The notes under the pieces: generated by a model
What the model saw: only the letters and a program-made list of their open reading frames with translations
What the model was told of the DNA's origin: nothing
The model's database searches: none
Shown here: piece by piece, positions 1 through 64,000 of the stretch
Layout: every line of letters starts with the position of its first letter
Position numbering within the stretch: the stretch's first letter is position 1
Position numbers and translations under genes: made by a program
IMG/VR virus record: IMGVR_UViG_3300002895_000002
Location: 96,001 to 160,000 of that record
Source of the DNA: a virus
Taxonomy: Duplodnaviria; Caudoviricetes
Reading direction: 5' to 3' (one strand)
DNA: 64,000 bases

Positions 1-627
1 TCAAATACTAATAGCTTCTTTTTCGGTGCTGGGCATTATGTGTGGGCTAATGTTCCCTTTGACATAGTAAATGACATCGGAGAAATAATGTTTGCATCAA
101 CACAATCACCAAGTGGCAAACATTATGTGAAATCTAATGTACCAATGTCAACAACATCTAATCACGCGGTGCCAAAGACTTCATTATTCAATGATAACTA
201 TACATTCGGTACCATTGGTGAACTTGATCCATATTACACACCAACCGGATTTACCGGCGGCAGTGCAAGTTGGTCCATAAGTAGAAATGTTGCATTGGAA
301 GCTGTTGATCTGATAGGCAACGGCGGAGCATCCGGTGAGAACGTTTTCACTATTCTTTCTTTCGATGCACCAACAGACATTTCTGGCAAAACGGTGAAAT
401 TCCATTATAGCCTAGATATACCGCACATTGGGCAAATGGGATTCATTTATTATTATGTAGCAGGTGGAAGTGATATTGTTGAGTTGTTTGATACCGGTGG
501 GACAGTTCAATTTGCTGAAATAGTTCTACCGGCCGGTGTATCGGTAATAACATGGACTCTTGGCACGGCAGGAATATTAATACCAAACACTAATACATTC
601 AGAATGTTTGACTTGATAATCGTATAA
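1..627 (+). CDS. 5'-truncated hypothetical protein, probably a virion/fibre C-terminal beta-rich domain
   Basis: Frame is open from base 1 to TAA at 625-627; G/T/S/beta-rich composition; lies among late genes. Confidence 0.55.
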   Translation, partial: SNTNSFFFGAGHYVWANVPFDIVNDIGEIMFASTQSPSGKHYVKSNVPMSTTSNHAVPKTSLFNDNYTFGTIGELDPYYTPTGFTGGSASWSISRNVALEAVDLIGNGGASGENVFTILSFDAPTDISGKTVKFHYSLDIPHIGQMGFIYYYVAGGSDIVELFDTGGTVQFAEIVLPAGVSVITWTLGTAGILIPNTNTFRMFDLIIV

Positions 628-630
628 ATA
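623..630 (+). promoter_or_regulatory. T4-type late promoter TATAAATA
   Basis: Exact consensus 8 nt before ATG 638; a gp55 gene is present in the window. Confidence 0.7.
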
Positions 631-637
631 GTTTGTA

Positions 638-982
638 ATGATTGATATAACGAAACAACATATTGATTTTGCTAGAGCTTACATCTGTTATCGGACTACA
701 CCGATGATAGATATTGACGTGAAGCAGTTCAAGAAGATAAACACTCTTCTTGGAAAACTGGAACGGACTGAGAAAGACTCTTACGCACTTGAAATCATCA
801 ACATTATCAGAACCCTCTCAAACGTGATGGATCTGAATTTGATTATCCTTGCGATGTATGAACTTATTGATTTCAAGTACCACCCAACAATGGAGTATAT
901 CCTTTTAAGGATAGATTCAGTTGACTCAGTGGCTGTTCGTAAGGCGTTCGAAGTGGATGAAACAGATGTCATTTTTGATTAG
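638..982 (+). CDS. Conserved T4-like phage hypothetical protein
   Basis: 114 aa ORF after a late promoter; helical; recalls small conserved ORFs of T4-like late regions. Confidence 0.55.
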   Translation: MIDITKQHIDFARAYICYRTTPMIDIDVKQFKKINTLLGKLERTEKDSYALEIINIIRTLSNVMDLNLIILAMYELIDFKYHPTMEYILLRIDSVDSVAVRKAFEVDETDVIFD

Positions 983-1481
983 TGAATCTTTATCAGATAC
1001 AATCATTACCTACATGGTTTTGAAGCGGCTTACCAAACCTTTTGAGGAATGGGACGCATATAAACTGGGTATTATTGATGCTGAGGGTAAAAAGATCAAG
1101 ACTCCCACATCATCGAAAGAGAAAGAAGCGTGGACTTCTCTTGATGTAATGGTGTGGAACATGAAGAAGTTGCTGGGTAAGTACATCAACAAGTCTACTC
1201 TGGCCAGATACTTCACTGCCGCAATGCTTATTTCAGAGAACATTCGGCCGTACATGAATTACAAGCTGATAACAGAGAACAAAACATATCCAGAGCTGAA
1301 TGACTTTGATTGTGACAAGCAGCTTATTCTGTTTCAAATAATCAAGAGAGTACAACTCAATCGTATAAATATGAATGAGGATGATACAGTAATCTATGAG
1401 ATTATGTTGAAGGAAAAGACAATAGATGTTTTCCTCAACGAACATGAAACAGAATTTCTCAGAAAGATAGTAGGTGAGTGA
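966..1481 (+). CDS. Conserved T4-like phage hypothetical protein
   Basis: Motif LKRLTKPFEEWDAYKLGIIDAEGK resembles a conserved T4-like core hypothetical; start at ATG 966 inferred. Confidence 0.6.
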   Translation: MSFLISESLSDTIITYMVLKRLTKPFEEWDAYKLGIIDAEGKKIKTPTSSKEKEAWTSLDVMVWNMKKLLGKYINKSTLARYFTAAMLISENIRPYMNYKLITENKTYPELNDFDCDKQLILFQIIKRVQLNRINMNEDDTVIYEIMLKEKTIDVFLNEHETEFLRKIVGE

Positions 1482-1642
1482 TGGAAGTATCACCCCCACA
1501 AGGTCAAACTACCACATCTGATATAGCGCAGGGCCCCGGACAAGTGATAGGAGACCCAGCACGCAGGGGATCTCAACCCAAAGCCGGTTCAGGCAAACCC
1601 AAACGATTCCGGGAATGGAAAAAGGAGAAGTCAAGTGAGTGA
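1481..1642 (+). CDS. Small hypothetical protein (53 aa)
   Basis: TGATG overlap with upstream stop; MEVSPPQGQTTTSDIAQGPG...RFREWKKEKSSE. Confidence 0.45.
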   Translation: MEVSPPQGQTTTSDIAQGPGQVIGDPARRGSQPKAGSGKPKRFREWKKEKSSE

Positions 1643-1656
1643 TAACAAATAACGTC

Positions 1657-2424
1657 TTAGGGCCTCTCTGATTTAGATTTTCTCTTTTCCCAAGAGTTCT
1701 TTATTGCCTGTTTATGAGATTCTGATTTTTTCTTTCCTGTATGAATTTCTGATAATTTTTTCTTTGTTTCTTCGGACATTGGCTTTCGATTTTTTGCTGC
1801 TTTTTTCATTTTTTGTTTCGTTTCTTCGGACACTGGCTTTCGATTTTTTGCTGCTTCTTTCATTTTTTGTTTCGTTTCTTCGGAATGTTCTTTACGGGGT
1901 TTCCCTTTGTGGCTTTCACTTAAATTGTTTTTGTGTTCTTCAGAAAAGAGTCTACCTTTTAATGACTTAGAAATTTTGGCCCGATGTTCACTTGTAAATT
2001 TTCTGTCTTTGAGCGTATTTTTTATTTTTTGTTTTCGCTCATTATCAAGTAAAGAACCCAATAATTTGCCTTTATTTGAATTTCCAATTTTTTGTTTGGT
2101 TTCTTCTGAATGATTGTAGTTTAGGTTCAACCATTTATAATCTTTAGAGGTATATTTTCCATTATTTGACATATAGGAAAATGCTCTAGTCATTTTCGGC
2201 CCCTTGATTTTATGTCCTCTCCATATACGGGCAAGAAGTAGATGAGCAATGAAGTGCTCACGAAGGGGAAGATTTACTCTGTTCCAGGATCCATCAATAT
2301 CATCTATTCCGTCGATTTTTGCAAATGAACGAGGAATGATGTGGTGATCCTCTGTTTGTTTCTTTACTTTTGGGGTGTTACGATTACGTTCGATAATGCG
2401 GTTATAGATTGTTTGATAATCCAT
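1657..2424 (-). CDS. HNH homing endonuclease (MobE-like) with NUMOD3 repeats
   Basis: MDYQTIYNRII..EDHHIIPRS..NRVNLPLREHFIAHLLL; C-terminal HSEETKQK repeats; AT-rich. Confidence 0.9.
   Translation of the reverse strand: MDYQTIYNRIIERNRNTPKVKKQTEDHHIIPRSFAKIDGIDDIDGSWNRVNLPLREHFIAHLLLARIWRGHKIKGPKMTRAFSYMSNNGKYTSKDYKWLNLNYNHSEETKQKIGNSNKGKLLGSLLDNERKQKIKNTLKDRKFTSEHRAKISKSLKGRLFSEEHKNNLSESHKGKPRKEHSEETKQKMKEAAKNRKPVSEETKQKMKKAAKNRKPMSEETKKKLSEIHTGKKKSESHKQAIKNSWEKRKSKSERP
1771..1883. repeat. Tandem ~51-nt repeat encoding NUMOD3 units
   Basis: cttcggaca(t/c)tggctttcgattttttgctgct.. occurs twice in tandem. Confidence 0.8.
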
Positions 2425-2484
2425 ATAAATACCTTTAGAGAAGTTTTTAACTATCAAACTTATTTATCTACATCGGAGAAAATT

Positions 2485-2694
2485 ATGAAAATTTCGGATT
2501 TTGAAACCCATGTCGAATATGAGCTCGAAACACCCGAAGGACATGCTGCATTTGTCCAGGGTGTAAAGAGCGGAGATCGTGGACAGTGGCGTCGATCTCC
2601 AGAAACTGCTGAGCTTCTGGATCAAGTCAACGCAAACACCAGACACAACAGAATCTTCGTCAAAGTCGGGAATCTCAACACCCGAGTGAAGTAA
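2485..2694 (+). CDS. Hypothetical protein (69 aa)
   Basis: GGAG RBS before ATG 2485; late promoter TATAAATA at 2424-2431. Confidence 0.65.
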   Translation: MKISDFETHVEYELETPEGHAAFVQGVKSGDRGQWRRSPETAELLDQVNANTRHNRIFVKVGNLNTRVK

Positions 2695-2713
2695 TCCAAC
2701 AACGGAGAATGAC

Positions 2714-3706
2714 ATGAAAGTTAATGAACGACACACCTATGTCAGCACTGCCAAGACATACTGGTGGGGTGTAACTGATACAACACATTCTCTCAAGCAA
2801 TATCCCGATACTCCTCCACTTCCCCTCCCTCCAGGCTGGGTCCAGACGTACCATACTGAACGCTTCACTAACCACGTTGATCTCTATAATGAGATTGTAA
2901 CGCTGTTGGACGGTATCAGCGACTACATTGACAATTATTTGGACGATGTGTCTGTCACTGGTTTGGATAAGATAAAGAACATCCTGATGCCGCTCTATAC
3001 CTACGTCAGTTTGAAAGAGTGTATCCTTCCTGATGTTGGTGATAGCGGCGTTCCTGATATGCCCCTGCAGCTTGGAAGCACAGTGAAGGACTGGTTTGCT
3101 TGGTGGACTAAGGACCTTCCGGCATATACGCCGTTCTTCGAGCTCAGAGAGTACTTTACCTTCACTCAGAAGTTCGCTGATGATTTAGATGGCGAATACT
3201 ATCTCCCGACACAGTTCCAGCCATGGGCTCAGTACCTTCCCATAGTCATCCCGGAGCAACCCGAGCCTACCCCAGAGAACCCCACACCGGTCTTCATTCC
3301 GATAGAGGCACAGTCGTTCGTCGGCACCGATTTACAGAGGGATGCTTTTGACTTCATCGCCTGGGCCTATGCTGAAGGTTACGCTACACCCAAAGGTAGT
3401 GCATGGGTGCAGATCAAAGATGAGTACAACGACCTGCTCGTGGAGATCACTGGGTATGCCTCGGCTGACCTGAACAACATCACCACATTTCAAGCGTTCG
3501 TTCCTGGTGCCATCCAAGACCGGATGATCTGGCAGGTGTATGCTCAGCCAAGACTTCGTGCTGTTAGCAGAACTGTCACAACCAACGATCCAATCGTTCC
3601 TGAATATGATGAGCCAATACCAGTCAGAGAGTTTGTCATTGGTGATTACGGCCTAGGTGATGTGGTGGATACGTTCGGGTGGGTCATCCGGGGGATCAAT
3701 GCGTAA
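2714..3706 (+). CDS. Hypothetical protein, probably virion/baseplate-associated
   Basis: 330 aa, GGAG RBS, immediately upstream of the PAAR gene; no motif recognised. Confidence 0.55.
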   Translation: MKVNERHTYVSTAKTYWWGVTDTTHSLKQYPDTPPLPLPPGWVQTYHTERFTNHVDLYNEIVTLLDGISDYIDNYLDDVSVTGLDKIKNILMPLYTYVSLKECILPDVGDSGVPDMPLQLGSTVKDWFAWWTKDLPAYTPFFELREYFTFTQKFADDLDGEYYLPTQFQPWAQYLPIVIPEQPEPTPENPTPVFIPIEAQSFVGTDLQRDAFDFIAWAYAEGYATPKGSAWVQIKDEYNDLLVEITGYASADLNNITTFQAFVPGAIQDRMIWQVYAQPRLRAVSRTVTTNDPIVPEYDEPIPVREFVIGDYGLGDVVDTFGWVIRGINA

Positions 3707-3848
3707 GCAGGGCGAGTCCTGCCGGTTCTTCTGCACCGACCTCTGTGGGCAGGTGTTATCGTGCACGAGAGGACCGGACAACGGCTGGATATGTCCGCTG
3801 AGACCGTACTGGGAGAGGCCGAAGAATGCAAGTCGCGAGGGTGTCTGA
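3699..3848 (+). CDS. Small Cys-rich hypothetical protein
   Basis: Overlaps both flanking genes; MRKQGESCRFFCTDLCGQVLSC..C. Confidence 0.4.
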   Translation: MRKQGESCRFFCTDLCGQVLSCTRGPDNGWICPLRPYWERPKNASREGV

Positions 3849-4128
3849 CGTAGTAGTGGGGACGTGCTGCTGCCATGCCGATCCGCCGTGCCGGGGAGTC
3901 ACCGGGATGATCGTGAGCGGCTCTGGGATGGCGATGGCATCAGGCCTGCCGGTTGGTCGTACCGGAGATGTGGTGATGTTCTCCTGCGGACACACGGCGG
4001 TCATCGTCACTGGTTCACTGATGTCATCCTCAGACGGTCTGTTGATAGCGCGAGTTGGTGATGCAACGGCTGGGTGTGTCACTGGTACTATAGTCACAGG
4101 TGATCCGCTGTCATCGGCGGATGGATAG
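3826..4128 (+). CDS. PAAR-like spike-tip protein (gp5.4-like)
   Basis: VARVSD, PVGRTGD..CGH, IARVGD repeats with Cys/His metal ligands. Confidence 0.85.
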   Translation: MQVARVSDVVVGTCCCHADPPCRGVTGMIVSGSGMAMASGLPVGRTGDVVMFSCGHTAVIVTGSLMSSSDGLLIARVGDATAGCVTGTIVTGDPLSSADG

Positions 4129-4137
4129 GAGATAGAG

Positions 4138-4461
4138 ATGGACATAACAGCGATATTGGCAGTGATTGCTCTAATAGCAGCGACGAATGAGCGGATCACG
4201 GAAGTAGTGAAGGGCCAGGTAGCTCCGCAGCTGAAGGGACTGAAGGAGAACACCAGGAAGAGTGTGGTGATTACTCTCTCGTGCCTGATTGGTGTAGCGG
4301 TGGCGTTCTTTATGCAGGACTCAGTCTATGCGGTGCTCCCAGTTGCTCTGCAAACCTGGCAGTCTCTCGTTGGGTGCGGACTGATCTCGGCATCGGGTGC
4401 TGGATTTATCAACAGTCTCCTGGAAGTGGTGAAGATGCTTCCGAACAAGAAAAAAGACTGA
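4138..4461 (+). CDS. Small membrane protein, holin-like
   Basis: 107 aa, about three hydrophobic segments, basic C-terminus. Confidence 0.5.
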   Translation: MDITAILAVIALIAATNERITEVVKGQVAPQLKGLKENTRKSVVITLSCLIGVAVAFFMQDSVYAVLPVALQTWQSLVGCGLISASGAGFINSLLEVVKMLPNKKKD

Positions 4462-4463
4462 AT

Positions 4464-4492
4464 TTGACTTTTCCTTTCCTTGGTTGTATAAT
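4464..4492 (+). promoter_or_regulatory. Sigma70-type promoter TTGACT-N17-TATAAT
   Basis: Near-consensus hexamers with 17-bp spacer; fires antisense through the GIY-YIG gene. Confidence 0.65.
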
Positions 4493-4495
4493 GAA

Positions 4496-5126
4496 CTAAA
4501 TGGATAGTTTACGTTTCAGATGTGCAAGTCTCATTTTTTCTTTGGTTTCAGGTGAATGTGTTTTTCCTTTCATGCCTTTTGGATGCCCATTTTTTAAACT
4601 ATCCTTTATTTTTTGGCAATGCTCTAATGAAAGTTTTTTACCTTTCTTTTCTGAAGGTTTTCCTTTGTTGGCTTTACTCATGATGTCTTTAATTTCATCA
4701 GCACGGTCAGGGCTCATTTCTTCTAAAGTACGTCCTTTACGCGCTGATGGTTTTCCTTTATGCCATTTTCCTCCACGTGCGCTTGATTCTCTAAGTCGCT
4801 CTTTGGTTTTTTCATCGGCAAATTGATACGTATTGCCGCCATTACCACCAGGAACTAAGTTATAGGTGTCTTTTCTGGAAATAAACCATTCATCAACTAT
4901 TTGTTTTTCTATTTCTAACGCATGTTCAGCTGATATACAGTAATGAAGAATAATTCTGACGAAGTTTTCTTTTCCATATTTCTTTACTGCTTTGACTATG
5001 TTTCTACCAGAACCAATATAACCGTCATCAATGCGATTAGTTGACCTTTTTTCCAACATAGATTTTGCTGTTTATTAAATTGGTGGTAAGATAAACAAAA
5101 TGAAATGACTTTTCTTCATGTGCCAT
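4496..5126 (-). pseudogene. GIY-YIG (Seg-like) homing endonuclease with NUMOD3 tail, +1 frameshift
   Basis: ATG 5126 with AGGAG RBS gives MAHEEKSFHFVYLTTNLINSKIYVGK; frame continues RSTNRIDDGYIGSG only if the T6 run 5047-5052 loses one base. Confidence 0.8.
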
Positions 5127-5143
5127 GACGGTCTCCTATAACC

Positions 5144-5228
5144 ATAAATAGAGTTGACAGGGACAACAGTTTCCTAGCTGCTGGTTGTCGTTGGCAGACG
5201 CAACCTTACCCGTTCAATACTATTTATA
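5144..5228. ncRNA. HE-associated three-way-junction element, copy E1
   Basis: ATAAATA..GGAC AACAG[TTTCCTAG]CTGCT GGTTG T CGT[TGGCAG]ACG CAACC TTACC..TATTTAT. Confidence 0.75.
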
Positions 5229-5243
5229 AACTAAGGAAAGAAA

Positions 5244-5972
5244 ATGATAAGTTTACCAAATGAATTACGATTTTCTCCCTACAGTCACAGCAAGATGTCA
5301 CTCTTCTATGAGTGTCCTCACAAGTGGTACCATACATACATCACGAAATCCATGCCGCGTGAACAGAAAGCCGCGTTTGAGAAAGGCGGCTTCATTCACT
5401 ACGCTCTGGATCATTACCCCAACCCCACCCCGAAGAAATACACGTTCAAACTCGCCAGTAATGAAATGCAAGAGGAATGGGTTGATCTTCTCAAAACCAT
5501 CCTTCAGCAGCCTCGAGTCAGAACTATCATCAAGAACAAGATTAACAGTGAATTTACCTGGATCTTGGATCACAACTTCACTCTCGGAACAAACAAGTGG
5601 AAATCGTTAATCTACGGGGTTGTTGACGGAATGACACAGACAGGAAACCGGCTCTGTCTGTACTACTGGAAGACCGGTAAGTCCGATGGCGATAGTGACC
5701 AACTCAAACTCTATGCTCTCTGGGCAATGATTGCTCGTCCCAACCTGAAAGAAGTCCTTTGCAGTTTTGAATATGTGGAGCGAAACACTTTCGATGAATT
5801 CCGGTACGACCAGAGCCAAGTCCCGGAAATGAAAGAATGGCTCTATGAGAAGATATCAAACATAGAAAACGCAACAGAATTTAGTCCAACTCCGTGCAAA
5901 GGATGTTCTTACTGTCCGAAATACACAGTATGTCCGGCACATAAGATCACAATACCTATTTCACGCGGTTGA
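5244..5972 (+). CDS. PD-(D/E)XK RecB/Cas4-like exonuclease with putative Fe-S cysteines
   Basis: SHSKMSLFYECP, KGGFIHYAL, GVVD, WKTG, QLKLYA, PCKGCSYCP..CP. Confidence 0.8.
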   Translation: MISLPNELRFSPYSHSKMSLFYECPHKWYHTYITKSMPREQKAAFEKGGFIHYALDHYPNPTPKKYTFKLASNEMQEEWVDLLKTILQQPRVRTIIKNKINSEFTWILDHNFTLGTNKWKSLIYGVVDGMTQTGNRLCLYYWKTGKSDGDSDQLKLYALWAMIARPNLKEVLCSFEYVERNTFDEFRYDQSQVPEMKEWLYEKISNIENATEFSPTPCKGCSYCPKYTVCPAHKITIPISRG

Positions 5973-6639
5973 TATGTGATTGTCTGATTTTATTTTTGGT
6001 TTCTTCCGATCTGGCTCTACCTAATAATGAGTCCCGAATTTTTTGTTTGGTTTCTTCTGAACATTTTCTTCCAGTGTTCACTTCTAATAATTTTGCTCTA
6101 TGTGATTCTGATATAGGTTTACCTTTTCTTGATTTACTCATATTTTCTTTATGTTCATCAGAAAATATTATACCTTTTCTAGACTCACTTATTTTTCTCT
6201 TGGTTTCTTCTGATCTGGGTTTAGAATTTTTACCTTTCATTGCTTTGCTTCTTTTATCAATATGCTCTTTTGATTGTTTTCTGCCTTTTTGAGATTTGCT
6301 CATTTTTATTATTGTAGCTGACGAATGTTTGTAACCTAACTTTAGCCAAGAATAATCTTTGGATGTATATTTTCCATTATTTGACATATAGGAAAAGGCT
6401 CTAGCCATCTTCGGACCTTTCACTTTATGACCTCGCCATATACGAGCAAGAAGCAGATGGGCAATGAAGTGCTCACGTAAAGGAAGATTAACTCGATTCC
6501 ATCGTCCATCGATATCATCTATTCCATCAAGTTTAGCAAAGGACCTAGGGATGATGTGGTGATTTTCAGTTTGCTTTTTGATCTTGGGGGTGGTACAATT
6601 GCGTTCGATGATACGGTTGTAAATTGATTGATAATCCAT
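5956..6639 (-). CDS. HNH homing endonuclease (MobE-like) with NUMOD3 repeats
   Basis: ENHHIIPRS..REHFIAHLLL; N-terminal ~100 aa nearly identical to the HE at 1657-2424. Confidence 0.9.
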   Translation of the reverse strand: MDYQSIYNRIIERNCTTPKIKKQTENHHIIPRSFAKLDGIDDIDGRWNRVNLPLREHFIAHLLLARIWRGHKVKGPKMARAFSYMSNNGKYTSKDYSWLKLGYKHSSATIIKMSKSQKGRKQSKEHIDKRSKAMKGKNSKPRSEETKRKISESRKGIIFSDEHKENMSKSRKGKPISESHRAKLLEVNTGRKCSEETKQKIRDSLLGRARSEETKNKIRQSHINRVK

Positions 6640-6658
6640 AGACGGTTTCTCCTAACCG

Positions 6659-6746
6659 ATAAATAAGAGTAGAACAGGGACAGCGGTTTCTCCACCGTTG
6701 AGTTTCAGGGCCAACTGAACTCTTACCTGTTTCATGTTTATTTATA
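6659..6746. ncRNA. HE-associated three-way-junction element, copy E2
   Basis: GGAC AGCGG[TTTCTCCA]CCGTT GAGTT T CAG[GGCCAA]CTG AACTC TTACC, flanked by ATAAATA/TATTTAT. Confidence 0.75.
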
Positions 6747-6769
6747 TTTTAACAGAAAGGAATAAGACA

Positions 6770-7147
6770 ATGGCTGAGAAATTTGAAGTAGTAGCTCCGA
6801 ACGGGAAGGATATCACCTTCTCTGACATGAAAGGCCGTAAAACCTATGCTCATGGCGAGCAGATTGAGATGAATTCTTTCGTTGCTATGTTCCCGGGATT
6901 CTTCAAGCGAGTTGAAGATGCAGTCAAGGAAGTAGTTGCTGATGCCAAGGAAGCGGTCGAGGAGATCGTGGAGAAGGTTGAGGAGCAGATCGAGGAGATC
7001 AAGGAAGAGGTGGCTGAGGCCGTCGAGACCGCTGAGGAAGTAGTGGAAGCGGTTGTCGAAGAGGTGAAGGAAGCCGCCGCCGAGATCGAAGAGAAGGTCG
7101 AAGGGATCGTCGAAAAGAAAACGGCTGGTAAGAAGGGCAAAAAATAA
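6770..7147 (+). CDS. Acidic Glu/Val/Ala-repeat hypothetical protein
   Basis: AAGGA RBS; long EEIVEKVEEQIEE low-complexity segment, basic tail. Confidence 0.7.
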   Translation: MAEKFEVVAPNGKDITFSDMKGRKTYAHGEQIEMNSFVAMFPGFFKRVEDAVKEVVADAKEAVEEIVEKVEEQIEEIKEEVAEAVETAEEVVEAVVEEVKEAAAEIEEKVEGIVEKKTAGKKGKK

Positions 7148-7157
7148 GAGGTGACTC

Positions 7158-7922
7158 ATGGCCCTTCCGGTCCGGATCAAGAAAAAGTCAGAGCTGGTTG
7201 ATTACATTCTCCGCAAGCTGGGTTCCCCTGCTGTCAACGTAGAATTAACCAACGAGCACCTCGACGACGCAATTGAGGATACGCTCGAGGAATTCCTTCC
7301 TCGAGCTTATTCCGGCACACTCGAACGGTATGTTCAACTCCAGCTCATAAAGGATCAGCAAGATTACAGACTTCCTGATTCTGTTTTTGCTGTTCTCGGT
7401 GTGTTCAACAACAACATCGGTGACTATACTGTCTCCTCCACTGATATGTTCTCTGCCAACCAGTACATCGCCGCAGACATCTTTGGCGGGAACCTAAAGA
7501 ACGTTGACCTGCTTACCTATACAATGACCCAGCAGTTTATTGAAACGATGGGTTTGATCTTTGGTAAGCGGATCACGTTTGACTTTAACTCCAACACCAG
7601 AATCCTTCACCTTCATGAGCCGCCGAAGAGCAACATATTCACAGTAATGCACTTCTACATGTTCCTTGAGCGTGACGAAGATCCATTAACTCAGGACGAA
7701 CTCACGAACATCTACGATAACAAGTGGGTCAAAAGGATGGCGGTTGAGATGGCTCGGTATCAATGGGGTGTGAACCTCATGAAGTACAATGGCACAGTCC
7801 TTCCGAACGGGATGAATCTCAATGCTGGTGGCATCCTGGATATGGCAGAGAAGAATAAAGAGAAACTGATGGAAGAACTCCATAACGAATGGTCTTTACC
7901 TACCGACTTCTACATCGGGTGA
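7158..7922 (+). CDS. gp13: Neck protein
   Basis: ELVDYILRKLGSPAVNVELTNEHLDDAIEDTLE; QWGVNLMKY..LPNGMNLNA; synteny with gp14/gp15. Confidence 0.9.
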   Translation: MALPVRIKKKSELVDYILRKLGSPAVNVELTNEHLDDAIEDTLEEFLPRAYSGTLERYVQLQLIKDQQDYRLPDSVFAVLGVFNNNIGDYTVSSTDMFSANQYIAADIFGGNLKNVDLLTYTMTQQFIETMGLIFGKRITFDFNSNTRILHLHEPPKSNIFTVMHFYMFLERDEDPLTQDELTNIYDNKWVKRMAVEMARYQWGVNLMKYNGTVLPNGMNLNAGGILDMAEKNKEKLMEELHNEWSLPTDFYIG

Positions 7923-7947
7923 ATGTAGGTTTCCGGTTGATTTTTTA

Positions 7948-7978
7948 CCTTTCTTGATAAATAGTATTACAAGAAAGG
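7948..7978 (+). promoter_or_regulatory. RBS-sequestering hairpin with late promoter
   Basis: cctttcttg/caagaaagg stem around (G)ATAAATA; 3' arm contains the AAGG RBS of the HE. Confidence 0.7.
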
Positions 7979-7985
7979 AAATATC

Positions 7986-9101
7986 ATGCGAGACTTTATT
8001 CTCAGCACTTTTATCACCAAACGAGGAACTTGTGATAGTTCAAAAATAAATCTTCTCTCAAATTATCATGATGACCTAGTTGAACTTGTTCCTGGGTGTG
8101 ATGGTGATGATAAAGAACGATTGTTTTGGTTATCGAGAGGGATAACAGAAGCTCCGGTTTGCAAAACTTGTGGTGGAAAAACAAAGTGGAAAGGGCTCTT
8201 TACTGTTGGAAAGAAGAGCTCTTATCCACTTTTCTGTTCTCCTGCTTGTAGAGCAAAAGATCCAGATGTTACCGAAAAACTCAAGGACTCTCAGTCAAAT
8301 CTCTATCAAGATGAAATGTTAGCAGTTTCTAATAAAGATGAATTGATAGAAATAATCAAACGTCGTTATTATAATGGCAGCAAAACAAATGGCAACTTCC
8401 TTCGTGCTCTCACTCCAAATATAAAAAGTCTACTCAATACTCTTACTCCAAAACTCAAATCTAACGACTACAAAGAAAAGATCTATTGGGTGATGAACGG
8501 ATTTGAAGACTACCCAAATTGGTGTTCGTGTGGCAACCCAATCACTCAGTTTAGAAAAGAATATAAGTGGAAGTTCTGTTCTAACAAATGCAAAGCAAAT
8601 GATCCTGATTTCCAAAAACAAAGAATCGAAACAACAACCTCACGATATGGGACTTCAAATAACAATGCAAAAACCAAACAAACAAACATAAAGAAGTATG
8701 GTGTTGAAAACGTATCACAAATCCCAGCGGTAGCTGATAAGATACTCAAAAATGGACACAGAAAGAAAGTATACACATTTCCTTCTGGAAGAAAAGTATT
8801 CGTTCAAGGATACGAGCCCCAAGCAATCGATGAATTGTTGAAAACATATAATGAAGATGATATTGTTCTTGATCGAAAACAAATACCAACATTTTGGTGG
8901 AACGACAAAACAGGAAAGAAGCACAGATATTTCCCTGATATATTCATCCCAAAAGACAATCTGGTAGTTGAAGTAAAGAGTAAGTGGACCTATGACTCTG
9001 CAAAAGATGTAAATGAGCGAAAGTTCGAACGTGTTCGGGAATCTACCTACAACTTTCGTTTGATGATACTTGATAAATACCAATGGAGGATTCTACCATG
9101 A
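7986..9101 (+). CDS. Putative homing endonuclease (Zn-ribbon repeats plus PD-(D/E)XK/TnsA-like domain)
   Basis: CxxC..CS..C repeats; KYGVENVSQ; RYFPDIFIP..VVEVKSKWT; AT-rich insert between gp13 and gp14. Confidence 0.75.
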   Translation: MRDFILSTFITKRGTCDSSKINLLSNYHDDLVELVPGCDGDDKERLFWLSRGITEAPVCKTCGGKTKWKGLFTVGKKSSYPLFCSPACRAKDPDVTEKLKDSQSNLYQDEMLAVSNKDELIEIIKRRYYNGSKTNGNFLRALTPNIKSLLNTLTPKLKSNDYKEKIYWVMNGFEDYPNWCSCGNPITQFRKEYKWKFCSNKCKANDPDFQKQRIETTTSRYGTSNNNAKTKQTNIKKYGVENVSQIPAVADKILKNGHRKKVYTFPSGRKVFVQGYEPQAIDELLKTYNEDDIVLDRKQIPTFWWNDKTGKKHRYFPDIFIPKDNLVVEVKSKWTYDSAKDVNERKFERVRESTYNFRLMILDKYQWRILP

Positions 9102-9535
9102 ACAAATTCATAGATATGCTCGAAACAGCTCCACAAGTCAATAAGAAACTTGCTGACAGTCAGGCCAAGATTGCTCAGCGAATCCGTATCCAGAAGGAAC
9201 GGGAAGCTCAGATCAAAGCAATGACCATGCAGGAATCTGAGGACTTTGATCAGTATCTTTCGTCCATTGACTCTGTGATCTATGAGAACGCTGCTGTTCA
9301 TCCTGAAGGTGGGGCAGTTCGGGATGGTGGTCGTTTTGTTCTGAGTCATCATGTCATAAAGACGGATCCCTATCTCTTCGGCATGGACACGGACGAGCAC
9401 AAGCGATTCATTTCGAAGGCAGGGACCAAAGGCGATGCAAAAGTAACAATGCATGCTCCTGGGTTCTACGATCTGTATTTTGACGATGGTGACATTGTTC
9501 CAGCAATATCCGGTCATTTCGTTAAGCCGGCATAA
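9098..9535 (+). CDS. Hypothetical protein
   Basis: GGAGG RBS; late promoter GATAAATA at 9072 inside the HE 3' end. Confidence 0.7.
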   Translation: MNKFIDMLETAPQVNKKLADSQAKIAQRIRIQKEREAQIKAMTMQESEDFDQYLSSIDSVIYENAAVHPEGGAVRDGGRFVLSHHVIKTDPYLFGMDTDEHKRFISKAGTKGDAKVTMHAPGFYDLYFDDGDIVPAISGHFVKPA

Positions 9536-9556
9536 TATACCAAGGAGAAATCAAAC

Positions 9557-10123
9557 ATGAGTAAAATGGATCTGTATCTCAAAGGTCTCGATGGTCTTGC
9601 TACAGTGATCGGTGCTGCCCTGGTTGTTGAGAGCAAAGAAGAAGTAAAAGAAGAGCCGACAGTCATCGAAGAGAGTGTTGAGGAAGAATACCTCTGTGAA
9701 GGCATCAAATCTTCCTCACTCAAGAAGGGTGATCGGGTGATGATGAAGGACAAGTATGAAGAGATTCCGGTTGAAATTCTCGGGTTCTCTCATCACTCCG
9801 CTAAGTATGGTGATCATAGCAAATATGACGCCAAACACGACCCGGAAGGCAAGTTCAAAGGCAAGGACTTTGAATCCCATAAGGAAATGTTGGATCACTA
9901 CGGAGTAAAGAGCCTCAAGGACCTCGAGCAACACGAAGACATCAAGAAAGCGGAGTATGGTCATCACCCATACATGAAACTCAAAGCCCATGAGAACGGA
10001 AACTCGTACGACTTCAACGCATACCCGTATAAGGGTCGGTGGAATGTTGGTACTAGCGCTGACAGCATTTCCTTCCGTAAGATGACCCCGGAAGAGGAAG
10101 AGAAGCATTTCGGTAGTAAGTAA
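9557..10123 (+). CDS. Hypothetical protein
   Basis: AAGGAG RBS; 188 aa; acidic linker then charged domain. Confidence 0.7.
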   Translation: MSKMDLYLKGLDGLATVIGAALVVESKEEVKEEPTVIEESVEEEYLCEGIKSSSLKKGDRVMMKDKYEEIPVEILGFSHHSAKYGDHSKYDAKHDPEGKFKGKDFESHKEMLDHYGVKSLKDLEQHEDIKKAEYGHHPYMKLKAHENGNSYDFNAYPYKGRWNVGTSADSISFRKMTPEEEEKHFGSK

Positions 10124-10138
10124 CCTATACCGCTTAGA

Positions 10139-10852
10139 TCATTTCCAGAAAAGAAACGCGACTAGTCCAATAAGGGCGGATTCACGTTGTTCCGCCCTTC
10201 GTTGTTTTATTATTTTGGACATGTATGCTTTGTGTTCATCTGAGTGGATGTGTTTACCCTTATTTGCTTCACTTATTTTTCGACAATGCTCCTCAGACCT
10301 CTGGGGTTTTGGTACTCCCCTCAATGAATCGGAAATCTTACGTTTGGTTTCGTTGGATAATGTCTTACCAGTTTGTGCTCTGGAATTTTTTGCTCTCTCT
10401 TCCACACTCACAACTCGACCAGATAGAGATTTACTTCTTTTCTCTCGAGTTTCGTTGCTTATAGATGTTGCTGCTATCCTTTTCTTGGCTCTGGTTTCTT
10501 CTGATGGGTTACGATTAGCATCTCCTATCTTCTGACGGTGTTCTTTAGAAGGGGACCTTCCTTTTCTATTGGGTGGTCTATATCCACCAGGCGTTAGGTT
10601 ATAAACATCTGTTCTGGAAAGAAATGATCTATCCACAATCCAAGACTCAATCTCATAAGCCTCTTCCTCGTTTCTGGCTAGATGAAGGATGTGTCGTTGG
10701 AAATTATTCTTTCCATACTTTTTGATGGCTTTGAGGATGTTATCTCCCGAACCCAGATATGAATCCTTGAGTCGATTAGCGGAATGGACGCCGACGTAGA
10801 TTTTGCCGTTGATAAGATTGTGAGTGAGGTAGATAAAGTGATACAGTTTCAT
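10139..10852 (-). CDS. GIY-YIG (Seg-like) homing endonuclease with NUMOD3 repeats
   Basis: YHFIYLTHNLINGKIYVGVH..YLGSG..KKYGKNNF..YNL; GGAG RBS before ATG 10852. Confidence 0.9.
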   Translation of the reverse strand: MKLYHFIYLTHNLINGKIYVGVHSANRLKDSYLGSGDNILKAIKKYGKNNFQRHILHLARNEEEAYEIESWIVDRSFLSRTDVYNLTPGGYRPPNRKGRSPSKEHRQKIGDANRNPSEETRAKKRIAATSISNETREKRSKSLSGRVVSVEERAKNSRAQTGKTLSNETKRKISDSLRGVPKPQRSEEHCRKISEANKGKHIHSDEHKAYMSKIIKQRRAEQRESALIGLVAFLFWK

Positions 10853-10862
10853 GGTGACTCCG

Positions 10863-10949
10863 ATAAATAGATGTGACAGGGACATCGGGAGTGACTCCCT
10901 TCCGTTGAGTCTCAGCTGCAACTGGACTCTTACCTGTCTATTATTTATA
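10863..10949. ncRNA. HE-associated three-way-junction element, copy E3
   Basis: GGAC ATCGG[GAGTGACTCCCTT]CCGTT GAGTC T CAG[CTGCAA]CTG GACTC TTACC. Confidence 0.75.
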
Positions 10950-10964
10950 ATACCTGGATAGAAA

Positions 10965-11639
10965 ATGCCAATACCAACATTCAACAGACAGACGACGGTT
11001 TTTAAGTTCAATGAACGTTATGCACCAGACCAAGGTGAAGCTCATTTATATCATACAATCTTGTGCGAGGCCGTTTGGAAGCACGGAACTGATGTTATTT
11101 TCATTCCCCGGGTCATCTCGGGGATTGAGAAAATCTTTGGAGAGTACCTTGCTCCTGTTCTGGAGAAAGGACATCCGTTCCGGATGTTTGTTGATGAGGT
11201 AGAGAACTGGAACGGGACTGGTGACATGTATTCCCGCTTTGGTCTCAAGGTTCAAGATTCGATGACCTGCTGGCTCCCCATCGATAGCTTCCGGGAACAG
11301 AACCCAGATGGTAGTGATGGGGAGTTGCTTTTCCCTCAGCACAATGACCTCTTATACCACGTGCCGTCCAAGAAGCTCTTTGAGATCACTCACGTGGAAA
11401 ATGAGAGTCACCCAAGTTTCTATCTGTTTGGAAACCTCCGTTGCTATAAGTTTACCACCACTCTGTACTCTTACAACCACGAAGAAGTGGTTGACGATGC
11501 ATCGCTCCCTGAAGGGCTGTTTGAGCTTAGCCAGCAAGCTGAGCCCCAAGATTTTGATCGAAACAATCAGCGGTATCAGGATAGAACAGTAACAGAGCAA
11601 ACGTTGGACAAAACTGAGAAAAATCCAATTTTTGAGTAG
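10965..11639 (+). CDS. gp14: Neck protein
   Basis: EAVWKHGTDVIFIPR..IFGE; SRFGL; DLLYHVPSKKLFEITHVE..FYLFG; synteny. Confidence 0.9.
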   Translation: MPIPTFNRQTTVFKFNERYAPDQGEAHLYHTILCEAVWKHGTDVIFIPRVISGIEKIFGEYLAPVLEKGHPFRMFVDEVENWNGTGDMYSRFGLKVQDSMTCWLPIDSFREQNPDGSDGELLFPQHNDLLYHVPSKKLFEITHVENESHPSFYLFGNLRCYKFTTTLYSYNHEEVVDDASLPEGLFELSQQAEPQDFDRNNQRYQDRTVTEQTLDKTEKNPIFE

Positions 11640-12259
11640 CTATTTCTTATATTTGCAGTTATCACCATGCCATCTCTTTATCAATGAGGGGATGGCTTCT
11701 TTTTTGCAATAAGGACATATAGCATTTGGTCTATTTCTTATAGACTCACTCATCTTCTGTTTGCTTTCTTCAGTGTGGGTCCACCCAGTATAAGGTGTTC
11801 GTTGTTTTGCTTTTTCGCTTATTATCTTTTTTGATTCATCCGAATGTTTCCACCCAGTATAAGGTGTTCGTTGTTTTGCTTTCTCACTCATTATCTTCTT
11901 TGAGTCGACTGAGTGTTTTTGCCCCTTTCTTCTCAATGCTCTTTTTTCTACATGTTCTTTTGATTGTTTTTCCCTTTTTGATTTGGTGGTCGACGACCAC
12001 CCGGGACAAGATTATAGGTGTCTTTTCTCTTTATAAAAGAATTGTCAACCATCCAAGATTCAAACTCGTAAGCTTCCTCTTCATTCCTACCGATAAAAAG
12101 AATGGTTCTTTTGAATTGATCTTTTCCATACTTTTTGATCGCAGGAAGTAATAAAAACCCAGATCCCAAGTATGAATCTTCAAACGAATCAGACGAATGA
12201 ACACCAACATAAATCATATTGTTTATAAGGTTCTGAGTAAGATAGACGAAGTGATACAC
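11640..12259 (-). pseudogene. GIY-YIG homing endonuclease with NUMOD3 repeats, -1 frameshift
   Basis: GTG 12259 with AGGAG RBS; GIY-YIG domain to 11948; joins the NUMOD3 ORF (to 11640) if the T5 run 11967-11971 gains one base. Confidence 0.8.
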
Positions 12260-12276
12260 GAATGTCTCCTGATGAC

Positions 12277-12358
12277 ATAAATAGGATTGTGGGGACAGCA
12301 GTTTCCTGGACTGTTGGTGTTCGTTGCCCGACGACACCTTACCCACAATCCTATTTAT
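12277..12358. ncRNA. HE-associated three-way-junction element, copy E4
   Basis: Perfect 17-bp outer stem ataaataggattgtggg/cccacaatcctatttat; AGCAG[TTTCCTGGA]CTGTT GGTGT T CGT[TGCCCG]ACG ACACC TTA. Confidence 0.75.
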
Positions 12359-12374
12359 CAAAATGGATGTCAAC

Positions 12375-13190
12375 ATGGTTTATTTCGCTCATAACAATCT
12401 AACTAGACGGGTTTTGGTATCTTTTCTGGATTTCTTATCAAGATTTACCATTGAAAAATATCAATATAACCAAACTACGGGAGAGTTTGAATCCAGAAAG
12501 TTCGTGAGAGTTCCTATACAATATGCGAGCAAGGAAGAATGGTTGCAGGTTCTCGATTCTACGACAGGAAGGAGACAATTCAATCCTGCTCTCATGAATC
12601 CAATAGAATCTGAATGGATTCTCCCTAGATTGTCTGCCAACATTGTGAATATGACGTATGATTCAAATAGAAAAGTTTCATCGTTGAACCGAGTTCCTGA
12701 CATTGGAAGAAATCCAGACTCAACGATGAAAAATTACTACATGCCGGTTCCTTATTCGCTGGATCTTGATGTATATGCTGTTGCCAAGAGCATGGATGAC
12801 ATCCTCCAGATAACTGAGCAGATGGTTCCATTCTTCAGTCCGTCTATGAGCATGGATGTTAAGCTGTTCCCTGATGCGCCAGCAGAGAGCATTCCCGTTG
12901 TTCTCCAAAGCACAGTTCCTGATTACCCGGACGAGATTGGTTCTGAGGATGAGATCCGACTCTATCAAATGACCTTTGGGTTCCAGATCCGCATGAACTA
13001 TTACCTGCCGAGAAGGATTGACCCAACTGTCAAGAGCGTTGTTGTTGACTACGAGCTTGAGGATGCAGAACGGTTTGCTCGGTATGTTCAGACTGCTCGA
13101 GATCTATACCCAGTAGGTGAGTATAAGGACCGTCCTAATCTTGATCTCAATCCTGTTGATGTCTCTGAGGATTTTCCTGGGATACCTTGA
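12375..13190 (+). CDS. gp15: Tail sheath stabiliser/terminator
   Basis: YFAHNNLTRRVLVSF; RVPIQYASKEEW; ILPRLS; MPVPYSL; QITEQMVPFFSP. Confidence 0.9.
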   Translation: MVYFAHNNLTRRVLVSFLDFLSRFTIEKYQYNQTTGEFESRKFVRVPIQYASKEEWLQVLDSTTGRRQFNPALMNPIESEWILPRLSANIVNMTYDSNRKVSSLNRVPDIGRNPDSTMKNYYMPVPYSLDLDVYAVAKSMDDILQITEQMVPFFSPSMSMDVKLFPDAPAESIPVVLQSTVPDYPDEIGSEDEIRLYQMTFGFQIRMNYYLPRRIDPTVKSVVVDYELEDAERFARYVQTARDLYPVGEYKDRPNLDLNPVDVSEDFPGIP

Positions 13191-13215
13191 TAAATAAAGG
13201 TGGAGGATTCCACCA

Positions 13216-13776
13216 ATGAATAAAAGCGAAAAACTACAACGACTTGAACAGAAATTTGGAGCAGCACAGACGGCAGTTGCACAGATTGATGATCTGGTTT
13301 CTGAACTAGGTATTAATAACATAGACGTAGAACCGGCGGGTGCTTTGACAGTAAAGGAAGCAAATCTTCCCTCTACTGAAACAGAGCACCTTGAGTTATT
13401 TTCTGTTCAGCGATTACTGACGGACTTTGAAATGGTCCGGAGTAACATCATTCGTCTTATCAATACCGGACAAAGGATTCTTGAAAGTACCCAGGTTCTT
13501 GATCTGGGAGATCTAAAAGCATCACAGCTTGATGCTCTCACAAATCTTCAACGAACGATTGCTGAGAACACGAAAATGCTCCTTGAGATCTACAAGGACA
13601 TGGCAGCAATCGAGAAGGCTCGGGGTGCTGGGAAAGCAAAGCCTGTTGATGTACCTGCTGGAAACGTTATGACGGGACCAGTGACACAGAACAACATTGT
13701 GTTTCAAGGAAGCACCGCAGAGCTTATGAAGTTGATACACAATGGCGGAAAAGTGATTGAGGGTGAGACTGTATGA
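13216..13776 (+). CDS. gp16: Terminase small subunit
   Basis: DFEMVRSNI; QNNIVFQGSTAELMKLI; directly upstream of gp17. Confidence 0.75.
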   Translation: MNKSEKLQRLEQKFGAAQTAVAQIDDLVSELGINNIDVEPAGALTVKEANLPSTETEHLELFSVQRLLTDFEMVRSNIIRLINTGQRILESTQVLDLGDLKASQLDALTNLQRTIAENTKMLLEIYKDMAAIEKARGAGKAKPVDVPAGNVMTGPVTQNNIVFQGSTAELMKLIHNGGKVIEGETV

Positions 13777-15449
13777 TTCATTTCTCTCTTCCAGATTTTA
13801 CGGAAGACCTAAATGGCAATAAGCTTCAGTTCAACGGGAACGAGCAGCTTAAGGGCTTACGTCAACCGCTTGCATTTACTCCCGAACACATTCAGGAGAT
13901 AATGAAGTGTAAGGATGACATCCAGTATTTCGCTGAGAAATATTATCACATCCTAAGTCTTGATGATGGTATGATCAAGATCAAGATGAGGGACTACCAG
14001 AAAGAACTGGTCCAGAACTTCAAGAACCACAGATTCAATATCGTTATGGCCACTCGGCAGTGCGGTAAGTCAACGAGCTTTGAAGTTTTCGTTCTCCATT
14101 ACATCCTTTTCCATACAGACAAGAACGTTGCTCTTCTTGCCAACAAAGCAGCAAACAGTTTCGACTTGCTCCGGAAGATTAAGAACGCATACGAGCTTCT
14201 TCCAAAGTGGCTCCAGGTTGGTGTAAAGGTTTGGAACCAAAGTCGAATTGAACTTGAAAACGGTTGTATGGTAATTGCAGCAGCAACAAGCTCATCTGCA
14301 ATTCGTTCGAAGTCCATCAACTTACTGATCATAGACGAATGTGCATTTATTCCGCCCAACATCTGGGAGAACTTCTATTCATCATCATATCCGACGATTT
14401 CATCTTCCAAAACATCAAAGGTCATCTTCGTTTCTACTCCGAACGGTATGAACCACTTCTACAAGTTCTGGACAGATGCGCAGGCAGGAAAGAATACTTT
14501 TACACCATATCAGATCCACTGGTACCAAGTACCTGGTCGTGACGAGAAGTGGAAAGAAGAGACCATTGCTAACGTCGGTCTCCAGACATTCAACCAGGAA
14601 TACCTCTGTCACTTCCTTGGGTCGGCAGGTACTCTTATTGAGGGACATGTTCTGTCCCTCATGCGGTACAAAGACCCGCTCGAGTTTACTGAGATACATC
14701 AGGACCTTCCGAATGACCTCCATAGCATGATGAGGGTCTTTGAAGTACCACAGAAGGGACATACCTACTCCATTGGTGTTGACTCGTCCAAGATGACCAA
14801 GGAGTCCAACGGTGATGCATTCTGTGTTCAGGTCCTTGACATAACCTGTCTCCCATACCGGCAGGTTGCTACGTTCTATGCCAAGAACGGATTCAACTAC
14901 ATGCAGGGACCTGAGGTCATAGTCAAACTCGGGTGGTGGTACAACGATGCTTATATTTTCATCGAGAACAATGAGATCGGTCAAGAGGTAGCAAACATCA
15001 CCGCCTTTGACTACGAATACGAGAATGTGTTCTACGAAAAACCATCTTTGCCTGGATTCCGAACCACAAAGCTCTCAAAGCGATTGGGATGTTCAAACAC
15101 AAAGATCCTTGCTGAGAACTTCAAGGTTGAGATCAACGACTTTGAAACCATCAGTCAGTTCAGTACCTTCATCAAGAAGGGAACGTCGTATGCAGCAGAG
15201 GGTGGATATCAGGATGATGCTGTTATGTCATTCATGGCGTGTTTGTTCTTCATGCAACGACAAGAATTTCAGGAGCACGAGAACAAACAGGATCTCTTCA
15301 AAGAGATTTTTGACAAACAAGCATCACAAAGAGCAGCAGAAGTTCAGCTCAACGATGATGTCCCGAGCTTCGGGATCTGTCCGGACATTGATGTTGGTGG
15401 GGACATCTCAATGCCTTGTGCATTTCCACCAGATCCTTATGATTGGTAA
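13773..15449 (+). CDS. gp17: Terminase large subunit
   Basis: Walker A ATRQCGKST; Walker B LLIIDECAF; FVSTPNG; FNQEY; nuclease GVDSS..YQDDAVM. Confidence 0.97.
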   Translation: MIHFSLPDFTEDLNGNKLQFNGNEQLKGLRQPLAFTPEHIQEIMKCKDDIQYFAEKYYHILSLDDGMIKIKMRDYQKELVQNFKNHRFNIVMATRQCGKSTSFEVFVLHYILFHTDKNVALLANKAANSFDLLRKIKNAYELLPKWLQVGVKVWNQSRIELENGCMVIAAATSSSAIRSKSINLLIIDECAFIPPNIWENFYSSSYPTISSSKTSKVIFVSTPNGMNHFYKFWTDAQAGKNTFTPYQIHWYQVPGRDEKWKEETIANVGLQTFNQEYLCHFLGSAGTLIEGHVLSLMRYKDPLEFTEIHQDLPNDLHSMMRVFEVPQKGHTYSIGVDSSKMTKESNGDAFCVQVLDITCLPYRQVATFYAKNGFNYMQGPEVIVKLGWWYNDAYIFIENNEIGQEVANITAFDYEYENVFYEKPSLPGFRTTKLSKRLGCSNTKILAENFKVEINDFETISQFSTFIKKGTSYAAEGGYQDDAVMSFMACLFFMQRQEFQEHENKQDLFKEIFDKQASQRAAEVQLNDDVPSFGICPDIDVGGDISMPCAFPPDPYDW

Positions 15450-15555
15450 AAGTAAATCGATTTCTTTGATTGAGATAAATAAAGAAGAACTCAATGTGGT
15501 AGATTGAAATGGGATAGCCCTCAGTCGAGAACATAAAACAAAGGAGACATAAGAC

Positions 15556-17904
15556 ATGGCATTTTCGCTCAGCCCTTCAGTTGATGTGAGAGAGTTCGAT
15601 CTGTCCTTGACGATTCCGAACCTCCCTTCCGCTAAGACCGGCATGGTCCTGCCGGCCGACAAGGGTCCTTGCCTCGCCATCACTGCAATCACCAGTGAAG
15701 CCGACCTTGTCAACAAGTTCGGCAAGCCGACCAAGGACAATTACAAAGAGTGGTTCAACGCATGGAACTTCCTTCAGTATGCATCGAGCCTCTACGTTGC
15801 TCGCCCGCTGCCGCAGGTTGGTGGTGTTCCTGTTGAGAACGCAGCTCTGAAGTTCAACGCTCCAGGCGGGGTTTTTGATTCCGTCAACAATGAGAGCCTC
15901 GGCGATTTCTACAACGAGGAGCTGGCTTTTGGACAGATTGAGAACCAGCATACCATGGTCGCTCTTGACGACCTGATCTTCGTCAATCGTGCTGTTACGT
16001 CAACACAAGACGCTGCTGTTGCTACTTGTTCCGACCCAGCATACTGGAACAGCCCAATCGCTAATGATGTTGCCGCTAAAGGCAAGATTGTTTTCACTGC
16101 CGGCGTTGGTGATTGTGTTGTTGATGCAACCCTGTTGGGTGAAGGTACTCCGAGCAACACCAGCCCGATCGCCACTCGCCCTGTTTATCCGGCTGGCTCT
16201 ACCAAGATCGGAGTGGAAGACGCTTCATTCTTTGCTGTAGGTGACACCTTCATTGTTGGCAACAAGAACATCGTTGTCAAAGATGTTGATGTAGTGAACA
16301 ACATCCTGACAATCTCTCCGGGTCTGCCTGTTGCTGTCGCTCAACTCAAGAAGCTCTCTATCTTCTTTGACTTTACTGCCGGACCGATCCCGGTTGGTGC
16401 AACCACCATTCCGTGTCTTTCAACATCCGGTCTGGTAAACGGAGATAAGGTTGTTGTGTATGATGACAACACCGACCAGAAGATGGAACTGACCGTTGCT
16501 GGATTGACTCCAACTTCGTTCAGTTGTGCTGCTACTACGTTCACCATTGAAGAAGATACTGCCGGATACGTTGTTGGGTCTGACTCATACCTTCGTTCAT
16601 ACGATGCTCTGTATGATTCCGCTCTGGTCAAGACTGTTCAAGCTGGTGGTTCGACTGTCAGCACCTACATCATCGGAACTGGTTCGGTTGTAACGGAAGA
16701 ACTTGTTACCTTCAACGAACTGTTCGAGTTTGAGCCGGACTGGTCCAATGACGAGTTTGTTGTTGTTGTTCTTCAGAAGTCCAATAACAAGTTCGGTCTT
16801 GCTGAGACCTTCACTGGTTCCTACAATGAGACCGCACGTGACTTCAGTGGCCGCAACATGTTCATGGAGTCCGTGATCAACAGCCAGTCCAAGCTCGTGT
16901 ACTGTCTGGTCAAAGAGAACGGCAACAAGGTTGATACTGCTCCTCAGCCGCTGCAGAAGTTTGCTTCTTCCGCTCTTACTGTTGGCGATCCAGTCGGCAC
17001 CAACGACATCATCTTCGCAGAGGACCTCTTCAGAGATCCGGAAGGCTTCGATATCAACATCCTGATTGCCAGCAAAGGCAACCTTAACGGAATGTCCGAG
17101 ATTGCCGAAACCAGGAAAGACTGTGTTGCTATCGTATGTCCGTATCAAGAGACGGACTACATTGGCAAGTCTGCAACTGACGCCTGTGCCAAACTGATTG
17201 AAGAGTTTGGTGTCAAGTCCACAATGACTGGCTCCAGGGACTTCAGCAGATTCGGTACTTACTCCGCAGTATACGGCAACATGAAATACCAGTATGACAA
17301 GTTCAACGACGTCAACCGCTGGGTAGGTGTTGCTGGTGATATCGCTGGTCTGTATGCTGCGATGGATGCAGACAGGGATCCGTGGTGGGCTCCGGCAGGT
17401 CTCGAGCGTGGTAAGATCAAAAACGCTATCAAGCTCGTCATCAACCCGAACAAGCAAAACAGAGACGACCTGTATGTCAACAGCATCAACCCGATCCTGG
17501 GCATCCCGGGTGAAGGCAACGCTGTTGTATGGGGTCAGAAGACTGCAACTGCCAAGCCGAGTGCATTTGATCGCGTCAACGTTCGTCGACTCCTAATAAC
17601 GATCGAGAAGGCTGTTGCAACTGCATCCCGCTACGGTCTCTTCGAGTTCAACGATGCATTTACCCGGTCCAGGCTGTTTGCTCTCATCGACCCGTATCTC
17701 CGCACCGTTCAGGCTCGCCGGGGTGTTTATGACTTCCTGGTTGTCTGTGATGAAAGCAACAACCCGGCAACTGTGATTGACGCTAACGCGTTGGTTATCG
17801 ACGTTTACCTGAAGCCGACCAAGGTAGCAGAATTCATCCAGATAAATATGAAAGTAACAAGGACGGATGCTAACTTCCAAGAAATTGTCGGTCAAGCCCC
17901 ATAA
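15556..17904 (+). CDS. gp18: Tail sheath protein with enlarged insertion region
   Basis: MAFSLSPSVDVREFD; WWAPAGLERG; PNKQNRDDLY; AFDRVNVRRL; YLKPTKVAEFI. Confidence 0.95.
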   Translation: MAFSLSPSVDVREFDLSLTIPNLPSAKTGMVLPADKGPCLAITAITSEADLVNKFGKPTKDNYKEWFNAWNFLQYASSLYVARPLPQVGGVPVENAALKFNAPGGVFDSVNNESLGDFYNEELAFGQIENQHTMVALDDLIFVNRAVTSTQDAAVATCSDPAYWNSPIANDVAAKGKIVFTAGVGDCVVDATLLGEGTPSNTSPIATRPVYPAGSTKIGVEDASFFAVGDTFIVGNKNIVVKDVDVVNNILTISPGLPVAVAQLKKLSIFFDFTAGPIPVGATTIPCLSTSGLVNGDKVVVYDDNTDQKMELTVAGLTPTSFSCAATTFTIEEDTAGYVVGSDSYLRSYDALYDSALVKTVQAGGSTVSTYIIGTGSVVTEELVTFNELFEFEPDWSNDEFVVVVLQKSNNKFGLAETFTGSYNETARDFSGRNMFMESVINSQSKLVYCLVKENGNKVDTAPQPLQKFASSALTVGDPVGTNDIIFAEDLFRDPEGFDINILIASKGNLNGMSEIAETRKDCVAIVCPYQETDYIGKSATDACAKLIEEFGVKSTMTGSRDFSRFGTYSAVYGNMKYQYDKFNDVNRWVGVAGDIAGLYAAMDADRDPWWAPAGLERGKIKNAIKLVINPNKQNRDDLYVNSINPILGIPGEGNAVVWGQKTATAKPSAFDRVNVRRLLITIEKAVATASRYGLFEFNDAFTRSRLFALIDPYLRTVQARRGVYDFLVVCDESNNPATVIDANALVIDVYLKPTKVAEFIQINMKVTRTDANFQEIVGQAP

Positions 17905-17930
17905 CATCGACAATAATTCATAAGTTGATA

Positions 17931-17968
17931 AAAATCCTCCTTGTGTTATAATAAACAAGGAGGATTTT
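17931..17968 (+). promoter_or_regulatory. RBS-sequestering 14-bp hairpin with sigma70 -10 in the loop
   Basis: aaaatcctccttgt/acaaggaggatttt around TATAAT; TTGATA upstream. Confidence 0.75.
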
Positions 17969-17970
17969 TT

Positions 17971-19668
17971 ATGGCCTGGAATGCTCAAAAATATAAAGAA
18001 ATAGTAGATGAGATTTTGTCCAATGATACCATTATCCCAGCATCAGAAGAAGAATTAAAAAATCACATAATAAAAAATAATTTAGAAAAAGATCCTGCGA
18101 ATATCAAGAAAAAAATAATAAATTATCCATCAATATTCAAATCGTTTATTATACTGCAACAGAAATTTGGAAATGAAACTATCCGAAGAATTTTGGAGCA
18201 AAATTTCAATCCATTTTTTTGTTCATGTGGCTCTGAGATTGCGTTTGGAAAAACACTTTGTTCAAGATGTGCAGGTATACAAACAAAAAAAGGATGGAAA
18301 GAAAATAATAAAATCATAAACATTGATGAATTATATAATTTACTTAATAATATCAAAAATAATAATTCAATGTCTCAGGAAATCATCAAACAGGGACTCT
18401 TATCTAGTCTAATTACTCATACATCTTTTTTGCCAAATTCAGCAAAGATTACAGAACGATGTTTCTGTATATTAAACCATATATCTTCTATTCAATTGTG
18501 TAAATGTGGTGCTCCTTTATCATTTTCTACTTTTAAGAAAGGATATAGATCTACATGTTCAAAAGTATGTAATGGGAAAATATCCAAAGGAAGAAATCAA
18601 ACTAAGAAGAAAAATCAGGGTTGGGAAACACTAAACAAAAAATATAACGACAATTCAACAATGAATATCATATCACCCGCTATTGATTTTTTTGATTCTA
18701 GAAAAATTACAATCAAATGTTCAAAATGTGGGTTTGAAGAACAATGGCAATATTTAGGATCTACATATTCAAAAAATTGTCCCAAGTGCACAAAAAATGG
18801 AGTTTCTTTTCCCGAAATTCAGCTAACTGAATTTCTTACGGAACATAATATCAGAGTTGAACGGGGGTTGAAAAAGAAATTTGGTCATAACGAAATTGAT
18901 CTTTTTCTTCCAGAATACAATCTTGGGATCGAATACAATGGTTTATTCTACCATTCTGAATATAATGGAGGGAAAGACCGAAGATATCATATCAACAAAA
19001 CAATAGCAATGGAAAATTGCGGATTTCAATTGCTTCATATATTTGAGGATGAATGGATTTATCACCAAGAAATAGTTAAGTCAATGATTTTATCAAAAAT
19101 AGGGAAACTTTCAAATCGAATATATGCAAGAAATACAATACCATCCATTCTAACATCCAAAGAAAAATCATTATTTCTTAATGAAAATCATATTCAAGGA
19201 AATGACCAATCATCAATAGCAATAGGTCTAAAAGACAAGACGGGAAATATTGTTGCTGTTGGTACATTTGGAAAAAGAAAACTAGGACAAAATAAAAATC
19301 CAGATTGGGAATTGATAAGATTTTGCAATATGATAAATACTAATGTTATTGGTGGAATGAGTAAAGTTATATCTGAATTTTTCAAAATAAATCCCGAAAT
19401 TAACAAACTTATTTCATATGCTGACAGACGATGGAGCACTGGAAAATCATATCTGAAAATTGGGTTTGAGCTAGTATCAGTAACACCACCAAATTATTGG
19501 TATGTCAAAGGGCAAAAAAGAATACATAGAAGTGCTTTCATGAAGAGCACATTACATTCAAAACTAAAAGATTTTGATCCACAGAAAACCGAATGGGAAA
19601 ACATGATTATAAATAATTATGATCGAGTATGGGATTGTGGATCGATGAAATTTATTCTAACCAAATAA
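17971..19668 (+). CDS. Hef-like homing endonuclease (Zn ribbons, Vsr/DUF559-like nuclease, C-terminal domain)
   Basis: IDLFLPEYNLGIEYNGLFYH..LLHIFEDEW; IYARN..FLNENHIQG..ELIRFC..SYADRRWS; very AT-rich. Confidence 0.8.
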   Translation: MAWNAQKYKEIVDEILSNDTIIPASEEELKNHIIKNNLEKDPANIKKKIINYPSIFKSFIILQQKFGNETIRRILEQNFNPFFCSCGSEIAFGKTLCSRCAGIQTKKGWKENNKIINIDELYNLLNNIKNNNSMSQEIIKQGLLSSLITHTSFLPNSAKITERCFCILNHISSIQLCKCGAPLSFSTFKKGYRSTCSKVCNGKISKGRNQTKKKNQGWETLNKKYNDNSTMNIISPAIDFFDSRKITIKCSKCGFEEQWQYLGSTYSKNCPKCTKNGVSFPEIQLTEFLTEHNIRVERGLKKKFGHNEIDLFLPEYNLGIEYNGLFYHSEYNGGKDRRYHINKTIAMENCGFQLLHIFEDEWIYHQEIVKSMILSKIGKLSNRIYARNTIPSILTSKEKSLFLNENHIQGNDQSSIAIGLKDKTGNIVAVGTFGKRKLGQNKNPDWELIRFCNMINTNVIGGMSKVISEFFKINPEINKLISYADRRWSTGKSYLKIGFELVSVTPPNYWYVKGQKRIHRSAFMKSTLHSKLKDFDPQKTEWENMIINNYDRVWDCGSMKFILTK

Positions 19669-19681
19669 AGGAGATTTTACA

Positions 19682-20200
19682 ATGGCAGATATCAAACTGG
19701 ATAGCTTCAGAAACAACCTGAAGGACCTTGCCCGTCCGAACCGGTTTCTGATGATCTTTACCAGGAGCTCAGACGAGACTCTTTCCTATCTGGCGAAAGG
19801 TGCTCAGCTCCCGGGTAGGGTGATTGACGAGATTCAGGCAAACTGGCAAGGAATGCAGGCAAAGATCGCAGGCGACCCGACCTTCAACGACTTCACTGTT
19901 ACCTTCATCAACGACTATGAGCTCAAGGCTCGCAAGTTTGTCGAGAAGTGGCTCGAAGACATCGCCGCTATGTCGACCAACGTTCGTTCAGCTCCCAGCT
20001 CAGCTGTCGCTGGTCATCACCTGGATCAAGGGTGTAGGGTTCAGCAGCTTGGGCGGACTGGTGAAGTGCTTCGTGAGTACAAGCTGGTCAATGCATGGCC
20101 GGCAGACATGGCTGACATCGATCTGAACATGGACAGCACGTCGCAGATGGCGGAGTTCACGGTTACGTTCAAATATGACTACTTCGAGGTTGTCAAGTAA
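19682..20200 (+). CDS. gp19: Tail tube protein
   Basis: DLARPNRF; AQLPGR; FNDFTVTF; QQLGRTG; AWPADMADIDLNMD; EFTVTFKYDYF. Confidence 0.93.
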   Translation: MADIKLDSFRNNLKDLARPNRFLMIFTRSSDETLSYLAKGAQLPGRVIDEIQANWQGMQAKIAGDPTFNDFTVTFINDYELKARKFVEKWLEDIAAMSTNVRSAPSSAVAGHHLDQGCRVQQLGRTGEVLREYKLVNAWPADMADIDLNMDSTSQMAEFTVTFKYDYFEVVK

Positions 20201-20231
20201 CCAGGACACGTCACAACATTCGGCAGGAAAG

Positions 20232-20256
20232 AAAGGGGTTTCTTTAGCCCCTTTTC
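20232..20256 (+). terminator. Intrinsic terminator
   Basis: aaagggg-loop-ccccttttc after gp19. Confidence 0.65.
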
Positions 20257-20287
20257 TCTTGATAAATAACATAGAACTGGAGGAAAA

Positions 20288-21241
20288 ATGAGACGGTCAT
20301 TCATCTACGCATTCATCTTGATTTTGTTTCTGTGTTCGCTCCCTTCACAAGCAGGGCCCAGGAAAGATCTGATTGCAATAATATTCCCAAGCAATGTCAA
20401 AGAGCATCTAACATCAATGACTGAAAATAGTGTTCTTGGTTGTTGCTTTCTCGGCAAGTTCAACGAGTACACCATCCGAACGTTTTTTTATGATGCTCAT
20501 ATCGACAGCCTGGATATTAGTCAATATAAAGCTAAGAAAATTGTTGAACGAATTACTCAAATCAAACCGAAGATGGTTGTTGTTTACAGCGATCAAACAT
20601 TTACCGATATAGCAGTTCCTTATCTTTACGGAAAGGTTCCTGTGGTTTTCGTAGGTGTGCATAAAGATATAGTTGACAAGAGTGGTGTTGATAAAAAACT
20701 ACTCACTGGAAGTGTAATCGACCACAATAAAGTCAATATTATAGAAAACTTATTTTCCAGTAGAAATATCAACATTTCTGGATGGACTATTCTTTACTCA
20801 AATGATCGGATATCAAAAACCGAACTTTCCATGCTACAACCAACTCTCAAAAATTCAACAACCATCCTAATAAATAACGCTCAAGATCTAAAAAGAACAT
20901 TACACGATCTAAATAAGAAAAAACCAATGTTTCTGGTAAGTCTTATTCATCAGCTGGATGACGTTGATCGTATAAATAAACTTTACCGTGATGACATAAC
21001 AAAAATCATCGTTCAATATAACAACAAGCATCCAGAAATATCATTTCATCAAGATTATGTCTATAATGGGTATATGCTTTCTATTACTCACCGAAATCAT
21101 GTAGGGTGTAAAAATGAAAGTATCGACTTTGGGTCATACAAAATATTCAATGAAGAACTGTTGATAAATAGAAATAGAGCCATTGAACTTGGATTTGACG
21201 ACCTATTCGACCAGCTCGATTATATAGATGAGGTTATATAG
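20288..21241 (+). CDS. Secreted protein resembling an ABC-type periplasmic substrate-binding fold
   Basis: Signal peptide MRRSFIYAFILILFLCSLPSQA; IKPKMVVVYSD..VPVVFVGV; resemblance judged by eye. Confidence 0.45.
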   Translation: MRRSFIYAFILILFLCSLPSQAGPRKDLIAIIFPSNVKEHLTSMTENSVLGCCFLGKFNEYTIRTFFYDAHIDSLDISQYKAKKIVERITQIKPKMVVVYSDQTFTDIAVPYLYGKVPVVFVGVHKDIVDKSGVDKKLLTGSVIDHNKVNIIENLFSSRNINISGWTILYSNDRISKTELSMLQPTLKNSTTILINNAQDLKRTLHDLNKKKPMFLVSLIHQLDDVDRINKLYRDDITKIIVQYNNKHPEISFHQDYVYNGYMLSITHRNHVGCKNESIDFGSYKIFNEELLINRNRAIELGFDDLFDQLDYIDEVI

Positions 21242-21528
21242 TGATTGCCCAAGAAAGGACAAAAAAGTACGTCGAACTGATTTTGATTGTTATTTTCGTG
21301 ATATTCATTGGCGCTAGAGTAATAGGCAATTTTTTTGTTGATTCTAATAAGACAGAGGTAGTCAAAACATTTCCGATCGAGAAAATTAGCAGAGTGTGCG
21401 TAAAGACTTCTGATGTAGAGGAGTGTATTGAACTAGATGGGACTATGGTCAAAGTCTCGCTAGTTAAAGATAACATACAGAATGGCCGGCCAGGAATGGC
21501 ATTATTAATAGAAACGAGGACGAAGTAA
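21241..21528 (+). CDS. Small N-terminally membrane-anchored protein
   Basis: One TM helix at residues ~11-28; translationally coupled to both neighbours. Confidence 0.6.
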   Translation: MIAQERTKKYVELILIVIFVIFIGARVIGNFFVDSNKTEVVKTFPIEKISRVCVKTSDVEECIELDGTMVKVSLVKDNIQNGRPGMALLIETRTK

Positions 21529-22193
21529 TGCTGGAATATTTGGATTTACTCAAGTACATCCTGTCCTCGGACACAATAGCATTCATAGTTGTGATTGCAT
21601 GTGCCTGGATGTATTTGATGAAGTATAAGCCCGCAATGGAGCGGAAGGAAAAACTCGAAAAAGAACTTGAAGTAAAGATTCTGGCAATACCAACGATCGA
21701 AGAAATAACCAAAGTCATAACTGACAATCGAGATGAACTTGCTGAGCTAGCTATTCTTGATTCCCACCGCAAAGAAATCATCAAACAGATCGAATTCCAT
21801 GTGGTTGAACTCAAGAAGGCATTGACCCAGCAGGTAGGGGAGCAGGATACACAACACCGAACCTTTGGTGAAGGCATCAATAAAATTCTAAACTTCATTT
21901 CTATCGCCAAAGACTACATCATCAAATCAGAAAACCGATTGGATGCAATAGAGAAACGTCTGGAGAAGGTAATGATATCCCTTCGAATGACGTATGCTCT
22001 GCTTGACTCTTTTGTTTCAAAAATGGAAGAATCTGGAAATGTAGGCAAAGTCGATAGAAAGTCAATAGATGACTTCCGTGAGAACATCCAAATTACCCAG
22101 GATGAACTCACTGATCTCATGACAGTTATTGGGAAGTTTATGAAGCAATCGAAACAGACCTCCAGGATGGATCGGTTTCTTAACGAGGAATAA
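21528..22193 (+). CDS. Membrane-anchored coiled-coil protein
   Basis: TM segment IAFIVVIACAWMYL followed by heptad-rich helices. Confidence 0.6.
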   Translation: MLEYLDLLKYILSSDTIAFIVVIACAWMYLMKYKPAMERKEKLEKELEVKILAIPTIEEITKVITDNRDELAELAILDSHRKEIIKQIEFHVVELKKALTQQVGEQDTQHRTFGEGINKILNFISIAKDYIIKSENRLDAIEKRLEKVMISLRMTYALLDSFVSKMEESGNVGKVDRKSIDDFRENIQITQDELTDLMTVIGKFMKQSKQTSRMDRFLNEE

Positions 22194-22196
22194 ACC

Positions 22197-23114
22197 ATGT
22201 GTAACTTTGCAGTTGATTTAGCAACATCGATTCTGAATCTGGAGATTCGGAAGAACCGTATACTTGAGAAAGACTCAAAGACAAAAAGACTCTGTCACTG
22301 TCGTAGGGAAATTCTCAAATCGTATATCAAAGCATCAGAGATGTTGTTCGTTAGAACTACTGCGAGGATCATGAAGTTTATTGATGACCACAATCCTCAA
22401 TATGCATCCATCCATGATCCCGATGAACTGAGAGAGTGGTTTCGTTCAGCTACTTATTCATCCATGTATTCCAACCCTTGTGTTAGCAATAAGATGGTTG
22501 TTGTGTTCAAACTCCTCCAGGAAGTCCTTGATGACCATTTCTTTGATTTCTTCCAGGAAAAATATGAGAAGATGATTAATGAAATGGACCCATCCACAAT
22601 ACGAAGTGACTCGAAACTTCCTGTTGTTCGTGATTTTCTCAATGAAATGTCAGAATGGCTCGAAGCATCTGTATTCAACATCCTATCGATTCGTATCGAC
22701 TGTCGTCATATAAGCGATGAAATATACTCAGATTACTATGTTCCGAGAGATACACAATGCTGCACACTGAACAATGAATTAGGAAACTGCTCGTCATGTG
22801 TTTTTGTTGACAACAAAATGACCGACTGTTCTTCACAACATGATTTGATGGTGAATCATGGTGAAGACATTCATTTGTACATAGTAGAAGAAATGCTCGG
22901 AACTGAAGGATGGATGTCAAACTTCTTTACAACCATTAACAAATATCACACCAATATCCAGAATGTTTACTTAATACTCGACTTCAGTCTTTTGGAAACA
23001 GATCAAATTATCAATCAGAAAAACATCGATGCCATAAACAAAGCAAAAGAAATATTCTGCTCTGTCTCATTCTTAGGGTATGCACGAGTTAAAAATATCA
23101 ACGAGGTCATCTGA
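22197..23114 (+). CDS. Hypothetical protein with Cys cluster
   Basis: 305 aa; CC..CSSC..C cluster; no family recognised. Confidence 0.6.
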   Translation: MCNFAVDLATSILNLEIRKNRILEKDSKTKRLCHCRREILKSYIKASEMLFVRTTARIMKFIDDHNPQYASIHDPDELREWFRSATYSSMYSNPCVSNKMVVVFKLLQEVLDDHFFDFFQEKYEKMINEMDPSTIRSDSKLPVVRDFLNEMSEWLEASVFNILSIRIDCRHISDEIYSDYYVPRDTQCCTLNNELGNCSSCVFVDNKMTDCSSQHDLMVNHGEDIHLYIVEEMLGTEGWMSNFFTTINKYHTNIQNVYLILDFSLLETDQIINQKNIDAINKAKEIFCSVSFLGYARVKNINEVI

Positions 23115-23593
23115 TGTCTTATATCGACGTAGCAAAACAGAGTAACTTCTACCTCCTGTTGAAGGACCGCAAACATGCTGAGTTCTTTGTTCAGGAGGCT
23201 TCTCTGCCTGGATTTACTCTGGCAGATGTTAACGTTCGATTCAACTGGAACCTTGTCAAACATCCAGGCGATGAAATAACCTGGGATCAACTCACACTGA
23301 CTATTCTGTGTGATGAGGATCTCAAGGCATGGACTGACATTTTTGATCTCATCTGTACCCTCAAAGACCCCGTCAAGAATACTATGGAGCTGAATGTTCC
23401 GATTTTTGATGCAGTTCTGCTCTGGACTACGAACAAGAAGAATATCGCATTTGAAATAACGTTCCACGATGCATGGTTCAGCTCATTGAGTGCTCTTCCA
23501 CTAACTCACCAAACCCTGGATGATGATCCGATTACATTCACTGCAGATTTATTCTACAACTATTATACTATAAAAAAGAAAGAGGTAGCATAA
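23114..23593 (+). CDS. gp3: Tail completion and sheath stabiliser
   Basis: FFVQEASLPGFTL; PGDEITWDQLTLTILCDEDL; FTADLFYNYY. Confidence 0.8.
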   Translation: MSYIDVAKQSNFYLLLKDRKHAEFFVQEASLPGFTLADVNVRFNWNLVKHPGDEITWDQLTLTILCDEDLKAWTDIFDLICTLKDPVKNTMELNVPIFDAVLLWTTNKKNIAFEITFHDAWFSSLSALPLTHQTLDDDPITFTADLFYNYYTIKKKEVA

Positions 23594-23605
23594 AGGATCG
23601 AACGA

Positions 23606-24079
23606 ATGAATGGAAACAAGTATTATTCCATCGTGGATATGTTCCCGCATCTCAAAAATCCCGAACGATACGTTGGAACCCGCCCAATCACCCTCCGCTC
23701 TGGATGGGAAATCAAATTTGTAACATCCTTCCTCGATTCAAACCCAAGTGTGGTGCAATGGTCCTCTGAGTCTGTTGTCCTTCAGTATTTCTATCCTGTT
23801 GACAAAAAGTGGCATCGATACTTTACTGACTTCTGGGCCCGGATGCGTCAAGAAGATGGAAGCTACAAAGACTTTCTGATTGAAATCAAGCCATACTCTC
23901 AAACTCAACAACCAAAAGAACCTAAACGAAAGACTAAGGGTTACGTCAACCAAGTCCACACCTACATCAAAAATCAAGCGAAGTGGGATACCGCTCGAGC
24001 ATACTGTGCAGAACAAACCCGAGTTGGTAAGCCGACGGAATTTTTGATCCTCACAGAAAAAGACATCCCAGGTGTCTAA
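23606..24079 (+). CDS. gp4: Head completion nuclease-like protein
   Basis: RSGWE..LDSNPSVVQWSSE..HRYFTDF..LIEIKPYSQT..NQAKW. Confidence 0.92.
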   Translation: MNGNKYYSIVDMFPHLKNPERYVGTRPITLRSGWEIKFVTSFLDSNPSVVQWSSESVVLQYFYPVDKKWHRYFTDFWARMRQEDGSYKDFLIEIKPYSQTQQPKEPKRKTKGYVNQVHTYIKNQAKWDTARAYCAEQTRVGKPTEFLILTEKDIPGV

Positions 24080-24093
24080 TTTCTAATTTCTAA

Positions 24094-24115
24094 CTGATTT
24101 TGATAAATAAATCAG
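24094..24115 (+). promoter_or_regulatory. Hairpin with late promoter in the loop, abutting the RBS
   Basis: ctgattt/aaatcag around GATAAATA, followed by GGAGG. Confidence 0.55.
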
Positions 24116-24127
24116 GAGGAAATAGTA

Positions 24128-24778
24128 ATGAGACAACCACACAGTGAAGAAACAAAAGAAAAAATAAGACAATCCCTTCTTGGTAGAAAACATTCAGAAG
24201 AAACTAAGGAGAAAATCGGAAAATCTTCTCAGGGTAGAATTCATTCAGAAGAAACTAAAGAGAAGATGAGAAGCCATAAACGATCTGAGGAAACGAAAGA
24301 GAAAATCAGACAATCTCGTTTAGGAAAACCACTACCCGAAGAAACTAAGGAAAAATTACGGGGTCAAAAAAGATCTGAGGAAACGAAAGAGAAAATCAGA
24401 CAAGCAAGACTGGGTACCAAAAGTTCTGACGAAACCAAAGCAAAAATTAGTGCAGCTACAAGTGGATCCAAAAATCCAATGTATGGAAAAGTAGGTGCAA
24501 TGAAAGGTAAGCCTAGTGCAAAAGGCTTTCTCGGAAAGAAACATACAAAAGAAACAAAACAACAAATGTCAAAGAATAATAAAGGTAAGATATTATCACC
24601 GGAAACAAGAGCAAAAATTCAATCATCTACTATTCATCATATGAGTCAACTTACTGATGATGAATTCAAGAAGTATATCCCCAAACCCAAATCAGAAAAT
24701 GATGCCATTGAATTAATCAATCAACCACAGGATATTGAATTATGGGATGACATTTGCTCCCGTATTTTCAACTTATAA
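24128..24778 (+). CDS. NUMOD3-repeat-only protein, no nuclease domain
   Basis: About eight (H/R)SEETKEKI-type repeats from residue 5; no GIY-YIG, HNH or PD-(D/E)XK motif. Confidence 0.8.
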   Translation: MRQPHSEETKEKIRQSLLGRKHSEETKEKIGKSSQGRIHSEETKEKMRSHKRSEETKEKIRQSRLGKPLPEETKEKLRGQKRSEETKEKIRQARLGTKSSDETKAKISAATSGSKNPMYGKVGAMKGKPSAKGFLGKKHTKETKQQMSKNNKGKILSPETRAKIQSSTIHHMSQLTDDEFKKYIPKPKSENDAIELINQPQDIELWDDICSRIFNL

Positions 24779-24796
24779 ATAGAGTGGGAGATTACA

Positions 24797-25219
24797 ATGG
24801 CCAAACCTTCAAAAATATCTCATTCAAGCATGTACTATTTCCGGTATGTTCATCCTGCTGGAGAAGGAAAACTCAACGTCTTTGACAAGGCTCCGTTGGT
24901 TATTCCGCTCGACTGGAACCGGAAATCCATGCTCGCTGTCAACGTTCACTGGCTGCCCCGGGGAACTAGAATGAAACTCATTCAACAAGTCCTTGCTGTT
25001 GCTGAACAGAGACGAAATGGTAAAAAACTTCCGAAGTTGCTTTACAGCATGGTTAAGTATGACCCGAACTTTCGGTTTGCTATGCAAGCAATTCGTCGGT
25101 ACCATATAGGCAGGATTACAAATTGGACAGAAATTCCACCAGAGAAATGGGAACATGCTCTGGGTGTTACACGATTCAGGGCCCGGAAAGCATATAAAGC
25201 AAAAGGCTACCGTATATAA
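24797..25219 (+). CDS. gp2: DNA end protector protein
   Basis: YYFRY..FDKAPLVIPL..LAVNVHWLP; adjacent to gp4. Confidence 0.8.
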   Translation: MAKPSKISHSSMYYFRYVHPAGEGKLNVFDKAPLVIPLDWNRKSMLAVNVHWLPRGTRMKLIQQVLAVAEQRRNGKKLPKLLYSMVKYDPNFRFAMQAIRRYHIGRITNWTEIPPEKWEHALGVTRFRARKAYKAKGYRI

Positions 25220-25229
25220 AGGACAGATC

Positions 25230-27008
25230 ATGGCAAATCTACTCGAAATAATCAAACATCCGTTTCAAACAATTGAAGAAGCTCTGAACAAACCGTTCTA
25301 CAGTCCTGTTGAAGCTGAGCTTGAGGCTCTCAAGGATTCGAGTCAGATAACCAAGGAAAAGGATACTGAACGCGGTTACGTTGCTTACGATCCATTCTCT
25401 GTCACCGCGAACATGGATCTCATCAGCTCCATTTCTGCGAATGGAAACTATGTCGATCGTCTTCGTAAGTGGCGGGATGTTGCTCAGCTTCCTGAAGTTG
25501 ATGAAGCCATTCAAGAGATTGTGAACGAAGCTATCGTTTATGATGATATTGAAGAAACGATTAAACTGAACCTGGATGGAGTTGAACTTCCCGACAAGTT
25601 TAGGAAAGCCATGAAAGACAGTTTTAATCACATTCTCTACTTACTCGACTTCAACCAACGCGGTGATGAACTGTTCCGTCAGTGGTATGTTGACGCTAAA
25701 CTGGCCCTTGAGGTTGTGTACGATAACGAGAATGTTCAAGCTGGTATCCAAAAGGTTGTTCTACTTCCTCCTCAGTACATTACCAAAGTCAAGAACGTTC
25801 AAACCGGTGAGTATCGATGGATCGTTAAGGAGAAGCCCTCATACAATCCAGTCAAAGATATTGAAGATCCAGAAAAGACTCTGTATGACGAGCAGGTCAC
25901 CTACATCGATTCCGGAGTATACTCACAGGATAAGAAATTTCCAATTTCTCATCTGAACAAGGCCCTGAAGGTTATCAACCAGCTGTATCTGATTGAGGAC
26001 TCAGTCATCATTTACCGGATCACCAGAGCCCCCGAGAAAAGGATCTTCTACGTTGATACAGGTAACCTTCCCAAGACCAAGGCTGAAGAATACATCAAGA
26101 GCTTGATTCTCAAGTATCGCCAGAAGAAGATATACAACTTCGAGACTGGTCAGGTTGAGAACAAAGCTAAGCAGATATCCATCCTGGAAGATTTCTGGTT
26201 CCCAGTCAACGCAGCAGGTAGGGGGACAAAGGTTGAGAACCTAGCTGGCACTGGTGCTGATCTTACCAACCTGGCTGACATTGATTATTTCCAGAACAAG
26301 CTCTACAAGGCACTGAATCTTCCTATCTCCCGGAGAAACCCGGAAGGTCGGATGATGATGGGGTCTAACCTGGACATTGAGAAGGACGAGCTCAAGTTCT
26401 TTAAATTCGTCCTCAAGCTACGTCGTCGCTTCAACAATATGTTCGTTGATTTGATGAAGAAGGACCTCTTGGCTAAGCAGGTCTTTACTCTGGATGACTG
26501 GAAACAGATCCAAGAGAAGATTAAGTTCATCTACGCTAATGATAATGCTTATTCTGAGATCCGTCAACTGCAAATCCTGAACATGAGAACTGAAGCTGCT
26601 CAAGGTCAATTTGGTTTGGTTGAGCAAGGCATGAATTCTAAGATCCGCATCCAGAAAGAAATCTTCAAGCGGACCGATGAAGAGATTATGGAGATTCATA
26701 ATGAATGGCTTGCAGAAAACCCACCGCCAGATGCATCTCCTGCTCAGATCCAGGAAATGATTGAAGAAGCAGTGGATGGACTCAGAGACGAAGTAAAATC
26801 CGCTCTCAGCTCAGTGATAAATACGTTGAACCTGGAGAATCTCGCAGAATTGGTTGCTGAGAAACTCAAGCCAGTTACCTCAAAAGATTCCGTCGTTATT
26901 AAGCGTTCTGTTCTCGAATCCATGAAAGAAGGCGATGTTATTGAAAGCGGAAACGAGCGATTGAAGGTCGAGAACGGCCGGGTTGTTTTTGAAAAAATAA
27001 CTAAATAG
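25230..27008 (+). CDS. gp20: Portal vertex protein
   Basis: PEVDEAIQEIVNEAI; FRQWYVD; IYRITRAPEKRIFYVDTGNLPKTKAEEY; EDFWFP; ELKFFKF. Confidence 0.96.
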   Translation: MANLLEIIKHPFQTIEEALNKPFYSPVEAELEALKDSSQITKEKDTERGYVAYDPFSVTANMDLISSISANGNYVDRLRKWRDVAQLPEVDEAIQEIVNEAIVYDDIEETIKLNLDGVELPDKFRKAMKDSFNHILYLLDFNQRGDELFRQWYVDAKLALEVVYDNENVQAGIQKVVLLPPQYITKVKNVQTGEYRWIVKEKPSYNPVKDIEDPEKTLYDEQVTYIDSGVYSQDKKFPISHLNKALKVINQLYLIEDSVIIYRITRAPEKRIFYVDTGNLPKTKAEEYIKSLILKYRQKKIYNFETGQVENKAKQISILEDFWFPVNAAGRGTKVENLAGTGADLTNLADIDYFQNKLYKALNLPISRRNPEGRMMMGSNLDIEKDELKFFKFVLKLRRRFNNMFVDLMKKDLLAKQVFTLDDWKQIQEKIKFIYANDNAYSEIRQLQILNMRTEAAQGQFGLVEQGMNSKIRIQKEIFKRTDEEIMEIHNEWLAENPPPDASPAQIQEMIEEAVDGLRDEVKSALSSVINTLNLENLAELVAEKLKPVTSKDSVVIKRSVLESMKEGDVIESGNERLKVENGRVVFEKITK

Positions 27009-27020
27009 GATATACAGTAG

Positions 27021-28298
27021 ATGAAATCCTTCAAGGATAGAACATTGGGTGAGCAGACTGGTCCTGTCGAGGTATTTGACACGATCATCCGCAAAGATCA
27101 CTTTGATGCACAGGTATTATCCGAGGCGATCGTCACTGCATTGTCCTCTATTCATCAACTGTCTGTGACCCAAGGTGAGCAAGGCCCGGCAGGGCCCTCA
27201 GGTCCTCAAGGCCCGCCTGGGGAGAAGGGTGACCAGGGTCTTACTGGACCTGAAGGACCGCAAGGTATCCCGGGACCAAAGGGAGACCAAGGCATCCAGG
27301 GCGAGCAGGGCCCACAAGGGGAACGGGGTCCTCAGGGTCCACAAGGTGAGCGTGGCGAGCAAGGGCCTGAGGGTCCTCGGGGTCCTCGGGGGGAACAGGG
27401 TCCTGAAGGTCCGATTGGCCCACAAGGGGAACAGGGTCCTCAGGGTCCACAAGGTGAGCGTGGTGAGCAAGGCCCTGTTGGCCCAAAGGGTGATAAAGGT
27501 GATAAGGGAGAACGTGGTGAGCAGGGCCCAATGGGTCTTGAAGGTCCGCGTGGCCCAGCTGGTCCAAAAGGTGATCCAGGTAAAGATGGAAAGCCAGGCA
27601 AAGACGGAGCTAAAGGACCGAAGGGTGAGAAGGGTGAGAAGGGTGAGAAGGGTGATCCTGGTCCTCAGGGTGAGAAGGGTGAAAGGGGTCCACAAGGCTT
27701 TACTGTTGTAGGTCCAGAAGGCCCTGCTGGTCCGCCAGGCCCACAAGGGGAACAGGGTCCTGAAGGTCCACAAGGACCAAAGGGCGATCCAGGCAAGACA
27801 CCCGCCCATCAGTGGAACGGTGCAGCTATCCGTTTTGAGAACCCAGATGGGACCTGGGGTACAGCTGTTGACCTGAGCAAGCTGATCGTTCGTGCACAAC
27901 CTACAGGTGGTGGGTCTGGTGCACATCCCATGTCGTTCGTTTATGATGGCCAGGTTTTACAAGAGCCACGGTACATCATCGTCGACGACCACAGCATGGA
28001 GTTGATCCCTGATGGGCTCGGTGGGGCAACACTGAAGGCCAAAGCTGGTGGTGGAGGGAATGTAGGGAACGGATGGGAGCGATCACTCTTTGTGGTAACT
28101 AATCCAGCTCAAAGAGACTACGTGGTTCCTGGAGCTATCTTTGAAAACAGCGAGACGGTAGATGTCAACGGTCTGGTTGTTGTGAATGATCCAGATTGGG
28201 ATTATGTCGTAATAAATAGTAACACCATAAGATTCAGTCCTGCAGTCATTCTGAAAGCAGGGTGGAGAATCCAAGTAAAGTACCAAACTCCGGTATAA
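27021..28298 (+). CDS. Collagen-like fibre protein
   Basis: About 69 Gly-X-Y triplets, then a globular C-terminus. Confidence 0.9.
27174..27800 (+). repeat. Gly-X-Y collagen repeat tract with internal nucleotide duplications
   Basis: [10 protein letters not shown]-type units; ~57-nt block near 27310 repeated near 27420. Confidence 0.9.
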
Positions 28299-28326
28299 CC
28301 GGACATTTCAAAAAGGAGAAAAACAG

Positions 28327-29187
28327 ATGCCTATCACACAAATCCATGGTAGCGATCAGATCCAAGATCTTACCATAAAGAACGTCGATGTGGCTACCGA
28401 TGCCGGTATCTACACAACGAAACTTCAGACCAATGCCAACTTCGACATGATGGATGTTGACACTGTCACGATGCGGAAGATCGTCAACCTGGCTGATGGT
28501 GTTGCTGACAATGACGGTGTGAACGTTGGTCAGCTGAACAATGCCATCACGACCGCTCTGACCTCGGCATTCATCTACAAGGGCACACTCGATGCCACCC
28601 TTGCAGCGAATCTGCCGACAGTCCCTGCTCCGAAAGTTGGTGACTTCTACAAGGTCACTGTTGCCGGTAACTTCGAGAACAGCGTAAGCCTGACCGATCC
28701 GACTGCCTACTTCAACATCGGTGATGCCGTTGTATGGAATGACACGACCTGGGACAAGATCGATAACGTTGACACCGTGTACAGCGAAGGCAACGGTATC
28801 AACATCACCACCAACGGTACGGGCACTGAGACTGTTTCTGTTCAGGCTAAAGCCAACGGCGGTATCGGTGTTGATGTAGACGGTGTTTACGTCGACCTCG
28901 ACGGCAACTCCCTTGTTGCTGGTCCGGGTGGTATCTCTCTGAACCAGAACGGCTTTGTTGTTGGTGAAGCTCCTGCTCAGGACGGTGGTGACGCTCGTAT
29001 CTTCACCTTGGCAAACACCCCGGTTGCTTCGTCCGAAGCCGTGTACTACAACGGTGTGAGGATGCGTCGTGGAGCCGGCAACGACTACACCATCGTCGGT
29101 GCGGTCATCACGTTCGCTGCTGGCGTAAGAGCACCGAACCTGCTCGTCGATAACGTCATCGTCGATTATCGTTTCATCCCGGCATAA
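28327..29187 (+). CDS. Virion structural/fibre-associated protein
   Basis: AAGGAG RBS; beta-rich; C-terminal VYYNGVRM..NDYTI resembles the end of the collagen protein (VDVNGLV..DWDY). Confidence 0.6.
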   Translation: MPITQIHGSDQIQDLTIKNVDVATDAGIYTTKLQTNANFDMMDVDTVTMRKIVNLADGVADNDGVNVGQLNNAITTALTSAFIYKGTLDATLAANLPTVPAPKVGDFYKVTVAGNFENSVSLTDPTAYFNIGDAVVWNDTTWDKIDNVDTVYSEGNGINITTNGTGTETVSVQAKANGGIGVDVDGVYVDLDGNSLVAGPGGISLNQNGFVVGEAPAQDGGDARIFTLANTPVASSEAVYYNGVRMRRGAGNDYTIVGAVITFAAGVRAPNLLVDNVIVDYRFIPA

Positions 29188-29248
29188 TCAGTAGCTGATG
29201 GTGGTGTGAAAGCCATCATCAGCACCAAGCAGCAACCAAGGAGCATCC

Positions 29249-29827
29249 ATGGCAATCACCAGAGTCACTGATGAGCAAATAAAAGACGAAGGCGTAACCA
29301 GAGCTGACCTGAACGTTTCCACTCCAGGTCAAGCGGTTATTACGAAAGTCGTTGCTGGACCTGGGGTGAGCATCAGTCAAACCGGTATCGATGACGGGAC
29401 AGGTGATGTCACTATTAACTATGCGGGAACATACTCGTTTGCTGAGTTGATAACATCAGCACCTCAAGCAATCGCTCAGAACGTAAACACGAAAGTTGTC
29501 TTCGGTACTGTCAGATCAGACCTAAATACTGAGTGGTCCACCGCCAATAACAGATTCGTTGCTAAGACAGCAGGGGTGTTCCAGGTCAACTCCATAATTA
29601 CCACCACCACGGCTTTCAATAACAGCATTTACTATATGTCCATCTACAAGAACGGTTCTGAATATGTAAGAGGCATTCAACATCAGAGATATAACGGATG
29701 GTCTGTCATGGTGAATGGACTTATTCCGCTTGATGTCAATGACTTCATCGAAATTTATGTGAGGTTCGATGCCTCAAGAACAATCGCTGCAGGACTTGGC
29801 TCACATCTGTCAATAGCAAAGGTATAA
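29249..29827 (+). CDS. Fibre protein with C1q/TNF-like C-terminal domain
   Basis: NRFVAKTAGVFQV..SIYKNG..IPLDVNDFIEIYV. Confidence 0.7.
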   Translation: MAITRVTDEQIKDEGVTRADLNVSTPGQAVITKVVAGPGVSISQTGIDDGTGDVTINYAGTYSFAELITSAPQAIAQNVNTKVVFGTVRSDLNTEWSTANNRFVAKTAGVFQVNSIITTTTAFNNSIYYMSIYKNGSEYVRGIQHQRYNGWSVMVNGLIPLDVNDFIEIYVRFDASRTIAAGLGSHLSIAKV

Positions 29828-29828
29828 T

Positions 29829-30428
29829 ATGACTTCTCAAGAGTTGTTCAACTACATAGTACCCAGAAGCAACGTTATGCGTGCTGCTGAGATAATGTAC
29901 CCTGGAATCACTGCAGATGATTTCTCTGTCAGATGTGATGATGGGGTGAACTACTATGTCGACATTTGGAACACTGCTTTTGGACCGAAGCCGACAGTCG
30001 ATGAGATACTAGCGGTTGTTCCAATCGTTTATGCTCAGATAAAGCGAGAAGAAATCAACGAGGCACGTGATAAGGAAGAGAAACTTGGGTTCAACTATTT
30101 GGACAGACGGTTCGACTCCGATCACGAAGCACTCCGCCGAATAAGCGTTGCTGTAATGTCTGCACAGGCTGCTATCAGTAACGGAACACCCGAAGCATTC
30201 TCGATTATCTGGACTTGCCAGGATAACTCCACTATCACCTTGGATGCATTTCAGATGGTAAGTATGCCGGTTGCTATGGCACAACATGGTGCTGCCATAC
30301 ATTACTATGCATCAGATCTCAAGAACCAGATTGAATCAATCAAGCAACAATACATCAACCAAGAGATTGATATGCCAACCGCCGCCAACATGATGGAAGC
30401 AATAGTCTGGGCGTTCCAAGAACAATGA
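29829..30428 (+). CDS. Tail-fibre assembly chaperone-like protein (DUF4376-like)
   Basis: REEINEARD..FDSD..RRI..WTCQDNSTITLDA. Confidence 0.7.
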   Translation: MTSQELFNYIVPRSNVMRAAEIMYPGITADDFSVRCDDGVNYYVDIWNTAFGPKPTVDEILAVVPIVYAQIKREEINEARDKEEKLGFNYLDRRFDSDHEALRRISVAVMSAQAAISNGTPEAFSIIWTCQDNSTITLDAFQMVSMPVAMAQHGAAIHYYASDLKNQIESIKQQYINQEIDMPTAANMMEAIVWAFQEQ

Positions 30429-30880
30429 TACCAACAAGAAAGGAACGCTTTATGCGAGCCGCATTCTACATAGGTGATCCAAAGCTCAATCCTGATGCTC
30501 GGACATTTGACAAGCTCATCTCATGGTGGACGAAGTCTCCGTACACTCACGTCGAATGGGTGTTTGATAATGGGATGTGCTTCTCTGCATCTCCGGTGGA
30601 TGGTGGGTGCCGCTTCAAGAACATCGACATCACCACACCGAAGTGGAAAGTGGTTGATGTACACTGGGCGAACCATGACGAGATCTGGGAGTTCTGTACG
30701 GACCGCGATGGGCTGAAGTATGATTGGTTGGGGATCTTCCTGAGCCAAACTCTGCCGCTGAACGTTCATGACCCCAACCGGTGGTTCTGCTCGGAGATCG
30801 TTATGGCTTCATTGCAGTGCAAGAGACCCAATGCTTATAACCCAGCGGATGTCTATGAAGTTTTTACAAGAAATCGGTAA
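30425..30880 (+). CDS. Permuted papain-like (NlpC/P60, YiiX-like) enzyme
   Basis: YTHVE..KYDWLG..RWFCSEIV (His before Cys). Confidence 0.8.
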   Translation: MIPTRKERFMRAAFYIGDPKLNPDARTFDKLISWWTKSPYTHVEWVFDNGMCFSASPVDGGCRFKNIDITTPKWKVVDVHWANHDEIWEFCTDRDGLKYDWLGIFLSQTLPLNVHDPNRWFCSEIVMASLQCKRPNAYNPADVYEVFTRNR

Positions 30881-30923
30881 ATACAAAAAGGATAGATAAA
30901 TAACATCACGGAGGAACTAACAG

Positions 30924-31097
30924 ATGTCAATGAAAACTCAAACTATCGGTACCGCGGTGCTTTCCGCAGCGAAAAAAGACTATGCCGGCTTCTCGGATAG
31001 CATTGAGAAGATCTTTACTGCTAAGATGCAGGCAAAAGTTGATCAGATGGTCGCTGACAAAAAGAGCACTCTATTCCACAATGCGGAAGAGGAGTAA
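30924..31097 (+). CDS. Prohead core protein (gp67-like)
   Basis: 57 aa helical ORF with GGAGG RBS, immediately before gp21. Confidence 0.6.
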   Translation: MSMKTQTIGTAVLSAAKKDYAGFSDSIEKIFTAKMQAKVDQMVADKKSTLFHNAEEE

Positions 31098-31099
31098 TC

Positions 31100-31783
31100 A
31101 TGAAGCCCAGTTTGTTGATTGAAGAGGTGGACTATCAGTCCATCGACAATCAAATCATTGTTGAGGCAGAAGAAGGATCAGCCCCGGTAAAGAAATATTA
31201 CATCAACGGGCCTTACCTTGAAGCTGAGACGAAAAACCACAATGGTCGGATCTATCCTCAGGCCGTTCTTGAGCGTGAGGTCAAGAAGCTCGTCGAAGGT
31301 AAGATCAAACAGAACCGGCTCATGGGTGAGCTGGAACATCCCACCACTACCACCATCAATCTGGATCGCGTTTCCCACCTGATCAAAGAACTGAAGATGG
31401 AGAAAAACATCGGCGTCGGGAAGAGCCTTGTTCTCGAGACCCCGATGGGTAAGATCGCACAGAGCCTGATCGACGCTGGTGTGAAGCTCGGTGTATCTAC
31501 TCGTGGTGTTGGCTCGCTGCGTGAGAGCATCGTCCAGAACGATTTCAGTCTCATTACTGTCGACATCGTTGCTGATCCTTCTGCTCCGAGTGCTTTCGTT
31601 GACGGCATCCTTGAGTCCAAGAAGGAATGGGTCATGGAGAATGGCATCCTGGTCGAGAAAGACTTGGAAACACTGGAAGAAAATCTTGATAAGTACACGG
31701 TAGAAGAGAAAGCAACCGCGGCTGTCAAGGTGTTTGAAGACTTTATGTCCATGATTCGCGGCGAGTACATCGCAAAAAAGTAA
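31100..31783 (+). CDS. gp21: Prohead core protease
   Basis: NHNGRIYP; GELEHP; INLDRVSH; TPMGKI; LGVSTRGVGS; DIVADPSAPSAFV. Confidence 0.96.
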   Translation: MKPSLLIEEVDYQSIDNQIIVEAEEGSAPVKKYYINGPYLEAETKNHNGRIYPQAVLEREVKKLVEGKIKQNRLMGELEHPTTTTINLDRVSHLIKELKMEKNIGVGKSLVLETPMGKIAQSLIDAGVKLGVSTRGVGSLRESIVQNDFSLITVDIVADPSAPSAFVDGILESKKEWVMENGILVEKDLETLEENLDKYTVEEKATAAVKVFEDFMSMIRGEYIAKK

Positions 31784-31860
31784 GAAATTTCGATGCTCTA
31801 TTATAAATAACCGTGTAATAGAGTTTCGGAAGTATTTCACGATAAGAGGAGACAACACAG

Positions 31861-32577
31861 ATGAAGGAACTTTTTGAGAAGATCAACTCAGAAGTTCTCA
31901 CCGACGAAGTAAAACTCCAGATCTCCGCTATCTTCGAGTCCCAGGTGAACGAGGCAATCAAAGCCAAGGAAGCCGAGCTCGAGGAAGCGAACCGTACTGA
32001 GATCGCAGAGTTCAAAGAGAGCCTCATCGACCAGATCGATGAATATCTCGGATACTTCGTTGAAGAGTTCACTAAGGAGAATGAGGCCCAAGTCAATGAA
32101 GGCGTTCTGACCTCAGTTTCCAAGCGTGTTCTTGAGAACTTCAGCAGCATGGTTGAAGAATTCAACATGCAGCTCGCAGACCAAACCCTGGAAGAAGACA
32201 AGAAGATACCCGAGCTTACCAAGCGGCTCAACGATGCAGTAACCAAGCTTGGTGAGAAGAATGCGGAGCTGCAGGAATCCCTCCGTGAACTGGCAATTCG
32301 TGATCGTATGGATCTTGTCCCTGGTGTCATTGCCAAAGAAAAGTTCCGCAAACTGGCTGAGGGCCTTTCCTACACGCTGGGCGAGGAAGAGGAGTTTGTT
32401 AGCAAGCTCAACTTCTTTGTTGAGAGCGTGAGGAGTGAAGTTACTTCTTCCGCCGAGAAGCTCGAAGAGCCCCAGGAAGTCGTTGAAGAAGGCACTAAAG
32501 ACGAGAAGACCGTCATTACCGAATCTACGGAAGAGAAGCCGGCAAGTCGGATCACCGACTATCTGTCTCGGCTGTAA
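31861..32577 (+). CDS. gp22: Prohead scaffolding protein
   Basis: Acidic coiled coil, AIFESQVNE, between gp21 and gp23. Confidence 0.88.
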   Translation: MKELFEKINSEVLTDEVKLQISAIFESQVNEAIKAKEAELEEANRTEIAEFKESLIDQIDEYLGYFVEEFTKENEAQVNEGVLTSVSKRVLENFSSMVEEFNMQLADQTLEEDKKIPELTKRLNDAVTKLGEKNAELQESLRELAIRDRMDLVPGVIAKEKFRKLAEGLSYTLGEEEEFVSKLNFFVESVRSEVTSSAEKLEEPQEVVEEGTKDEKTVITESTEEKPASRITDYLSRL

Positions 32578-32609
32578 TTCCCATACAACACAAAGGAGAC
32601 ATATCAGTC

Positions 32610-34058
32610 ATGACTAACAAAGAACAGTCCAAGATGCTCGTTGAGAAGTGGGACCAACTCATCGAGTCGCCGAAAGCGAAAGTTGTCGGCAACAAAGAGG
32701 CAATGGCCCAGCTGCTCGAGAACCAGGAGAAGTACGTTCTTGAAGAAGCTCAGAACGTTGCTGGTGACGTTGCTCAGTACACCCCGATCCTCGTTCCTGC
32801 TGTCCGTCGTATTTTCCCGAACCTGCTCGCCAATGAGATTGTCGGTGTTCAACCGCTGTCCATGCCGACTGGCTATGCATACGCTCTGCGTTACAGCTAT
32901 GCTAAAGGTACTGGCGTTGCCAACCCGCAACTCGATCGTGGCATGACCAACCGCTTCAACCTCAATGCTAACAAGCCGCTGTTTGGTTCTGTTGCATTTA
33001 TCGTCGACGGTAACATTGTTGCCAACGAAGGCGACGCGGTAACTGATGCTGCTGCTGTTGCAATTGGTACCGTTGCTTACGTTGAAGACAACAAGGTCCT
33101 GGTACAACTGACCGCTCCGGGTGCCATTGCTGCTGGTGCAACTTCCATCGTTATTGGTGCGTCCACTTACCCGGTCACGTTTGTAATGGACAACGAAGCT
33201 GGTTTCAACCTCATCTTCAAGAACTATGCCCAAGTGCTTTCCACGGCACAAGGCGAGCAGCTCGGCAAGCCGGGTACTGACTTCCGTTCCATGAGGATGA
33301 GCCTGGAGCGTACGTCCGTCGAAGCAATGACCCGTAAGCTCAAGGCTGAGTACACCATCGAACTTGCTCAGGATCTCAAGGCCGTTCACGGTCTGGACGC
33401 TGAGCAGGAACTGATCAACATCCTCGAGTACGAAATCTCCGCAGAGATCGATCGTGAGCTTGTTGACCAGATCAACAGTATCGCTACTCCGGCTGCAGCT
33501 TGGTCCTACGGCTCCACCGGTCAATGGGCTGCTCCGGCTGCTCCGGCTGCTGATGGTCGTTGGGAGCAAGAGAAGTTCCGCACCCTGTACACCAAGATCG
33601 TCAAAGAAGCAAACGCGATCGCACTGACCAGCCGCCGTGGTGCAGGTAACTTCATCATCGCCTCCACCAACGTTTGCACCGCCCTTGAAGGCCTCAGCTC
33701 CTTCATGTACTCCGCAGTTCCGGGTCAAGTTCAGGCTACCCTCGGCGTTGCGAAGGTTGGTGTTCTCGACGGTCGATTCACTGTTTACCTCGACACGTTC
33801 GCAATGACTGACTACGTGACCGTTGGTTACAAAGGACCGGGCCAGTTCGATACCGGCGTCATCTACTGCCCGTATGTACCGCTTCAGCTGATGAAGGTAA
33901 CCGATCCGGAAACCTTCCAACCGAAGATCGCGTTCATGACCAGGGATGCCATCACGTCCAACCTGTTTGGTGCTCAAAATTATTATCGCACTTTTGCAGT
34001 CGACTTTACTGGCAGTTCGTTGGCCGGTGTTCAATTCTATTCCAGCCATAACTGGTAA
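32610..34058 (+). CDS. gp23: Major capsid protein
   Basis: VRRIFPNLLANEIVGVQP; TRKLKAEYTIELAQDLKAVHGLDAEQEL; YCPYVPL; FQPKIAFMTR. Confidence 0.97.
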   Translation: MTNKEQSKMLVEKWDQLIESPKAKVVGNKEAMAQLLENQEKYVLEEAQNVAGDVAQYTPILVPAVRRIFPNLLANEIVGVQPLSMPTGYAYALRYSYAKGTGVANPQLDRGMTNRFNLNANKPLFGSVAFIVDGNIVANEGDAVTDAAAVAIGTVAYVEDNKVLVQLTAPGAIAAGATSIVIGASTYPVTFVMDNEAGFNLIFKNYAQVLSTAQGEQLGKPGTDFRSMRMSLERTSVEAMTRKLKAEYTIELAQDLKAVHGLDAEQELINILEYEISAEIDRELVDQINSIATPAAAWSYGSTGQWAAPAAPAADGRWEQEKFRTLYTKIVKEANAIALTSRRGAGNFIIASTNVCTALEGLSSFMYSAVPGQVQATLGVAKVGVLDGRFTVYLDTFAMTDYVTVGYKGPGQFDTGVIYCPYVPLQLMKVTDPETFQPKIAFMTRDAITSNLFGAQNYYRTFAVDFTGSSLAGVQFYSSHNW

Positions 34059-34077
34059 AAAGTAACACATATATGAG

Positions 34078-34111
34078 AAAAAAGGAAGCAACGAAACTTG
34101 CTTCCTTTTTT
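34078..34111 (+). terminator. Intrinsic (potentially bidirectional) terminator
   Basis: aaaaaaggaagca/tgcttcctttttt after gp23. Confidence 0.75.
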
Positions 34112-34148
34112 CTTGATTTTTTATATAAACTTAGTAAAATTATAAGTA

Positions 34149-35669
34149 ATGAAGACAAATACTGAACTTAAACAATTTATCAACGAAAAAATGAGAAGAT
34201 CTAATGGTCATCTCAACCCATATAAGTCCGAAAAATGGTTAAAAGAATTCCACCCAGATATTTTAGATGAAATTCTAAGATTGTCATCATTTCTTCCCAA
34301 AGATACACCATTTTCTCTAAGAATATATTGTATAGTTAATGATTTATATGAAATTCCAAAATGTGAATGTGGAAAAGATGTAAAATTATATCATTCTGGA
34401 TTTGCAAAATATTGTTCAAACCAATGTCATATGTCAAGCAAAGACAGAATAAACAAAATTAAAAAAACATGTATTGAAAAATATGGCACAGATAATGTAA
34501 GTAAAACTATCCATGTTAAGGAAAAAATAAAGCAGTCAAATTTAAAAACAAATGAATCTAGAAGTAAAAAAATAAGGGAATATCTAAGTAAAAAATACAA
34601 AGATCATAATATCTATTCATATCAAGAAGCAAATTTAGAACCACTAAATGATATATTTCAAAGTAGAAAATATCAACAATTCAGATGTATAAATTGTAAT
34701 CACCAATTTTCTTATATTCCTTTCATGCAGAATGGATTAAGATGTCCAAAATGCTTTCCCAAAAAAGAAAACAAAATTGAAATTTTACTCGAACAACATT
34801 TAAATAAACTAGGATTATCATTTATTCGAAATGACAGAACTCAAATAAACAAAGAACTTGATTTATTTTGTTCCGAACATAATTTTGCTATCGAAATAAA
34901 TGGAATGTTGTGGCATTCGTATGGGATATCAAAATATTCTTATCTAGATAATCTAATAAATGAAGATAAAAATAAACACATTAAAAAACTTAATCTTTGT
35001 AAAGAAAAAAATATTAGGCTATTTCAATTTACTGACATCGATATCTATAACCCTAAAAAATTAGAAATTATTTCATCAATAATAAATGTTTATTGTAATC
35101 AAGCCCAAAAGATTTATGCTAGAAAATGTGTTATAAAAGAATTATCACAGAAGGAACACGATGATTTTTTAGATGAGAATCATCTGATGGGAAGATGTAA
35201 TGCGAAGATTAGATTTGGTTTATTTTATGAAGATAAACTTGTTTTTGTGATGTCATTTTCAAAACCAAGATTCAAATCAAAAAATGAAAAATATGATTTT
35301 GAATTAATTAGGCTCTGTTCTATTAAGAATACAGTTGTGATTGGTGGATTTTCTAAAATTTTAAAATATTTAATTAAAAATAAAATAATTTTTGGAAATA
35401 TCATTAGTTATGTAGATGCATCATTCTCAGACGGAAAAGGATTTAAAACAAACGGATTCAAATTAATCAGACATTCAAATCCTAACTATGTCTACTATCA
35501 TCCATCTGGAAAAATTATAAAAAGATATGAAGCACAAAAACATAAATTATTAAAAATTTTAAATGATAAATTCGATCCTAATTTATCAGAAAAAGAAAAT
35601 ATGATCAATGCTGGTTATCGAATTTTTTATGATGCAGGAAATTATGTAATGACACTAAAACTTCAATAA
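34149..35669 (+). CDS. Hef-like homing endonuclease
   Basis: ELDLF..FAIEINGMLWH; IYARKC..FLDENHLMG..ELIRLCS..SYVD; same architecture as 17971-19668. Confidence 0.8.
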   Translation: MKTNTELKQFINEKMRRSNGHLNPYKSEKWLKEFHPDILDEILRLSSFLPKDTPFSLRIYCIVNDLYEIPKCECGKDVKLYHSGFAKYCSNQCHMSSKDRINKIKKTCIEKYGTDNVSKTIHVKEKIKQSNLKTNESRSKKIREYLSKKYKDHNIYSYQEANLEPLNDIFQSRKYQQFRCINCNHQFSYIPFMQNGLRCPKCFPKKENKIEILLEQHLNKLGLSFIRNDRTQINKELDLFCSEHNFAIEINGMLWHSYGISKYSYLDNLINEDKNKHIKKLNLCKEKNIRLFQFTDIDIYNPKKLEIISSIINVYCNQAQKIYARKCVIKELSQKEHDDFLDENHLMGRCNAKIRFGLFYEDKLVFVMSFSKPRFKSKNEKYDFELIRLCSIKNTVVIGGFSKILKYLIKNKIIFGNIISYVDASFSDGKGFKTNGFKLIRHSNPNYVYYHPSGKIIKRYEAQKHKLLKILNDKFDPNLSEKENMINAGYRIFYDAGNYVMTLKLQ

Positions 35670-35680
35670 CAAATATTACA

Positions 35681-35713
35681 GAAGGGAGGCTAAACAAATT
35701 GCTTCCCTTTTCT
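35681..35713 (+). terminator. Intrinsic terminator
   Basis: aagggaggc/gcttccctt followed by a T tract. Confidence 0.6.
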
Positions 35714-35780
35714 TATGACTTTTATATCAGATCCGAACCTGAGACCCGTTGATGGGGTGATAAATATGTTCTGACCAGGG

Positions 35781-35809
35781 TTGACAACGAAAAGGAAAGA
35801 AGGTATACT
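35781..35809 (+). promoter_or_regulatory. Sigma70-type promoter TTGACA-N17-TATACT
   Basis: Consensus -35; ATG of uvsY lies 7 nt after the -10. Confidence 0.8.
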
Positions 35810-35815
35810 CGAGAC

Positions 35816-36256
35816 ATGGAAAATAAAGACGAAACTACCTTGCTCGAAAAGGTCTATGCGAAGTTGAACGAGCTCCGGAAGGAAGCTGCGGAAGACATCA
35901 AAATAGACAAGGGGTCAATTGAAACCCAGTTCAACAGCCAGCAGAAGGTTGTGAAGTGGTTGAACAAGCGGATCGACTGGTATCGGTCTTATACGTCAAT
36001 CGAAGCCAAGCGAAAGGAAGCTTGGAAGAAGGCGTATGAATATTACCGGACTGATTACCCCATGAAGCTCAACAACGCTGAGGAATACCGGATGATGATC
36101 GAGTCAGATCCGACATATTCGGTGATTATGAACGAGGCGATTGCTATACAGGAAACCCTCTCATATATCGATTCGGTGATTGATGCTTTGAAAGGGCGAG
36201 CATTTGATGTATCCAATCTTTCAAAGTGGCTCATGTGGACCAATGGTAACAGGTAA
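35816..36256 (+). CDS. uvsY: Recombination mediator protein
   Basis: 146 aa helical; YEYY..IESDP..YIDSVIDALKGRAFDVSN; near uvsW. Confidence 0.75.
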   Translation: MENKDETTLLEKVYAKLNELRKEAAEDIKIDKGSIETQFNSQQKVVKWLNKRIDWYRSYTSIEAKRKEAWKKAYEYYRTDYPMKLNNAEEYRMMIESDPTYSVIMNEAIAIQETLSYIDSVIDALKGRAFDVSNLSKWLMWTNGNR

Positions 36257-36266
36257 GGAGAAACAA

Positions 36267-36737
36267 ATGAAGCTTGATTCGAGATTTGAAGCTCATTCAT
36301 TAACAAAAGCAATTCTGCCCTCAGTACTCAAAGGTCTTGGATATCTTTCCAGCGATGATTCAGAAAATGCCCGTCAGATGTACGGACCTCAGCAATTCAT
36401 CAGGGAAAGAGGAATAATTGGTTTGGTCCTTCCAAGACAAACCGGAAAGACCACTGCTCTCATTGATCTTTATGCTTTAATAAAGACTGCTGGGATGAAT
36501 GTTATCATTACCAGTAAATTCATAAGAATGAATGATAACATTCGGGCCAGAGTAATTGAGCGTTACGGTGTTGACCCAAGGGAGGATATGATTGAATACA
36601 CGAGACTCCCTGCTATCCTCATGGACGACAGAAAGGTGATTGACGTTGTTCTATGTGATGAGCACGACCCAGGGTCCCAGATCAATAATTTTCCTTCCCG
36701 AGCAACCAATACTCTCTTTGTGTTTTTCAAGACTTAG
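36267..36737 (+). CDS. Small P-loop NTPase-like protein
   Basis: LPRQTGKTT (terminase-like Walker A) and VVLCDE (Walker B-like) in 156 aa. Confidence 0.55.
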   Translation: MKLDSRFEAHSLTKAILPSVLKGLGYLSSDDSENARQMYGPQQFIRERGIIGLVLPRQTGKTTALIDLYALIKTAGMNVIITSKFIRMNDNIRARVIERYGVDPREDMIEYTRLPAILMDDRKVIDVVLCDEHDPGSQINNFPSRATNTLFVFFKT

Positions 36738-36764
36738 CCAGCATTAAATAAAAATAATGATGAT

Positions 36765-36796
36765 ATGGGCGTAGAGAAATCTACGCCCATTCTTTT
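36765..36796 (+). terminator. Intrinsic terminator
   Basis: atgggcgtag/ctacgcccat then tctttt. Confidence 0.75.
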
Positions 36797-36860
36797 GACT
36801 GATACAAAATTCCCTTTATTTGCTTGGAAAAATCTTGATAAATATAAGTTTTAGCCAAAT

Positions 36861-36890
36861 TTGACAGGTCCCGGATTTTCGTGTTATCCT
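36861..36890 (+). promoter_or_regulatory. Sigma70-type promoter TTGACA..TGT-TATCCT
   Basis: Consensus -35, extended -10. Confidence 0.55.
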
Positions 36891-37039
36891 TAAACCGTAG
36901 GTTGGGGCGGGGGTTCAATAGTCTTTATCCCTTATTATATCTGAGTCCTTTAGTTCCTCTCGAGATCCTCTAAGTCGCTTTAGATCCCATCTGTCTTGTC
37001 AAAAATCCCATATAAATAAAAGAAAACTCAGGGATTGTT

Positions 37040-38584
37040 ATGACAGACAGAAATCAAGTAACCATAACCAAGATAGATGAAGCAACGGTAGCTATTGACG
37101 CAAACCCCATCATCACTCAGGAGCTCATAAACTTCTTCTCGGTTTATGCTCCGAACTATCGTTGGGCCCCAGCATATAAGCAAGGTCACTGGGACGGAAA
37201 GATCCGGTTCTTCAACTACAGTAATCAGCTGCCCATTGGCCTTGTGAGTAAAGTAGCAGAATTCTGCCGCATGGGCCGGTATCCTCTCAAGATGGATTTC
37301 CAGACAGAGATCAAGCTGGACCAGACGGAGTTTACTCGGTTCGTTCATTCTCTTCATATCGTCGATGGAGATGGAAATCCGATGGAGCCGAGGGACTACC
37401 AGTTTATGTCTGCATTCGAGGCATGTTTCCGCCGACACATCTGCATGGAAGTTCCTACTGCTGGTGGTAAGACTCTGATCGCCTATATCATCGCTCGTTT
37501 CTTTGAGAAGATCGGGAAGAAGTTGCTTATCTGTGTCCCGAACGTATCTCTGGTCGAGCAGACCTACTCGGATTTCTTCTCGTATGGATGGGAAGACCTG
37601 TCTCAGTTTGTTCACATGATTTATTCTGGGAAAAAGAAAGATAGCTACTGCCCTGTGATTATCTCAACTTGGCAATCACTGCAACCAAAGCTGAAGGAGA
37701 ATCCTGAATATTTTGAACAATTTGATGGTTTGCTCATCGACGAAGCTCACGGAGCAAAAGCTACTGTCTTGAAAGACCTGACTGCTAAGTGTGTCAACGC
37801 TCAATGGCGTATGGGACTTTCCGGAACCTATCCAGACAGTAAATCTGCGGACTGGTACACAATCGTTGGTGGTCTCGGTCCGATCAAGAAATTCACTACC
37901 TACAAGGAACTCCAAGACAAGGGTCATATTGCAGGTCTGAAGATCTTTACTATCATTCTCAAGTATCCACTCTCAGTAAAAAGAGATTGCTACGAAAAAT
38001 GTGGGGATGATTATCACGTTCAGAACGATTATATCTACGGTCTTGAGTCAAGGAATGACTTCATAAAGAAGATGGTTTCTCAGCTCGACAAGAACGCTCT
38101 TGTTTTGTTCACAAAGATAGAAAAACATGGTGAGCCACTCAAGAAAATCTTGTCAACAATTCCCAAGAAGAGACTCATCTATATCGTAGGTGGAACTGAG
38201 GTCTCAGAACGGGAAATGAGTCGAGCTGTTGCTGAAAAAAGGGACGATGTAATTATTCTGGCCAGCTATGGCGTATTCTCTACCGGAGTGAACGTGAAAA
38301 ACATTCACTTCATTCTCTTTGCTTCTGGGTACAAGTCTCGGATCAAGGTACTCCAGTCTATTGGTCGGGGTCTCAGAAAGCACAAGGATAAGGTTGACCT
38401 TGTTCTCTACGATATTGTTGATGACATGAGCTTTACCAGCAAGAAGGACGAAATCCGGTTCATCAACCATTCCGTAAAGCATTTCAAGGAGCGGACGAAG
38501 ATCTATGATGAGCAGGGATTTACTCACAAGTATATCACCTACGAGATCAAAGACGAGAGCAAAACCGACCTAACAACTCTCTGA
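37040..38584 (+). CDS. uvsW: SF2 DNA helicase
   Basis: PRDYQ; PTAGGKT; STWQS; LIDEAH; GLSGT; ASYGVFSTGVN; LQSIGRGLR. Confidence 0.95.
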   Translation: MTDRNQVTITKIDEATVAIDANPIITQELINFFSVYAPNYRWAPAYKQGHWDGKIRFFNYSNQLPIGLVSKVAEFCRMGRYPLKMDFQTEIKLDQTEFTRFVHSLHIVDGDGNPMEPRDYQFMSAFEACFRRHICMEVPTAGGKTLIAYIIARFFEKIGKKLLICVPNVSLVEQTYSDFFSYGWEDLSQFVHMIYSGKKKDSYCPVIISTWQSLQPKLKENPEYFEQFDGLLIDEAHGAKATVLKDLTAKCVNAQWRMGLSGTYPDSKSADWYTIVGGLGPIKKFTTYKELQDKGHIAGLKIFTIILKYPLSVKRDCYEKCGDDYHVQNDYIYGLESRNDFIKKMVSQLDKNALVLFTKIEKHGEPLKKILSTIPKKRLIYIVGGTEVSEREMSRAVAEKRDDVIILASYGVFSTGVNVKNIHFILFASGYKSRIKVLQSIGRGLRKHKDKVDLVLYDIVDDMSFTSKKDEIRFINHSVKHFKERTKIYDEQGFTHKYITYEIKDESKTDLTTL

Positions 38585-38596
38585 TGTCAACCGAAT

Positions 38597-38625
38597 TTGA
38601 CATTCTAATGAAGTTCATGTATTAT
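38597..38625 (+). promoter_or_regulatory. Sigma70-type promoter TTGACA-N17-TATTAT
   Basis: Upstream of gp55. Confidence 0.7.
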
Positions 38626-38668
38626 GGAATTACGATATAAGAACGCGATGTAACAAGGGAGTAACATC

Positions 38669-39130
38669 ATGGCGAAGCGGGAAAAGAATCACTTCATCTC
38701 CAACGCGAGACTCACGGAAATACTTGGAGCTTGGGCAGATGAATGTCGAAAGAAGAAGGAAAAGGATGAACCCCATCCCCCTATGCCAGACGAGGTTGCA
38801 ATAGCGATTCTCCGGATGGTTGAGAAGTATGGCAGGATGTCGAACTTCTCGGGATATACCTATCTTGATGAGATGCAGTCCGAAGCAATCCTTACCTGCG
38901 TTCGCTATGCTCACAACTTTGACAGAAACAAGTCGAACAATGCTTTTGCCTGGATCACTCAAATCATCCATAACTCATTCGTTGCTGTGATCAATGATGA
39001 AAAGAAGGAAGCCCAGAAAAAGTTTGAACTCACCAAAGAACTCAACCCAAAGCTTGGAAAGTCAGACTTCCACGATATCAAACTCGACGATTCAAATTCC
39101 ATCTCAATCCCGGAAGGATTTTTGAACTAA
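38669..39130 (+). CDS. gp55: Late-transcription sigma factor
   Basis: HFISNARL; NFSGYTYLDEMQSEA; YAHNFD..NAFAWITQIIHNSF. Confidence 0.92.
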   Translation: MAKREKNHFISNARLTEILGAWADECRKKKEKDEPHPPMPDEVAIAILRMVEKYGRMSNFSGYTYLDEMQSEAILTCVRYAHNFDRNKSNNAFAWITQIIHNSFVAVINDEKKEAQKKFELTKELNPKLGKSDFHDIKLDDSNSISIPEGFLN

Positions 39131-39131
39131 C

Positions 39132-40286
39132 ATGACAGAGTCTATAAACATTCCGATTCTATCGGATATACATTTCGGACAGAAAGCATTCAATAAATCT
39201 GTCTTTGAAATGCAGATGTACTTTTTTGAGAAGCAGTTTTTCCCTTGGTGTTTGAAGCACGGGGTCAAGTATGTCCTTCACGGTGGTGACTTGTTCCATA
39301 ATAGGAACATCATCGACTGGTACATCATGACCGAGGTGAAGAAGCGTTTCTTTCAGTGGTTTGATGATAATGGGATCGAATTCCATACTATAGTTGGAAA
39401 CCACGACAGCTATTACAAGTCCACGATTGAGACCAACTCCCCTTGTGCAACAACTGCAGAATTTAAGAACGTTCACATATATTCCAAGCAAACAGTCATT
39501 CAGCTCGGAAAATATACGTTCGGGATGGTTCCGTGGATCATCGACGAGCACAATGCTGTTCTTCCGAAAGATGTTGATGTTATCCTCGGTCACTTTGAAG
39601 CCAAAGATTTCCAGCTAATGAAGGGGATATATTCTACTGATGGTTTTGACCTAACCTTCTTCAAGCCATACAAGCTAGTCTTGTCTGGTCATTATCACAT
39701 CAAATCACATAAACAGAACTTCTACATGGTTGGCACCCAGTATCAAACGTCCTGGGGTGACCACGGTATTGAGAAGGGATTCTACGTCCTTCAAGATAAC
39801 TTCAAGATGAAGTATATCGACAACACCGTTTCCCCTCGGTTTGTTAAACTCTTCTATAGAGAGATTGACGGTGTAAAGCAAATTCGCACTGTGGGTGAAA
39901 AGGGTGAAAAGACCAGAGAAGTAGATGCCAGTGAAGCCATTCAGGTTGTAAAGAAGAATTACTGTAAACTGATTGTGGAAAAATCCACAGACCAAGCGGC
40001 ACTGGATTCATTCTTTACTTCCCTCCAAGCTCGGTCGAGGGATGGTTACAAAATTGAACTCATTGATGCAAACGAAGTTATAGAATCGTTTGACTTTGAT
40101 GAGATCGAACAAAAAATCGTTGAAGAATCTGATGTTTTTGATACGATACATACATTCGTGGGTGGAATGACATTTGATAGTGATATTGACAAAGATGTGA
40201 TCTTTGATGTGTTCCGTGTTTTGTACCGTGAAGCAGAGGAACAACATACTGAGATCCAACAACAAAGAAACGGGAGTAACGAATGA
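39132..40286 (+). CDS. gp47: Recombination endonuclease subunit (Mre11/SbcD-like)
   Basis: SDIHFG; GDLFHNR; VGNHD; GHFE; SGHYH. Confidence 0.92.
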   Translation: MTESINIPILSDIHFGQKAFNKSVFEMQMYFFEKQFFPWCLKHGVKYVLHGGDLFHNRNIIDWYIMTEVKKRFFQWFDDNGIEFHTIVGNHDSYYKSTIETNSPCATTAEFKNVHIYSKQTVIQLGKYTFGMVPWIIDEHNAVLPKDVDVILGHFEAKDFQLMKGIYSTDGFDLTFFKPYKLVLSGHYHIKSHKQNFYMVGTQYQTSWGDHGIEKGFYVLQDNFKMKYIDNTVSPRFVKLFYREIDGVKQIRTVGEKGEKTREVDASEAIQVVKKNYCKLIVEKSTDQAALDSFFTSLQARSRDGYKIELIDANEVIESFDFDEIEQKIVEESDVFDTIHTFVGGMTFDSDIDKDVIFDVFRVLYREAEEQHTEIQQQRNGSNE

Positions 40287-40732
40287 ATATCAACAGAATC
40301 CTTCATCAAAAAGGCCTTTCCAAGTTTGATCTCTGCTACAAACGCTCCAGCACCGGGTTTCCTCTTCCAAAGCAAACAGTAATAACGGTGGTATGGTCCG
40401 CTGGTGTGTTTGAACCCCCACATGAAGATGAGTACGGAATAACCTACGGTATTTCCGTCAAGTGTGCTGCTGATGAGATCTACATCCCAAAGATCGGATT
40501 GACCCTGGCTGTTCGTCGTTATGATCAGTCCCCGGTTCGGTTCAAAGGAAAAATCGAGACCCTCAAAACGGAAGGGCAGTTTGACTCCAACAAGGTGCAT
40601 GGAGCAATCTGTCATTCCATTTTCAGTGAGATTTCTGAAGGCAATCTCAATCTCTTTAGTGAGAACAGCAAAACCAAGGATGATGTCCTTGCTATGTGCT
40701 TTGAGTTTTTTGACAACTCCGGTCTTCGATAG
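40283..40732 (+). CDS. Hypothetical protein
   Basis: 149 aa ORF coupled (ATGA) to gp47. Confidence 0.6.
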   Translation: MNINRILHQKGLSKFDLCYKRSSTGFPLPKQTVITVVWSAGVFEPPHEDEYGITYGISVKCAADEIYIPKIGLTLAVRRYDQSPVRFKGKIETLKTEGQFDSNKVHGAICHSIFSEISEGNLNLFSENSKTKDDVLAMCFEFFDNSGLR

Positions 40733-40767
40733 TAAACTATAAACATCACTGGAAGTTAGGGGCAACG

Positions 40768-42480
40768 ATGCTTGAGTTTGAAAGTCTTGAATGGTCGAAC
40801 TTCCTCAGCTATGGGAATCGGCCAACAAAATACGACTTCAAGAAGGGCGTGTCGAGAATAGCAGGAGAGAACGGTACTGGCAAGTCCACTATCGTTGATG
40901 CTCTCTGGTTTGCTCTTTTCGGGAAGACCTACAGGAAGATCAATCTTGGGATGTTGGTTAACTCAATCAATAAGAGAGACCTTCTGGTTATTTTGCGTTT
41001 TCGGGTTGACAACATTAAATATCGGATTGAACGTGGGCTCAAGCCGAACATTTTTCGTATCTACCAAGATGATGAGCTTGTTCCGCAAGAGGCAAAGAAC
41101 AAGTCATATCAGGAGATGCTCGAGCAGGAGATTCTTCAGTTCAACGAGAATCTTGCGGATCAAATCCTCGTAAAATCCCTCACTAAGAACATCTCTTTTC
41201 TTACCCTGGGAAAGGGCCCGAAGCGAGAGATTGTTGAAGGGATCTTTGACATTGAGATCTTCTCTACCATGAACAAGCTATGCAAGAGCAAGCTCGATCA
41301 GATTGAAACAAAGATTCTTGAGGCCAGGAAAGACATTGATGCAGCTAAAATGCTCCTGGATAACGAGTTTGCAAACGTCCAGCAGTTGATCAAACTCAAA
41401 CAGCAAATCGAAGATGATGCAAGGAAAAAAGTAGAAGCAACTGAAGAAAAGGTCCAGGAGCAACGCGATATTATTGAGAAGTGTCAGGTCGGACTTCAAA
41501 AAATAGCATCGTTCAAAACCAGGAGAAGTGACGCTAACGTTGAAAAGAGTAACGTCCTTGCCGATCTAAAGGAACTTAGGGATCAACATGCCAACCTGAA
41601 AGCAAAACATCAGTTTGCTCTAAACAAGATGAAGGTGTTTAACAGCACCTGTCCTGGCTGCCCTAAGCTCAAAGAGATTGAAGATAATACCGGAGCAGAG
41701 GACATTCTTCAGGCGATATTATCCAACGAAGCAAAACAGGAAGAGCTTGAGACTGTCAAGGCAGCACTGAATGAGAAGATCAAAAAACTTGACGAACTGA
41801 TATATAACGAGAACTTCCTTCATTCAAAAATTAAGACTGCCCAGCAATCAATCAATGATATGATAGAATCTGTTGCCACAACCGCCTCTGAGTCTATCGT
41901 CATTGATGAATCAAAGATGAAAGAATTTGAGAAGCAGAAAACTGAATGTGAATCAAAATACAATGCTCTTGTGTATCAGAAGAAGCACCTGGCTGTCGTT
42001 CGGATGCTCCTCTCGGATGAAGGAATCAAGACATATATCATCAAGCGTCATTTGCCAAGTATCAACAAGCTCCTGAATACATACCTTCAGAAGTTTCATA
42101 CAGACATCCTGTTCCACTTTGACAGTGAGTTCAATGAAGTGGTTCTCACAAGACACAAGGAGAACTTCAACTATTACAGCTTCTCAGAAGGACAGAAGAG
42201 AAGAATGGACTTGGCTGTTATGTTTGCCTTTATGGAATTTGCTAAGTTCAAAGCCAAGAAGAGCAACAACAACCTTCTCATCCTGGACGAGATAACTGCT
42301 GGGTGTGATGCCATCGCTGAAAACGCTCTTTACGACATCCTCAAGGAAGTGGTAAATAGAGAGGGTAAAGAAATCATAACTGTCAGCCACAGTATGGCTA
42401 TCGATCCTGAAAAGGTCGACCGACTTTTTCAAGTAACGATGGAACGTGGATTTAGTGTCCAAACGTCAGTAGAGGCATAA
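40768..42480 (+). CDS. gp46: Recombination ATPase subunit (Rad50/SbcC-like)
   Basis: NFLSYG; GENGTGKST; CPGCP hook; FSEGQKRRMDLA; LILDE. Confidence 0.95.
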   Translation: MLEFESLEWSNFLSYGNRPTKYDFKKGVSRIAGENGTGKSTIVDALWFALFGKTYRKINLGMLVNSINKRDLLVILRFRVDNIKYRIERGLKPNIFRIYQDDELVPQEAKNKSYQEMLEQEILQFNENLADQILVKSLTKNISFLTLGKGPKREIVEGIFDIEIFSTMNKLCKSKLDQIETKILEARKDIDAAKMLLDNEFANVQQLIKLKQQIEDDARKKVEATEEKVQEQRDIIEKCQVGLQKIASFKTRRSDANVEKSNVLADLKELRDQHANLKAKHQFALNKMKVFNSTCPGCPKLKEIEDNTGAEDILQAILSNEAKQEELETVKAALNEKIKKLDELIYNENFLHSKIKTAQQSINDMIESVATTASESIVIDESKMKEFEKQKTECESKYNALVYQKKHLAVVRMLLSDEGIKTYIIKRHLPSINKLLNTYLQKFHTDILFHFDSEFNEVVLTRHKENFNYYSFSEGQKRRMDLAVMFAFMEFAKFKAKKSNNNLLILDEITAGCDAIAENALYDILKEVVNREGKEIITVSHSMAIDPEKVDRLFQVTMERGFSVQTSVEA

Positions 42481-42483
42481 TAT

Positions 42484-42978
42484 ATGCAGTCAGCAACTCC
42501 GGAACAACTGTCACAGCTCCTCAGACTGGCTTCTATATTGAGGGAAGGATTGAGTATAGTATGTGATACTACCAACTACCCAATCAATGTATACACTTCC
42601 GAAGATAGAACAAGTCTTGTTCTGGATGGGCCGCAGTTTGTATTCTTGATGCTACACCCGACTCGAAACAGTAAAGACATGATGACTCTTCATTTAGAAG
42701 TAGACATGAAATCAGCCCGAGCGGCTGCTATCGTAAAGACCATCTCAAACTTTATTGAATCAAAACGATGGCGTCTAGGCGAAGAGTTTTACTTTGATGA
42801 ATCTGACAATACTGTTACCTATGGTGAAGAAGCCAGAATTAAAAAGAAAGAGAAATTTATAAATAACAATGGATTTGAAACATGTCTTTTCTGTGAAAGT
42901 GTCGTTCAACAAGGAGCAGTGACAGATACTGGTTGTCCGTTGTGTCAACATAAAGTAACATCAATGCTCTGGAGCTAA
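42484..42978 (+). CDS. Hypothetical protein with C-terminal Zn ribbon
   Basis: CLFC..CPLC. Confidence 0.6.
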   Translation: MQSATPEQLSQLLRLASILREGLSIVCDTTNYPINVYTSEDRTSLVLDGPQFVFLMLHPTRNSKDMMTLHLEVDMKSARAAAIVKTISNFIESKRWRLGEEFYFDESDNTVTYGEEARIKKKEKFINNNGFETCLFCESVVQQGAVTDTGCPLCQHKVTSMLWS

Positions 42979-42980
42979 GA

Positions 42981-43220
42981 ATGCCAACCCCATTAATGAA
43001 ATCACTGGCAAAGAAGTCTGGAAAAACGTCTGCTCAGGTCGAAAAAATGTGGGATTCTGTCAAGAATTCCCTCAAAGAACAAGGCCATGACGAAAATGAC
43101 CAAAGCTTCTATCCAAGATTGGTTGGCATTCTCAAGAAGAATCTTGGTTTGACAGAGCAGTATACCATCAATGAAAAGTTCATCACTCTTCTGGAGAGAT
43201 CAATAAGCGACACGAAATAA
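42981..43220 (+). CDS. Small conserved phage hypothetical protein
   Basis: MPTPLMKSLAKKSGKT..VEKMWD. Confidence 0.6.
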   Translation: MPTPLMKSLAKKSGKTSAQVEKMWDSVKNSLKEQGHDENDQSFYPRLVGILKKNLGLTEQYTINEKFITLLERSISDTK

Positions 43221-43325
43221 TCTACATACCCTACCACATACATCTATTATCCATCGCTAATCAGGGCACAGACACCGTCGCTTGAGACAAAGTCACCGCC
43301 CACAACACGCAAAGGAGAAACACAG

Positions 43326-44435
43326 ATGGCCAAAGCACCAGCCAAAGCTGGCGGTCTCGCCCAGCGAATGAAAGCAGCAGCAGGAACAGAGTATGCAGTC
43401 CTCATGGGAGAGGACGACGATCGTTTTGAGATTAAGGAATGGTTTGACACCGGGAACCTCCTTCTCAACGCCCTCATCTCTGCGGATCCATACAAGGGTG
43501 TCCCGGGCGGAAAGATCATTCAGCTCGCCGGACCAAACTCCGTTGGTAAGACCTACTTCTGTCTGGAGCTGCTCAAAGCTACTCAGAAGGCTGGGTATTT
43601 CAACATCCTGTACGATTCCGAGTTTGCCAACAACAACAAGCAAGATCTCATCAAACGTGGTTTGGATCTTGATAACCTGCTTTGGGTAGGTGTTGACATC
43701 GTTGAACGCCTCAAGACCTCCGTTCTCAAACAGCTCGACGAGATCCAGGATGGTGAGAAGGTAGCCATGATGATTGACTCCATCGGCAACCTGTCCACCA
43801 TCAAGGAAGTCACGGACTCCACTGAAGGTAACGACAAGAAAGATATGACCCGAGCCCAGCAGCTCAAGGCTCTGTTCAGAACCTGCACCCTCAAAGCCGG
43901 CGTCAAGGGTGTTCCGATGTTTCTTGTCAACCACGTCTATGCTGTGGTCGGTTCCAACGTGCCAACCAACCAGGTCGGCGGTGGCTCTGGATCCCTCTAC
44001 ATGAGCTCCATCATCCTCGAGCTGTCCAAGGCCCAAGACAAGAACGCCGACGGTGAGATCGTTGGTACGTGGATCACGTGTAAATCAGTCAAGAACCGCT
44101 TTGCTCGGGAACGCCAGAAGATCAAGGTCAACATCAACTTCAAAGAAGGGCTCGGTCGCTATTCCGGTCTCTTCGAGTTCTTCTACGACGAGGAAGAGGT
44201 CTTTACTCGGTCCGGCAACTACTACAAGAACCCGTGGACCGATCATTCCCTGCTCAAGAAAGATTTCACCCCTGAGGTTTGGGAAGAGATCCTCAAGGCT
44301 GGTGGTGCTGATTACCTCCGCAACCGGTTTGCCTACCAGTCAGACGCTATTGACATTCCTGATGAGGAAGAGACCGAGCCGGAATTGCTCACTGAGACCA
44401 AAAAGAAAAAGGGTGGCACAATAGAGATTCTGTAA
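43326..44435 (+). CDS. uvsX: RecA-like recombinase
   Basis: FDTGNLLLNALIS; AGPNSVGKT; YDSE; IDSIGNL; DMTRA; LVNHVY; GGGSG. Confidence 0.95.
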   Translation: MAKAPAKAGGLAQRMKAAAGTEYAVLMGEDDDRFEIKEWFDTGNLLLNALISADPYKGVPGGKIIQLAGPNSVGKTYFCLELLKATQKAGYFNILYDSEFANNNKQDLIKRGLDLDNLLWVGVDIVERLKTSVLKQLDEIQDGEKVAMMIDSIGNLSTIKEVTDSTEGNDKKDMTRAQQLKALFRTCTLKAGVKGVPMFLVNHVYAVVGSNVPTNQVGGGSGSLYMSSIILELSKAQDKNADGEIVGTWITCKSVKNRFARERQKIKVNINFKEGLGRYSGLFEFFYDEEEVFTRSGNYYKNPWTDHSLLKKDFTPEVWEEILKAGGADYLRNRFAYQSDAIDIPDEEETEPELLTETKKKKGGTIEIL

Positions 44436-44459
44436 GGTTACGTGAAAAACGTACCAAAT

Positions 44460-44513
44460 TTGACAGAGAAGGGGTTTGGTTGTATCATGGAAACATGAAC
44501 ACCAAACCCCTTC
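44460..44513 (+). promoter_or_regulatory. Sigma70 promoter TTGACA-N17-TATCAT embedded in a 13-bp inverted repeat
   Basis: gaaggggtttggt/accaaaccccttc with the -10 in the loop. Confidence 0.7.
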
Positions 44514-44529
44514 ATTCGTAAGGAACGGC

Positions 44530-45945
44530 ATGCTTACCGAAAACCTGTTTTACCACCTTGTTGAAAGCGAAGATTTTTGGCGAATCGTATATCCCCACAT
44601 CAAGCTTGAGTACATCGTTGAAAACATCGATCGAATTCTGTTCCAAAAGATCAAGATGTATGAATCGATGTATACCAAACGTCCGAAGTGGGCGGACCTG
44701 AAATTACTGGTCGAATCTGATACAAAAATCTCAGAAAAAGACACCCAGGATGCGTTTGATCGGATAGAGGAATATCGTAACACCGACCAGGTAGGCGACC
44801 TCAAACTTTTGATTGATGAAACAGAGAAATGGGCTCAAACGCGAGCTCTAGAACTAGCCATTCTTGAGTCGGTGGATATCATCCAGGATCCCAAAAAAGC
44901 AAACAAGGGTCTGATCCAAGATCTCATCAAAGATGCTCTCTGTGTTCAGTTCCAAGTCTCGATTGGTCACGACTACTTCAAAGACGCACCAGCCCGGTTG
45001 GAAGCATACACCACAGACGACGAAGTAATTCCCTTCAAGTTTACCCAGACTCTGAACGAAATGATGAACGGCGGACTCCGGAAGTCTTCCATGTTCATCT
45101 ACTGTGCACCACCAAACAAGGGTAAGACTCTCATTCTCTGTGACAACGCATCCCAGCTCGTTGCTGCCGGGTTGAATGTTCTGTATGTTTCTGGTGAGAT
45201 GGCTGAGACAATGATATCAAAGCGAGTTGATGCTAACTTGCTTGATATCGACATGGACAATCTGTCATCTAAGGTTGACAAGAAGCAGTTCATGTCAGGA
45301 ATAAAAGATCTGTATGAGAAGTCATGTGGCCGGCTCATTGTCAAACAATATCCGGCAGGAACAGCCACAATCCACCATATTCGTGCTCTAATTCAAGAGA
45401 TCAAGCTCAAGAAGGGGATTGATATTGATGTCCTGGTTCTGGACTACCTGAACCTCTTTGCATCAACCAGACTTCCTTCTTCTGCAATGACCAATACCTA
45501 CCTATATGTCAAAGCAGTTGCAGAAGAGTTCCGAGGTCTATGTGTTGAGCTGAACATTCCGTGTATCACTGCAACCCAGATCAACCGAGGTGCAACAAAC
45601 GCTGCTCCGGACGCCGTTGACATGACGGGTATCTCTGATAGCTTTGGTATCGCAATGACAGCAGACTTTATGGCTGCAATCATTCAAACCCCAGAACTGT
45701 TCGAACAGAGTCTGTATCTACTGAAAGTAATCAAGTCTCGGTTCAAGGATAACATCAACGAGATCTACACCATTGGGGTTGATAGGCCAAAGATGAGACT
45801 AGAGGACGTTGATGATAGTAGGAAGCAAGTGCCAATCAATGTGAAAGACCAACTCGCAGCACAAGCTCGAGGAGTGGCTGATAAACAAAAAATAGCCGGG
45901 GTTGCGATGGTGAAGGAGCTGAAGGATGATGTGTTCGAGTTCTAG
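44530..45945 (+). CDS. gp41: Replicative DNA helicase
   Basis: SIGHDY; APPNKGKTL; YVSGEM; VKQYPAG; VLDYLN; TATQINR; ISDSFG. Confidence 0.95.
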   Translation: MLTENLFYHLVESEDFWRIVYPHIKLEYIVENIDRILFQKIKMYESMYTKRPKWADLKLLVESDTKISEKDTQDAFDRIEEYRNTDQVGDLKLLIDETEKWAQTRALELAILESVDIIQDPKKANKGLIQDLIKDALCVQFQVSIGHDYFKDAPARLEAYTTDDEVIPFKFTQTLNEMMNGGLRKSSMFIYCAPPNKGKTLILCDNASQLVAAGLNVLYVSGEMAETMISKRVDANLLDIDMDNLSSKVDKKQFMSGIKDLYEKSCGRLIVKQYPAGTATIHHIRALIQEIKLKKGIDIDVLVLDYLNLFASTRLPSSAMTNTYLYVKAVAEEFRGLCVELNIPCITATQINRGATNAAPDAVDMTGISDSFGIAMTADFMAAIIQTPELFEQSLYLLKVIKSRFKDNINEIYTIGVDRPKMRLEDVDDSRKQVPINVKDQLAAQARGVADKQKIAGVAMVKELKDDVFEF

Positions 45946-45954
45946 TTTATTTCC

Positions 45955-45983
45955 TTGACACTTTCCTTTATTTTTGTTATCAT
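45955..45983 (+). promoter_or_regulatory. Sigma70-type promoter TTGACA-N17-TATCAT
   Basis: Upstream of rnh. Confidence 0.7.
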
Positions 45984-46013
45984 TTGCATAGAATGAATTC
46001 CAAGGAGAACTGA

Positions 46014-46988
46014 ATGGCTATCATCATTGACAGCTCACACCTACTCGCCCGGTGCGTGCATGGCGGAAGAAAAGAGATTCTTGAGCGACCGGAGTATGCA
46101 GCTCACATGCTCTTCAACTCCATTCTCATGAACTCCCGGAAATTTGGAGCGTCAAAAGAGAATCCGGTTATTATGGCCCTTGACACCAAGCCATACTGGC
46201 GGTCTAAGTATTATGTCGAAAATAAGGATCAGTTCGTTGAATACCGGACCAACCCTAAGTATCAAGCATACAAAGGTCAGCGGGAAAAGGACGATACCTT
46301 ACCATGGGAAAAAATCTACGAGGTGGCTAATGCCTGCTACGCTGCGATTGAACAATATTCCGATTTCCATGTTGTTGGAGTCATTGGAGCAGAGGCCGAC
46401 GATATTATCGCTGTCGGAGCAAATCACTTCTCAGAAAAAGGACAACCTGTCACTGTCGTATCTTCCGATAAGGACTTCCAACAACTCCACAGACCAGGAA
46501 GAGGAGTCCAAGTCTGGGATCCAATCAAAAAAACCTTCAGACCAGACATTGACCCGGAGTATTACAAAAAGTTACACGCGATCTCTGGAGATCCCGGAGA
46601 TAACATTCTCCCTATCAAAAGAGGAGCAGGTCCAAATACAAAAACAGCTGAACGATATGCTCGAGACCTCGATACTTACCTTGCTACAGACGCAGAGCTC
46701 AGAGATCGTTACAAATTCAACAGAACACTCACAGACTTCGATTATATTCCCGTTGAAGTATCCAGTCGCATAGTTGAGGCGATTGAGAACCATACCTACT
46801 CATTCTCTGCAATGGACTTGATGAAAGTTTTCATTAAATACAGGCTCAATGCAATTGGTGAGAGAGTTCAGGAGTTTCGCCTTCCTGAGAAGACACAAGT
46901 CAAAACCAGCACCAGTGCGAAGGTATACAAGGAAGCCGCAAAGCAACAGCAGGTACTCAACAACACATTGGAGGATTTTTTCGGCTAA
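46014..46988 (+). CDS. rnh: T4-type RNase H / 5'-3' flap exonuclease
   Basis: IIIDSSHL; YWRS; YKGQR; AEADDII; SSDKDFQQL; GDPGDNI. Confidence 0.92.
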   Translation: MAIIIDSSHLLARCVHGGRKEILERPEYAAHMLFNSILMNSRKFGASKENPVIMALDTKPYWRSKYYVENKDQFVEYRTNPKYQAYKGQREKDDTLPWEKIYEVANACYAAIEQYSDFHVVGVIGAEADDIIAVGANHFSEKGQPVTVVSSDKDFQQLHRPGRGVQVWDPIKKTFRPDIDPEYYKKLHAISGDPGDNILPIKRGAGPNTKTAERYARDLDTYLATDAELRDRYKFNRTLTDFDYIPVEVSSRIVEAIENHTYSFSAMDLMKVFIKYRLNAIGERVQEFRLPEKTQVKTSTSAKVYKEAAKQQQVLNNTLEDFFG

Positions 46989-47167
46989 CAACGACCTAGA
47001 ATCCAACCTTCAGGTTGAGTGTTTTCATTATATAACCCACATTCTTTGTTATATGGATTATTATACCAACGTTTTCCTGAAGGTATTCCTTTGTTATGTG
47101 CTGGTCTTCCTTTTCGTGTATTTTGATTCTGTTCGATGATACGGTCGTAGATAGATTGATAATCCAT
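46985..47167 (-). pseudogene. Internally deleted HNH homing endonuclease (60 aa mini-element)
   Basis: MDYQSIYDRIIEQN (matches the MobE-like HEs) fused directly to a NKG..WYNN..PEGWILGR tail; no HNH motif. Confidence 0.8.
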
Positions 47168-47178
47168 GACAGTTCCCC

Positions 47179-47269
47179 TATAAATAGATGTGACAGGGAC
47201 AGCAGGGAAGTTCCCCTCTCCGTTGGTTGTGGTGGTCAGACCCAACCTTACCTGTTCCCTTTTATTTAT
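47179..47269. ncRNA. HE-associated three-way-junction element, copy E5
   Basis: GGAC AGCAG[GGAAGTTCCCCTCT]CCGTT GGTTG T GGT[GGTCAG]ACC CAACC TTACC. Confidence 0.75.
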
Positions 47270-47297
47270 CAAATCCCATGAAAGGTATAGAAATAAT

Positions 47298-47483
47298 ATG
47301 AATGTGATGTGTAACGCAGATCCCAAGACTAGACCTAGACATTGTTGTCAACGCACCAACCTTTGTTGTGTTTTCTGTCTCAAGATTAAAGACTGTTTTG
47401 CTGAAGCAGAAGCATGTAAGATTCAGAAACCATGTGACGCGGATTGTAACACTGTTGATGATCCGTGTCCGTTCGCAATCTGA
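47298..47483 (+). CDS. Small Cys-rich protein (61 aa)
   Basis: HCCQRTNLCCVFC..DC..CKIQKPCDADC..PCP. Confidence 0.55.
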   Translation: MNVMCNADPKTRPRHCCQRTNLCCVFCLKIKDCFAEAEACKIQKPCDADCNTVDDPCPFAI

Positions 47484-47491
47484 GGTGAGCC

Positions 47492-47614
47492 ATGGAAGAT
47501 CTCAATAAATGTTGGTCCTGTGGACAGGAAAATCAGTCTGGGGATTCTGTTTGTGTCCGGTGCGGTAAGATCACTAAAGAACCTGGGATATTTGACAACC
47601 CTGTGAATGGGTAG
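47492..47614 (+). CDS. Zn-ribbon micro-protein (40 aa)
   Basis: GAGGTG RBS; CWSCG..CVRCG. Confidence 0.55.
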   Translation: MEDLNKCWSCGQENQSGDSVCVRCGKITKEPGIFDNPVNG

Positions 47615-47626
47615 TAAACTGTATTC

Positions 47627-48652
47627 ATGGCACTCGACCCGTATGATGAAATGCAGTTGGTATATCGGATAAACCTCCGGAACTTGAGAAAAGTCCCAAA
47701 CGGTTACATCTTCTCATGTCCTATCTGCAACGAGGGTACGCACCCCAATAGAAAGAGGGGTGCTATCCTCGGTCCCGTTGCAAACAAGCCCTACACAACC
47801 GTTCTTTGCCATAACTGCAATCCAGATGGGATGTCTTTTCGTCGGTTTGTAGAGACAGTCGACCCAATTCTCTTCCTCGAATACCAACGTCTTGAGAAAG
47901 AGCAGTTCATTAAGGATCTCAAAGAAGGAAAGATCAATAAGAAGCAAAAGATCATTGACAATGTAGCTCCAGTTTATGATGAGGTTAGCTTCTACAAGCT
48001 CAACCCCGATACCTTCGTTCAATGCACGGATAATCCGGCAGCATTCCAGTATGCTCACTACCAACGGAAGATCCCAAGAAATATCATCAGTGAGTTGATG
48101 TATTGCCCTAAGAAGACTATCAACGGAAGGCCCAATCCTTTCTATGACATGCTGATCTTCCCTCTGTATAGTGAACAGATCAAAGGCTACCCGATTGATG
48201 CACATGTTCATGGGTTTCAGGGTCGAAGCATTAGGGGTGAGAAACGGTTCTATACATTCAGTAAGAACGAAGCATTCAAAGTGTACAACCTTTTTCGGGT
48301 AGATCGTCGGAAGGATGTTTACATTTTTGAAGCAATCATAGACTCCCTTGGCATTCCCAACTCGGTTGCTGCTCTGGGATCGTCCATGAGTGATCGGGTC
48401 AAGGACATGCTCCCTAAGCGGGTGTGGTGTTTGGATAATGACGACACTGGATATAAGAAATCTCTAAAGCTCGTTGAACAAGGCGAGCGGGTCCTTATCT
48501 GGCCTGAGGAGATCAAAGCTAAGGACTTCAACAAACTGGTAGAAAAGGGTGTATCCCACCAGCAGTTGACACGTCTGATAGAAGAATATACAATGGAAGG
48601 GATCAAAGCAAAAGTTCATCTTGAACTGAAACTATCAAAAAAGAAGAGGTGA
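47627..48652 (+). CDS. gp61: DNA primase
   Basis: FSCPICNE..CHNC Zn finger; FQGRS; VYIFEAIIDS TOPRIM; LDND; KDFN. Confidence 0.93.
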   Translation: MALDPYDEMQLVYRINLRNLRKVPNGYIFSCPICNEGTHPNRKRGAILGPVANKPYTTVLCHNCNPDGMSFRRFVETVDPILFLEYQRLEKEQFIKDLKEGKINKKQKIIDNVAPVYDEVSFYKLNPDTFVQCTDNPAAFQYAHYQRKIPRNIISELMYCPKKTINGRPNPFYDMLIFPLYSEQIKGYPIDAHVHGFQGRSIRGEKRFYTFSKNEAFKVYNLFRVDRRKDVYIFEAIIDSLGIPNSVAALGSSMSDRVKDMLPKRVWCLDNDDTGYKKSLKLVEQGERVLIWPEEIKAKDFNKLVEKGVSHQQLTRLIEEYTMEGIKAKVHLELKLSKKKR

Positions 48653-48951
48653 TGAAGATGCCAGCGTATGATTTTTACTGCTCGCAGTGCAACAAAACGT
48701 ATGAAATCAAGATGACCATGTCCGAACACTCCGAACAGAAGGACAAAATGACCTGTCAGGAATGCCACCAACCCCTCAGTCAAACCGTATCTCCACTCCG
48801 GTTTACTCTCAAGGGCTCTGGTTGGTATGCTGATGGGCCTGGAAACAACTCGAACGGTTCTGGATATGGTGTAACTCAACGTGAGATGGACAAGAATGGG
48901 GATCTCACGAAAGGGATGGAAGACGCTATGATGAATGCTCCTCCCGAGTGA
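48649..48951 (+). CDS. FmdB-family Zn-ribbon protein
   Basis: MPAYDFYCSQC..CQEC..FTLKGSGWY. Confidence 0.85.
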   Translation: MMKMPAYDFYCSQCNKTYEIKMTMSEHSEQKDKMTCQECHQPLSQTVSPLRFTLKGSGWYADGPGNNSNGSGYGVTQREMDKNGDLTKGMEDAMMNAPPE

Positions 48952-48998
48952 TAAATATCCAGCCCCAAGAAACGAACCAATCGAAAGGAATACCTTCC

Positions 48999-49862
48999 AT
49001 GTCTCAATTTTCCACCACTGATTTCTTTCTAACAGATTTTCAACGGCTCATTTGGGCCGATAACTATCGGGATCCCCAACATGATCCGACGGTGGAAGCA
49101 ACATTTCGACGAATGGCTGCAACAATCTTCGCCAATGAATCTGAGGAGCTCCAGCAGGAACTCTTTGATCAACAACTCATGGCCAAGATCTTCTTCGGTG
49201 GTCGCGTGTATAACCTCGGTCGTGGCCTGAAGAACGTCAATGCTTTCAACTGCTATGCGGCTCAGCGGTCCACCATGCCAGTTGACTCCATCTCCAACAT
49301 CTTCGCTGATATCACCAATGCAGCGGAGATCCTGAAGACCGAGGGCGGCATTGGGTTCAACTTTAACCACATCAGACCGAAGGGTACTCTCATCAAGGGC
49401 GTCGGTGTTGGTACTCCGGGTGTCCTGGCTTTCATGGAGATTCAGGACAAGACCGCCGATGTCATCACCCGTGGTTCTACCGGTGACATTATCCAGGCCG
49501 ACGAGAATACTCCGACCAAGAAGAAGATCCGCAAGGGCGCTCAGATATCCCTGTTGGACTGCCGCCATCCGGAAATCTTCGCCTACATCGATGCCAAGAA
49601 GATCCCCAACCGGTTTGTTTGGTTCAACATGTCGGTAATTATTACGGACCGGTTTATGGAAAGATGTTTAGAAAATATAAATAAAATAGTTATTGAACTA
49701 AATGATGGAACAAAACATGAACTAGACCCCAATGAAGAAATAGAAATAGATGGGGTTATAATGACAGCGAAGGAATATAAAGATGGGTGTGAAAATAATG
49801 CCACCAAAAGACGAATTTATCAAGATGATAAAACAATCAGTTCTTCTGAAAGATGTAGCTGA
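48999..49862 (+). CDS. nrdJ: Class II ribonucleotide reductase, fragment a
   Basis: FFGGRV; AFNCY (redox Cys); GGIGFNF; RKGAQ; FNMSV; AT-rich non-RNR tail after ~49665. Confidence 0.88.
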   Translation: MSQFSTTDFFLTDFQRLIWADNYRDPQHDPTVEATFRRMAATIFANESEELQQELFDQQLMAKIFFGGRVYNLGRGLKNVNAFNCYAAQRSTMPVDSISNIFADITNAAEILKTEGGIGFNFNHIRPKGTLIKGVGVGTPGVLAFMEIQDKTADVITRGSTGDIIQADENTPTKKKIRKGAQISLLDCRHPEIFAYIDAKKIPNRFVWFNMSVIITDRFMERCLENINKIVIELNDGTKHELDPNEEIEIDGVIMTAKEYKDGCENNATKRRIYQDDKTISSSERCS

Positions 49863-50695
49863 ATATTATAAAGTAAGCCAACAATCAATAATTAAATGGA
49901 TGAAAAAATATAACATCTATGATGAATTTAATTTTAAGCGTAATGTTGGTAAAGGAAATCTTGGAAAAACAATAATTTGTTCCGAAGAACTAATAATTCG
50001 ATTAAGAAAAATGGCAGATAATCGGAAAGGACAACCCGGCCATAAAAGAATACAAAGAATAAAGGAAAGGTGTTATATATGTGAACACGAATTTATAAAA
50101 AAAGAATCTGACGAAAAAAAAGTATGTTCTAAAAAATGTGCAATAGTTCTTCGAAGTATTGAAAATATAAAATCTATAAATGTGGTGTGCACATATTGCG
50201 GTACATTTATTGAAAAACCACTGTCTCTCATCAAAGAACATAATTTTTGTGATTATAATTGTTGTAATGCATGGCGAAAAGGAAAAACATATGAAGAACT
50301 ATATGGTGAAGATAAAGCAAATATTATTAAACAAAAAATAATGGCAAATAGATCAGAAAATACTATTATGGTTCTTACTCGTCCACATATCAAACTCAAA
50401 AAATGAAATGATTTCTAATGGGTTATATGATGGATTCCAAACTTCAAAGAAAATGTATCAATTTGAAATAGATGAATATAATCATGATTTACAATTATGT
50501 TTAGAAATTGACGGCGATTATTGGCATAATTATCCTTATGGAACACAACAAGATAAAAGGAAAAATACATTTCTTGCTAATAAGGGATTTACTGTATTAA
50601 GAATATGGGAACATGATATAAACACTAATTTGGGTGGTTGTATTGAAAAAATTAAGGAGACTATTGAATGCTTAAGCTCTCAAGCAAAGAAATAA
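49783..50695 (+). mobile_element. Vsr/DUF559-like homing endonuclease inside nrdJ, +1 frameshift
   Basis: Zn fingers CxxC; EIDEY..LEIDGDYWH..DKRKN..GFTVLRIWE; the two ORFs join if the A6 run 50398-50403 loses one A; late promoter at 49676. Confidence 0.8.
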
Positions 50696-52209
50696 AGAAC
50701 GTAAGAAATGGTGGTGACTGGGACCTGTGGTTCCCTGACATCAAGCATCCCGAGTACGACAAGCTCTGGAAGGGTGACTTCGATGCATGGGAAGCTGCCG
50801 GTCTTCCCAAGGTCATCTATCAGACCATCAAGGCACGGGAGCTCTGGGATAAGCTCATCCAAAACACCTACACCAGGAACGAGCCAGGCATTCTCTTCAT
50901 CGACAATGCCGAGAAGAATAACAACCTCACCAGGTACATGAAAGTGACGGGTGTGAACCCCTGCGGCGAGATCCTGATGTGTGCTGATCCTGGCATCGTG
51001 GAGATCGACGGTGTTATCTATGAGTACCTCGGTGACATCTGTAACCTCGGTGCTATCAACCTCACCCAGTTCTTCACCATCGAGAACGGCTTTGCCTGGG
51101 ATGCTTTCAAAGAGTCCGTAGCAGTGCTCGTCCGTGCTCTGGATAACGTCATCGACATCTCTGGGTATCCGCTGGAGAAGATCAAGAACGCCGCCATGCT
51201 TCGCCGTAAAATCGGCTGTGGTGTCATGGGATACGGCTCGTTGCTCTTCATGATGGGCTTCAAGTACGGCTCCCAGAAGGCCAACGAGTTCACCGAAGTG
51301 CTAATGAAAGAGTACGCCAATGCTGCATATCAGGCATCGGCCATGCTCGCCAAGGAGAAGGGTGCATTCCCGCTCTGGAAACCCGAGATGATCAACGATG
51401 GGTACATCGGCAACTCCGGGATGCTCACCGATGAAACACTGGACCTCATAGCAGCACACGGTCTCCGTAATGCTCAGCTGATGACCATCGCCCCGACAGG
51501 CACCACATCCATCTTTGCCGGTCTCGTCAGCGGCGGTGTTGAGCCGGTCTTCGAGAAGGAGTACACCCGGTGGGTCATCTCCAACCACAGAGCAGAGGAG
51601 CTTCTGGAAGGGCTCGATGCTCCTGACTACCGCAACGGTCAGTTCGTTGAGACGAAGGACTTCAAGTTCTCTATGGCTGGGGATGAGAAGGTCCTAGTGT
51701 CTCTGGATGGCACCCTGATGATCGACCAGAATCATGGCCTTCGCAAGAAAGAGATCTGCGAGGATTACGGTTGGTACTGGGCGAAGAAGCACCGCGATCC
51801 GGATGCCGTGACCTTTGCCAAACGCCTCGGCATCTACAAGACTGCCATGGAGTTGTCAGTCAAGGAGCACATGGATGCATTTAAAGTTATGTCTAAAGCA
51901 GTTGATATGTCAATTAGTAAATGTGTTGATGTTGAAACCACTATGGTCGAAATAGATGGGAAGATTGTTTATCTTGATGAACTGGAATATGGGGAGGAAG
52001 ATTCCTTTGTCCAAATGTCCGGCATGATAAAAAATCATAATCACATTGATGTTCCGATTAAAGCAACATATAATAATGGAATCACCGATGTGGTAGAAAT
52101 AACTTTTTCTGATCGGTCCTCAATCATATGTACACCCAACCACCGGTTATATACCGAAAATGGGTTTGAGCCGGCTATTGAAATTTTGGTAGGAACAAAA
52201 ATTGTGTAA
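50668..52209 (+). CDS. nrdJ: Class II RNR fragment b fused to N-terminal split intein
   Basis: Own AAGGAG RBS; GVNPCGEI; ICNLGAINL; IAPTGTTS; GGVEP; SISK then intein. Confidence 0.9.
   Translation: MLKLSSKEIKNVRNGGDWDLWFPDIKHPEYDKLWKGDFDAWEAAGLPKVIYQTIKARELWDKLIQNTYTRNEPGILFIDNAEKNNNLTRYMKVTGVNPCGEILMCADPGIVEIDGVIYEYLGDICNLGAINLTQFFTIENGFAWDAFKESVAVLVRALDNVIDISGYPLEKIKNAAMLRRKIGCGVMGYGSLLFMMGFKYGSQKANEFTEVLMKEYANAAYQASAMLAKEKGAFPLWKPEMINDGYIGNSGMLTDETLDLIAAHGLRNAQLMTIAPTGTTSIFAGLVSGGVEPVFEKEYTRWVISNHRAEELLEGLDAPDYRNGQFVETKDFKFSMAGDEKVLVSLDGTLMIDQNHGLRKKEICEDYGWYWAKKHRDPDAVTFAKRLGIYKTAMELSVKEHMDAFKVMSKAVDMSISKCVDVETTMVEIDGKIVYLDELEYGEEDSFVQMSGMIKNHNHIDVPIKATYNNGITDVVEITFSDRSSIICTPNHRLYTENGFEPAIEILVGTKIV
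51922..52209 (+). mobile_element. Split intein N-part (95 aa)
   Basis: Starts CVDVETT after SISK; block B CTPNHRLYT; ends EILVGTKIV-stop. Confidence 0.88.
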
Positions 52210-52223
52210 ACATAACCATCTTA

Positions 52224-52265
52224 TATAAATAGATATACTCATATTGACAAAGAGGATCTATTTAT
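52224..52265 (+). promoter_or_regulatory. Late promoter plus inverted repeat occluding the HE start
   Basis: ataaatagat/atctatttat arms; the 3' arm overlaps ATG 52264. Confidence 0.6.
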
Positions 52266-53346
52266 GCGAAATGTTGTTAAAAACACAATTCATCGATGGA
52301 ATAAGACGATGGATTTATCGCAGTATTCCATCGATGAATTGGAGGAATTCTTACAAAAAAAATTATATTGACTTTCCGAGAAATGTTAGGTATAATATAG
52401 GAAAGTGGATTGGTTCAGGGAAACCATTATCTGATTATTCTATTGCCGCAGCAGCACAACATCGGTCTGTCTTTTCTACTACCTATATTGCAGAGAAAAA
52501 TAAAAGGTATATAGAAAGTCTTCCGGAAAATGAAAAAAAGATACGGTATAAAAAATCATGTGAGAAGGGGCAAATAACACGAAAAGAGAGACACGGTTCT
52601 ATTTCCGAATCTTATCGTAAAGGGTTAATCCTAAAGGGCCAACGAACCGCATTACTATTAGGAATAACCGACACATTGTCTGATACTGAATTATTGTCTT
52701 TATCCGGTTACCAAAAGAAAAATAATTACCAGTTATTAACGGAAAGTGAAAAAGAGAAAAAAAGAATAGCCTGGAAAAAACAAATCTTAAAAATACCAAT
52801 GTGTTTGAAATCATCATTTCAGAATATCCCATTTTTTCAACCGTCGATGTGAACCAGTTGTCGGATGAAGAAATAGAAACCTGGTATAGATGTTACCGAT
52901 CAATAATGTCTATTAGAAGAATGAACAATAAACATCATTCTTATGGGAGATCAGGTCATTATTATTCTAGTAAAACACGAAAGAAACATTATTACAGATC
53001 ATCATATGAATTGAAGTTACTACAAATTCTAGATGAATTTGAATTTGTGATCGATTATATGACAGAACCGTACCACATTACATTAGACATAGGAAAAAGA
53101 TATGTTCCCGATTTTGTGATTGAAACTAAAAATGGTCGAATAGTAGTTGAAGTAAAACCAACGTTTAAACTAAAAGAATTTCTCGAATCTAAAGGTTATC
53201 AATTATTTTCTCAGCTATCCAATTTCGTTATTATGACCACCGAAGAAATAGACCAAGGAGAAGAAAATGTCAGATCCCAGATTGTTGAATATACAAAAAA
53301 CGTCAGATCGCATACCAGCGAGCTACAGATCAGAAAAAACGATTGA
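52264..53346 (+). mobile_element. TnsA-like PD-(D/E)XK homing endonuclease between split-intein halves, two frameshifts
   Basis: YRSSYELK..RYVPDF..VVEVKP; continuity needs -1 at A8 52355-52362 and +1 at A6 52775-52780. Confidence 0.75.
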
Positions 53347-53542
53347 AGATATAAAAAATGACCTTAATTCACTAAATTGGGATGATGTAACCAACCAACA
53401 TTTATTTAACCTGCGGGCTGTTATTTTTCCTCAACCGAAAACTGTAACTGGAATTCGTATGGTTGGAAAAAAACAAACCGGGGACCTAGAAATAGATCAT
53501 CCATCACATTCTTATTATGCAAATGGTGTACCTACTCATAAT
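53267..53542 (+). mobile_element. Split intein C-part (92 aa, long N-terminal extension)
   Basis: TGDLEID..SYYANGVPTHN followed by Thr+1. Confidence 0.88.
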
Positions 53543-54268
53543 ACAGTGAACCTCCCAGCTGATTATCCATATGACGATTTTGACAAACTCTTCAGGGATG
53601 CATGGAAGAGCGGTGTACGGGGTATCACTACCTACCGTGAAGGCACCATGACAGCGGTCCTCGAGACCAACAAGAAGAAGGACAAAGAGACCAAGAAGGC
53701 CAAGGAAGAGCTGAAGGACTTCTACGAGGAATGGGAAGGGCATGAGGACGGCCGTGTTCGCATAGACGATGTCCAACTTCCGTCCGAGTACCCCATGACC
53801 GGTTTCAAGATCGTCTCTGAAGGCCGCAAGTGGTACATCTCCGTTGCGTTCAAAGACAAAAAGATGACCAAGCCGTTTGGCATCTTCGTCACGACGAATC
53901 ACCGTGAAAATGACGTGAAAACGTACTCTGCTCTTTCGGCCATGGAGCAGTTGGCTACTGAAGCAGGCATCCTTGAGCGGATTATCGAGGACAATCGTAA
54001 GAAGTATGCTGGCCAGACCAATATCAATAAGCTGGCTCGGACTATCAGCCTTCTGTTGCGACACAACGTGGACATCGCTCTCATCGTAAAGACCCTCGAT
54101 GCTCTCGATGACATCCCGGTGTTCTCATTCATCTACCGCATCAAGAAGTTCCTCACCAAGTACATCACCGAGATGGAGAACGGAATGAGTTGTCCTGAGT
54201 GTGGTGAAACGTTGATCTACACCGAGGGATGCATCAAATGCTCTCAGTGTGCATACAGTAAATGCTAA
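53267..54268 (+). CDS. nrdJ: C-terminal split intein fused to class II RNR fragment c (TSCPD-like domain and Zn ribbon)
   Basis: AAGGAG RBS; THN|TVNLP; AWKSGVRGITTYR; CPEC..EGCIKCSQCAYSKC. Confidence 0.9.
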   Translation: MSDPRLLNIQKTSDRIPASYRSEKTIEDIKNDLNSLNWDDVTNQHLFNLRAVIFPQPKTVTGIRMVGKKQTGDLEIDHPSHSYYANGVPTHNTVNLPADYPYDDFDKLFRDAWKSGVRGITTYREGTMTAVLETNKKKDKETKKAKEELKDFYEEWEGHEDGRVRIDDVQLPSEYPMTGFKIVSEGRKWYISVAFKDKKMTKPFGIFVTTNHRENDVKTYSALSAMEQLATEAGILERIIEDNRKKYAGQTNINKLARTISLLLRHNVDIALIVKTLDALDDIPVFSFIYRIKKFLTKYITEMENGMSCPECGETLIYTEGCIKCSQCAYSKC

Positions 54269-54279
54269 GACGAAAAAGA

Positions 54280-54321
54280 GAAAATGGCGGGTTCTATAAA
54301 TAAGTAGAATCCGCCATTTTC
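54280..54321 (+). promoter_or_regulatory. Long hairpin with late promoter TATAAATA in the loop
   Basis: gaaaatggcgggttcta/tagaatccgccattttc. Confidence 0.7.
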
Positions 54322-54339
54322 TATTTTTTGGAGAATATA

Positions 54340-54624
54340 ATGAGCAAGTTTGTCGTACTGTTGGAGCAGGTTCTCAATGAATCCCCAACCACCTATGAGC
54401 GACTGGTATCAAATGCCATCGAGAGCAAGAAGAGTAATCCTTCTGCTCCTGACTCTGAGCATATGAAGCATGTTGCTGGTGCAGACAAGGATCACAAAGA
54501 TCTTGTTGCTGCCCATCTCAAAGGTGATAAGGCCGTTGTGAAGGGTAAGATCAACATGATTTCAGGCAAAGGCCGAGTATGGAGCGACCACGCAGAAAAG
54601 CTCCGTGGAATTCTGGGGGTGTAA
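54340..54624 (+). CDS. Hypothetical late protein, possible internal head protein
   Basis: MSKFVVLLEQVLNES N-terminus; late promoter. Confidence 0.6.
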   Translation: MSKFVVLLEQVLNESPTTYERLVSNAIESKKSNPSAPDSEHMKHVAGADKDHKDLVAAHLKGDKAVVKGKINMISGKGRVWSDHAEKLRGILGV

Positions 54625-54625
54625 C

Positions 54626-55042
54626 ATGAATAACTTCACTCGTCTTCTCGAAACCATCAACGAATCATGTCAGGGGCCAAGTCAGCTCCCTCTTAACAGT
54701 GAAGGGAAGCTGGAACTGTACAACCCGGATTTCTATCGCCGCCATGGTCTTGATCAACATGCTGAACTGATCACTAAAGCCAAGGAATATCAGGGTAAGA
54801 AGAAAAACCTGGAACAGAGGAAGCAGGCCCATAACGAGTTGGTTCTTCTTTATCGGAATGTTGGAAAGGCAGGGGGAGATCATCACGCTCTAGCCAAAGC
54901 AGTGCTCCATTACGCTGGACACACCGACATCCATGACAATCCGTCCACGATGACCAATCAACACCTCGAAGACCTCAAGAAGGATCCAAGCAAGTATGGT
55001 ATGGATCATCGGGTTGCTATAACCCACGCGAGGTTCAAATAA
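54626..55042 (+). CDS. Hypothetical late protein, possible internal head protein
   Basis: MNNFTRLLETINES N-terminus. Confidence 0.6.
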   Translation: MNNFTRLLETINESCQGPSQLPLNSEGKLELYNPDFYRRHGLDQHAELITKAKEYQGKKKNLEQRKQAHNELVLLYRNVGKAGGDHHALAKAVLHYAGHTDIHDNPSTMTNQHLEDLKKDPSKYGMDHRVAITHARFK

Positions 55043-55078
55043 TCTCGCAAAAGATTGCGAAGCATATAATAAAGAAAT

Positions 55079-55132
55079 TTGACATTCCGAAGGGTTGTAT
55101 GTATACTGGAAACAGTAAGTACAACCCTTTCG
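55079..55132 (+). promoter_or_regulatory. Sigma70 promoter TTGACA-N17-TATACT within an inverted repeat
   Basis: gaagggttgta/tacaacccttt arms around the -10. Confidence 0.7.
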
Positions 55133-55237
55133 TGTGAAAAGGAACGAACGTGCCAAACTTTCTACCATTCTTCCAGAAAAAATAATTTCGACTCAAATAG
55201 GCCCATCTATTATAAATAAAGTTGGAGGATAATCAAC

Positions 55238-56144
55238 ATGTTTATAATAGAACCAAAAAAGACTAAGTCGAATAAAAAAGTAGCAGATTATACTAGGTGT
55301 GAGGTTTCCTGTGACAAATGTGGTAAAGAATATAATAGTAGCTATAAACAGGTTACTGATGGTAGACTAAAATATCAGGTTGATTTATGTCGAAGTTGTA
55401 GACAGATTTATCAATATGAAAATGGAATTAGAGATAATCAAAGAGCTTCAATTAGTAAAAATGGAAAGGTAAGACGTATGAAGAAGTATTAGGGATTGAA
55501 GGTGCAAAAAAGCGAAAGAGAAATTGAAATCTTATACTGGCGAAAAATCATCAAATTGGGGTGGAACATGGCATGGCAGTAGAGAGAAAGCGGATCAACG
55601 AAATGCTAGTATAAAAGGTAAGACTATTATAGAGATATACGGTGAAGAGAAAGCAGAAACAATACGAAAAAAATTAGGTGTACCTGGCTCTCGAAATGGA
55701 CAATTTGGAAAACCGGCACCTACAGGATCCGGGAATGGGTGGTCTGGATGGTATAAAGGGTTCTTTTTTCGGTCATTATTGGAATTATCTTTTTTGGTAT
55801 CAATGATGAAACAAGGAAAACACATCATATCCGCAGAGAGTAAAGAATTTAGAACAGAATATACAGATTGGGAGGGAAAAAGAAGAAATTATTTTCCAGA
55901 TTATGTAATTGACGGAATTGTTTATGAAATCAAACCTAGTGGATTAGTGAATACTAAAACTAATAACCTAAAATTCAATGCTGCTAGAGAAAAATTTGGT
56001 ACGGAAAGATTTATCATTCTCACAGAAAATGATGTTGATAAAATATCCGATTCTACAATAAAATTCTTGTATGATAATAACGAAATAAAGTTTATTCAAC
56101 GATATGAAGAAAAGTATAAGGAGCGTTATGCCGAACTTTCTTGA
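55238..56144 (+). pseudogene. Zn-ribbon plus TnsA-like homing endonuclease, two -1 frameshifts
   Basis: CDKC..CRSC; FRSLLEL..RNYFPDY..YEIKP; frames join by adding one A at 55457-55461 and one at 55506-55517; late promoter at 55211. Confidence 0.75.
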
Positions 56145-57768
56145 TTTTTTTGAAAAGAACAAGATAAGTCCTAGAAGTCAGCAGTGTGAAGTATTATCCA
56201 AACTTGAATCAAATTGGGATAGATATGATAATTTCGTTATATCAGCCCCAACCGGTGTAGGGAAAAGCTTCATTGCTCTCGCCATTGCTATGGGCACCAC
56301 AAACTCATTCCTTCTCACCGGAACCAAATCCCTCCAAAGTCAGTACATCGAGACGTCGGATCAGCTCTACAACATCAAAGGACGGGCAAACTATCCCTGT
56401 GGTCTTAACCGGACCGTTCGTGCTGACATGGGGCCATGTTCCATCATGCCTCAGATCAAGCGAAAATGTTATGGGAATGGGTCCTGCATCTACCACAACG
56501 CAAAGCTTGGTGCGAAGAAGGCCAAGACTATGCTGACCAATTATGCTTACTTCCTGACAGCTCTCAATTCCGGGTCTTTTGGTGAGCCATATGAGTGTAA
56601 GCGAGCGGTGGTTCTATGTGACGAAGCACATGACCTTGAGAAGTGTCTAATCAACTTCGCTGAATGTGTCATTTCACCATCTGATATCAATAAGAAGTTC
56701 CATATCCAAGATCCCGCGTGGAAGTTTGGAAACAGTGAGAAGAAAAATCTCGAGATCCTGTTTGATATCAAGGCTGAGATTGGGAAGGAGATGAACAAGT
56801 GTACCTCCCAAATCGATCTTATCTACGCCAAGTATGGCATCACTTCGGAAGATACTTCCGGGATGTTCAAGATGAACGGAGCAGACACCGATAAGATTGC
56901 TAAGCTAGGCCTTAAGTTAGCTCAGCTTGATCGAACAATCAAACCCATCGACATCTATGAGGCAAACCAGTCGTTTCGGTGGATTATTGATGCAAACACT
57001 GATGACAATACCTTGAAAATATCTCCCATATCTGCCTCTGGTATTTTCTCTGAATACATGCAGCACTTTGGTGGAAAATTTGTATTCATGTCAGCCACCA
57101 TTGGAGATCCGAATGTATTCTGTCGGGAGCTTGGTCTAGACCCGGAGCGTACTGCCTTCATTCGAACCGGAACTGATTTCCCTGCGGAGAATGCTCCCAT
57201 TGTTTTTTGTCCTGTTGGGAAAATGAATTACAAGGATCTTCCTGCTACCATGCCGAAGATTGTGGCAGGTGTGATTGAGATTCTCAAAGGTCATGCTGAA
57301 GATAAAGGGATCATACATACCGGGAATTACAAGATCTCTCAAGCCATCATTGACGGACTTCCAAGAGAGCTTAAATCCAGACTGATCCATCGAGACATGA
57401 AGTACGGACAGAAGATCAGTAACGAGGACCTAGTCCGGATGCACACCCACGATAAAGGTCCGACTGTTCTCATCTCCCCATCGTTGGGAACTGGAACCTC
57501 CCTTGATGATGACCTTTCTCGGTTCCAGATCATTGTCAAGCTGCCATTTCCTTCACTGTTGGACGCAAGGGTAAAGATAAAAGCGGATGAGGATCCCGAC
57601 TGGTACCTGGACACCATGTGGCGTGAAGTTCAACAATCTTCGGGGCGATCCATTCGAAGCATGGAAGATCATGCTGTTACTTACGTTCTGGACAGTTCTA
57701 CTGATTGGTTCTTCAAGAAAGCAGAAAAAGTTCTGCCTCCTCATTTCAAGGAAAGGTGGCACTGGTGA
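56128..57768 (+). CDS. DinG/Rad3-like SF2 helicase
   Basis: APTGVGKS; KGRANYPC Fe-S; DEAH; MSAT; IIHTGNY; FQIIVKLPFP; QQSSGRSIRS. Confidence 0.9.
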   Translation: MPNFLDFFEKNKISPRSQQCEVLSKLESNWDRYDNFVISAPTGVGKSFIALAIAMGTTNSFLLTGTKSLQSQYIETSDQLYNIKGRANYPCGLNRTVRADMGPCSIMPQIKRKCYGNGSCIYHNAKLGAKKAKTMLTNYAYFLTALNSGSFGEPYECKRAVVLCDEAHDLEKCLINFAECVISPSDINKKFHIQDPAWKFGNSEKKNLEILFDIKAEIGKEMNKCTSQIDLIYAKYGITSEDTSGMFKMNGADTDKIAKLGLKLAQLDRTIKPIDIYEANQSFRWIIDANTDDNTLKISPISASGIFSEYMQHFGGKFVFMSATIGDPNVFCRELGLDPERTAFIRTGTDFPAENAPIVFCPVGKMNYKDLPATMPKIVAGVIEILKGHAEDKGIIHTGNYKISQAIIDGLPRELKSRLIHRDMKYGQKISNEDLVRMHTHDKGPTVLISPSLGTGTSLDDDLSRFQIIVKLPFPSLLDARVKIKADEDPDWYLDTMWREVQQSSGRSIRSMEDHAVTYVLDSSTDWFFKKAEKVLPPHFKERWHW

Positions 57769-58055
57769 TGAAACAAACATGTGGCGGGTGTTATAAATTT
57801 AGTAGGGACTCATTAATATTTCATTGGGGATTGTGTTCCGTCAACAAAACCAAAAGACGGGACAACTGGACATGTGACGTCCAAAGAACAGGAGAAAGTG
57901 TTATGACAATCAAAGTGAAACATGTGGAAGGTGTGGTGGTTTGCCCGAAGTGTAGAGGGATCGGTGCAGAGATCCAGCATGATGGCAGTAAGCACTGGTG
58001 CAGGATGTGCGGAGGCGGCGGCCAACTCCTGGAGAATGATAACGTTTCCGAATAA
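57768..58055 (+). CDS. Cys-rich hypothetical protein (DnaJ-like CxxCxG motifs)
   Basis: CGGC, CPKCRGIG, CRMCGGGG. Confidence 0.55.
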   Translation: MKQTCGGCYKFSRDSLIFHWGLCSVNKTKRRDNWTCDVQRTGESVMTIKVKHVEGVVVCPKCRGIGAEIQHDGSKHWCRMCGGGGQLLENDNVSE

Positions 58056-58058
58056 TTC

Positions 58059-58112
58059 TTGACAAATCCTCCCGAATCTGTTATTATTGAATAAAATGGA
58101 TTCGGGAGGATT
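58059..58112 (+). promoter_or_regulatory. Sigma70 promoter inside a perfect 14-bp RBS-sequestering hairpin
   Basis: TTGACA-N17-TATTAT; aatcctcccgaatc/gattcgggaggatt. Confidence 0.75.
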
Positions 58113-58114
58113 GT

Positions 58115-58312
58115 GTGAGCTTCAATAAAGCTATCAAGTCCGGCAAGGAAAAACGAAAACCATATCGAGGAGCAAAGAGTTACGATGTGTCCTGTCGTAA
58201 TCATGGATCCTGTGATTACTGCAAAAGCAACCGGATCCACTTTGATGAAGTAAAACGAAAGGCAGCAGATGCTGACCTTAACGAATTCAAAAAGAAGGAC
58301 AACAACGAATGA
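58115..58312 (+). CDS. Small basic Cys/His protein
   Basis: KEKRKPYRGAK..SCRNHGSCDYCKSNR. Confidence 0.65.
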   Translation: MSFNKAIKSGKEKRKPYRGAKSYDVSCRNHGSCDYCKSNRIHFDEVKRKAADADLNEFKKKDNNE

Positions 58313-58875
58313 TTCTCATCTTCGAAGGTCCTGAGCGTTCTGGCAAAGGAACCCAGTCAATGATTTTCCGTGATATGTTCGCTATCCGGAGAATGCCAGT
58401 CCACTATCTCTATTACCCAAAATTCAACATCGCCGCGGAAAACTATAGCGGATATGCTTCAAATGAATTTAGGAGCATGTTCCGACTAATGACCATGGCG
58501 GTTGAGAACAAAATGAACCTCATTTTGGACCGGGCTCACCTTAGTGAATGGGTCTACGGCCAGATCTATCGTAAGTATATTCCTGATTTTATATGGGACC
58601 ATGAACAGCAGTATCTCGAGAACGATCTGGCAATGAAGAACACATACCTTGTGACCTTCTACGCGGCACCGGAAACGTTAATCAACCGGGACGACGGCCT
58701 TAGCTTTACCACAAGCCTGGACAAAGAAACTGCTCTCACCAACAAGCAACTCGAGCTGGACCTGTATAGTGATTGCTTTGAGCGAACCAAGTTTCGCAAC
58801 AAAATCAGATTGAATAGCGACTGTAATACAATCAGTCTACTCACCGGAAGAATCAAAGAATTCGTAGGAATGTAA
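58309..58875 (+). CDS. dNMP/thymidylate kinase-like protein
   Basis: IFEGPERSGKGTQ; ILDRAHLSEWVYG. Confidence 0.85.
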   Translation: MILIFEGPERSGKGTQSMIFRDMFAIRRMPVHYLYYPKFNIAAENYSGYASNEFRSMFRLMTMAVENKMNLILDRAHLSEWVYGQIYRKYIPDFIWDHEQQYLENDLAMKNTYLVTFYAAPETLINRDDGLSFTTSLDKETALTNKQLELDLYSDCFERTKFRNKIRLNSDCNTISLLTGRIKEFVGM

Positions 58876-58884
58876 GGAGAACAA

Positions 58885-59276
58885 ATGAAGATCAGAGAGT
58901 TTTCCAAAACATCTTCGAAAAGAAACGTGAGCTTCGGAGAACCATTGCTTCCCTTGAGAGCATCATTGATTCCAAGGTAGAGATCATCGATGAGCTCAAG
59001 CGGCAGGTCAGTGAAGCACAGGAAGCCCTTTCCAAGAAGTACGAGGACTGGGCCGATGAAGCAGTGATCGACTTTGAAGGGCTGAAGGTCGTCAGTGTGG
59101 AACGGTTCTACCGTGAAAATGCTGACATGCCGAATACCACCATCGGTTATTGGGGTGTGGACGGTGACGGGAACCCCAAGATGAAGGAGTGGATCCTGTG
59201 GATCTCCCCTGAAGAGCACAAGAAGATCGCCGCTGATTTCAGAGCATATCTGGCTAAGAAAGGAGCAAACGAATGA
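58885..59276 (+). pseudogene. Coiled-coil hypothetical protein with -1 frameshift
   Basis: AAGGAG-ATG 58885; MKIREF joins FQNIFEKK..IDFEGL if the T4 run 58900-58903 gains a T. Confidence 0.6.
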
Positions 59277-59995
59277 AAGACGAAGCACTGTTCAAGGAGA
59301 AGGTTGACGAGTTTGCTGTTCTACGTATCGAGCGAGGTGAGCAATCGTCCCGACTGAGTAAGACCGCCAAGCTGGCAAAGAACCTGATTGGGATGAAGGG
59401 GTCCGACTACAAGAAGATCACCAACATCATCTATTCCACCACGCCGGCTGCAAAAGAGCGGGCTGACAAGAAGAACACCAGTAAGAAGAAGCCGCTCACC
59501 AAGCTGGAAAAAGCGGCTGAGCAATTTGCTGAGCTCTACTCCCAGCTCACTCTCCTAGGCGAGGGTAACCGACTTGAGCTGCTCATGGCCAACAAAGGTG
59601 TGAAGATCGAGGCCGCATTCGAAGGTGCTCTCACCGACAAGTATGAGCTCCGCAAACCCAGTGAGAAGACCGAGGAGCTCTGGGAAGAGCTGATGGGTGG
59701 TGAAGAGATCCCCGCAACAACCCAAGAAAGGGCCAAGTGTCTGATCAACGCCGGCCTGGTGTGTCTCAACGATGTTGCTGAGATCTCTGACAAGATGAAC
59801 AAGGAGATTCTTGAAGAAGCGGCTGAGGACTGTGGTGTGATCAAGAAGCACCTTGTCAAAGCAGTTGGTCTCCGGGTCAAAGCAATCAAGAAAGGGGAGG
59901 ATGTTATCCCTGAAGCAGTTGACGCAATCTCGTCGGACGCGGAACAACTCTGTGAAACCCTCTCGGCAATGATTCCGGGAGAGAAAGAAGAATAA
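59273..59995 (+). CDS. Hypothetical helical protein
   Basis: 240 aa, AAGGAG RBS, strong phage codon bias. Confidence 0.7.
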   Translation: MKDEALFKEKVDEFAVLRIERGEQSSRLSKTAKLAKNLIGMKGSDYKKITNIIYSTTPAAKERADKKNTSKKKPLTKLEKAAEQFAELYSQLTLLGEGNRLELLMANKGVKIEAAFEGALTDKYELRKPSEKTEELWEELMGGEEIPATTQERAKCLINAGLVCLNDVAEISDKMNKEILEEAAEDCGVIKKHLVKAVGLRVKAIKKGEDVIPEAVDAISSDAEQLCETLSAMIPGEKEE

Positions 59996-59998
59996 GCC

Positions 59999-60223
59999 AT
60001 GAACACCAAGGATGCAAAGCATCTGGACCTGCCGCAGCTCAAGTCACGTCTCCGCGGTACCGACTATGCACTCATCCGGTCAGTGGAAGACATCGTAGAT
60101 GCACTCGTGAAAGCAGGGATCCTCAAAAGATCCCTGCTGCCCGAGGATGTCTGGGATATCATCGAGGAGCGCAAGGAACTCCGCACAAAGATCAGGGAGA
60201 TTGTTGATGCCAAAAATCCATGA
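59999..60223 (+). CDS. Hypothetical protein
   Basis: 74 aa ORF. Confidence 0.6.
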   Translation: MNTKDAKHLDLPQLKSRLRGTDYALIRSVEDIVDALVKAGILKRSLLPEDVWDIIEERKELRTKIREIVDAKNP

Positions 60224-60244
60224 ATAAAAAATGACATATTTCTG

Positions 60245-60279
60245 TGTGTATCTCATAAATACCTATGGAGGGATACACA
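60245..60279 (+). promoter_or_regulatory. RBS-sequestering hairpin with late promoter in the loop
   Basis: tgtgtatctc/gagggatacaca around CATAAATA. Confidence 0.7.
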
Positions 60280-60959
60280 TGAAAAATAAAACTCATAAAC
60301 ACCACATCATACCAAAGCATTCCGGTGGAGGGGATGAACCAGAAAACCTTATTGAACTAACAGTAGAACAACATGCACTGGCACATCTAAAATTATTTGA
60401 ACAGAATGGTAATCCTAAAGATTATTGTGCATATAAACTTCTTTCTGGCCAAGGAGACAAATTCTTTGAGACTGCATCGTTGGGTGGAAAAATACAAGGA
60501 GCAATAAACCGTGATTCTGGTCACATGAATAGAATTAGGTTATTGGTTGATGAAGAAAAAAGAATAGCCAATGCGAAAAAGACAATGTTTGAAAGAAGAA
60601 ATAATTGTTTTCTCGATCCAGAAAAAAGAAGAATATGTCAGTCAAAAGGTGGAACAATTGGTGGAAGAAAAAATGCTGCGAGCGGCCACCTAAAAAGAAT
60701 ATCCGTGGAATCAGCAAAAATAAGATCCGAAAAAATGAAAAATAGAATTCTGATCAACAATGGTAGTGAAACAAAAATGATACCTGAGAGTGATTTCGAT
60801 CTCTATCCTGGATGGAATAAAGGAAGACACACTGAAGGAAATAATAAGAATACAATATGGATCACAGACGGAAACAAAAGAAAAAGAATCAAAAAAGACA
60901 CTGATATTCCCGAAGGCTGGTCTGCGTGCAAAGTTGACATTATGCAGGTTTCGTGTTAG
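60279..60959 (+). CDS. HNH homing endonuclease with NUMOD1-like tail
   Basis: HKHHIIPKHSGGGDEPENLIELTVEQHALAHLKL; INNG..GWNKGR. Confidence 0.9.
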   Translation: MKNKTHKHHIIPKHSGGGDEPENLIELTVEQHALAHLKLFEQNGNPKDYCAYKLLSGQGDKFFETASLGGKIQGAINRDSGHMNRIRLLVDEEKRIANAKKTMFERRNNCFLDPEKRRICQSKGGTIGGRKNAASGHLKRISVESAKIRSEKMKNRILINNGSETKMIPESDFDLYPGWNKGRHTEGNNKNTIWITDGNKRKRIKKDTDIPEGWSACKVDIMQVSC

Positions 60960-60962
60960 AAT
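60934..60962 (+). promoter_or_regulatory. Sigma70-type promoter TTGACA-N17-TAGAAT
   Basis: Overlaps the HE 3' end, upstream of the gp33 operon. Confidence 0.7.
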
Positions 60963-60985
60963 GAAGTATTAGAAGGGAGATAGCA

Positions 60986-61204
60986 ATGAATGAATTAAAC
61001 GATAACCAAATGGTTTTGTATCTCAAGAAGACTGGAATACCAGTCATTGTCGATCTAGGCGAGATTTCTGAGGACGGTGAGATACCCATCGAGATTCAAC
61101 TGGAAGACAAACACAAACACCTGCTGGATCAAGCCCTTACAGAAGTTCAGGAAGTAATTCAGCTGATGCTCAAAGAAATGGCGGAGGACCTTGAAAATGC
61201 TTGA
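60986..61204 (+). CDS. Hypothetical protein
   Basis: 72 aa, GGGAG RBS. Confidence 0.6.
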   Translation: MNELNDNQMVLYLKKTGIPVIVDLGEISEDGEIPIEIQLEDKHKHLLDQALTEVQEVIQLMLKEMAEDLENA

Positions 61205-61442
61205 CGGAATCTCCCTAAAGATCGAAGAGATGGCAAAAGAAAACGGTGGGAGTTACATGGAGGCAGTTCTGGATTTCCAGGAGCAACATGAGATTCCTGA
61301 CGTGGAGGACATCACAGAAAACCTTCATAAGAACATCATCGAGAAGCTCAAGGAAGAGATCATCAGAAAGAACTTCCTGGGCAAAGACAGCAAGTTCTAT
61401 CAGGAATCGAAAGCAATCCCTTCCGAGTTTTTCGAGGACTAA
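61197..61442 (+). CDS. gp33: Late transcription coactivator
   Basis: SLKIEEMAKE..SYMEAVLDF..IIEKLKEE..NFL; size and proximity to gp32. Confidence 0.75.
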   Translation: MLDGISLKIEEMAKENGGSYMEAVLDFQEQHEIPDVEDITENLHKNIIEKLKEEIIRKNFLGKDSKFYQESKAIPSEFFED

Positions 61443-61445
61443 TCC

Positions 61446-61691
61446 ATGCACATCAAACCAAACTCCGAACTGGCTATGAAGTGGGCTCACTTTGGTGGCT
61501 CCTTGGGTGGTAAGATCATGGAGCTCAGACAAATGAACTACATCCTGTCGGGTGGAGTAGAAATCACTCCAGAAGGTCTTGAGAAACTCAAGAATCGGTT
61601 GGACCGGCTCAATCGAGAGCTCGTTATGCTCTGCAAAACCACCCCAGAAAAACTCAATGATCTAGTTGAACAAACGAAGGAGCACCTGTGA
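61446..61691 (+). CDS. Hypothetical protein
   Basis: 81 aa ORF. Confidence 0.55.
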   Translation: MHIKPNSELAMKWAHFGGSLGGKIMELRQMNYILSGGVEITPEGLEKLKNRLDRLNRELVMLCKTTPEKLNDLVEQTKEHL

Positions 61692-62659
61692 TCCATAATC
61701 CCCTCATTATCAGTCACTACGACCTTGATGGTGTTGTCTCTGCCATCTGTATGAAGAATGCTCTAAGAAAACTGGGACACGACGCTCCAGTGACTTACCA
61801 GAGCTACAAGAAAGACGACCAGCTCGTTGATAATCTCATCACTGAGTTTACTGGTCAGAAAAAGACCATCTTCTTCCTTGACTATAGGCTTGGTCTTCCT
61901 TACATCAAACAGTTACTCACTGAGCCTGAGTTCGTTGTGATTGTTGTTGATCATCACGAGTGGGAAGATCATGAGGTCACAGAGTGTCGTGATCTGGAGA
62001 AGACCGGCAGATTCCGTTTCCGGTGGGATAAGAGCAAATGTGGTGCTGAGCTAACTCAAGAAATGACCCGAGCAATGGGCCAGTATGACCCAGATCTTGA
62101 TTTCCTGGTCTACTGTACTCGGGTTTATGATCTGTGGCTGACTGATGAGCCCGAGTTCAAAGACCATTCCTTGGCCCTAAATGAGATGTTCTGGGAGCTC
62201 AAACCAGAAGGGTTTATTCATCAGTTCGATTGTGGATACTTTGGTCACCTCTCACCAATCTGTGCTGAGATCTGGCGGAAGTTTGATGATACCCGGGAAG
62301 AATACATGGCCAAAGCAATGGAAGGGTCAATGCAGTATACTTTCCCTACCGAGAAGAAGGTTCTCATCATTGGAACCCCTGAACCAAAATTCACCAACCT
62401 CTTTACTATCTACCACCCAGAGTTTCATTATTTCTTTGTGGTGAAGAGCTACAATAAAGACAACACCGTGTCTGTCTCTATTCGTATTCGTGAAGGAAAC
62501 ATGACTGTCCAAGACATTGTTGATCTGGCCAGGAAACACGTTCCGGAGATGATTGGTGGTGGACACAAGAATGCTGGTGGAGTTACTATTCCTGCTTCCA
62601 TCGAACCGGGGGATTTCTTTGAGATGATAATCGACGAGATGGAGCAGGATGGAGCGTAG
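61688..62659 (+). CDS. DHH-family phosphoesterase
   Basis: HYDLDG; FFLD; VVDHH; CGAEL; GGGHKNAGG. Confidence 0.9.
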   Translation: MIHNPLIISHYDLDGVVSAICMKNALRKLGHDAPVTYQSYKKDDQLVDNLITEFTGQKKTIFFLDYRLGLPYIKQLLTEPEFVVIVVDHHEWEDHEVTECRDLEKTGRFRFRWDKSKCGAELTQEMTRAMGQYDPDLDFLVYCTRVYDLWLTDEPEFKDHSLALNEMFWELKPEGFIHQFDCGYFGHLSPICAEIWRKFDDTREEYMAKAMEGSMQYTFPTEKKVLIIGTPEPKFTNLFTIYHPEFHYFFVVKSYNKDNTVSVSIRIREGNMTVQDIVDLARKHVPEMIGGGHKNAGGVTIPASIEPGDFFEMIIDEMEQDGA

Positions 62660-62723
62660 TTATCTTGAAGAAAATCTCAAGATTTGATAAATAATAGTAC
62701 AAAATTAAACAGTTTAACAAAAT

Positions 62724-62752
62724 TTGACAAAATAATCAAGACATAATAATAT
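62724..62752 (+). promoter_or_regulatory. Sigma70-type promoter upstream of gp32
   Basis: TTGACA-N17-TAATAT; late GATAAATA at 62687. Confidence 0.55.
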
Positions 62753-62828
62753 ACTTTTATCAACCCGAGACAAAACCTCGGTAAACCCCAGAACCCTGCG
62801 AAGAGCAGAGGAGAAAGAGAGCAAAACA

Positions 62829-63857
62829 ATGGCCGCACCACGTAAGTTCGCATTCGACTTCAACGCAGTAAAGGACCGCATCCAGAAGGACGACGCCAAG
62901 AAAGGCTACCAAAAGGATGAGCGGTTCTGGACACCCACCAAGGACGCTGAAGGTAACGCGTTCGCTGTAATCCGTTTCCTCCCTGACATGAACGGCAACC
63001 CCTTCATCAAGTATTACGCTCACTCGTTTGACTATCTGAAGAACGGCGAGAAGAAATACTGGATCAAGAACTGCATTAACACCTTCGGGTATGAGGAAGA
63101 ATGCCCCATCTGCAAAAAGAACATGACCCTTTGGGACTCCGCCTTTGAATCCGACAAGAAACTCGCCGGCAAGCAGGGCCGCAAGCTCCACTACGTCTCG
63201 AACATCCTGATTGTCAACGACACCAACAACCCGGAGAACAACGGTAAGGTCATGTTGTTCCGGTACGGTAGGAAGATCTACGAGAAGATCAAGAAGCTCA
63301 TGTTCCCTACGGAGCAGGACCTGGCAGATCCGGATTTCGTATCCTACGTTCCTTTCGACTTGTACGAAGGGGCTGACTTCAAGCTCAAAGTCAAGAAGCA
63401 GGGTGACTTCCCGAACTACGACGACTCCTCTTTCGCTCAGCGTCAGACCCCGGTAGCAAAGGGTGACGACGACGCCATCGCCGCCATCATGGAGAAGACA
63501 GTCGTTCTGGACGAGTTTCTGGATCGCAAGCTGTATCCGGAGAATGATGAGACCATCAAAGTTCTCGGTGAGTATCTGAATATGGTCGTTCCCGAAGTGG
63601 CCGACAAGAACGACGAGCCGGCTGCTGGTGAGGAACCGGCGTTCGGTTTCCAGGACAATGAGCCTGAGCCTGCCAAGCCGGCTGAGAAGAAGAAAGAGCC
63701 GCCTGTCAAGGTCAAGATCGATCCGGCTGCTGGGGAAGATGACGACGTCCCGTTTGACGGCGGGAAGAAGATTGAACCCGCTGTTGAATCTGCTCCGGCT
63801 GCATCCAACGACGACGATCTCGACTCCGACGCTGAGTTCTTCAAGACCCTCCGATAA
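62829..63857 (+). CDS. gp32: Single-stranded DNA-binding protein
   Basis: DERFW; AVIRFLP; NC..CPIC; NNGKVMLFRYG; GADFKLK; NYDDS; acidic tail. Confidence 0.95.
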   Translation: MAAPRKFAFDFNAVKDRIQKDDAKKGYQKDERFWTPTKDAEGNAFAVIRFLPDMNGNPFIKYYAHSFDYLKNGEKKYWIKNCINTFGYEEECPICKKNMTLWDSAFESDKKLAGKQGRKLHYVSNILIVNDTNNPENNGKVMLFRYGRKIYEKIKKLMFPTEQDLADPDFVSYVPFDLYEGADFKLKVKKQGDFPNYDDSSFAQRQTPVAKGDDDAIAAIMEKTVVLDEFLDRKLYPENDETIKVLGEYLNMVVPEVADKNDEPAAGEEPAFGFQDNEPEPAKPAEKKKEPPVKVKIDPAAGEDDDVPFDGGKKIEPAVESAPAASNDDDLDSDAEFFKTLR

Positions 63858-63877
63858 CATCAGCTCGGAATAAAACA

Positions 63878-63910
63878 GAAAAGGGAACTGGGAAACCAGT
63901 TCCCTTTTCT
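63878..63910 (+). terminator. Intrinsic terminator
   Basis: aaaagggaactg/cagttccctttt. Confidence 0.75.
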
Positions 63911-63938
63911 TGTGATAAATATCGAAGAGGAATTCGAC

Positions 63939-64000
63939 ATGGCTAATAATGATCTATACTTCTTTGATTTGATGAAGACAGGACGTAGCTATTCTGGGTC
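63939..64000 (+). CDS. 3'-truncated late gene
   Basis: GATAAATA promoter, GAGG RBS, MANNDLYFFDLMKTG. Confidence 0.5.
   Translation, partial: MANNDLYFFDLMKTGRSYSG

What the first reader, a model, noticed from the sequence alone, without database searches (positions are those of the whole stretch)
49620..50720. Intein-less, intron-less break that separates RNR active-site cysteines onto two polypeptides
RNR homology stops at FNMSVIITDRFME (~49661) and resumes at VRNGGDWDLWFPD (50701). The first redox Cys (AFNCY) is in piece a; NPCGE and the second Cys (ICNLG) are in piece b. The HE runs to 50695 and overlaps a new AAGGAG-ATG (50668), leaving no room for a group I core, and there is no intein HN-C/S/T end. 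Piece a gains a ~65-aa tail (CLENINKIVIELNDG..IMTAKE) that faintly resembles a decayed intein N-fragment and contains a late promoter (49676).
Basis: partly seen in the sequence, partly recalled or inferred. Interest (0 to 1): 0.7.

Follow-up and report, generated by a model that had tools for sequence, protein, structure and literature searches.

The report
Endonuclease-split phage ribonucleotide reductase with clasp tails
A selfish DNA-cutting-enzyme gene has cut this phage's only ribonucleotide reductase gene in two without any intron or intein, and it brought along a conserved peptide tail and head that probably clip the two halves back together, a known trick seen here in a new enzyme class and with a tail related to the one on phage T4 topoisomerase.

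Summary
The class II ribonucleotide reductase gene (nrdJ) stops at FME(R) (49661/49664) and resumes at VRNGGDWD (50701). The redox Cys (FNCY) lies in piece a; NPCGE and CNLG lie in piece b.

The 1036-bp AT-rich insert (49665-50700) is a free-standing Vsr-like/EDxHD homing-endonuclease cassette. It supplies a 66-aa tail and stop codon for piece a, and AAGGAG-ATG plus an 11-aa head for piece b.

- **Recent mobility:** close relatives carry the intact 868-aa gene. An occupied/empty allele pair differs only by the insert plus 31 and 18 nt of recoded flank.
- **No splicing route:** no intron was detected, and intein catalytic positions are not conserved.
- **Conserved tail and head (new here):** both recur in at least 7 very divergent RNR lineages (tail 52-60% identical, exteins 22-32%). 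Synonymous codon changes show selection on the peptide. Two lineages have lost the endonuclease but kept both.
- **Link to T4:** the tail is predicted to fold as four β-strands plus a helix. It matches the C-terminal extension of T4 topoisomerase gp39 (hhalign 87%, P 4e-6; Foldseek hit to 8yo3_C). Resemblance to intein N-fragments is weaker.

The kind is known (Aeh1 nrdA/mobE; the T4 MobA element). This scan has met it before on other DNA (nrdA, DNA polymerase), but not this cassette.

The parts
48999..49664 (+). nrdJ-a native part (class II RNR N-terminal third, through ..FNMSVIITDRFMER). It holds the redox Cys of FNCY. The longest ORF starts at GTG 48948; the likely start is ATG 48999.
   Evidence: Pfam PF02867 E 9e-23. 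Alignment to intact homologues. PDB 1xje and 1zyz matches.
49634..49664 (+). Recoded left flank carried with the cassette. It has 10 differences in 31 nt from the empty-site allele L007: six are silent third-position changes, four recode HA to ER.
   Evidence: L005 (occupied) against L007 (empty) comparison.
49665..49862 (+). Cassette-encoded C-terminal tail of piece a plus its stop codon. The conserved core is about 49665-49781 (CLENINKIVIELNDGTKHELDPNEEIEIDGVIMTAKEYK). The last 26 codons overlap the endonuclease start and are not conserved.
   Evidence: Exhaustive phmmer finds the tail at the C-termini of divergent RNR a-pieces. AF2 pLDDT is 80-88, four strands plus a helix. hhalign to topoisomerase CTEs gives P 4.3e-6.
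49676..49683 (+). T4-type late-promoter motif TATAAATA upstream of the endonuclease gene, inside the tail ORF.
   Evidence: 17 copies in the window against 1.5 expected. The same feature is described in endonuclease leaders in PMC2677866.
49783..50406 (+). Homing endonuclease, N-terminal DNA-binding part (HTH and Zn-finger-like). An AAGGAA Shine-Dalgarno lies at 49770-49775. The frame is cut by an extra A in the A6 run at 50398-50403.
   Evidence: ORF list. L005 has A5 and one ORF of 303/289 aa.
50408..50695 (+). Homing endonuclease, Vsr-like/EDxHD nuclease domain (DUF559), in the +1 frame relative to the N-terminal part.
   Evidence: Pfam PF04480 E 4e-10. Best PDB hit is 3r3p, I-Bth0305I, E 0.002.
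50654..50659 (+). Shine-Dalgarno AAGGAG for piece b, 8 nt before the ATG and inside the endonuclease 3' end.
   Evidence: Sequence. A GGAG is conserved before the head ATG in L009, L012 and L014.
50668..50700 (+). Cassette-encoded N-terminal head of piece b (MLKLSSKEIKN).
   Evidence: Heads are conserved in 6 lineages, 75-81% identity over 16 aa in the two lineages measured, with synonymous codon changes.
50701..50718 (+). Recoded right flank (VRNGGD replaces VEADDT/VEADGD). It has 12 differences in 18 nt from the empty allele.
   Evidence: VRxxG is also part of the conserved head in other lineages.
50719..51921 (+). nrdJ-b native part, with NPCGE (thiyl-radical Cys) and CNLG (second redox Cys).
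   Evidence: Pfam PF02867 E 1e-67. PDB 1xje E 1e-36.
51922..52209 (+). Context: N-fragment of a true split intein (95 aa, Cys1, TPNH) fused to piece b.
   Evidence: Pfam Intein_splicing E 4e-4. Absent from L005, L007 and L008, which read SISK|TVNLP.
52244..53346 (+). Context: second free-standing endonuclease region (two overlapping ORFs; TnsA-like / PD-(D/E)xK), with TATAAATA at 52224.
   Evidence: Pfam and PHROG hits. Motif.
53267..54268 (+). Context: intein C-fragment (to ..THN, 53542) followed by nrdJ-c (TVNLP.., with a C-terminal Cys-rich Zn ribbon).

Best explanation
**What it is.** A mobile cassette built around a free-standing Vsr-like (EDxHD-type) homing endonuclease gene homed into the phage's only ribonucleotide reductase gene, class II nrdJ. 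It entered between the codons for FME(A) and V. There is no intron and no intein, so the gene is now two genes at this point. A separate true split intein downstream makes three pieces in all.

**What the cassette supplies.**
- An in-frame C-terminal extension (tail) and stop codon for NrdJ-a.
- Its own late promoter and the endonuclease gene.
- A Shine-Dalgarno, an ATG and an 11-residue N-terminal extension (head) for NrdJ-b.

**How it most likely works.** NrdJ-a and NrdJ-b are translated separately. They reassemble non-covalently into one alpha/beta barrel whose active site is composite: one redox Cys comes from piece a; the radical Cys and the second redox Cys come from piece b. The acidic tail, a small beta-sheet module, and the basic head form an external clasp that promotes or stabilises assembly. 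This parallels the tails of Aeh1 NrdA-a/b and the gp39/gp60 insertion of T4 topoisomerase II.

**Shown versus inferred.**
- Shown: the anatomy, the occupied and empty alleles, recent mobility, and protein-level conservation of tail and head, including in lineages that have lost the endonuclease.
- Inferred: separate translation, reassembly, enzymatic activity, and the clasp role.
For: **Insertion into an intact gene**
- Intact 868-aa alleles exist in close relatives L007 and L008.
- L005 (occupied) and L007 (empty) differ by the insert plus 10 changes in 31 nt on the left and 12 in 18 nt on the right. Beyond that there are 0 differences in the next 287 nt on the right, and about 99% identity on the left.
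- The insert is 99.3-99.5% identical between the window and L005, while the flanking exteins are 89.6% and 93.4% identical.

**Endonuclease identity**
- DUF559, E 4e-10.
- Best solved relative is I-Bth0305I (3r3p), E 0.002.

**No splicing route**
- Rfam scans were negative.
- HE-less relatives have spacers of only 84 and 21 nt.
- Intein catalytic positions are not conserved.

**Tail and head are under selection**
- The tail is 52-60% identical and the head 75-81% identical to very distant lineages. The endonuclease is 41% and the exteins 22-32% identical in the same comparisons.
- 33-50% of the identical tail residues use different codons.
- Lineages L012 and L013/14 lost the endonuclease but kept the tail, the head and a GGAG-ATG.

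**No back-up enzyme**
- There is no other RNR large subunit, no NrdD and no NrdB in the 213-kb genome.

**Charge and structure**
- The tail is acidic (pI 4.75; first 45 aa net -7) and the head basic (pI 9.7).
- AF2 folds the tail core confidently as four strands plus a helix, pLDDT 80-88.
- Pair model of a with b: ipSAE 0.87 against 0.01 for the best of 3 controls. That mark was reached by 51 of 78 solved complexes and 2 of 108 mismatched pairs. The runs share at least 91% of contacts and the partner pLDDT is at least 74. The interface includes tail residues 239-281 and head residues 1-22. Because intact RNR structures are solved, this pass may reflect likeness to them, not proof that these copies bind.

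**Precedents**
- The tails of Aeh1 NrdA-a/b are essential for activity (PMC3045599).
- A Vsr-like endonuclease fractures an intein-less SbcD-like gene, leaving a 25-aa tail and a 9-aa head (PMC2677866).
Against: - No transcript, protein or activity data exist for this uncultured phage.
- dN/dS in the exteins is low (0.04-0.10), but most of that divergence predates the recent insertion. It does not prove selection since the split in this lineage.
- The window's endonuclease is frameshifted, which shows decay of part of the element, or a homopolymer sequencing error.
- The tail and head are too short, and the sequences too few, for covariation to show that they pair.
- The head shows no significant similarity to the gp60 N-terminal extension (P 0.24).
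Confidence: 0.82

Rival explanations
1. The insert is a self-splicing group I (or group II) intron that carries the endonuclease ORF. Splicing restores one nrdJ-a/b mRNA.
For: Vsr-like endonucleases do occur in group I introns (recA of Bacillus and phage 0305phi8-36; PMC2677866). A U...G pair of splice sites can be drawn (..GAAAGATGT | ...AAAG | AAC..) by inspection.
Against: - No Rfam intron appeared at E<=10 in 6 kb or in the 1.16-kb insert alone. None appeared in six related loci.
- The intact endonuclease ORF leaves 121 nt upstream and 5 nt downstream. Its conserved nuclease domain runs to within about 35 nt of the insert's end.
- The insert is 28% GC, and its 5' part folds no better than shuffles (z -1.55).
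- Relatives keep the same split with 84-nt and 21-nt spacers.
- The tail and head are conserved as peptides. An intron would not need that.
Confidence: 0.03
2. The tail and head are an ultra-short split intein (Cys ... Asn) that trans-splices, or at least cleaves itself off, to give a mature enzyme.
For: - In this window the inserted peptide begins with Cys and ends with Asn. Removing it restores the exact spacing of intact homologues.
- The tail profile resembles the block B region of intein N-fragments (hhalign score 20.5 against a shuffle maximum of 15.4).
- 7 of the top 23 structural matches are inteins.
- The same gene family is rich in split inteins.
Against: - The +1 residue is Val or Ile in every lineage.
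- The 'Cys1' slot reads C/V/Y/V/I/C/T, and the last head residue reads N/D/E/E/T/S.
- Block B TxxH is replaced by the conserved DPxE.
- Tail plus head total 77 aa, with about 50 conserved, against at least about 130 for a Hint domain.
- No Pfam Hint or intein hit at E<=10.
- No intein appeared in a PDB sequence search with the tail profile.
Confidence: 0.03
3. The insertion simply killed nrdJ. The pieces are a decaying pseudogene and the phage relies on host nucleotide reduction.
For: - The cassette arrived recently (99.4% identity between phages), so little time has passed for decay to show.
- The endonuclease itself is already frameshifted in this window.
- The same gene carries a second interruption.
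Against: - All catalytic motifs and all three ORFs are intact.
- A strong SD-ATG sits exactly in frame with piece b.
- The same split, tail and head persist in at least 7 deeply diverged lineages. Their a and b ORFs remain open where the contigs cover them, including two lineages without the endonuclease.
- Conservation is at the protein level.
- There is no other RNR in the genome.
- The biochemical precedent in Aeh1 showed full activity (PMC3045599).
Confidence: 0.08
4. One polypeptide is made by ribosomal bypassing or frameshifting across the insert, as in T4 gene 60.
For: The same genome has a topoisomerase gene split by a MobA-type element, whose relatives use bypassing (bioRxiv 10.1101/2022.08.31.505936).
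Against: - The gap from the stop of piece a (49862) to the start of piece b (50668) is about 800 nt, against 50 nt in gene 60.
- Piece b has its own SD-ATG, and its frame runs without interruption from the ATG into the extein.
- No take-off and landing codon arrangement is evident.
Confidence: 0.01

Closest known systems
Aeromonas phage Aeh1 nrdA-a / mobE / nrdA-b, the 'genes-in-pieces' class Ia RNR (Friedrich et al. 2007; Crona et al. 2011, PMC3045599)
   Same: - A free-standing homing endonuclease sits inside the RNR large-subunit gene, with no intron or intein.
- Active-site cysteines are partitioned between two polypeptides.
- Insert-derived, oppositely charged C- and N-terminal tails are present.
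- The 3' end of the endonuclease overlaps the downstream piece.
- A late-promoter motif lies in the endonuclease leader.
   Different: - Class II (NrdJ, no small subunit) rather than class Ia.
- The break lies between the first redox Cys and the radical Cys, rather than between the radical Cys and the second redox Cys.
- The endonuclease is Vsr-like/EDxHD rather than HNH.
- Charge polarity is reversed: here the tail is acidic and the head basic.
- The tail is longer and predicted to be a folded beta module.
- No biochemistry exists here.
MobA element of T4-like phages, which splits topoisomerase II into gp39 and gp60 with conserved CTE/NTE extensions (Manning & Atkins, bioRxiv 10.1101/2022.08.31.505936; cryo-EM in PMC11461880, PDB 8yo3)
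   Same: - A conserved C-terminal extension of about 40-45 aa is out of frame with the endonuclease and overlaps it.
- Recoded, homologous flank sequence is carried by the element.
- Insertions are recent and repeated, and the extensions are kept after endonuclease loss.
- The NrdJ tail profile matches the topoisomerase CTE profile (hhalign 86.8%, P 4.3e-6, 0 of 300 shuffles).
- The tail's AF2 model matches gp39 residues 476-517 in 8yo3_C.
   Different: - The host gene is nrdJ. The preprint states that MobA elements insert exclusively in the Topo2L gene.
- There is no bypass cassette.
- The head is short (11 aa) and not significantly similar to the gp60 NTE.
- The endonuclease is Vsr-like rather than HNH.
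'Fractured genes' with Vsr-like free-standing endonucleases, and the intein-less SbcD-like locus (Dassa et al. 2009, PMC2677866)
   Same: - The same endonuclease family and the same layout.
- The 3' end of the endonuclease overlaps the downstream ORF (28 bp here; 6-69 bp there).
- TATAAATA lies in the endonuclease leader.
- The SbcD-like case also lacks an intein and has a 25-aa tail and a 9-aa head.
   Different: - Most fractured genes, including NrdJ-1 and NrdJ-2, rely on functional split inteins at another site. This break has none.
- The SbcD-like case was a single locus with no evidence that its tails are conserved.

Membership tests
Endonuclease-generated genes-in-pieces with insert-derived tails (Aeh1 nrdA / T4 gp39-gp60 type) | A homing endonuclease ORF lies between two co-oriented halves of one gene. 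Close relatives have the uninterrupted gene. | tested here: met
   L007 and L008 carry intact 868-aa genes. L005 and L007 form an occupied/empty allele pair.
Endonuclease-generated genes-in-pieces with insert-derived tails (Aeh1 nrdA / T4 gp39-gp60 type) | Each half has its own translation signals: a stop for the upstream piece, and an SD plus ATG for the downstream piece. | tested here: met
   Stop at 49860-49862, AAGGAG at 50654-50659, ATG at 50668. A GGAG-ATG is conserved in other lineages.
Endonuclease-generated genes-in-pieces with insert-derived tails (Aeh1 nrdA / T4 gp39-gp60 type) | C- and N-terminal extensions are absent from uninterrupted homologues and conserved among split ones. 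| tested here: met
   112 of 114 scored homologues lack any insertion at the site. The tail and head are conserved in at least 7 lineages.
Endonuclease-generated genes-in-pieces with insert-derived tails (Aeh1 nrdA / T4 gp39-gp60 type) | The two polypeptides assemble into an active enzyme. | not testable with these tools
   Only a structure model is available: ipSAE 0.87 against 0.01 for the best control. That pass may come from likeness to solved intact RNRs.
Vsr-like / EDxHD homing endonucleases (I-Bth0305I family) | A Vsr-like (DUF559) catalytic domain related to I-Bth0305I. | tested here: met
   PF04480 E 4e-10. 3r3p E 0.002, aligned over the E.dG.YW...DK.K...G motifs.
Vsr-like / EDxHD homing endonucleases (I-Bth0305I family) | An intact reading frame and site-specific cleavage of the empty allele. 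| tested here: inconclusive
   The frame is broken in the window (A6 run at 50398-50403) but intact in L005. Cleavage cannot be tested here.
Split intein (fractured gene in the sense of Dassa et al.) | A conserved nucleophile at intein position 1, block B TxxH, a terminal Asn, and Cys/Ser/Thr at +1. | tested here: not met
   Position 1 reads C/V/Y/V/I/C/T. DPxE stands in place of TxxH. The last residue reads N/D/E/E/T/S, and +1 is V or I.
Split intein (fractured gene in the sense of Dassa et al.) | Recognisable Hint-domain sequence or fold. | tested here: inconclusive
   No Pfam or PDB sequence hit. However, hhalign to an intein N-fragment profile scored 20.5 against a shuffle maximum of 15.4. 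Seven inteins were among the top 23 VIA-align matches, at low Z of 2.2-3.3.
Group I / group II intron | A match to the ribozyme core covariance models, and room for the core outside the ORF. | tested here: not met
   No hit at E<=10 or at E<=0.1 in six related loci. Only 121 and 5 nt lie outside the endonuclease ORF. Relatives have spacers of 21-84 nt.
MobA-element CTE/NTE module (T4 gp39/gp60) | CTE sequence and fold. | tested here: met
   hhalign A3 against A6: 86.8%, P 4.3e-6, score 29.6 against a shuffle mean of 9.2 and maximum of 16.8. Foldseek 8yo3_C: probability 0.84, rmsd 1.3 A over 33 columns, 30% identity, but Foldseek E 0.84. VIA-align places the match on chain residues 476-517.
MobA-element CTE/NTE module (T4 gp39/gp60) | NTE sequence, insertion in the Topo2L gene, and a bypass cassette. 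| tested here: not met
   Head against NTE profile: P 0.24. The host gene is nrdJ. The frame of piece b is continuous from the ATG.

The most novel reading that the evidence does not exclude
The NrdJ tail is a true homologue of the C-terminal extension that the MobA element adds to T4 topoisomerase gp39. If so, one portable 'clasp' module travels with unrelated homing endonucleases (HNH, Vsr-like). It lets them split different essential genes (topoisomerase II, class II RNR) without any splicing. That module may itself be a vestige of a split intein that kept only its association strands. This would make endonuclease-borne clasps a third general answer to gene interruption, beside introns and inteins, with a common origin.
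Probability: 0.4. Interest if true: 0.78.

Novelty: new variant of a known kind. Interest (0 to 1): 0.6.

Why it matters
Introns and inteins are the textbook ways a selfish endonuclease can sit inside an essential gene without killing it. Aeh1 NrdA and T4 gp39/gp60 showed a third way: insert-encoded tails that let the pieces reassemble. Each was treated as a special case tied to one gene.

This locus extends that picture in four ways:
- The same solution operates in a class II RNR, at a new site, with a Vsr-like endonuclease.
- Its tail and head form a conserved family that is better conserved than the endonuclease or the enzyme around it.
- The family survives loss of the endonuclease.
- The tail is related in sequence and predicted fold to the T4 gp39 extension, for which a cryo-EM structure exists.

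That makes three ideas directly testable. Tail/head clasps may be portable between host genes. They may descend from split inteins. They might serve as small natural heterodimerisation tags for split proteins.

Tried and rejected
- **Close relatives in phage collections:** blastn of the 5.5-kb region against GenBank phages found nothing. Scans of viral and metagenome contigs with the endonuclease found no close relative beyond one short contig.
- **RNA structure:** the 5' part of the insert has no fold beyond shuffles (z -1.55). No leader hairpin over the endonuclease RBS was seen.
- **Family searches with the tail:** Pfam, PHROGs, the ESM Atlas feature search and a PDB sequence search with the tail profile gave nothing. 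The PDB search returned only generic beta-hairpins.
- **Tail as a duplicate of the native RNR segment after the break:** not supported (hhalign P 0.14).
- **P0055 as a re-fused form:** this uninterrupted RNR has a contiguous 30-aa insertion at the same site. Its similarity to the tail is not significant (P 0.23).
- **Head against the gp60 NTE:** not significant (P 0.24).
- **Which intein region the extensions resemble:** the topoisomerase CTE profile aligns to block A of the intein profile (P 0.0033), while the NrdJ tail aligns to block B. The intein link is therefore ambiguous about which half of the Hint fold is involved.
- **dN/dS in the exteins:** uninformative about selection after the split, because the insertion is much younger than the divergence of the flanks.
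- **Insert length in L005:** 1035 nt, a multiple of three. This is considered chance (a 1-in-3 outcome), because the endonuclease is in another frame and stop codons intervene.

Full report
**1. The observation**

The window is bases 96001-160000 of a 213-kb IMG/VR virus record rated complete. TATAAATA occurs 17 times against 1.5 expected, so the phage uses T4-type late promoters.

Between 48.9 and 54.3 kb, three co-oriented ORFs carry ribonucleotide reductase (RNR) barrel homology (PF02867):
- piece a: 48948/48999-49862
- piece b: 50668-52209
- piece c: 53267-54268

Two AT-rich blocks (GC 0.28-0.32 against about 0.53) separate them.

Alignment with uninterrupted homologues shows that piece a is native up to ..FNMSVIITDRFME(R). 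Piece b is native from VRNGGDWDLWFPD.

- The redox Cys of FNCY is in piece a. From the matched ranges of the 1zyz hit it maps to yeast Rnr1 C218.
- NPCGE and CNLG are in piece b, aligned with T. maritima NrdJ (1xje).

The genome holds no other RNR large subunit, no NrdD and no NrdB. This three-piece class II enzyme is therefore the phage's only RNR.

**2. What the insert is**

The block 49665-50700 encodes a homing endonuclease:
- An N-terminal DNA-binding part at 49783-50406.
- A Vsr-like/DUF559 nuclease domain at 50408-50695 (E 4e-10). Its best solved relative is I-Bth0305I, 3r3p (E 0.002).

In the window the two parts are out of frame, because an A-run has six As (50398-50403). A 95%-identical relative has five As and one intact ORF (L005, Logan SRR24236065).

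The endonuclease frame ends at 50695. It overlaps by 28 nt the ATG of piece b (50668), which follows AAGGAG at 50654-50659. TATAAATA lies at 49676.

All of this matches published features of free-standing Vsr-like endonucleases in fractured genes (PMC2677866).

**3. Occupied and empty alleles**

Two close relatives (L007, 95% identical; L008, 88%) carry an uninterrupted 868-aa nrdJ that reads ..DRFMHAVEADDTWDLWFPD...

L005 (occupied) and L007 (empty) are nearly identical around the site. The exceptions are:
- the insert itself;
- 10 changes in the 31 nt to its left, of which six are silent third-position changes and four recode HA to ER;
- 12 changes in the 18 nt to its right (VEADDT becomes VRNGGD).

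Beyond these, the next 287 nt on the right show no difference.

The insert is 99.3-99.5% identical between the window and L005. Their flanking exteins are only 89.6% and 93.4% identical. This is the signature of recent homing of one cassette into diverged genomes, with recoded flanks travelling with it.

The second interruption (51922-53542) is a genuine split intein:
- It has Cys1, TPNH and THN|T.
- It carries a TnsA-like endonuclease.
- L005, L007 and L008 lack it and read SISK|TVNLP.

**4. Neither an intron nor an intein**

*Against an intron:*
- Infernal against all of Rfam at E<=10 found no intron in the 6-kb region or in the insert alone. A scan at E<=0.1 found none in six related loci.
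- Only 121 nt before the intact endonuclease ORF, and 5 nt after it, are free of it.

*Against an intein:*
- In the window the inserted peptide happens to begin with Cys and end with Asn.
- Across the family the first position reads C/V/Y/V/I/C/T. The last head residue reads N/D/E/E/T/S. The +1 residue is always Val or Ile. DPxE stands where block B TxxH would be.

Protein splicing is therefore excluded.

**5. The tail and head are a conserved family**

An exhaustive phmmer search of 1.8 billion representatives with the 66-aa tail found it at the C-termini of other RNR a-pieces, apart from one spurious repeat-protein hit. Those pieces come from very different, AT-rich phage-like contigs.

With context fetched, at least 7 lineages share the same break, a tail and a head:
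- tail motif: KIxxELxDGxKxxLDPxExIExDGxxMxAxEY
- head motif: M[LI]K[LI]xSKxIKx[VI]RxxG

| Lineage | Endonuclease between a and b |
|---|---|
| window / L005 | Vsr-like, present |
| L009 | Vsr-like, present |
| L010 / L011 | start of an L009-like endonuclease ORF, cut by the contig end |
| L015 | Vsr-like, present |
| L016 | Vsr-like, present |
| L012 | absent; 84-nt spacer with a GGAG |
| L013 / L014 | absent; 21-nt spacer with a GGAG |

Identity to the window, measured against these distant lineages:

| Element | Identity |
|---|---|
| head (16 aa) | 75-81% |
| tail | 52-60% |
| endonuclease | 41% |
| exteins | 22-32% |

One third to one half of the identical tail residues use different codons. 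Selection therefore acts on the peptides. This is the strongest evidence that the split enzyme works and that the tail and head matter.

The tail is acidic (pI 4.75) and the head basic (pI 9.7). Aeh1 shows the same opposition of charges, with reversed polarity (PMC3045599).

**6. Structure**

AF2 predicts the tail core as four short strands plus a helix with pLDDT 80-88. It does so both within piece a and alone.

A pair model of a with b scored ipSAE 0.87, against 0.01 for the best of three controls:
- That mark was reached by 51 of 78 solved complexes and 2 of 108 mismatched pairs.
- The runs agree in at least 91% of contacts, and the partner pLDDT is at least 74.
- The confident interface includes tail residues 239-281 and head residues 1-22.

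Because intact RNR structures are solved, this pass may only reflect likeness to them.

**7. Relation to T4 gp39 and to inteins**

*Structural searches with the tail model:*
- A Foldseek search of the PDB gave no match at E<=0.001. Its most confident row was T4 topoisomerase II, 8yo3_C (E 0.84, probability 0.84, rmsd 1.3 A over 33 columns, 30% identity).
- VIA-align places that match on chain residues 476-517, the C-terminal extension of gp39.

*Profile comparison:*
- A profile of seven topoisomerase CTEs aligns to the NrdJ tail profile with 86.8% probability and P 4.3e-6.
- The score was 29.6. Across 300 column shuffles the mean was 9.2 and the maximum 16.8.

*In this genome:*
- The phage's own topoisomerase large subunit is also split, with a canonical CTE.
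- That CTE matches the tail profile at P 1e-4.

*What the literature says about the gp39/gp60 insertion:*
- The cryo-EM paper describes it as an external pendant and probable assembly chaperone (PMC11461880).
- Manning and Atkins describe the conserved CTE and NTE as exclusive to the Topo2L gene.

*Inteins:*
- Inteins are also enriched among the structural matches: 7 of the top 23 out of 48,161 chains, Z 2.2-3.3.
- The intein N-fragment profile scores above all shuffles (20.5 against a maximum of 15.4).
- There is no direct sequence hit, and the aligned intein region is ambiguous.

I treat intein ancestry as a lead, not a finding.

**8. Verdict**

The kind is known:
- Aeh1 nrdA/mobE.
- The SbcD-like locus of Dassa et al.
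- The T4 MobA element.

Notes from this scan report the same kind on other DNA: nrdA with HNH or GIY-YIG endonucleases, and a DNA polymerase. I found no description of an nrdJ version in four full-text searches.

What is new:
- the class II host gene and the site;
- the Vsr-like carrier;
- the family-wide conservation and the persistence after endonuclease loss;
- the link to the gp39 extension.

Noticed in passing
window 51922-53542: The second break in the same gene is a true split intein (IntN 95 aa, IntC 92 aa, THN|T at SISK/TVNLP). Between the halves is a TnsA-like/PD-(D/E)xK endonuclease in two overlapping ORFs, with TATAAATA at 52224. It is precisely absent from L005, L007 and L008.
   Followed up: partly
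window 50398-50403: An A6 run (A5 in L005) frameshifts the Vsr-like endonuclease into 207-aa and 95-aa ORFs. This could be decay after fixation, transcriptional slippage, or a homopolymer assembly error.
   Followed up: partly
G000:C1:37907-41032 (L030), outside the window: The phage's topoisomerase II large-subunit gene is also split. ORF1 ends with a canonical MobA-type CTE (..WFEVELDGEKIVVNENDEVYVNGKWIKVTEL). A 365-aa ORF follows, then a short ORF with an NTE-like start (..RPNVRRS..DQDLDG) that stops after 47 aa. That arrangement may be a bypass cassette.
   Followed up: partly
L007:5673-6365: In the relative with intact nrdJ, a TnsA-like endonuclease gene sits free-standing just downstream of nrdJ. 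It is distantly related (31% identity over 103 aa, E 2e-4) to the endonuclease inside the window's split intein. This recalls mobE lying between nrdA and nrdB versus inside nrdA.
   Followed up: partly
L013/L014 3089-10408; L009 542-2329: AT-rich relatives have RNR genes in four or more pieces that combine split inteins, contiguous inteins (LAGLIDADG, HNH) and the tail/head break. One 135-aa piece is IntC plus 45 extein residues plus the tail.
   Followed up: no
window 54279-54322: Directly after nrdJ-c lies a 19-bp hairpin followed by a T-run. TATAAATA sits in its loop (54295-54302), so it looks like a terminator with an embedded late-promoter motif.
   Followed up: no
L005:2919-3695 (minus strand): The relative L005 has a GIY-YIG/NUMOD3 endonuclease gene immediately upstream of nrdJ-a. 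The window lacks it at that place.
   Followed up: no
P0055 residues 222-258: This uninterrupted 923-aa RNR has a contiguous 30-aa insertion at exactly the a/b break site (FEKPEQKFALLKNGNEVEYFNEPPADTIHLRKGG). It may be a re-fused tail/head, but the similarity is not significant (P 0.23).
   Followed up: partly

Follow-up and report, generated by a model that had tools for sequence, protein, structure and literature searches.

In the 64,000-nt window (i.e., the whole stretch of caudoviral DNA analyzed), we found a phage ribonucleotide reductase gene (nrdJ) interrupted by an element at positions 51922-53542, which comprises an N-terminal intein half (IntN), an endonuclease gene and a C-terminal intein half (IntC). 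Taken as a whole, this is in all likelihood a mobile fractured-gene element, encoding a trans-splicing split intein with an extra domain on its IntC. The combination of a split intein and an endonuclease gene is itself known; it is the conserved helical IntC domain of ~55 residues for which we found no description in split inteins.

The middle nrdJ fragment, i.e., the N-extein (50668-51921, on the plus strand like all features given here), ends in DMSISK and matched Pfam Ribonuc_red_lgC (1.3e-67), NCBIfam NrdJ_Z (1.6e-77) and T. maritima NrdJ (1e-36); since the gene is fragmented, its NrdJ_Z score falls short of the full-length cutoff. The C-terminal fragment, or C-extein (53543-54268), begins with Thr+1-VNLPADYPYDDF (Thr+1 codon at 53543, then VNLPADY), has a Cys-rich Zn ribbon at its end, and matched an NCBIfam B12-dependent reductase family (2.4e-20) from residue 92 of the open reading frame (ORF) at 53267-54268. 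Going by these matches, the host gene is a class II (B12-dependent) ribonucleotide reductase, NrdJ. Across the site, the sequence of a phage NrdJ without interruption (L001) is SAISKTVNVPADYPYDDF, and the window's protein reads SISK followed by TVNLPADYPYDDF once the intein is removed; since the uninterrupted sequence matches the joined exteins, intein excision is exact. The insertion site named in a first-pass annotation of this DNA, SISK/TVNLP, was thereby confirmed, as removing IntN and IntC restores the motif.

The element also stands out in composition, with a GC of 0.33-0.37 (about 35%) vs. 0.51-0.55 (about 53%) in the exteins. The last 20 codons of the N-extein (51862-51921) form a low-GC3 tract (GC3 of 0.5 then 0.1, compared to 0.6-0.9 upstream; GC of 0.317 vs. 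0.546), and the first 60 nt of the C-extein show a GC3 of 0.3 and 0.5, followed by 0.6-0.9. We read these tracts as putative co-conversion from a donor; short and flanking the element on both sides, they are compositional evidence that indicates acquisition by homing. A search for group I introns within 48.5-56.5 kb returned no Rfam match at E up to 1.

IntN consists of 95 residues (51922-52206, followed by TAA at 52207-52209), carries Cys1, block A and a TPNH block B, and has a net charge of -11. IntC corresponds to the first 92 codons of ORF 53267-54268 (i.e., 53267-53542), its last residues being VPTHN, directly before Thr+1 at 53543. Both halves thus agree with the first-pass annotation, which had described a 95-aa IntN with C1, TPNH and a terminal stop, and a 92-aa IntC ending in THN before Thr+1. 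The IntC core of 35 aa (53438-53542) contains blocks F and G (GDLEID..SHSYYANGVPTHN/T) and ends in SHSYYANGVPTHN. IntN aligned with canonical IntN over its full length, and the 35 C-terminal residues of IntC aligned with canonical IntC (gp41-1, VidaL); the HINT fold is therefore complete without the remaining, N-terminal extension of IntC. Within the IntN TPNH motif, T71, N73 and H74 were invariant across four lineages. In a 19-sequence alignment of IntC, T71, D73, H81, Y83, N86, G87 and H91 were invariant, and N92 and T93 nearly so, the exception being P0027, a truncated outlier ending in HM. Judged by its motifs, the element carries a class 1 intein with Cys1 and Thr+1, all catalytic residues being present.

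The HMM comparison suggested by the first annotation gave a divided result: NCBIfam intein_Cterm (TIGR01443) passed on IntC (19.1 bits, cutoff 15.6), and intein_Nterm (TIGR01445) fell just below its cutoff on IntN (22.4 vs. 24.5 bits). Pfam Intein_splicing (18.3) was likewise under its cutoff of 35.8. Using phmmer against solved inteins, the best E-values were 0.019 (IntN, to PI-MtuI/RecA inteins) and 0.57 (IntC, to VidaL); against characterized phage split inteins, similarity was marginal, with IntN matching NrdJ-1 at E 0.2 and IntC matching gp41-1 at E 1.4. The pair was absent from the deposited phage genomes searched, and its site in nrdJ (SISK/T) differs from that of NrdJ-1 and NrdJ-2, which adjoins the thiyl-radical Cys. 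The claim of a new pair was upheld on these grounds, i.e., remoteness from every solved intein, absence from deposited phage genomes and a different nrdJ site. In the part of the literature covered, we found neither the SISK/T site, nor an appended IntC domain, nor any reductase with a natural split intein of the Thr+1 type.

The sequence supports a naturally split intein, as had been proposed: a stop codon ends IntN, IntC comes with a ribosome-binding site and an ATG of its own, and this layout recurs in five independent lineages, with the catalytic residues present. The IntC ATG (53267) lies 6 nt downstream of a Shine-Dalgarno sequence, AAGGAG (53253-53258), located within the endonuclease ORF in locally unstructured RNA. 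All five lineages keep Met1, and 6-8 nt before it there is a Shine-Dalgarno-like, purine-rich stretch (AAGGAG in L003, TAGGAG in L006, and the weaker AAGGA and GGGGG in L011 and L013, respectively). The only later in-frame ATG, at residue 65, is not conserved and its use would entail loss of the first IntC strand. Thus, the long IntC is no start-codon artefact.

The order of IntN, endonuclease and IntC is the same in L003, L011 and L013, and L006 is split alike but has no endonuclease gene. Among metagenomic phage proteins, the IntC profile matched from residue 1 in 18 clusters (50% identity), all at the SISK/T site and all split, with an IntC of 89-97 aa throughout and full-length members that are NrdJ C-fragments of about 310-340 aa; no contiguous form carrying the extension was found in this search. 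The top match of the representative search, P0005, is a repeat protein of 7883 aa that was hit 23 times, at 4-7 bits each; it was discarded as spurious. Contiguous relatives, with the stops being sequencing errors, had been named as a possible refutation of the split; this was not borne out, as the stop and the IntC start are the same in five independent assemblies.

The IntC extension (residues 1-57; 53267-53437) is predicted to form four helices and contains the motifs RIPxxYR and TNxHLFNLR. It had initially been described as a ~55-aa extension overlapping the endonuclease gene. The long IntC proved to be a family trait, present in the 18 clusters, but of its roughly 55-57 codons, no more than 26 (80 nt) overlap the endonuclease ORF. 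Across 11 closer members, the extension had a mean pairwise identity of 0.46-0.47, compared to 0.54 in the IntC core, 0.43 over extein residues 93-140 and 0.29 in the remainder; in conservation, the first ~55 residues are roughly on a par with the catalytic extein region. Moreover, the extension persists in L006, the relative without an endonuclease gene. AlphaFold2 modeled it as four helices, with a pLDDT of 84-89 (4 sequences) or 90-94 (19 sequences); its net charge is -1. As far as conservation and modeling tell, the extension is a conserved domain and not a by-product of the overlap. It lies outside the HINT fold and would leave with the excised intein.

No family in Pfam, PHROGs or NCBIfam matched the extension. 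Structure searches were run with models in which the extension is part of a longer chain: Foldseek against PDB and BFVD returned nothing at E up to 0.001, with weak BFVD rows (E 0.2-1) that include DNA-binding proteins and transcriptional regulators, and a wide VIA-align search with two models gave a best Z of 4.0-4.3, all to generic helical repeats. The ESM Atlas hits were all unnamed viral proteins, 52-70 aa long, and their scores (0.88-0.90) are at chance level. No further copies of the extension were found in the window, the loci or the 213-kb genome. A derivation from contiguous alleles found no support when the family IntC was compared by hhalign with the last 170 aa of five same-site contiguous inteins; the alignment started at query residue 40 and was convincing only from about residue 56.

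Between IntN and IntC lies a broken gene for a putative PD-(D/E)xK (TnsA-like) homing endonuclease (52264-53346, ending at TGA 53344-53346). It reads in frame 1 up to an A8 run (52355-52362), in frame 2 up to an A6 run (52775-52780), and again in frame 1 to the TGA. The -1 frameshift at the A6 run is firm (tblastn E of 4e-34 and 2.5e-16 in two frames), and a +1 shift at the A8 run is probable; in the relatives, the endonuclease is a single ORF of 404 aa (L003), 365 aa (L011) or 344 aa (L013). The free-standing TnsA-like endonuclease first annotated here, a 181-aa ORF, is only the 3' half of a longer gene that is frameshifted in the window. Profile scores lay below their cutoffs for PF08722 (Tn7_TnsA-like_N; 25.0 vs. 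26.5), DUF790 (26.0 vs. 28.8) and NCBIfam TnsA_like (20 vs. 110); PHROG endonuclease families matched as well, and the motif YVPDF...VEVKP was alignable across homologues. To judge by its frameshifts, the gene is decaying in the window's phage, though these could be assembly errors. Homopolymer runs (A/T of at least 7, G/C of at least 6) fall inside long open frames in 18 of 19 cases, with none of these frames broken; the remaining run is the A8 stretch of the putative +1 shift.

A T4-type late promoter box, TATAAATA (52224-52231), is located 15 nt past the IntN stop. This box occurs 17 times in the window, where 1.5 copies are expected, and one copy precedes each of three endonuclease cassettes. 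It also takes part in an 11-bp hairpin (52224-52266), in which it pairs with the endonuclease AUG (52264). On its own, the hairpin is not significant (-12.7 kcal/mol, z -1.1); its equivalent in L011 is strong (-31.2 kcal/mol, z -4.8) and hides the ribosome-binding site. A TTG start at 52244 was rejected; the preferred ATG 52264 lies within the hairpin and is preceded, at 8 nt, by AAGAGG. At the other end, the endonuclease gene overlaps IntC by 80 nt in the window and by 23, 29 and 32 nt in three further lineages. A fusion of endonuclease and IntC by frameshifting was ruled out by Met1 and its Shine-Dalgarno-like stretch in five lineages, and by L006, which has no endonuclease gene.

This layout is that of the published fractured genes, to which the first-pass annotation had not linked it and in which a free-standing endonuclease gene sits between the halves of split inteins such as gp41-1, NrdJ-1, NrdA-2 and IMPDH-1 (Dassa 2009, PMC2677866). 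The strand order is alike (extein-IntN, spacer, endonuclease gene, IntC-extein), the host gene in both belongs to phage nucleotide metabolism, and in both the endonuclease gene, whose 3' end overlaps the IntC start, comes after a T4 late-promoter box and a hairpin; endonuclease-less variants likewise occur in both (gp41-7 there, L006 here). However, the endonuclease is probably of the PD-(D/E)xK (TnsA-like) type here and of the GIY-YIG or Vsr-like type there, the overlap with IntC is 80 nt compared to 6-69 nt, and IntC measures 89-97 aa compared to 33-54 aa (a typical range rather than a strict criterion). The greater length of IntC, at a canonical split site, is due to the added folded domain. 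IntC parts of much more than 50 aa are also found in atypically split inteins (the Terminase locus of Dassa 2009; AceL-TerL and VidaL types), but there the split point is shifted N-terminally, leaving an IntN of 16-25 aa and an IntC that makes up most of the HINT fold, whereas here the split point is canonical, IntN has 95 aa and the added length is a separate domain. A reductase gene broken by a free-standing endonuclease gene that supplies stop and start signals is also found in nrdA-a/mobE/nrdA-b of Aeromonas phage Aeh1, where no intein is present and the fragments assemble non-covalently via short cassette-derived tails (PMC3045599).

The same K/T site of ribonucleotide reductases also hosts contiguous LAGLIDADG-type inteins (e.g., P0021 and P0031), which the first-pass annotation had likewise missed. 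These share the insertion point, Cys1 (directly read in P0021), His-Asn/Thr+1 and homologous IntN and IntC core regions with the split pair, but each is a single polypeptide (about 400 aa) in which a LAGLIDADG endonuclease domain is embedded, without any helical extension. Thr+1, which the present element has where gp41-1, NrdJ-1 and IMPDH-1 have Ser+1, is therefore a property of the site.

We propose that a mobile 'fractured gene' unit sits between Lys and Thr of SISK/TVNLP in the class II reductase gene of a T4-like phage, with a late promoter that would drive the PD-(D/E)xK homing endonuclease gene between IntN and IntC. The endonuclease would cut intein-less nrdJ, and the unit would be copied in together with short flanks, as the composition boundaries suggest. 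The middle and C-terminal reductase fragments would then be made by separate translation, IntN and IntC would dock into a single class 1 HINT fold, and Cys1, TxxH, the block F Asp and His, and His-Asn/Thr+1, all intact, would ligate the fragments by trans-splicing. As for the extension, our tentative guess is that it keeps the IntC-extein fragment soluble or aids it in finding IntN before splicing. It may perhaps represent a new type of accessory (a chaperone, an affinity clamp or a switch for trans-splicing) transferable to other split inteins, a suggestion that we make with some reserve.

Alternatively, the extension may act on DNA, as a helical binding or regulatory module that aids endonuclease targeting or represses endonuclease expression. 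It occupies the very place of the endonuclease and DNA-recognition parts in bifunctional inteins, four of the five lineages have inherited it along with the endonuclease cassette, and the weak BFVD rows include DNA-binding proteins and regulators. We nevertheless find such a role unlikely: the extension is just as well conserved in L006, where the endonuclease gene has been lost, its net charge is slightly negative, profile searches found no helix-turn-helix or other DNA-binding family in it, and the endonuclease has an N-terminal half of its own, of about 200 aa. It is also rather improbable that the extension is a vestige, kept merely as the carrier of a start codon, even though the invading element does provide the downstream start in the Dassa model (PMC2677866). 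The extension is as conserved as functional extein regions across 18 clusters diverging to about 30% identity, its conserved motifs lie beyond any overlap, its fold is confidently predicted, hhalign shows no homology to the region before block F of same-site contiguous inteins, and no further copy was found near other endonuclease cassettes.

That the intein has lost splicing, its docked halves joining the fragments non-covalently in the manner of the Aeh1 NrdA tails, would fit with Thr+1 being a weaker nucleophile than Cys or Ser. A docking-only module would need no catalytic residues, so the family-wide conservation of Cys1, TxNH, the block F Asp and His, and His-Asn-Thr (with the truncated P0027 as the one exception) counts against this view, which we deem quite improbable. 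Least credible of all is an artefact, be it an IntC that really starts downstream, with the extension untranslated, or a contiguous intein with sequencing errors for stops. The two frameshifts at poly-A runs in the neighboring endonuclease gene might raise this suspicion, but the five assemblies share the stop, the promoter and the IntC start, complete with Met1 and its Shine-Dalgarno-like stretch, and the endonuclease gene, where present, lies in another frame; a start at the downstream ATG, which lacks conservation, would leave the fold truncated, and 18 of the 19 homopolymer runs disrupt no long open frame.

Split inteins are standard tools for protein ligation. To our knowledge, the +1 residue of the fast natural ones characterized so far is Cys or Ser, and their IntC parts are small. 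The present Cys1/Thr+1 pair, being only marginally similar to gp41-1 and NrdJ-1, is likely to be orthogonal to both, and as far as we know the same would be expected with respect to Npu DnaE. Here, a folded and conserved domain has been added in nature to IntC at the canonical split point. Should it improve fragment solubility or association, it would bear on the aggregation of split inteins, a problem that is now being engineered around. Finally, across the five lineages the endonuclease gene occurs in three states (intact, decaying or lost) and the intein is split in every one; these states illustrate a possible origin of an endonuclease-free split intein, such as cyanobacterial DnaE.

The window derives from a virus record that is complete at 213 kb, in which the phage, judged by the over-represented late-promoter box TATAAATA (17 copies in the window versus 1.5 expected), is classed as T4-like. 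Three ORFs (48948-49862, 50668-52209 and 53267-54268) make up nrdJ, its gene for a class II ribonucleotide reductase, and are parted by two inserts of ~30% GC, against ~53% GC for the gene; no group I intron was detected around them. The second insert is the split intein. As the first-pass annotation had read it, the N-terminal half (IntN, 51922-52206) closes the middle ORF with 95 codons, carrying Cys1 and a block B TPNH and followed by TAA, and the C-terminal half (IntC, 53267-53542) opens the third ORF with 92 codons, ending ...SHSYYANGVPTHN ahead of Thr-Val-Asn-Leu-Pro. Taking out these 95 + 92 residues restores the host motif exactly, as seen against SAISKTVNVPADYPYDDF, the sequence of an uninterrupted phage NrdJ (L001) across the insertion point, which establishes the SISK/TVNLP site proposed in that annotation. 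All catalytic residues are intact. In an HMM comparison, proposed there as a check, IntC scored above the cutoff of NCBIfam intein_Cterm and IntN 2 bits under that of intein_Nterm; among solved structures, IntN best matched RecA and NrdJ-1 inteins and IntC best matched VidaL and gp41-1, all of them weakly.

Fractured genes have been described in which split intein halves are parted by a same-strand free-standing endonuclease gene, preceded by a late-promoter element and a hairpin and overlapping IntC at its 3' end by 6-69 bp (PMC2677866). The arrangement at 51922-53542 is itself of this known type, all of these elements being present. The TATAAATA box at 52224-52231, ahead of the endonuclease gene, pairs with the endonuclease AUG at 52264 in an 11-bp stem, weak in the window and very strong in the related locus L011. 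The endonuclease gene overlaps IntC by 80 nt. However, the published split inteins NrdJ-1 and NrdJ-2 adjoin the thiyl-radical Cys, whereas this one occupies another nrdJ site, and published fractured-gene endonucleases are GIY-YIG or Vsr-like, whereas the nuclease half here is PD-(D/E)xK (TnsA-like), with profile scores just short of curated cutoffs. The earlier observation and its reading hold. What is new is the nrdJ site as an insertion point for a split intein, the type of nuclease and, in at least 18 clusters, a folded and conserved domain appended to IntC; no description of any of these was found in the literature that could be searched.

The TnsA-like gene annotated between the halves is indeed there, but it is broken by frameshifts and spread over two ORFs. 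ORFs 52244-52852 and 52801-53346 jointly match the single endonuclease ORFs of relatives, with residues 67-237 of the L003 protein found by tblastn in one frame and 220-396 in another. The frame switches at an A6 run (52775-52780), and shifting by -1 there joins the two parts into one collinear protein. The best start, ATG 52264 (AAGAGG 8 nt upstream, inside the hairpin, N-terminus like that of L011), shares the frame of the 3' part and reaches a stop past the A8 run 52355-52362, and we therefore place there, less certainly, a second shift of +1. These shifts could reflect true decay, assembly error or programmed slippage. Of the 19 homopolymer runs counted (at least 7 A/T or 6 G/C), 18 leave the long open frames unbroken and only that A8 run differs, so decay appears more likely than error. 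In the first insert (49783-50695), too, the endonuclease spans two ORFs that abut in different frames, one of 207 aa closing at TGA 50404-50406 and one of 95 aa from 50408 for a DUF559/Vsr-like nuclease, and it may likewise be frameshifted, as its Vsr-like counterpart in L003 is one 334-aa ORF.

That the pair is naturally split is borne out by protein and locus searches, which recovered the same allele in five independent lineages: those of the window (endonuclease gene frameshifted), the L003 group (a single 404-aa ORF with TGA read as Trp), L011 (365 aa, single), L013 (344 aa, single) and L006 (no endonuclease gene, an 84-nt spacer between the halves). In a profile search of 1.84 billion protein representatives, 18 clusters matched IntC from residue 1; full-length members are NrdJ C-fragments of ~310-340 aa, a few are truncated (99-182 aa), and all but one truncated outlier have His-Asn followed by Thr. 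The family was not found in deposited phage genomes. In other reductases the same K/T site is occupied by contiguous LAGLIDADG inteins, so Thr+1 is a property of the site.

The unusual length of IntC, attributed earlier to a ~55-aa extension, is conserved: all members have 89-97 aa. Canonical IntC corresponds to the final 35 residues, and canonical IntN matches the 95-aa IntN over its full length, so nothing of the HINT fold is missing if the first 55-57 residues (53267-53437) are set aside. These 55-57 residues carry conserved motifs, (N/D)xRIPxEYR, EEIKxDL and (V/I)TNxH(L/I)xNL(R/K), and among 11 closer members their mean pairwise identity is 0.46-0.47, compared with 0.54 in the core; the conserved extein segment has 0.43 and the remaining extein 0.29. 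As the endonuclease overlap spans only 23-32 nt in relatives, and L006 keeps the extension without the gene, overlap constraint cannot explain this conservation. All five lineages retain Met1 and, 6-8 nt upstream, a purine-rich, Shine-Dalgarno-like stretch. The extension is predicted by AlphaFold2 to form four helices (residues 4-9, 18-23, 26-34 and 44-53); pLDDT is 84-89 when 4 sequences are used and 90-94 when 19 are. Alignment and model describe the extension as a conserved, folded domain appended to IntC. Fold, family and profile searches found no relatives of it, the profile search of 1.84 billion representatives placed it in no contiguous protein, and the 213-kb genome holds no second copy.

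Because the helical domain would leave with the excised intein, it would act before splicing or in the free intein. We tentatively favor, as a possible role, helping the solubility or association of the IntC precursor; a DNA-level or regulatory role seems unlikely, and a vestige slightly more so. Weak VIA-align rows for the model (Z 2.8-3.6, far under significance) include several helical caps from proteins that bind cobalamin (AerR, photocobilin, the methionine synthase B12 domain, a CarH-like regulator), which is curious given the B12-dependent host reductase.

As for mechanism, the sequence suggests that the nrdJ fragments would be translated separately, that the acidic IntN (net charge -11) would dock with IntC and that a class 1 pathway would ligate SISK to TVNLP. 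IntN, the endonuclease gene and IntC each have a GC of 0.33-0.37. GC3 is 0.6-0.9 in the nrdJ exteins; over the 20 codons leading up to the intein it drops to 0.5 and then 0.1, and the first 20 codons past the intein have 0.3 and then 0.5. From the low GC of the unit and its low-GC3 flanks, we infer that a low-GC donor probably supplied the whole, through double-strand-break repair that left short co-conversion tracts.

Several relatives (L003, L004, L005, L007, L008 and L010) read TGA as Trp (e.g., L003:5992-6972). Conserved Trp positions in the extension and core of IntC carry in-frame TGA, one endonuclease ORF has 12 such codons alongside ordinary TGG, and under table 4 all their genes become whole. 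In L003:1-6972 and L006:2716-6984, nrdJ comprises four fragments and three split inteins, at NPC, APTG and SISK sites; the L003 gaps hold one GIY-YIG, one Vsr-like and one PD-(D/E)xK endonuclease gene, whereas in L006 the gaps lack them. The first break is unusual: its N-fragment closes with ~190 aa that contain both N-terminal and block-F-like intein motifs without His-Asn, and the fragment after it begins nearly at GE(I/Q) in the active-site motif. Just ahead of the ribosome-binding site of IntC, the L006 spacer (5909-5991) retains another ribosome-binding site and a mini-ORF of 12 codons, as if an endonuclease gene had been deleted there.

Elsewhere, in L017:24-2678, a split intein and a Vsr-like endonuclease gene fracture a DNA polymerase gene; the IntC core there is related to that of nrdJ but of ordinary length (~38 aa), which shows the extension to be peculiar to the nrdJ allele. 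Finally, the SNF2-type helicase gene of a 236-kb phage (L002:3437-6202) carries a contiguous intein-like insert whose block B region is 40% identical to the window IntN; the insert seems to have no Cys1 and may belong to the class 3 inteins.
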